The notes below the pieces were generated by a model. The model ran no database searches. It was not told the origin of the DNA and saw only the letters and a program-made list of their open reading frames with translations. Positions 1 through 20,000 of a DNA stretch of 20,000 nucleotides are shown here, one piece after another (the first letter of the stretch is position 1; every line of letters begins with the position of its first letter). Location of the stretch: IMG/VR virus record IMGVR_UViG_3300025012_000952, positions 53,632-73,631 of that record; one strand, 5' to 3'. Source of the stretch: an uncultured virus (IMG/VR IMGVR_UViG_3300025012_000952) (lineage: Duplodnaviria > Heunggongvirae > Uroviricota > Caudoviricetes). Both the position numbers and the translations under genes were made by a program.

Positions 1-1138
1 GTGCCCCAGGCTCTAACTTTTTATTTAAAGCATCATCAGAAGATATCATAGTCATATGGACAGCAGAACCGGCCTTATTATCTGCCAAAGCTCTAACGTA
101 GTCTTCTCTACCGATTAACGCTGATTTTGTGTTCACCATAATAGGATAAACTTGATCTGATAAATAACGCATGAAATTCAAACTAATTCCTTTTTGCGCT
201 TCGATAGGAAGAAAATCTTCAAATCGAATTCCTAGACGGATGGGAATTTGAAGACTTATTGCTTTTGGTAATTCTGGTCCATCAATCTTTTGGCCTCGAA
301 ATTTCATTAATTTATCCATCTCCGTTCGGAAGTATTCCGGTCGGCAATGGCGTATTCCAATTTCTTTGGGATTATCAAAAAATGATGTATATAATGATGA
401 TCGGAATGAATCTGCAAAACAATTGTGAACTAAAATCCCCTCCGCGAAATAATTATTATTGGGCACGCATTCAAAATTATAAACTATTTTTTTATTGCTA
501 GTTTTTGCTCTATATATAGATTCAATTCTTCTCCATGCCCATTTATTAGAATTATTGGGGGGATAAAAAACAATCATATCATGAATACTTAATTGTCCAG
601 CATCTATCCATCCTCTACTAGTAAATACAGGATGTTCTAAAGTAAGTTTTAAAATTTTTTCTTTTATTTTGATAACTATCAAATCTTCTGCGGTTCGACT
701 CATTATTTTTGTAACTACTGACTTTTCTGATTCTAAGTGAGTTCTGTAAGTTTTTAATGAAACTACCAAATCTCCTTCTTTGATATCCTTAATATTCTTT
801 TTCTTTCCGCCCCACATTTGTATTTTAGTTAATGGCGGCAGACAATATTTGCACTGGTAACTGCAAGATAGGGCATCGTAAGTATCTGAATTTAAAGGAA
901 GTGGACAATGAGCGGCTCTTAATGAAACTTCAATAAATGAAGTAATTTCCTCTTTATTTAGCATTCGCTGTTTAACTTCAAATTTTTCGCTATCGAATGA
1001 AAATTCGGAATAATTTACTTTACGGCCTTTCTCACGAACTAATCCTTTATGCTTCTCCATTGATTCGAGTTGAGATCTACGAGGGATAATGGTTTTGACT
1101 ATTTCGCGCAACTCCCAGTAATCTTTAAATATAGTCAT
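1..1138 (-). CDS. Radical SAM protein (SPL-like) with mini-intein; runs off the left edge; not in the ORF track
   Basis: Manual translation from ATG at 1138, directly after the TAA at 1139-1141: MTIFKDYWELREIV...AAHCPLPLNSDTYDALSCSYQCKY-[intein]-CFADSFRSSLYTSFF...RHCRPEYF...IPIRLGIRFEDF...PIMVNTKS...NKKLEPGA. No stop before position 1. Spliced motif is CSYQCKYC; the protein is colinear with 2899..4086. Confidence 0.9.
   Translation of the reverse strand, partial: MTIFKDYWELREIVKTIIPRRSQLESMEKHKGLVREKGRKVNYSEFSFDSEKFEVKQRMLNKEEITSFIEVSLRAAHCPLPLNSDTYDALSCSYQCKYCLPPLTKIQMWGGKKKNIKDIKEGDLVVSLKTYRTHLESEKSVVTKIMSRTAEDLIVIKIKEKILKLTLEHPVFTSRGWIDAGQLSIHDMIVFYPPNNSNKWAWRRIESIYRAKTSNKKIVYNFECVPNNNYFAEGILVHNCFADSFRSSLYTSFFDNPKEIGIRHCRPEYFRTEMDKLMKFRGQKIDGPELPKAISLQIPIRLGIRFEDFLPIEAQKGISLNFMRYLSDQVYPIMVNTKSALIGREDYVRALADNKAGSAVHMTMISSDDALNKKLEPGA
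422..844 (-). mobile_element. Mini-intein, 141 aa, no homing endonuclease
   Basis: Block A CLPPLTKIQM, block B LKLTLEHPVFT (TxxH), block F VYNFECVPNNNYFAEG, block G ILVHN followed by Cys+1. Length 423 nt = 141 codons, in frame. Confidence 0.93.
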
Positions 1139-1345
1139 TTAATGATTTATCTCCATTTCTTCTTCTCTTTCGTCAAATTCTACCACTTCGTCAATTGCCC
1201 ATAGTAAAGAAGTATAATCAGGCAGTAAATATTTCATTTCTGATACGAATACTAAGGCTTGAGCTAATTCTTCCCATTGATCTTCCGTTGCTGCTCCTGA
1301 TTTAAATAATTCAATAGTTCTGTCCATATATTCCCGTTTGGTCAA
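1139..1345 (-). CDS. Hypothetical acidic protein, 68 aa
   Basis: TTG start overlaps the upstream TGA; stop abuts the next ATG. Confidence 0.7.
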   Translation of the reverse strand: MTKREYMDRTIELFKSGAATEDQWEELAQALVFVSEMKYLLPDYTSLLWAIDEVVEFDEREEEMEINH

Positions 1346-1596
1346 TTATCTTTCCTCCCTTGTCCAGTGGGAGGATTAATTGGCCTTGGAGTTATGGGAG
1401 GAGAGTTCCATCCTCCTTTACACATATTAGTAGGTGGATGGGTAGGAGCAATACCATTTGGTTTTTTAGTAGGAAGTTTTGGTTGGTAGCTATATCCACT
1501 ACGTTTTGGCTCTCTCTCAGAATAACCCCAAATATAACATATTAATCCCCAAACTATAAATAATATTAAAGATTCCCATCGTTCAAATCCCGTCAC
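1342..1596 (-). CDS. Small membrane-anchored protein with Pro-rich tail
   Basis: GGGAGG RBS before GTG; hydrophobic LILFIVWGLICYIWGY; PTHPPT and PPITPRPINPP tail. Confidence 0.7.
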   Translation of the reverse strand: MTGFERWESLILFIVWGLICYIWGYSEREPKRSGYSYQPKLPTKKPNGIAPTHPPTNMCKGGWNSPPITPRPINPPTGQGRKDN

Positions 1597-1668
1597 GTTT
1601 TTCCTCCCTACTAGTTCTACAGAAAACGGAATAGTTTCAATTTATTTTATATCATTTTATTTGTAATT

Positions 1669-1965
1669 TTAATTCAATGTAGGTATTATGACCTTTCGTC
1701 TAACTCTCTTTCCGTCCCAAGATTCTGGTAAAAAACAAGCTCCCATATCCTCTTTTGTTTTGATATTCATTACAATCATAATTAATTTTTTAACTACTAA
1801 AAGGGGTCCTTTGTCATCTAATGTATATATTACTGTATATTTGGGTCCTAATGGAAGTCTTTTTACAAATTCCTTTACTTCCCATTTATCAATATATAAT
1901 TTTGGATTATCAACTTCTAGAATATCATCATTTGCTAAAATAGTTTTAGTTATCGAAAGTTCCAT
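1669..1965 (-). CDS. Hypothetical protein, 98 aa
   Basis: Starts 1 nt after the upstream stop; GGGAG RBS. Confidence 0.7.
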   Translation of the reverse strand: MELSITKTILANDDILEVDNPKLYIDKWEVKEFVKRLPLGPKYTVIYTLDDKGPLLVVKKLIMIVMNIKTKEDMGACFLPESWDGKRVRRKVIIPTLN

Positions 1966-1966
1966 T

Positions 1967-2902
1967 TCATCTCCCTAACCTATCTTTAAAATATTTTATA
2001 GTTTGTTCTAATCCGTCAGATAATGTAACTTTTGGTTCCCATTTTAATTTATCTTTAGCCATAGTTATATCAGGTCTACGTCGAATGGGGTCATCTCCAG
2101 GCAATGGTTTATAAATTATCTCTGATTTTGATTTTGTTAATTTTATTATTACTTGAGCCAACGTTTTTATATCTATTTCTATTGGATTACCTATATTTAT
2201 AGGACCAGTAATATCATTGGTATTCATCATTTTTATAATACCTTCTATTGTATCATCTATAAAACAAAAAGAACGAGTTTGCCTTCCATCCCCATATATT
2301 GTGATAGGATCATTTTTTAAAGCTTGTAAAATAAAGTTAGATACCACTCTTCCATCTCCAGTGGCTAAATTAGGTCCATAAGTATTGAAAATTCTTACCA
2401 CTTTGATAAAAAGTTTATGTTGTCTATAATAATCAAAGAATAAAGTTTCTGCACATCTTTTTCCTTCATCATAGCAAGATCGAATCCCTATAGGATTTAC
2501 ATTTCCCCAATAATCTTCATATTGAGGATGCCTCAAAGGATCTCCGTAAACTTCCGATGTAGATGCTTGAAGTATTTTAGCTTTTGTTCGTTTTGCTAAT
2601 CCTAGCATATTTATTGCCCCATGAACTATTGTTTTAATAGTTTGAACAGGATCTTTTTGATAATAAATAGGAGAAGCAGGGGCAGCAAGATTATAAATTT
2701 CATCTACTTCAACATATAATGGAAAAGTTATATCGTGCCTTAATAATTCAAAATTAGGATTTGATAAAAGAGGAAGAATATTTTCTTTGGTGGATGAATA
2801 AAAATTATCTACACAAAGAACTTCATTTCCTTCATTTAATAATCTTTTACATAAATGAGAACCAAGAAATCCTGCTCCTCCAGTTACTAATATTTTTTTC
2901 AA
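1967..2902 (-). CDS. uxs: UDP-glucuronate decarboxylase (UDP-xylose synthase), extended SDR family
   Basis: [11 protein letters not shown]ossmann motif, [38 protein letters not shown] (YxxxK), [31 protein letters not shown], all typical of the UXS subfamily. Confidence 0.92.
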
Positions 2903-4086
2903 AATAATAATCCTTTTTTTTCTTCAATAGCTCCTTCTTCTTTTCTTCCATAAATATTCATTCCATTTTTATCTTTATCCAAAATTATAATTTCTGGACT
3001 ATCCTTCAAAGAAAAATATTGTCCTTTTCCATTCCAAATTTCTTTCATTCTATCGTAAGCCTCTGGTTGTCTAAATGTTATTTCCTCCATATCATCCCAA
3101 CAAACCGAACCTTTTTCCATTATTATTTTACAAGCATGTTGAAAGGTGAATTCATAGGGAACGAATAACCCATCCACTCCGCAACAACTTTCACAAGAAT
3201 TACTAAATGGAAAATTTACGAAATCAGGAGAAGAAGCGGGGACATTTTTACTTCTCAAAATATCTCTAAATTGTTTTCCTACGGGGGTCCAATTTTCATC
3301 TAGATTCTTTTCCAAAAGTTTGACGTAATTGAATCCCCGGCTTTCAAATTCTTTTTGAGCTATTTTGTAATTTGAAGTCCGATAATTAAAGAAACTAACA
3401 TGTTTAGCTCCGGTACGGGATGCCATCTCGGCGTACCCTTCCAACATGTCTTCCTTCGAATTGATTCCCACTAGGATTGGTTCCCAACGTACAGCGGTCC
3501 AAATCCCTAGGTTGTTTAAAGTCTTGACTAGGGACCATCTCATAGATGCAGGGGGATTCCCCGGTTCTAATTTGTAATTGAGGGTATCACTACCCCCCAT
3601 AATAGATACAATAACAGCTACATTCATATCTTTTAATAAATCAAGGTACCTATGCATTCCAATATAATGACTTTTAGTTTCTATGATCATAGGAACTTTA
3701 TATTCTTTGAATAATTTGAGAACGGGGACTACTACATTATCTCTCATATCCTCTAGGCAGAATACTTCTGATTTACTTCCCATATTGAAAGGGAGTCCTC
3801 TACGAAGGCATTGAACGTGCCAATCTGTATATTGTTTATCAGAACCATAGGCTTTATCAAAAAGTTTCTTAAAATCTTCTGGATTACAAGCTCTGACTAA
3901 ATCTCTTGACCATCCTTCGTAGTACCGTGTGTAAAGTCCTTCTTCCATTTCTCTACAAAAACAAAAATGACATGGAAAACTGCAGCCAGCAAAAATATCA
4001 CCTCCAAATGCTTGGGGGCATACGAGGGAATCATTTCTAAATCCAACTATAGACCCAAATTTTAGTTCTCTAATATCTTTTTTCAA
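2899..4086 (-). CDS. Radical SAM protein, spore-photoproduct-lyase-like
   Basis: GCSFPCHFC (CxxxCxxC), [25 protein letters not shown]-terminal ESCCG. Confidence 0.85.
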
Positions 4087-4484
4087 GATGTCATCTTTTC
4101 TTTCAACTCAGGTAGATCCTTTCTTTCTTTTAGACTAAAATTTCCCAAAACTTTTTGTAGACACCGTTTTTGATCTTCTGCTTCATCTACTGTCATTTCT
4201 GCGTTATAAATAGGAATAATTTTATCGCCCTTTAAATTAAATCCCACATTGTAAATCCAAATTTTATTGATATTGGGTGTTATATGAGAAGTTGGTTTTA
4301 CTAGTGCCCCAGTCCCAACAAAACCATTAAGATATGTAATAACGTGGGCTATTTTTACACGAGAATAAAAATACTCTAATTCAATAAATAATGTATCTCT
4401 CTGTTTTTTAGTAATATTTTTATTCTTACAACTTTCGTTCCATATATTATAGGTGTCTAGACTAAATGGAAGTTTTCTATCCAT
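4083..4484 (-). CDS. Hypothetical protein, 133 aa
   Basis: AAGGAG RBS; TGA overlaps the TTG start of the next gene. Confidence 0.75.
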   Translation of the reverse strand: MDRKLPFSLDTYNIWNESCKNKNITKKQRDTLFIELEYFYSRVKIAHVITYLNGFVGTGALVKPTSHITPNINKIWIYNVGFNLKGDKIIPIYNAEMTVDEAEDQKRCLQKVLGNFSLKERKDLPELKEKMTS

Positions 4485-4519
4485 TTATTGATTCTCCTTA
4501 ATCCTAGTATTTTCTTTCA

Positions 4520-5368
4520 TCAATACCCCACAGGAAGTTCAAATGGTGTAATTAAATCTTCGGGTATTTCAATATCATCGAATTGAGGAATATTGGCAGA
4601 TGATTTTCGTATATATTCCAAATATCCCACTCTACTTGGATCAATATCTAATATTTTGGTAGCAGCTACGTCCATAACGTACATATCTTTTGTTGAAATT
4701 AAAATATTAGCTGGTTTAGGAATTCCGCATTGTTCCGAATATTCTGATCCTACGATACCATCTAAAACACAAGCAGCAACTCTATCTTTAATAAGAAAAT
4801 ATAAGTCATGAAGTCTTTTATGAAGAATATCACAACTTCCACGTGGGTGCATACTACCTTTTTGGGCCATCATGCCCATACAATTTTTGATAGATATCGT
4901 AGTTCCCGACATATTATGAACTTTCAATTTAGGAACATTTATGACGAAATCGCATTCCAACATAGTATTAGAAAATTTGGCCCCGAATAAGGATAAATAT
5001 CCATCCCTACGGTAAAGGGTAAACTCATGAAACCGGGGTCCTTCCTGAAGTCCTATTAATTGTACTCCATATTTTTTAGATAATTGGTCATAACCAGACA
5101 ATTTAATTGTATGCTCAAATTGGTCTTTAAATCCACAATCTCCTACTATTATATCATTAGCCCCTTCTCTTATCAAATATTCTATAACTAGAGAAACAAC
5201 TTCAACTCTGGTAGTAGATGCTATATCCCATCGGGTGGGAGGACATACGAGGTTGGGTTTAATGAAAACTTTTTTACCACTACAATCTGGAAAGTATTTC
5301 CAAAATTCTTGGGATATATTTTCTAATTTTAAATTTGCGTAATCAGATTCTCTATGAAATTGGATCAA
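4520..5368 (-). CDS. DUF362 domain protein
   Basis: GKKVFIKPNLV, STTRVEVV, INVPKLKVH, TISIKNCMG, VLDGIVG, DVAATKILDIDP; AGGGAG RBS before TTG. Confidence 0.85.
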   Translation of the reverse strand: MIQFHRESDYANLKLENISQEFWKYFPDCSGKKVFIKPNLVCPPTRWDIASTTRVEVVSLVIEYLIREGANDIIVGDCGFKDQFEHTIKLSGYDQLSKKYGVQLIGLQEGPRFHEFTLYRRDGYLSLFGAKFSNTMLECDFVINVPKLKVHNMSGTTISIKNCMGMMAQKGSMHPRGSCDILHKRLHDLYFLIKDRVAACVLDGIVGSEYSEQCGIPKPANILISTKDMYVMDVAATKILDIDPSRVGYLEYIRKSSANIPQFDDIEIPEDLITPFELPVGY

Positions 5369-5390
5369 TTACTACTCCCTTTTAAAAATA

Positions 5391-5492
5391 TGGTGGTGGT
5401 GAGGGGATTACCACTTATTTCGGTCTTATCACCGAACACTGTTAAGTACCCCCGTCAAGGTTCCTCCGGGACATTCGTCCAAGAGCACCACC
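5391..5492 (-). ncRNA. Candidate tRNA-like structured RNA (~102 nt) with 7-bp terminal stem and 3' ACCA
   Basis: 5' GGTGGTG pairs with 3' CACCACC, followed by ACCA. GGGGG/CCCCT stem adjoins it; two internal hairpins; TATAAT lies 5 nt upstream (5498-5503). No canonical cloverleaf. Confidence 0.45.
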
Positions 5493-5505
5493 CCAAGATT
5501 ATATT

Positions 5506-6228
5506 TCAGTTAACGGTGAACGATCCATTTGCTACTGTAATAATTTCCATCTTGCTGAGCAACGACACTCCGCATTTGGCTACTGCAGCGGATTCCTTAA
5601 TATTACTTTTCCCTCCCTGATCTGCGTAAGACTGATCAGCAGCATTAACCAACTCCTCTAAAGTCCCCGTTTTCAACGAGAGAAGAGTATCCGCCAAAAC
5701 TGTCCAACGACTAAATGACTTGGGAGCCGGGGGAACACGCTTGATTCTTTCTTTCTCCGGTTTTGGAGCTTTAGGAGCAGCCGGAGTTTTAGCGACAGTA
5801 GGAGCCGTGGGAGCAGGAGTTGCTGCTGTAGGAGTGGCAACGGGGGCTACGGGAGCGGCGGGGGCAGGGGTAGCTGCAGAACGCCCAACACGACGGGCTA
5901 CGGGAGGGGGCGGGGGAGCAGGAGGTTCGGGTTCAGGTTCCGGTTCAGGTTCCGGCTCAGGAGTGATCGGAGCTTCCTCCACCGGAGTTTCCGGAGTTGA
6001 TTCTTCCTGATCTAACCCCAACGTGGTAATAATATCGTTGTACATGTTGATAATATTTGCGTTCGATGACCCCGGAGCATCCCCTTCGGCCTTTTCCACT
6101 GCATCGAGATATGCCGGGATCAGCATCTCCTTTGAAATCTTGTCGGCGTTGTTAATCCCAATTTCAGTAGCACAAGCAATGAGCTTTGAATGTACGATTT
6201 TCTTCAAAAGTTTCGGATCGAATTTCAT
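5506..6228 (-). CDS. Putative DNA-binding protein: Rho-N/HeH-like N-terminus, Pro/Glu/Ala-rich linker, possible winged-helix C-terminus (240 aa)
   Basis: GGAGGGAG RBS supports ATG 6228 over TTG 6387. LKKIVHSKLIACATEIGINNADKISKEMLIPAYL fits the Rho-N pattern. Linker has (PE)n, poly-P and PAAP repeats. Confidence 0.6.
   Translation of the reverse strand: MKFDPKLLKKIVHSKLIACATEIGINNADKISKEMLIPAYLDAVEKAEGDAPGSSNANIINMYNDIITTLGLDQEESTPETPVEEAPITPEPEPEPEPEPEPPAPPPPPVARRVGRSAATPAPAAPVAPVATPTAATPAPTAPTVAKTPAAPKAPKPEKERIKRVPPAPKSFSRWTVLADTLLSLKTGTLEELVNAADQSYADQGGKSNIKESAAVAKCGVSLLSKMEIITVANGSFTVN
5923..5961 (-). repeat. Degenerate 6-bp coding tandem repeat (PEPEPEPEPEPEP)
   Basis: + strand ggttcg ggttca ggttcc ggttca ggttcc ggctca. 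Confidence 0.8.
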
Positions 6229-6389
6229 GTAGTTCTCCCTCCGTTCGGAATTTGTAAGACAACTACAATCTTCTACAGGAATAGCCACTATCTGATACTT
6301 CATCTCACCCACCCCTTCTGGCTTGGTTTCCCGTGTACTTATTACTACAGGAGCTAAGCCTAAATCAATATTATTTTTTATGAACAATT

Positions 6390-6417
6390 ATTATACCTTT
6401 TGATTGATTATTTTAAA
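6390..6417 (-). promoter_or_regulatory. Possible sigma70-type promoter
   Basis: TTTAAA-N16-TATAAT on the minus strand in an intergenic gap. The AT-rich context makes a chance match possible. Confidence 0.35.
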
Positions 6418-6447
6418 TTTCTTCCTTTTCATTATCTGATGGGTAAA

Positions 6448-7824
6448 TCATAGTATATCTCCTCTGTCTGGTTGATACGGAGAATTTTCCTTAGTAATAA
6501 TATCAGGGGTCCCCCTTCTGTCAATTCTTCCCTTACCTATCAAATAACGAGTTAATACTTCTGTGTAAGTATGGGAAGATCGTACATTTCCCGTAACAAC
6601 TTTATCAATTCCCCATCTATTAATCAAAGAATCTATTACTTTTTCGCACCATTCTCTGGCCCCTATTGGCATATTTAAACGTGGATGAAGTTCTCTAATT
6701 CTATCGTGAAGTCTATTAGCCCCTATAATAAAATCATTTTCTTCTTTTTGGTTAAACTCTCCACTCGCCCCTAATAAAATTTTATCACGATAAAATTCTT
6801 TTAACCATCTTGTATTTTCGGGGTTTTTCTCTTTTTCTTTTTTAACCATGAAAGTTACTGGTTCAGGTTCGTTTTCTAAACAATGTAAAAATTGACTTTT
6901 AATTGACGAGGCAAAACGATTGTAAAAGAAAGTACCTAACCCCAAATTTTTAAAAATTGATTTATTTACTGGTCGGTAATTCAGATTTGTAGCTATTAAT
7001 TTATATTTATCTATCACCGAAATTATTTCTTCTTTTGAATAATTTTTATTATTAGTTAAACCCTCTCCTATAAAAAGTTTTCCATCTAATACTTTTTCTA
7101 TGATAGAAACTATATCTGTAAATGTTTTTGTTGGTTTGGCGTAGCCTTGATTATTCCATGCCGGCATATGATGATGGGGTAAACCCGGCGAGGAATTCCA
7201 ATAATTGATAATATCGAGAGTGTCTTTCCTATACCGTTGACGAGGGGTAACTTCAAATTCTATAGATATAGATTTATTTCTTTTAATTAAAGACTGGGTT
7301 GAATTTAAGCCTAAATTATGAACGTCGGTTTCACCTGCTTTTGGTGAAACCCCCGAATCTTTCGAGAGAAAAGATTCGTTAGAATCTTTTGGATCTAAAG
7401 ATTCTGGTATAGGTTCAATAATTATAGGTTTACTTAAAGAGATTCCGCTTTGAACGGAATCCAGATTCCGCTTTGAACGGAATCCAGATTCCGCCCATTC
7501 TTGTATTTTATTACGATCAATTCTATACCAATTTTTGGCCGGTATCCCTTTTCGAGATACTTGAATAAAATTTAAATCTTGAAGTATTTTAGTGGAAGAT
7601 GTTTGAACATCTTCGCTAAATCCAGTTCTATTTTTCAATAAACTTTGAAGCATATAAAAATACTCTCCGGGTTGTATTAATTCTTGTTTAATTAAGTAAT
7701 TTTCCCAATCTATTAAGTCTCCTAAAATTATAGTAACGAAAGGACCTAATTTTATTAATACGGAACGGTTACAAGCTATGAAATTTGCAAATGGAATTTG
7801 AGATATATTCCTATTATTTTCCAT
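6448..7824 (-). CDS. Putative phage replication initiator protein
   Basis: N-terminal HTH-like domain ending KILQDLNFIQVSRKGIPAKNWYRID, then a linker encoded by repeats and palindromes, then a domain starting DIINYWN. Lies two genes downstream of the DnaB-like helicase. Confidence 0.7.
   Translation of the reverse strand: MENNRNISQIPFANFIACNRSVLIKLGPFVTIILGDLIDWENYLIKQELIQPGEYFYMLQSLLKNRTGFSEDVQTSSTKILQDLNFIQVSRKGIPAKNWYRIDRNKIQEWAESGFRSKRNLDSVQSGISLSKPIIIEPIPESLDPKDSNESFLSKDSGVSPKAGETDVHNLGLNSTQSLIKRNKSISIEFEVTPRQRYRKDTLDIINYWNSSPGLPHHHMPAWNNQGYAKPTKTFTDIVSIIEKVLDGKLFIGEGLTNNKNYSKEEIISVIDKYKLIATNLNYRPVNKSIFKNLGLGTFFYNRFASSIKSQFLHCLENEPEPVTFMVKKEKEKNPENTRWLKEFYRDKILLGASGEFNQKEENDFIIGANRLHDRIRELHPRLNMPIGAREWCEKVIDSLINRWGIDKVVTGNVRSSHTYTEVLTRYLIGKGRIDRRGTPDIITKENSPYQPDRGDIL
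7327..7494. repeat. Palindrome/iteron array, probable replication origin
   Basis: ggtttcacc-N7-ggtgaaacc (7327-7351); cgaatcttt-N7-aaagattcg (7354-7378); agaatcttt-N7-aaagattct (7381-7405); 23-bp tandem repeat agattccgctttgaacggaatcc x2.4 (7440-7494), each unit containing gattccg-N7-cggaatc. Confidence 0.8.
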
Positions 7825-8299
7825 TTTTATTCTCCTTAGCTATTTCCTCTTCACATTTCGATTCTAATTCCATAAATCGTATAAGCATTTCGTTACACGC
7901 TTGAACATTTATTTTGTAATAAATTTTATCGGTTTTTTTATCCCATATGAATTTAAGTATATCAGAATTTTCTAATTCATTTAGTATTTCTACGAGTTTT
8001 TCTTTGCCTATGAAAAGTAACCTCCCCGTCGTTTCTAACGATATAAAAGGCAAATCCCCAAATTTATTTGGGTAATGTCTTTTTATTTCGAACCAATAGT
8101 TATGATCTTGATTTAATAAACTAACAAAAGCTCCTTTTTCCAAACCGTAAAAATAAACAAAACCCCTATCAATTGTTATAAGCCCCCCACCAGCTATTAT
8201 ATGATCGACATATAGCTTCGATTTTACAAATTTTTTACTTAATTCTCCCCCACCTTCACTCATTATTTTATATAATCTAATAGATTTTGTATCACTCAT
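7814..8299 (-). CDS. Hypothetical protein, possibly winged-helix (replication accessory)
   Basis: Likely start ATG 8299 overlaps the helicase stop (ATGAGTGA). ISLETTGRLLFIGKEKLVEILNELENSDIL...IYYKIN looks HTH-wing-like. Confidence 0.6.
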   Translation of the reverse strand: MSDTKSIRLYKIMSEGGGELSKKFVKSKLYVDHIIAGGGLITIDRGFVYFYGLEKGAFVSLLNQDHNYWFEIKRHYPNKFGDLPFISLETTGRLLFIGKEKLVEILNELENSDILKFIWDKKTDKIYYKINVQACNEMLIRFMELESKCEEEIAKENKNGK

Positions 8300-9857
8300 C
8301 TTTCTTTCCCCCTTTATTTCCATCATAAAATACAAATTCTGTATCAATAATTGGCTGGCCCAATTCTAATTGTTGAAGCATCATCACTTGCCTTCGTTTG
8401 TTAAATCTTTTCCATCTATGCTCCAACACTCCAGTTCTCCATACTCCTTTTTCTTTTTCTTCAGGAGTTTGATCTAGAGACATCATTATATCTACATGAG
8501 CCAAAATATAAGCATTTACTCCGATATCACTTTCATCTTGTAAATCTTTGGTAAGGGCGGATCTTCCAGATCCTAACGATTGTGCTCCGGTTACTACTAA
8601 CGCAGATCTGGATTGAGCCAATCGTTTATGAGCTTTAAATACATCGTCAACATCATGACGAGGATCATTAAATTTACGTTCTGATAAAATGATTGAAGCG
8701 TAGTCGGTGATTATAACGTCGGGTATAAATCCTTCAATTCTTTCTAATTCATCTAATTGATCTTCTACGTCCGACATTGTAGCGGAATAGGCAGGGAAGC
8801 TGATCATTCTGAGCAAGTCTTTACCGAACATTTTATTGAAACGTTTGATCTCTTTACGGGTATTAGGTAGGCTTAATTTAGGCCGATCTGCCACGAAGAA
8901 CCACGTTGTAGCTAAGAAATTACCCCCTCCGGGTATCTTCCTACAGGCCGTACACGGTCGATACCTTCCGGGGGCTTTAGGGTCGAATTTAGGGGGGCGG
9001 GTTTCCCTATTCATACGTTCTAAATTATTGCAGGAATTATCTTGATTATTCAAACAATCAAAACTAGGATAAATATAACCTTGGTTTTCGTCTCCTTCTC
9101 CCATAACTCCTAATTCTTTATACATTCTGGTAGCTTGGTGCTTATCTTTCATTTCGAAAGAAAGCATAGCTACCCTTTTTCTAGACATCATAGCATCGAA
9201 TGCGAAATTTTCTAGAATCCAGGTTTTTCCACGTTTTGCAGGCCCCATTACAGTTATTAACCATCCTCTATGAAGATCACCTAATAAATCTCCTAATTTA
9301 CCTTTCATTCTAAATAGAGGAACTTCTTTTTCTTCAAAAACTGAATTTAAAAAATTAGGATCATCTAGTGGTTTAGACCATTTATAAGTGACTTCGTCAA
9401 CTATCTTTTTTTTACTTTCATAGAATTTTTCAGCTTCTTCAGTTTTACCTATATCTAATAGAGCAGTAATACCTTCTGCAGTCCTTCTTAAATGCTGAGT
9501 CTTTAAATATTCCTTGCCTTTATCGATAATAAAATCATCGTTTACTCCGTCGGGTCCTCCTTCTGATAAATATTCCTCTGATAACTTAGCCAGGAATAAT
9601 TCAATTTCTTCGTCTAGTCCCTGTTTGAGTTTTCCTTTTTCTGTTTCGTACAAATCTTTAATATGATTCTTTGGAGCAGATTTATATCGGTCAAAATAAT
9701 CTAGAATCCATCGAACGATATTTTTGCTGACCTCTAGTTCGAATACGTTTGGATCAGCGAATGGAGCAAGATGTGTTATTACCTTGTCAGAAATGATCAT
9801 TCCTGTAATGATACGTTTTTCTACTCCCTTATCAGAGCGGTGAATCCGTCTGAGCAT
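8292..9857 (-). CDS. DnaB-like (SF4) replicative helicase
   Basis: Walker A GPAKRGKT, LSFEM motif, Walker B VIITDYA, VTGAQ, HVDIMMSL; N-terminal helical domain. Confidence 0.88.
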   Translation of the reverse strand: MLRRIHRSDKGVEKRIITGMIISDKVITHLAPFADPNVFELEVSKNIVRWILDYFDRYKSAPKNHIKDLYETEKGKLKQGLDEEIELFLAKLSEEYLSEGGPDGVNDDFIIDKGKEYLKTQHLRRTAEGITALLDIGKTEEAEKFYESKKKIVDEVTYKWSKPLDDPNFLNSVFEEKEVPLFRMKGKLGDLLGDLHRGWLITVMGPAKRGKTWILENFAFDAMMSRKRVAMLSFEMKDKHQATRMYKELGVMGEGDENQGYIYPSFDCLNNQDNSCNNLERMNRETRPPKFDPKAPGRYRPCTACRKIPGGGNFLATTWFFVADRPKLSLPNTRKEIKRFNKMFGKDLLRMISFPAYSATMSDVEDQLDELERIEGFIPDVIITDYASIILSERKFNDPRHDVDDVFKAHKRLAQSRSALVVTGAQSLGSGRSALTKDLQDESDIGVNAYILAHVDIMMSLDQTPEEKEKGVWRTGVLEHRWKRFNKRRQVMMLQQLELGQPIIDTEFVFYDGNKGGKKDE

Positions 9858-9861
9858 AAAG

Positions 9862-10107
9862 CTATTTCTTGACGGCGTTCAGATTTAAGGAAAATCCTTC
9901 AGCGCCAAGAATGGGAATAAATCCTCCAGTACTGGCGATTATGTTAGTTTTCCCCGATTGAGATTTACCAAAATCTTGTTTTAAATCTACTTCAATGATG
10001 GGGATATTATCATTTTGTACTTCCATTATTATGTTTTTAATTTTAATTTTATTTTGATTCTCTAATTCTGCTATTCTTTCTTTAAGTTTCTGAATATCTT
10101 CGGTCAT
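9862..10107 (-). CDS. Small hypothetical protein
   Basis: ATGA overlap; IEVDL...GKSQSGKTNIIASTGG motif, which I recall from small uncharacterised proteins. Confidence 0.75.
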   Translation of the reverse strand: MTEDIQKLKERIAELENQNKIKIKNIIMEVQNDNIPIIEVDLKQDFGKSQSGKTNIIASTGGFIPILGAEGFSLNLNAVKK

Positions 10108-10802
10108 TTTTGATCTCCTTTTGGTTGGAAGGGTTGGATTAAACTAGGATCTCTTATGATATTCCAATGATTTCCTGCTCCCCAAAGTAATAGCTGAGGG
10201 GAGAATACTATACGCTCGGTCCTTTTCCAAGTAAACCACAAAATTGCTTGTAATTGATTCGGAAGTAATTTATGTTTTCTAGCTACTTTGAAAAATACTT
10301 CGGCCATTTCGTCGTATCTTTTTGGGGAAGATACTAATTTCAACTCTGCTACTTCTTTCATACGGTATCGTCTACCAGAATAAATGGAACACATATGCCC
10401 ATCAAGTGTAATATATTTAGGGTCTTTGGGCAGCAAAATATTTAAGTAAAAATTTCTAGTTTTTGGTCCTGAAGTTTCTGCTAGGAAATCCTTATTTCCG
10501 ATTAGGAATTCAATTGCTCTACTTTTACATTGATTATAAGTAGAAACTATAATTTTATTTGGAGGGATTTTATTTTTAATACCGATCATAATACTGACGA
10601 GGGACCGGATATTACCCATATAATCATTGTTGGGGGATAATGCAACGAATGCGGCTACTGTTGGGCAGAATCCGAATCCATGATAATTTGCTACATTTTT
10701 TAACATTTCATTATATCTATGGTAGGCTACTTTTCCTTCTTCTTTGTCGATGGAATCTGATAAAGAGTAAACTTTTTCTATGTTGATTGTTTTAGATTTC
10801 AA
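10104..10802 (-). CDS. Phage protein with putative HhH-GPD DNA glycosylase-like fold (DUF7178-like)
   Basis: ALSPNN...GPKTRNFYLNI...ITLDGHM...LLPNQLQAILW; the GxK, DxH and QAxxW pattern of HhH-type proteins. Confidence 0.6.
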   Translation of the reverse strand: MKSKTINIEKVYSLSDSIDKEEGKVAYHRYNEMLKNVANYHGFGFCPTVAAFVALSPNNDYMGNIRSLVSIMIGIKNKIPPNKIIVSTYNQCKSRAIEFLIGNKDFLAETSGPKTRNFYLNILLPKDPKYITLDGHMCSIYSGRRYRMKEVAELKLVSSPKRYDEMAEVFFKVARKHKLLPNQLQAILWFTWKRTERIVFSPQLLLWGAGNHWNIIRDPSLIQPFQPKGDQK

Positions 10803-11665
10803 AAGAAAAGCCCTGCTAATTCTTTCTTTATGTTTTTTTCTATCTTTAAAATTGCATTATTTTGTTTTATCAACGATTTGATAATAGCGGGTCTAGCCCA
10901 ATTTCTTTGGAATTTGGACCATTCTTTGTTTTTATCTCCTTTTTCATTTTTATATAACATACCCATTGGTAAAAACCCTGCCTTGACCGTTTTAAATAGC
11001 CTATTTTCTGCTTTTTGTATAGTATCGTTAGGAAATCCTATTAAAACAAAACATCTGAGTTGATTGAAAGTAAACCCTGCTTCTTTCAGCATGCTCCCCG
11101 CTTTGATTAAAGATTCATATTTTTCCTCCGTATCGTATGCAAAGAATATTTGAGAAGGATTGGCTTTTATGAGTAGATCTACTATCCATGGTTTTAATTT
11201 AGTTGCTTCTAATCCTCCAGTAAATTCTGGTCGATGATTTTGGCGTGAAAGCATTAAAAAGACATTTCTAATATGATTTTCTGAGCAAGCTAATAGGTTA
11301 TCATCTAGTATATTCCAACCATCTTTTATTTCTAATTCCCTGATATTTCCTTCTCTTTTCCAAACAGAACAAAACCAACATTTATTTGGGCATCCTCTAG
11401 ATGTAATGACATATCCTAATTTTAAATATTTACCAGGGATAAATTCTTCCCCTTTATTTCCTAATGCAGGACCACCAATATTTATAGGAGCAACATCTTT
11501 CCAACTTTTTTCTAAAATTTCTATTAATTTTAGGTCCCAAGTAAAAGTAAAGGATATCTCCACTTTTTTTATTTCTGGTAATAGTAACCCAGGTGGTCCG
11601 AAGAATGCCAAGGAATCATCTGGGGATGCTTTAGTTTTTCTAGGGAATACTCTTGCTATAGTCAT
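10799..11665 (-). CDS. Radical SAM protein with reduced B12-binding-like N-terminal domain
   Basis: TSRGCPNKCWFC, ILDDNLL, FFAYD, FVLIGF; N-terminal ISFTFTWD and IGGP. Confidence 0.85.
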   Translation of the reverse strand: MTIARVFPRKTKASPDDSLAFFGPPGLLLPEIKKVEISFTFTWDLKLIEILEKSWKDVAPINIGGPALGNKGEEFIPGKYLKLGYVITSRGCPNKCWFCSVWKREGNIRELEIKDGWNILDDNLLACSENHIRNVFLMLSRQNHRPEFTGGLEATKLKPWIVDLLIKANPSQIFFAYDTEEKYESLIKAGSMLKEAGFTFNQLRCFVLIGFPNDTIQKAENRLFKTVKAGFLPMGMLYKNEKGDKNKEWSKFQRNWARPAIIKSLIKQNNAILKIEKNIKKELAGLFF

Positions 11666-12591
11666 TGCAAGGATCTCATCAATTCTTTCCCTTGTTCAAC
11701 AGTTAACTCTCCGGGGTCTTTAACTCCATTTAATTCAATTACTTCCGATTCAGTCCACCAAATTTGTTCTGATAACTTCTTTGCAGATTTCTGAGCAATC
11801 TCCTCCGAATCGAACAAGATAAATATCTTACTACCGTTTAATTCTCTTAGTAGTTTCACTTGCGAAGCTGTCCATTGAGTTCCAAAAGTAGCTACAGATC
11901 CTGCTCCTAATCGGATCTGATCAAGAGGTCCCTCGACAACGACTATGTTTTTTCCAGGGGGAGTTTCATCGAATCCAAATAAAGTTTCTTTTGCTGGAAA
12001 TATACTTTTTTCCTCTTCCAAATTTCGATATTTTATTTTTGATCTATTAGTTAGGTCTCTGCCGATCCAAGTTACTAATCGTCCTCTGAGAGTTATTGGT
12101 AGAATTAATCGAAACTTGAAATCCCCTACGTGTCCGCCATAATAAAGTTCTCTACTTCTTATTACAGATTCTGGGTCGAATCCACGTTTAGCTAAAAATT
12201 TTATTACTATATCAGGAATAGTAGGCCAAGATAATTTAACGTAATTTTTTGGTATTTCTAATTTAGTAATTCCTGATTTACTTTCTTCTGAATATTCTAT
12301 TAATGATAGTCTACTAGGATTTTGATATTTCTCCATTACCTCCAGAGTTTCCGGAAAAGTTACATGGTTTTCTAAAATTTTAATTAATTTGGATATGCTT
12401 CCTTTTGTAGAACATTTCCAGCAACTGATGAAATTTGAGGTAATATTAATGCCTAAATGCTCTCCAGTATCTGAGCAGAAAGGGCACGCTACGCCTAACC
12501 ATCCACGTTCTTGTCGGGAAGAATTAAATGGTATTCCCCTATCATTTAAATAGGGAATAACATCAAAAAGCATTATGGTTAAATTATTCAC
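11662..12591 (-). CDS. DNA primase (Zn finger + TOPRIM)
   Basis: CPFC...H...CWKC, RLILPI...WIGR, VVVEGPLD, VATFGT, ILFDSE, KDPGE. Confidence 0.9.
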   Translation of the reverse strand: MNNLTIMLFDVIPYLNDRGIPFNSSRQERGWLGVACPFCSDTGEHLGINITSNFISCWKCSTKGSISKLIKILENHVTFPETLEVMEKYQNPSRLSLIEYSEESKSGITKLEIPKNYVKLSWPTIPDIVIKFLAKRGFDPESVIRSRELYYGGHVGDFKFRLILPITLRGRLVTWIGRDLTNRSKIKYRNLEEEKSIFPAKETLFGFDETPPGKNIVVVEGPLDQIRLGAGSVATFGTQWTASQVKLLRELNGSKIFILFDSEEIAQKSAKKLSEQIWWTESEVIELNGVKDPGELTVEQGKELMRSLQ

Positions 12592-12782
12592 TATTTTAAA
12601 TCAAAAAGATTTTCAATTTCTTTTAGTACTTCATAAGGAGGACATTTAATTGATTTTATTAATTTATCAGAATGGCCATGTTCAGATCCTCCGTAACGAT
12701 GATATAATTCTAACCTGTAGTTTGTCTTCATTTTATCAATAGTAATTTCTATTACTTTTCTACTTTTCATAGTTTTTTCCAT
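12591..12782 (-). CDS. Hypothetical protein, 63 aa
   Basis: Fills the gap; TAG overlaps the primase GTG. Confidence 0.65.
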   Translation of the reverse strand: MEKTMKSRKVIEITIDKMKTNYRLELYHRYGGSEHGHSDKLIKSIKCPPYEVLKEIENLFDLK

Positions 12783-12786
12783 TTGA

Positions 12787-13395
12787 TTATTCTTCCTTTC
12801 TTTTCATTATTCCTACAGATTCTAAATCAAATAAATAGATGGTTCTCTCTGGAAGGTATTTAATTATTTTGAAGTTTTTTCCAAAACATTTAAATGAAAT
12901 TAGTTTTCCATTTGGATCTCTTTTTATATTTATTGCTAAAGGTAAAAGTATTTCAGCATCTGTTGGATTTATTACTCCATCTTTCATATTTGGATAGGGT
13001 TCTGGGGGAATGTTTTTATTTATTTTCTCCCAAAGATCTGTAATATCTTTCATAGATAAATTACCTATTGGCGGTGGTGTGCTATAGGTATTAGCAGTTA
13101 ATTCTCCAAAAAGTTCATTTTCTATTTTATCCAATAAAATTTTTGTTCTTTCTTTTTTCATCCATTCCTTAGTGGTTATTTCTATGGCTCCGTGCTCTAC
13201 GGCTATTTTTCTTCTTTTTGGGGTAAGATCATAATGAGGATATTTTTCATCTTGAAACCATTCTCTTTTCATTTCTATTCTATTTGCGAATCTATGTAAT
13301 TCTTCCAAATATCCGTCAGTAAACATATGACAATTTAGGGTAACTCTCCCTCGTAGACGCCAACCATGGTTTTTTAATTCATCGACGTAGATCAT
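12787..13395 (-). CDS. DUF4031 domain fused to an unknown C-terminal domain
   Basis: IYVD...CHMFTD..LEELHRFA..I.MKREWFQ....PHYDLT...R..AV..GA covers the first ~75 aa. Confidence 0.75.
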   Translation of the reverse strand: MIYVDELKNHGWRLRGRVTLNCHMFTDGYLEELHRFANRIEMKREWFQDEKYPHYDLTPKRRKIAVEHGAIEITTKEWMKKERTKILLDKIENELFGELTANTYSTPPPIGNLSMKDITDLWEKINKNIPPEPYPNMKDGVINPTDAEILLPLAINIKRDPNGKLISFKCFGKNFKIIKYLPERTIYLFDLESVGIMKRKEE

Positions 13396-13709
13396 ATAGC
13401 ATTTAATTTTTCTTTGAATTCTTTTAATATTTTTTCAAATTCTTCTTTACTCGATTTATATTTTCCTTCACCTAAGAAGTAATCTGCATCTCCATTTACT
13501 AAACTATTCTCTATTTCTAATTCATATGAAATTTCATTATTTCTACATCTAATATCTTTATGGAGACTAATATGATTTCTTTCTGATAATCTTTTGGTAT
13601 AAATATTTGCCTCATAATCATCTCCGCTACAATCATGTCTCATATAAATGGGAAATTCTATATCTACCTCTATTTCTTTTTCAATTTTAGTTTTTAATTT
13701 AATTTTCAT
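13392..13709 (-). CDS. Hypothetical protein
   Basis: Start chosen at ATG 13709 after GAAGGA; ATGA overlap downstream. Confidence 0.65.
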   Translation of the reverse strand: MKIKLKTKIEKEIEVDIEFPIYMRHDCSGDDYEANIYTKRLSERNHISLHKDIRCRNNEISYELEIENSLVNGDADYFLGEGKYKSSKEEFEKILKEFKEKLNAI

Positions 13710-13720
13710 TTTTTCCTTCT

Positions 13721-14113
13721 TTAATTTATTTTTTCCCACTTATTGCATATTGCATCATAACTTGAATCTTTATAAGTTTTTTCGCACATACCAATAAGAG
13801 GGGTTCTATCAAGATTAATTCTCCAGTGTTTACAACAAATGCAAGAAGTAACGGGGATAATTTTTGATATAAGTTCTTTGCTTTGTTGAATTGGAGAAAT
13901 TCCCCATATTATTTCCTTGTCCACTTGTTTAAAAAATAATTCAGTTACTTTATTTTTCATCCATTCTATATATTTTAATACTTCTTCTTCAGTGCAATTA
14001 GGAATATTAAAAGTTTGGAATGTGCTAATTATTGTTTCATCTCCATCCTTATCTCCTTTATCAAAGTATTTAAATTCATCAGAATCTTTCATTTTTGTTA
14101 TTCTTACCTTCAC
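13721..14113 (-). CDS. Hypothetical protein with C-terminal Cys cluster
   Basis: SCICCKHW...GMC...CNKWE; start uncertain. Confidence 0.65.
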   Translation of the reverse strand: MKVRITKMKDSDEFKYFDKGDKDGDETIISTFQTFNIPNCTEEEVLKYIEWMKNKVTELFFKQVDKEIIWGISPIQQSKELISKIIPVTSCICCKHWRINLDRTPLIGMCEKTYKDSSYDAICNKWEKIN

Positions 14114-14279
14114 ATAATCTGCAGTATCTGTAAAGTTTTTCAGCTTCTTTTCTAGTTATAATTTTTTTGTAATCTGGATGTGCTCTTCTAAATGAAGGGC
14201 AATCAGCATTTGTATGAAATTTTACATCTTTTATATATGTTAGAGGGTGTCGGGCTATAAATACTTTTTCAGATTCCAT
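14079..14279 (-). CDS. Small putative Zn-binding protein
   Basis: KFHTNADCPSF...YCRLC; start at ATG 14279 by TAATG coupling. Confidence 0.6.
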   Translation of the reverse strand: MESEKVFIARHPLTYIKDVKFHTNADCPSFRRAHPDYKKIITRKEAEKLYRYCRLCEGKNNKNERF

Positions 14280-14485
14280 TACTCTTCTCCTATCGGGGTT
14301 CGACATGAGGGAGGCAATCCAGAACAATTACATTTATAAGTTAATAAACATTCCCCATCATCAGAATGGTATCCTTCATGATGGCCGCATGGACACATCT
14401 TTGGTCCATTTTTATAGCACCATGATGGAACATAGGGAGTATCGTTTGACGGACCACGACTACTTTGACTTACTGGACCAGGCAT
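14279..14485 (-). CDS. Small Cys/His-rich protein
   Basis: GGAGG RBS; CPCGHHEGYH...C...CNC. Confidence 0.7.
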   Translation of the reverse strand: MPGPVSQSSRGPSNDTPYVPSWCYKNGPKMCPCGHHEGYHSDDGECLLTYKCNCSGLPPSCRTPIGEE

Positions 14486-14500
14486 TTTATTCCCTCCAAT

Positions 14501-14671
14501 CTACTCACCGCCAAAAATTATCAACGATGCTCCTCCATATATTATTGCCAACACCCCTATTGTTATATACGTTGCCGCTGCACCAGTTTCATTTCCTGAT
14601 ATTGGCATACGAGATACCAATAATATTACTCCAAGAAGTATAATGGCGAGTCCTTGGCATCTAATTAGCAT
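14501..14671 (-). CDS. Small two-TM membrane protein, 56 aa; not in the ORF track
   Basis: Manual translation MLIRCQGLAIILLGVILLVSRMPISGNETGAAATYITIGVLAIIYGGASLIIFGGE*; AAGGAGG RBS; fills the gap. Confidence 0.7.
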   Translation of the reverse strand: MLIRCQGLAIILLGVILLVSRMPISGNETGAAATYITIGVLAIIYGGASLIIFGGE

Positions 14672-15153
14672 TTCCCTTCCTCCTTCACCGAGGGCGGGGT
14701 TATTGCTTCGTAGTTGTCATCGGAATCTTCCCGCGAACAATCCCCCCGGCGTAGGTGATCTTCACAGAATCGGCGGTACGCGATCCCATAGAGATCATCC
14801 TTGTCGAGTTTATGCCCTCGGTCAGAAAACTCTTGCTTGATCGCGTAGGTGATTAAGGCGGGCTTGCCACATGAGGGCTGGTCGCATAAATCTTTTTCAA
14901 GGGCGATAACTTTATCTGGAATAGGTTCCTGCGCCAACATCCACTCGTTCCCTAAGAATAGGATAGCCGTATTCATATCCCTAGTCGTGTAATCATGAAC
15001 TAAGTGTCCCTTGAACCAAAATTCGACGCGGACACTCTGCCGCCATTCGTCTCCCGATAGGCCACTCGTTTTGTAGCGTGGAACAATTTGCATAGTAATG
15101 TGGTCGAATGCTTCCCATCCTGACAACCTCTTATGGTACGAATTGTTAATCAT
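14665..15153 (-). CDS. Hypothetical protein with CxxxxC...CxxH putative Zn site
   Basis: Start re-called at ATG 15153 (RBS present, 2 nt after the upstream stop); CDQPSC and FCEDH; GC-rich. Confidence 0.7.
   Translation of the reverse strand: MINNSYHKRLSGWEAFDHITMQIVPRYKTSGLSGDEWRQSVRVEFWFKGHLVHDYTTRDMNTAILFLGNEWMLAQEPIPDKVIALEKDLCDQPSCGKPALITYAIKQEFSDRGHKLDKDDLYGIAYRRFCEDHLRRGDCSREDSDDNYEAITPPSVKEEGKC
14681..14701. repeat. 21-bp direct repeat, left copy
   Basis: tccttcaccgagggcggggtt, identical to 15338-15358. Confidence 0.9.
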
Positions 15154-15155
15154 CC

Positions 15156-15338
15156 TCACTCCCTCCCCTCCCCATTCAGTCTCCCCGCCAGCCACTCCGC
15201 GTACCGTAACCGCTCGGCCCTGTTCCTGAAATCCCCGTTCACGGTGAGCGCAACATCGTGGTGGAAGTCGCCGGACTCCACGTACACTCCCCGCGTTTCT
15301 TCATCGTAGCGGAAGGTCCAGGGGCCGATGTCCATCAT
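15156..15338 (-). CDS. Hypothetical protein, 60 aa, GC-rich
   Basis: Starts at the edge of the direct repeat, which supplies GAAGGA. Confidence 0.7.
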   Translation of the reverse strand: MMDIGPWTFRYDEETRGVYVESGDFHHDVALTVNGDFRNRAERLRYAEWLAGRLNGEGRE

Positions 15339-15358
15339 CCTTCACCGAGGGCGGGGTT
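15338..15358. repeat. 21-bp direct repeat, right copy
   Basis: tccttcaccgagggcggggtt, identical to 14681-14701. Confidence 0.9.
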
Positions 15359-15607
15359 CTATTTGCGTACAGCCAGGTACCTTTTAATGGCCCGGTCCTG
15401 ATTATCCATTACGGATTCTAATTTATATATAACGGCCATACTCCTTGCAATGGTGTAACTTTGATTCTTTATTACATTATCCTGAAAGACAATGGTCTTG
15501 GTTTGTATAGTTATCGTCTCGCGCAATTCCCTGATGGATAACTGTTGAAAAACAATTGATATTATCATCAAAACGACAATCCCTACCAAGTATATCCTGA
15601 TTGTCAA
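15359..15607 (-). CDS. Membrane-anchored coiled-coil protein
   Basis: N-terminal hydrophobic helix IYLVGIVVLMIISIVF, then a TITIQ/TIVFQ/VIKNQ heptad pattern. Confidence 0.7.
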   Translation of the reverse strand: MTIRIYLVGIVVLMIISIVFQQLSIRELRETITIQTKTIVFQDNVIKNQSYTIARSMAVIYKLESVMDNQDRAIKRYLAVRK

Positions 15608-15894
15608 TTCTCCCCCTCCTTCAGCGAGCGTAGGGCGGCTAGTTCATCAATATGTTTTTGAACTATATTCCGTTGCCATTCATTACGAACGGCGGCAGAA
15701 GGATACTCTTCTGCGTCTCCCTCCCAAAATATATATATCCCTTTTGTTTTTGCCTCAAGTATGAAGCATTCCATGCAAAGTAAATTTTTCTTTGTGACTT
15801 TATCCCATAGTTCATCTGTTACGCGATAAACATCGTCATATCCTTCACCGCATATTTGGCAATGTTCCCTCTCTAGATTCGTATCCAAGTTCAT
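15604..15894 (-). CDS. Small Zn-finger protein
   Basis: CQIC...VTDELW...LCMEC. Confidence 0.7.
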   Translation of the reverse strand: MNLDTNLEREHCQICGEGYDDVYRVTDELWDKVTKKNLLCMECFILEAKTKGIYIFWEGDAEEYPSAAVRNEWQRNIVQKHIDELAALRSLKEGEN

Positions 15895-16271
15895 TTTCCT
15901 CCCGTGGTCCCCACGATATAGAATTGCTTCTTTCCCATTGCTATTTTTTCTTTTTTATTTGGATCGTTATATCTTATTTGTACAATAATTCCGTTTCCAT
16001 TTTTATCTGCATTGGGAATGTAAATTCCAATAGATCTATCGGGATTGGGTATTTCATAGATAGGCTTCATCCCTGCTTTTTTCATTAAAGCAGCAAGGGG
16101 GCATTTCTTATGGTGGCCTATTGTATCCGTCCACCAATCCATATTTGGCTTATGGCCATGGCATAGTTCACATTGCCCGTTGCCCATACTCCACTCGAAA
16201 TCTTCAATGGTCTTATGATCAATCTCGTCTTTACTAAGCCAGTTTAATCTGTTTTTATTTTTACGTATCAT
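15891..16271 (-). CDS. Hypothetical protein with CxxC...HxxxC motif
   Basis: GQCELCHG...GHHKKCPLA; AAGGAG RBS. Confidence 0.7.
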   Translation of the reverse strand: MIRKNKNRLNWLSKDEIDHKTIEDFEWSMGNGQCELCHGHKPNMDWWTDTIGHHKKCPLAALMKKAGMKPIYEIPNPDRSIGIYIPNADKNGNGIIVQIRYNDPNKKEKIAMGKKQFYIVGTTGGK

Positions 16272-16274
16272 CTT

Positions 16275-16547
16275 TTATTTCTCCTTTCTTTTCACCCATC
16301 GTTTTTGTTTCATTATTTTCCTAGTTTTCAAATTGATTCTATCGAAACGTATTCCAAGTAAATTACAAACCCCTATTCCTATTGGACCCCCAAATATTCC
16401 TTCTGTTCCCTTGGTATCTTTCTCACAATCATAGCACCAGATATGATCTATGTATTCGCTCCAAGTTGTATTAGTTCCCTGGCATAGATCGCAAGTAATT
16501 TCATATATAATTGGTTTTTGGGCATAGCACCAAGTTCGTTTTCTCAT
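16275..16547 (-). CDS. Zn-ribbon protein
   Basis: CDLC...WSEY...IWCYDC; start re-called at ATG 16547. Confidence 0.7.
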   Translation of the reverse strand: MRKRTWCYAQKPIIYEITCDLCQGTNTTWSEYIDHIWCYDCEKDTKGTEGIFGGPIGIGVCNLLGIRFDRINLKTRKIMKQKRWVKRKEK

Positions 16548-16552
16548 ATATT

Positions 16553-17974
16553 TTAGAATTCCTCGCTTCCAAACCATTTTTCAGAAAAATAAAGTACCAA
16601 TCTTTCTGAAAAATGGTCTTTGATGTACCGATGCGATGGATCCCAAATATCAACTAAAATAACATCTTCTTTGATACCTTCCACTGTACGAAGTCCTCGC
16701 CCGATACTTTGTAAAGTTAAAATTTCACTTTTTCCTCCAGCTGCGTTTATGATTGCTCCCAAGGTAGGAATATCTACTCCTTCTTTCCATACTGCATCAG
16801 CAATTACTACATCTACTTTTTTACTATTCAAATCCTCTTTGATAATTTTACGGGCGGTTCCTGGTATTTTACTCCATACAAATTCAATTTTTAAATGAGG
16901 AAATAATCTACGGGCCATATCAAGAATATTATTACCATGCTGAACAATAGTTACCAATATCAGTACCGTTCTACCCGCTTTCACTAAATTATCAGCTGTT
17001 TGTAAAACTAATTTATGTCTACGACTATTGAAAGTAACGGCAAATTTATATACTTCTTGGTATGATTTTGCTTCTCTAGCGGCTAGTGTTATAGGCAACT
17101 TTTTTAAAATAATTTTTATTTTAGCCAATCTATCTACCTCAGAAATCTTTTTTCTTGATATAACTGGTCCTATGTAACCTTCCAAAGCAAATTTCGCTTC
17201 CTCTATATATGGTAGTGTAGCGGTAAACCCCAGTCTAATGGGGGCATTGATAACTGAAAGTACTCTTGCGTATGTTCCTCCTTTTCCAGTATCGAACGGA
17301 GGAGCAAGGGAACTCAGGTGGTGTGATTCGTCCGTGATTACAATATCTATCGAATTAAACCACTCCTTCTCTATTTCTACAGATTTTACTAGAGATTGCA
17401 CCGTAGCGACAGTTATACGTTTTGGGTTATCTATTCCGGCTCCGATTATTCCCACTTCTCCGGGGAAAAATTCTTTTGCTTTATCAGAAGTTTGAAAAAG
17501 TAAATCTTGAGAGTTTACAATTATTAACGCTCGGGATTTTGGAAATAAGGATAGAAATGATAGGAATATAATTGTCTTCCCACTGCCGGTAGGATACGCG
17601 ATAACCCCCCTAGTATAGTACACAGCATTCTGTACGGCTTCCACTTGTATTTGATCTAAATTGTATCCCCTAGGTAAGGGGGTGTTCTTAATTTTTTCGT
17701 CCGTGATATCGTAATATTCTTTTGGTAGGGAGGGGGGAGGATGTACTATTTCAAGAGGAATATTTCTTGATTTGCAGTATTCTTCTATACGAGTGATAAA
17801 TCCAGTAAGGAACTGACCCTTTTTAACTAACGGCTTAACATATGATTTTTCAATTTTTCTGTATGCAGTTTGTTTGAAATAAACTTGTTTATAACATAAG
17901 AAACTGGCAAGTATTTCAGCATCTTCTTTAGTGGTAACTTTACTAAAAATATTATTGATAATTATTATTTTCAA
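16553..17974 (-). CDS. Superfamily 2 DExH helicase, UvsW-like
   Basis: PTGSGKT, TVQSL, DESHH, GFTAT, EGVDIP, QSIGRGLR. Confidence 0.92.
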   Translation of the reverse strand: MKIIIINNIFSKVTTKEDAEILASFLCYKQVYFKQTAYRKIEKSYVKPLVKKGQFLTGFITRIEEYCKSRNIPLEIVHPPPSLPKEYYDITDEKIKNTPLPRGYNLDQIQVEAVQNAVYYTRGVIAYPTGSGKTIIFLSFLSLFPKSRALIIVNSQDLLFQTSDKAKEFFPGEVGIIGAGIDNPKRITVATVQSLVKSVEIEKEWFNSIDIVITDESHHLSSLAPPFDTGKGGTYARVLSVINAPIRLGFTATLPYIEEAKFALEGYIGPVISRKKISEVDRLAKIKIILKKLPITLAAREAKSYQEVYKFAVTFNSRRHKLVLQTADNLVKAGRTVLILVTIVQHGNNILDMARRLFPHLKIEFVWSKIPGTARKIIKEDLNSKKVDVVIADAVWKEGVDIPTLGAIINAAGGKSEILTLQSIGRGLRTVEGIKEDVILVDIWDPSHRYIKDHFSERLVLYFSEKWFGSEEF

Positions 17975-18660
17975 GTTATATTTTTCCTTCTAGGTATAAA
18001 TTCAGGTAGTGCTTTTTTAATTTCAGTATCAATCGCCAAGGGATCTTTCTGAATTCCTTCTAGAAAATTGTTTATTTTCAAAGCGGCATTTTCAATACTT
18101 TTAACAAGCGAGACTAAAAATTCTTCACGTTCCTTAGTATATGGAACTACGGCGGAATGGGATTCCCTATCAGAAGAAAGTTCTCCACGTATATAATGAT
18201 TATCTTCGTCAAATAGTCTTTCACCAATTTTATAACAAATTTCATAATTTATTCCAAGTGTAGGACTAACATCACAAAATGAAATATTATCTCTACTTAA
18301 AATACAATATCCATCATCTCCTTTTAGGAATACTTTCATAGATACATTTATTAAAATAACTTTTTCCCTAGTAGTAGTTTTAATGAAATCTAGGCATCGT
18401 ATTATTAAATTTCCCCAATTAGTATTGGCTTCTTCTAATGTTTTGGCATAAATTCTGTTATTTCTATCATCGTAAGGAATAGGACGATGGTGTTCTCCCC
18501 ATTGTCTATATACAGATTTAGCGATCTCCTTTAAATGTTCTGGAAATGTTAAATAAAACTCCCCTGATGAATTATTAACACTAGTGGTACGAGTATATTT
18601 GATGTATTTAATTCCATCTATATCGGGAACTTCTTTTATATTTTTGCTAATAATGGGCAT
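17971..18660 (-). CDS. Hypothetical protein, 229 aa
   Basis: Long ORF with start/stop overlaps at both ends. Confidence 0.8.
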   Translation of the reverse strand: MPIISKNIKEVPDIDGIKYIKYTRTTSVNNSSGEFYLTFPEHLKEIAKSVYRQWGEHHRPIPYDDRNNRIYAKTLEEANTNWGNLIIRCLDFIKTTTREKVILINVSMKVFLKGDDGYCILSRDNISFCDVSPTLGINYEICYKIGERLFDEDNHYIRGELSSDRESHSAVVPYTKEREEFLVSLVKSIENAALKINNFLEGIQKDPLAIDTEIKKALPEFIPRRKNIT

Positions 18661-18779
18661 TATTTAAATTCTTTATCGTACATAATACACCATTTTCCAC
18701 TTTCATTAACAAAGTTTACCAATCCATGTCTAAATAAAGAGCAATAGAATATTTTATATATCCATTTAGATATTTTCAT
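18660..18779 (-). CDS. Hypothetical 39-aa protein; not in the ORF track
   Basis: MKISKWIYKIFYCSLFRHGLVNFVNESGKWCIMYDKEFK*; ATGA overlap upstream and TAATG overlap downstream. Confidence 0.55.
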   Translation of the reverse strand: MKISKWIYKIFYCSLFRHGLVNFVNESGKWCIMYDKEFK

Positions 18780-18997
18780 TTGTAGTCCAAAATATTATTT
18801 ACTTTTCGTATCACTAATAATGCAATATCACAAGGTCCATCTCCACAGGGTTCTTCTGAATGAAAACAAGTACTTCTTATTTTTTCTACTTTGGATTTTA
18901 TGTTTTCTTTTCCTTTTTGATATCCCCAATACCATACTAAGTTTAGCAGTAACAATAATAAAATTCCGAAAATTGCTATTTCTATAGAATTATTCAT
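18776..18997 (-). CDS. Small membrane-anchored protein
   Basis: IAIFGILLLLLLNLVWYWGY transmembrane segment. Confidence 0.7.
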   Translation of the reverse strand: MNNSIEIAIFGILLLLLLNLVWYWGYQKGKENIKSKVEKIRSTCFHSEEPCGDGPCDIALLVIRKVNNILDYK

Positions 18998-18998
18998 T

Positions 18999-19466
18999 TT
19001 ACGATCCCACTATTTCGTTAGTTCCTTCCCATACAAATTCATTTACTGGGAGATGTTTTCCACATCCGCAACAGAAAGTACCGCCATAAAATTTGGTGTC
19101 TCTTGCATAGGTTTCAGCAATGGCTTGGCCCATAGTTGTAACCGTATTACAACCCCCATTCAATTGTTCTTTTGTATAAAAACGTCCGGTGACGGGAGAT
19201 TCACTATCTGGATATATTTCAAATGCAACATAATTCCATTGTTTATGACGTTCCTTTTCTTCCTCGGTTAAATCTCGTATGGGGTATTTGGGCGGATTGC
19301 CTACATGTCGATAGCTACGGCGTACTGGCCTAACAAATCCCTTTGCACGTTCCTCTTCAGAAAGAACTATATATCCTTTCTGTTGGCCGGTATTGGGATT
19401 GATTTCTTTATGGTTAGAGGTAACAGGACTTCCATCAGATAGAGTTACTTTTGGTTCATCGTTCAT
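18999..19466 (-). CDS. Phage-type hypothetical protein, putative Zn-binding
   Basis: VLSEEERAKGFVRPVRRSYRH...C..VTTMG.AIAETYARD..FYGGTFCCGC..H.PV.EFVW. Confidence 0.8.
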   Translation of the reverse strand: MNDEPKVTLSDGSPVTSNHKEINPNTGQQKGYIVLSEEERAKGFVRPVRRSYRHVGNPPKYPIRDLTEEEKERHKQWNYVAFEIYPDSESPVTGRFYTKEQLNGGCNTVTTMGQAIAETYARDTKFYGGTFCCGCGKHLPVNEFVWEGTNEIVGS

Positions 19467-19684
19467 GATTTTTTCCTCATTTCAAATTTAAATACTTTAT
19501 TTATAATGCTAAAAGCTACCATATCATTCCCAGTATCATCCATTTCTTCCATAGGGATATTAACGGTTCCTGATAATTTTTCTAATCTTTTCAACATAAC
19601 TATGATAAGTTGGTCTTTAAAATCATCTAATATCTCGGCGTGTTCTGGCGCGTCCCCTCTGGCTAAATCAATCCCTTTTCCCAC
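19463..19684 (-). CDS. Hypothetical protein, 73 aa
   Basis: AAGGAG RBS before GTG; ATGA overlap. Confidence 0.75.
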   Translation of the reverse strand: MGKGIDLARGDAPEHAEILDDFKDQLIIVMLKRLEKLSGTVNIPMEEMDDTGNDMVAFSIINKVFKFEMRKKS

Positions 19685-19695
19685 GGTATTCTCCT

Positions 19696-20000
19696 TTATT
19701 GAATATCTTTTTTGAAGGACTCTTCGTACATTATTTTTGTATCTCTTGCGGCAAATTCAATCCAATTATCAGCTTTTAGAAAGCAGATGGGGCATCTCTC
19801 TGTTCCATCCTCGTTGTCTATTAAAACTTCTAATCCTGCTATTTCCATAGCATTACCTAAAATCATATTATGAGCAGTCATAAGGGGATCAAAGTTTTCT
19901 AATGATGGATTTTCCATTGATTTTATTGTTTTTTCCACAGCTTCCTTACCAGAAGTCGGTACAAGATCATATAGTCCAATTTCTTTGATTTTATCTTTCA
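19696..20000 (-). CDS. Hypothetical protein, 5' end outside the window
   Basis: Frame is open to the window edge (KDKIKEIGLYDLVPTSGKEAVEKT...FDPLMTAH...CPICF), so the GTG at 19938 is probably internal. Confidence 0.7.
   Translation of the reverse strand, partial: KDKIKEIGLYDLVPTSGKEAVEKTIKSMENPSLENFDPLMTAHNMILGNAMEIAGLEVLIDNEDGTERCPICFLKADNWIEFAARDTKIMYEESFKKDIQ

Follow-up and report, generated by a model that had tools for sequence, protein, structure and literature searches.

A pair of paralogous radical SAM genes, A and B, found in an uncultured virus (Caudoviricetes), probably belongs to a pathway of amino-acid-derived DNA hypermodification, likely at thymine, that would begin by a new entry route; we put the probability of this reading at about 0.6. 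It draws indirect support from the position of the pair, its conservation and its partner genes. The analyzed DNA, called the window below, is a stretch of 20,000 nt (positions 53,632–73,631 of IMGVR_UViG_3300025012_000952; this record, G000, is rated 61% complete). A preliminary description of the window had suggested a possible new DNA (or surface glycan) modification pathway combining radical chemistry with a pentose donor; the radical SAM part of that proposal is supported, indirectly, whereas the pentose part is mostly not supported.

In total, the module occurs in 101 groups of relatives. Co-occurrence was counted in 49 non-redundant groups having 5 kb of flank on both sides, and enzymes of pathway entry were sought in 27 module-bearing records, including 12 with a completeness of 90% or more. 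None of the cultured phages in the collection searched carries the core: queries with A, with a short A or with the transferase gave no match, and B and DUF362 one weak match each.

Gene content of the cassette and its conserved core

All open reading frames of the earlier gene list (DUF362, a 133-aa ORF, A, UXS, three small ORFs and B) are present on the minus strand (Table 1). They are mostly coupled, as had been stated: five of the seven junctions overlap or lie within 1 base, and the remaining gaps are 35 and 72 bases long. The adjoining replication module was also recovered, with replication-initiator-like, DnaB and primase genes upstream of the cassette. B had been recognized, but it runs 709 bases beyond the window edge and holds a 141-aa intein that had been missed. 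At the position of the Pro/Ala-rich gene many relatives have a similar low-complexity gene. Scans for promoters and terminators gave results at chance level.

Table 1. Genes of the cassette in the window and core genes located beyond its first position (coordinates of the window unless G000 is indicated)
Feature	Position	Strand	Remarks
Pro/Ala-rich protein, 293 aa	5506..6387	minus	directly upstream of DUF362
DUF362 protein, 282 aa	4520..5368	minus	Pfam PF04015, E 3e-35
133-aa ORF	4083..4484	minus	no family
Radical SAM A (subfamily A', DUF362-linked), 395 aa	2899..4086	minus	C35-x3-C39-x2-C42
UXS (UDP-xylose synthase = UDP-glucuronate decarboxylase), 311 aa	1967..2902	minus	E 1e-110 vs human UDP-glucuronate decarboxylase
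Small ORF, 98 aa	1669-1965	minus	no family
Small ORF, 84 aa	1342-1596	minus	no family
Small ORF, 68 aa	1139-1345	minus	no family
Radical SAM B, 5' part	1..1138	minus	core gene; whole gene G000 52922-54769, 615 aa; 474 aa without intein
Predicted mini-intein in B, 141 aa	422..844	minus	before third Cys of CxxxCxxC
Predicted clamp-like protein, 257 aa	G000 49576-50349	same as B	clamp profile
MGGKSRK peptide, 65 aa	G000 48430-48627	same as B	conserved in 71/71 groups
DUF2156-like predicted aminoacyl-tRNA transferase, 270 aa	G000 45845-46657	same as B	PF09924 weak

Examination of neighborhood conservation, a check suggested in the preliminary description, revealed that the radical SAM pair is co-conserved (A-type gene in 49 of 49 groups with B), while UXS and the 133-aa ORF are each found in two. 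For the 133-aa ORF these two are the present phage and the group most closely related to it; the ORF has no Pfam, PHROG or NCBIfam match, and its profile finds only 10 near-relatives. The small ORFs of 98, 84 and 68 aa gave tblastn matches in 15, 12 and 4 of 183 loci, respectively. All four ORFs are likely passengers, and low conservation among relatives rules them out as core genes, as it does UXS.

The conserved unit therefore differs from the one drawn before: it comprises A and B together with a predicted clamp-like protein, a short peptide and a predicted transferase, and the last three lie outside the window, beyond position 1. Besides the A-type gene, B is accompanied by the transferase (48 of 49 groups), the sliding clamp (48), the 257-aa protein (47) and DnaB (46). 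The order of the core is fixed, between helicase and polymerase, and in G000 the transferase is directly followed by ThyX, after which comes the sliding clamp. The invariant GGKSRK peptide (71 of 71 groups) lies between the 257-aa gene and the transferase and is under selection at the protein level (third-codon entropy 1.35 vs 0.27 and 0.11). When the peptide was used as the anchor of a search, viral loci with sufficient flank contained the 257-aa gene in 63 of 67 cases and the transferase in 71 of 76. In L020, an outlier of the PolB type, A and B are retained along with a weakly matching 257-aa protein, an MGGKS peptide and a transferase whose Pfam score exceeds the cut-off.

The 257-aa protein, for which no useful match in Pfam, PDB or Atlas was found, is likely clamp-like. 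Its match to clamps is weak (hhalign probability 53, E 1.3e-4, 174 columns); the transferase and PLP profiles, used as controls, give probabilities of 3 and 2. Similarly, the DUF2156-type protein is likely a tRNA-using amino-acid transferase. It scores 25.3 bits with PF09924 (cut-off 27.5) and its L020 homologue 40.6 bits; only 35 of 70 family members match DUF2156 at E 0.1, and the match to 2hqy has E 1e-4. Residues R118, K119, N120 and K123, located in the stretch matching PF09924, are nearly invariant. According to the accessible part of PMC8913301, DUF2156 proteins use aminoacyl-tRNA via a basic helix, and the substrates of the enzymes described there are lipids and sterols, neither peptides nor DNA.

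It should be mentioned that other base-modification genes (Mom, TAGT, amidoligase, DNA methylases) are inserted in the same operon of relatives, and that one relative (L161) has a true Mom gene separately.

Radical SAM enzymes and the tailoring slot

A and B belong to the radical SAM superfamily by their CxxxCxxC motif and the barrel fold of their predicted models. They had been described as paralogous enzymes resembling spore photoproduct lyase (SPL), and both points were confirmed: A and B share 24% identity over 294 aa (profile E 1e-32), and SPL is the top structural match of A and of a B homologue. The cluster cysteines C35, C39 and C42 of A are kept in 76, 76 and 78 of 78 rows, and all three cysteines of B in 86 of 86 intein-free rows. 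The predicted model of A' (pLDDT 93), which also has conserved C23 and C301-C302, matches SPL best (Z 18.2, rmsd 3.2 over 256 residues, 12% identity), followed by PFL activase (Z 17.0) and SuiB (Z 16.6). For an intein-free B homologue (predicted fold, pLDDT 94) SPL is the top PDB match and fills the top Foldseek rows. No SPL family model matched A or B at E 0.01, and the Rv2578c and PA0069 models gave 43–49 bits, not reaching their cut-offs of 430 and 360. The A' type of the window forms its own clade on the tree, where gp53 of phage M6 has no resolved place; gp53 matches window-type A with 15.8 bits and B with 7.0 bits, both weak. Some database entries of these proteins are automatically named "DNA repair photolyase". 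A third paralogue, chosen by length, stood in three rows of B, none a DUF362 row; two of them were corrected.

The insert in B (residues 99–239) splits the CxxxCxxC motif ahead of its third cysteine. It starts with Cys and ends with His-Asn, with Cys at +1, and its Hint/intein Pfam matches are below or near the cut-off. Among the 120 B homologues listed, 18 are occupied at the same site and 97 are uninterrupted (empty allele); in addition, a contig from run X15 lacks precisely these 423 bases. The insert thus looks like a mini-intein in all sequence features checked (Hint, Cys, His-Asn, Cys+1, empty allele). Since it is located inside the cluster motif, splicing is presumably required before B can bind its cluster. 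A LAGLIDADG intein is present in UXS of the relative G004 (rated 97% complete).

In relatives the core is joined by a swappable tailoring slot holding a homologue of either M6 gp52 (PLP) or PaMx11 gp47 (FAD). The PLP gene is a full-length gp52 homologue (33%, E 4e-37; 284 bits on the family profile), its best solved structure reaching only E 0.61, and genes of this family occur in 24 of the 49 groups. The FAD gene, a full-length gp47 homologue (27%, E 4e-22), fills the slot in 3 of 101 groups, where an aldo-keto reductase is also present beside the radical SAM pair. The accessible part of PMC8989533 states that gp52 and gp47 act on glycinylated thymine in DNA and that polymeric DNA is the substrate of gp52, gp47 and gp53. 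These strongest links to characterized enzymes are provided by genes of relatives, not of this phage.

The slot of this phage contains DUF362 and the distinct subfamily A' in place of the PLP gene. DUF362, paired with A', was found in 8 of 49 groups; another 8 have no recognized slot gene. No gp52 orthologue was found in the DUF362 genomes G000, G002 and G004, but PLP and DUF362 do not exclude each other strictly, as L009 has a divergent PLP gene downstream. Fine-scale co-evolution of DUF362 and A' was not seen: their pairwise identities correlate at 0.09 (9 groups), compared with 0.44 for B and the 257-aa protein, so the pairing holds at the level of subfamilies only. DUF362 has no PDB match and shares its Pfam clan with the lactate racemase LarA (PMC11770544).

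Proposed pathway and its alternatives

In the pathway that we propose, an amino acid, likely glycine, would be transferred from charged tRNA to the GGKSRK peptide by the DUF2156-type protein, and the radical SAM enzymes would be kept on newly made DNA by the clamp-like protein. Hydrogen abstraction by B from the thymine methyl would then allow direct coupling of the amino acid, giving a glycinyl-thymine-like base; its completion would fall to an A-type enzyme and the slot gene. In most relatives this last step would be carried out by a decarboxylase like gp52, or by a reductase that may or may not be accompanied by a gp47-like flavin enzyme; in this phage it would be the task of A' and DUF362, whose product may carry a hydroxyl. 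The peptide shuttle is a tentative detail. We are equally hesitant about the fullest version, in which the clade would join an amino acid to unactivated thymine radically, using a reusable ribosomal peptide shuttle charged from tRNA, a private sliding clamp and plug-in finishers, with a new A'-DUF362 base that is xylosylated in this lineage.

In the accessible accounts, amino-acid-type hypermodification of thymine starts from hydroxymethyl-uracil and involves a kinase and ADDT. ADDT (aGPT-Pplase2) was detected in none of the 27 records (M6 control positive), nor was the gp54 kinase, for which the single M6 query would miss distant kinases and the control is only a self-match. A ThyA-fold gene is present in 3 of 27 records, none of this lineage (M6 control positive); a ThyA-fold gene within the operon of relative G003 could be a hydroxymethylase. 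The TET/JBP search gave 0 of 28, without any positive control match. Restriction-site avoidance, considered as a hint at the modified base, is ambiguous: GC-only 6-mers are avoided more in 12 pooled module genomes (0.52 vs 0.81), but T5, whose DNA is unmodified, behaves alike (0.51, 0.80) and the T-modified M6 shows the reverse.

It is improbable that the peptide is itself the substrate, matured in a RiPP-like way by the radical SAM enzymes and the transferase into an effector or a replisome cofactor. Its shortness, invariant N-terminus, free tail and location beside radical SAM genes would fit, as would PFL activase and SuiB near the top of the fold list; however, SPL outranks these peptide enzymes, the slot genes are homologous to the DNA-acting gp52 and gp47, DNA is also indicated by the location among replisome genes and by the likely clamp-like partner, and the operon has no conserved protease or exporter.

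The role of UXS bears on a further, quite improbable explanation, according to which A' and DUF362 make a hydroxylated base that is then xylosylated, with UXS as the source of the sugar and a transferase whose gene lies elsewhere in the genome. UXS matches the human enzyme over its full length (residues 2–309) and contains the catalytic stretches STSEVYG and YxxxK. It is a host-like, lineage-specific insert. The two groups carrying it are close kin, its orthologue occurs in 3 of 27 module-bearing records (two of this same phage), and its best 120 database matches are nearly all 71–78% identical, the named ones being cellular UXS; for UXS, what the preliminary description had named as refuting (lack of co-conservation, grouping with host genes) thus largely applies. 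Reading of the flanks for pathway genes, also suggested earlier, did reveal glycosyltransferases in the genome as well as ThyX, but the former lie in the head and tail region, at a distance of 31–49 kb and next to a collagen-like fibre, and UDP-glucose dehydrogenase (5 records of this lineage) and a gp54-like kinase were not found. To judge from gene position, UXS likely feeds these glycosyltransferases and virion sugar decoration.

In favor of base xylosylation, a sugar gene (GT2-like, TAGT or UXS) is present inside the operon in 5 of 10 DUF362 groups vs 2 of 40 others (Fisher p 0.002, in a post hoc test on related groups with 111 proteins, of 178 accessory families, scanned). Three groups have a GT2-like gene between DUF362 and A' (PDB glycosyltransferases, E 0.02 and 0.04), UXS and A' overlap by 4 bases, and UXS was retained in a relative long enough to host an intein. 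Against this, half of the DUF362 groups, including G002 (rated complete), contain no operon sugar gene, and G000 lacks a GT2-like slot gene. The sugar link of DUF362-type cassettes is weak, and involvement of a pentose is possible.

Modification of free nucleotides or tRNA instead of DNA bases is very improbable: the transferase fold binds tRNA, and genes for ThyX, ThyA, dCMP deaminase and dNTP pyrophosphatase are nearby in some relatives, but the operon has no conserved nucleotide kinase and gp52, gp47 and gp53 act on polymeric DNA (PMC8989533, accessible part). SPL-like repair of DNA damage, suggested by the best fold match and the photolyase names, is hardly credible given the 12% identity and the lack of an SPL family match, and it leaves the transferase, the peptide and the swappable finishing enzymes unexplained.

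If hypermodification by a new entry route is true, finishing enzymes kept without the known entry would mean a second, radical route to DNA modification and account for an extensive clade of uncultured phages (101 groups, with 220 representatives for the 257-aa protein). DUF362 would gain a testable role (its first function, if the peptide shuttle and the xylosylated base hold), and the module would be a source of enzymes labelling ordinary thymine.

Comparison with known systems

Iyer et al. (2013) reportedly treat predicted DNA-modification systems. We found no published account of the module; that work or the supplements of PMC8989533 may mention the neighborhood.

With the M6 pathway for 5-(2-aminoethyl)-dU (gp51 ADDT, gp52 PLP decarboxylase, gp53 radical SAM isomerase, gp54 kinase; PMC8989533, accessible part) the module shares an SPL-like radical SAM enzyme, gp52-family genes (in relatives) and swappable tailoring genes. 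It differs in having two radical SAM paralogues together with the clamp-like protein, the peptide and the tRNA-type transferase, in the lack of a detected ADDT or gp54-like kinase, and, in this phage, in DUF362 and A' instead of the PLP gene. With the PaMx11 pathway for 5-AcNmdU (gp46 ADDT, gp47 flavin lyase, gp48 acetyltransferase) relatives share the gp47 homologue; here, however, an aldo-keto reductase is present with it beside the radical SAM pair, and neither ADDT nor kinase was found in the records searched.

SPL, Rv2578c and PA0069 resemble A and B in fold and CxxxCxxC motif, and Rv2578c likewise has an intein-bearing form; sequence identity and model scores, given above, set them apart. 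The DUF2156 aminoacyl-tRNA transferases (MprF C-terminal domain, fungal ErgS/ErdS; PMC8913301, accessible part) share a weak family match, and possibly the conserved basic helix, with the phage protein, which, unlike them, is soluble, phage-encoded and without lipid context. Finally, Mom of phage Mu is a phage GNAT able to use charged tRNA on DNA, according to the accessible part of PMC13219725. Charged tRNA as predicted donor for phage DNA modification is common to both systems, whereas the transferase described here matches DUF2156 rather than the Mom family and is accompanied by radical SAM enzymes.

Window genes and their phage

The window is the right end (G000 53632-73631) of the 73,631-base source viral record, G000, which was rated 61% complete. 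The source phage is a tailed phage. Left of the window, G000 carries tail genes and genes for a collagen-like fibre, PolA, clamp loader, clamp, RecA and ThyX; capsid and portal genes were found in a second record of this phage, which overlaps G000.

All eight genes of the co-oriented run described previously are present, all on the minus strand, and the DUF362 and UDP-xylose synthase (UXS) genes are both clear family members. The paralogy of radical SAM enzymes A and B was borne out by sequence and profile comparisons. A radical SAM barrel was predicted confidently for A and, via the intein-free homologue P0092, for B. The label "SPL-like" holds at the level of structure, where both enzymes match spore photoproduct lyase best (A with Z 18.2, B in its top rows), but neither enzyme reached a family model.

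B runs beyond the window edge and is interrupted in its cluster motif by a 141-aa mini-intein. Among the best 120 of 523 B homologues, 97 were uninterrupted, 18 had an intein at the same site and five were partial or other. One contig of run X15 omits exactly 423 bases at this intein (placed at 85% similarity, its shorter side covering 30 bases), which supports, short of proof, an empty intein allele of B. In the close relative G004, a LAGLIDADG intein lies inside UXS. The structural region of the related record G002 includes genes for transketolase, PfkB kinase and sulfotransferase.

Table. Positions of module genes and of other features (G000, source record; other G numbers, related records; L numbers, fetched relative loci)
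Feature	Position	Remark
B mini-intein	window 422-844
DUF7178 gene	window 10104-10802	between primase and DnaB; 6/183 loci
Third radical SAM gene (288 aa, phrog_9298)	window 10799-11665	between primase and DnaB; 4/183 loci
DUF2156-like transferase gene	G000 45845-46657	beyond window position 1
Acyl-carrier-like domain joined to DnaJ-type zinc finger	G000 47751-48230	between peptide and transferase; near-identical phages only
GGKSRK peptide gene	G000 48430-48627
257-aa clamp-like gene	G000 49576-50349	beyond window position 1
Three free-standing GIY-YIG endonuclease genes	G000 52217-52921, 48611-49660, 30103-30969	left of window; one directly after B, one between 257-aa gene and peptide
TnpB-like gene; clamp loader, PolA and portal with inteins	G000 6324-7643, 36404-38377, 38425-42036; L295 8853-12098	TnpB-like gene among head-tail genes
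B12-radical SAM fusion, methyltransferases, GT2, GT4, GT2-TPR-GT4	G000 54-5785, 8574-9329, 19184-25858	beside collagen-like fibre, among head-tail genes
ADP-ribosyltransferase-like domain fused to portal protein	G002 (L298 2605-4812)
B split into intein-bearing pieces around endonuclease gene	G004 (L304 3800-13333), L033	close relative
Third A/B-family paralogue	L137 12175-13737; L093 11754-13268; L068; L026	downstream of transferase or of B
Mom, amidoligase, TAGT genes	L161 13271-14182; L070 8520-9437; L066; L047; L103; L186	same operon, single lineages

A conserved module with a small peptide

In total, 183 loci with A or B were fetched, their genes called and then clustered. The 182 B-bearing loci (own genome included) formed 101 groups at 90% identity, and co-occurrence was counted in 49 groups viewed for 5 kb on each side. 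The core was nearly constant: an A-type enzyme was present in 49 groups, a DUF2156-like predicted aminoacyl-tRNA transferase in 48, the clamp in 48, a 257-aa protein weakly matching a clamp family in 47 and DnaB in 46. The swappable finishing ("slot") genes varied, with a PLP enzyme in 24 groups, an aldo-keto reductase in nine and DUF362 in eight; eight groups contained none of these three. UXS and the 133-aa ORF were each found in two groups. Of the neighbourhood singled out in the preliminary description, the radical SAM pair is kept throughout, DUF362 in part and UXS in few groups. The usual gene order is DnaB, A with the slot genes, B, the 257-aa protein, transferase, clamp and polymerase. 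The module spans replisome types, since locus L020 (G024), from a PolB-type phage, has the same module with a shorter MGGKS peptide.

The small peptide was found in 71 of 71 groups having both flanking genes in view, and its GGKSRK motif was invariant. Its gene shows synonymous variation, and a ribosome-binding motif was seen in 62. A scan anchored on the peptide revealed 105 viral loci; where enough flank was available, the 257-aa gene lay upstream in 63/67 and the transferase downstream in 71/76. Six loci without any module gene may represent chance matches.

The A'-DUF362 cassette and sugar genes

The DUF362-linked A subfamily to which the window's A belongs, A', forms its own clade: all nine DUF362 phages fall inside it, and none of the remaining sequences among the 64 does. 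In a tree of 35 sampled sequences built by a careful method, A', the other A-type enzymes (short A), B and the third paralogue were separate; the L020 outlier grouped with A' without starred support, and the placement of M6 gp53 was not settled. The same phages are dispersed on the B, 257-aa protein, transferase and clamp trees (8, 8, 7 and 8 changes, respectively), and their grouping as one on the B tree was rejected (9 versus 21 sampled sequences, p = 3e-144). Thus, A' with DUF362 behaves as a plug-in substituting for short A plus the PLP or reductase genes. No sequence co-variation between DUF362 and A' was seen within the DUF362 group. We know of no function for DUF362. It belongs to the same Pfam clan as lactate racemase (PMC11770544).

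As an enzyme, UXS is nothing unusual: of the best 120 database matches, nearly all share 71–78% identity with it, and the named ones are cellular. Among 27 module-bearing records, orthologues occur only in G000, G006 (the same phage) and G004, and UDP-glucose dehydrogenase was not found in five records of this lineage. The head and tail genes of G000 are interspersed with methyltransferase genes and with three genes that together encode four glycosyltransferase domains; one gene directly precedes a collagen-like fibre. The simplest use of UDP-xylose would be by these glycosyltransferases, and the glycosyltransferase, methyltransferase and B12-radical SAM fusion genes beside the fibre likely serve virion glycosylation.

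Proposed function and known thymidine hypermodification

We propose, with a probability of about 0.6, that the module carries out an amino-acid-type DNA hypermodification, likely at thymine. The peptide would serve as a loaded shuttle, a detail that we regard as doubtful. That the peptide is instead the product of the module seems unlikely. Also unlikely is a xylosylated base, close to the radical and pentose-donor pathway suggested in the preliminary description: UXS is host-like and rare among the groups, but sugar genes lie within the operon in 5/10 DUF362 groups versus 2/40 others, a skew tested post hoc on related groups, and a GT2-like gene between DUF362 and A' in three groups points weakly the same way. 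A nucleotide or tRNA as the target is quite improbable, and a role in repair still more so.

A search of the available literature found no published account of the module. New here are the plug-in behaviour of A' with DUF362, the sugar-gene skew and the candidate empty intein allele.

Homology to gp52 of phage M6 extends over the full length of the slot PLP gene, and the slot FAD gene is likewise homologous over its whole length to gp47 of phage PaMx11. In DNA, gp52 and gp47 carry out the finishing steps on glycinylated thymine, once a hydroxymethyl-uracil kinase and an ADDT have acted (PMC8989533). ADDT and the gp54 kinase, the latter sought with the single M6 protein, were each found in 0/27 module records (12 at least 90% complete; three the same phage), with M6 positive in both searches, and ThyA-fold genes in 3/27. 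Thus, the module has retained finishing enzymes, and the entry step of the known pathways was not found. The genes that are always present (B, the A-type enzyme, the clamp-like protein, the peptide and the transferase) are those that would most naturally supply a substitute for that entry step. The module likely operates in the manner of the M6 and PaMx11 pathways, but their ADDT was not found in the records searched.
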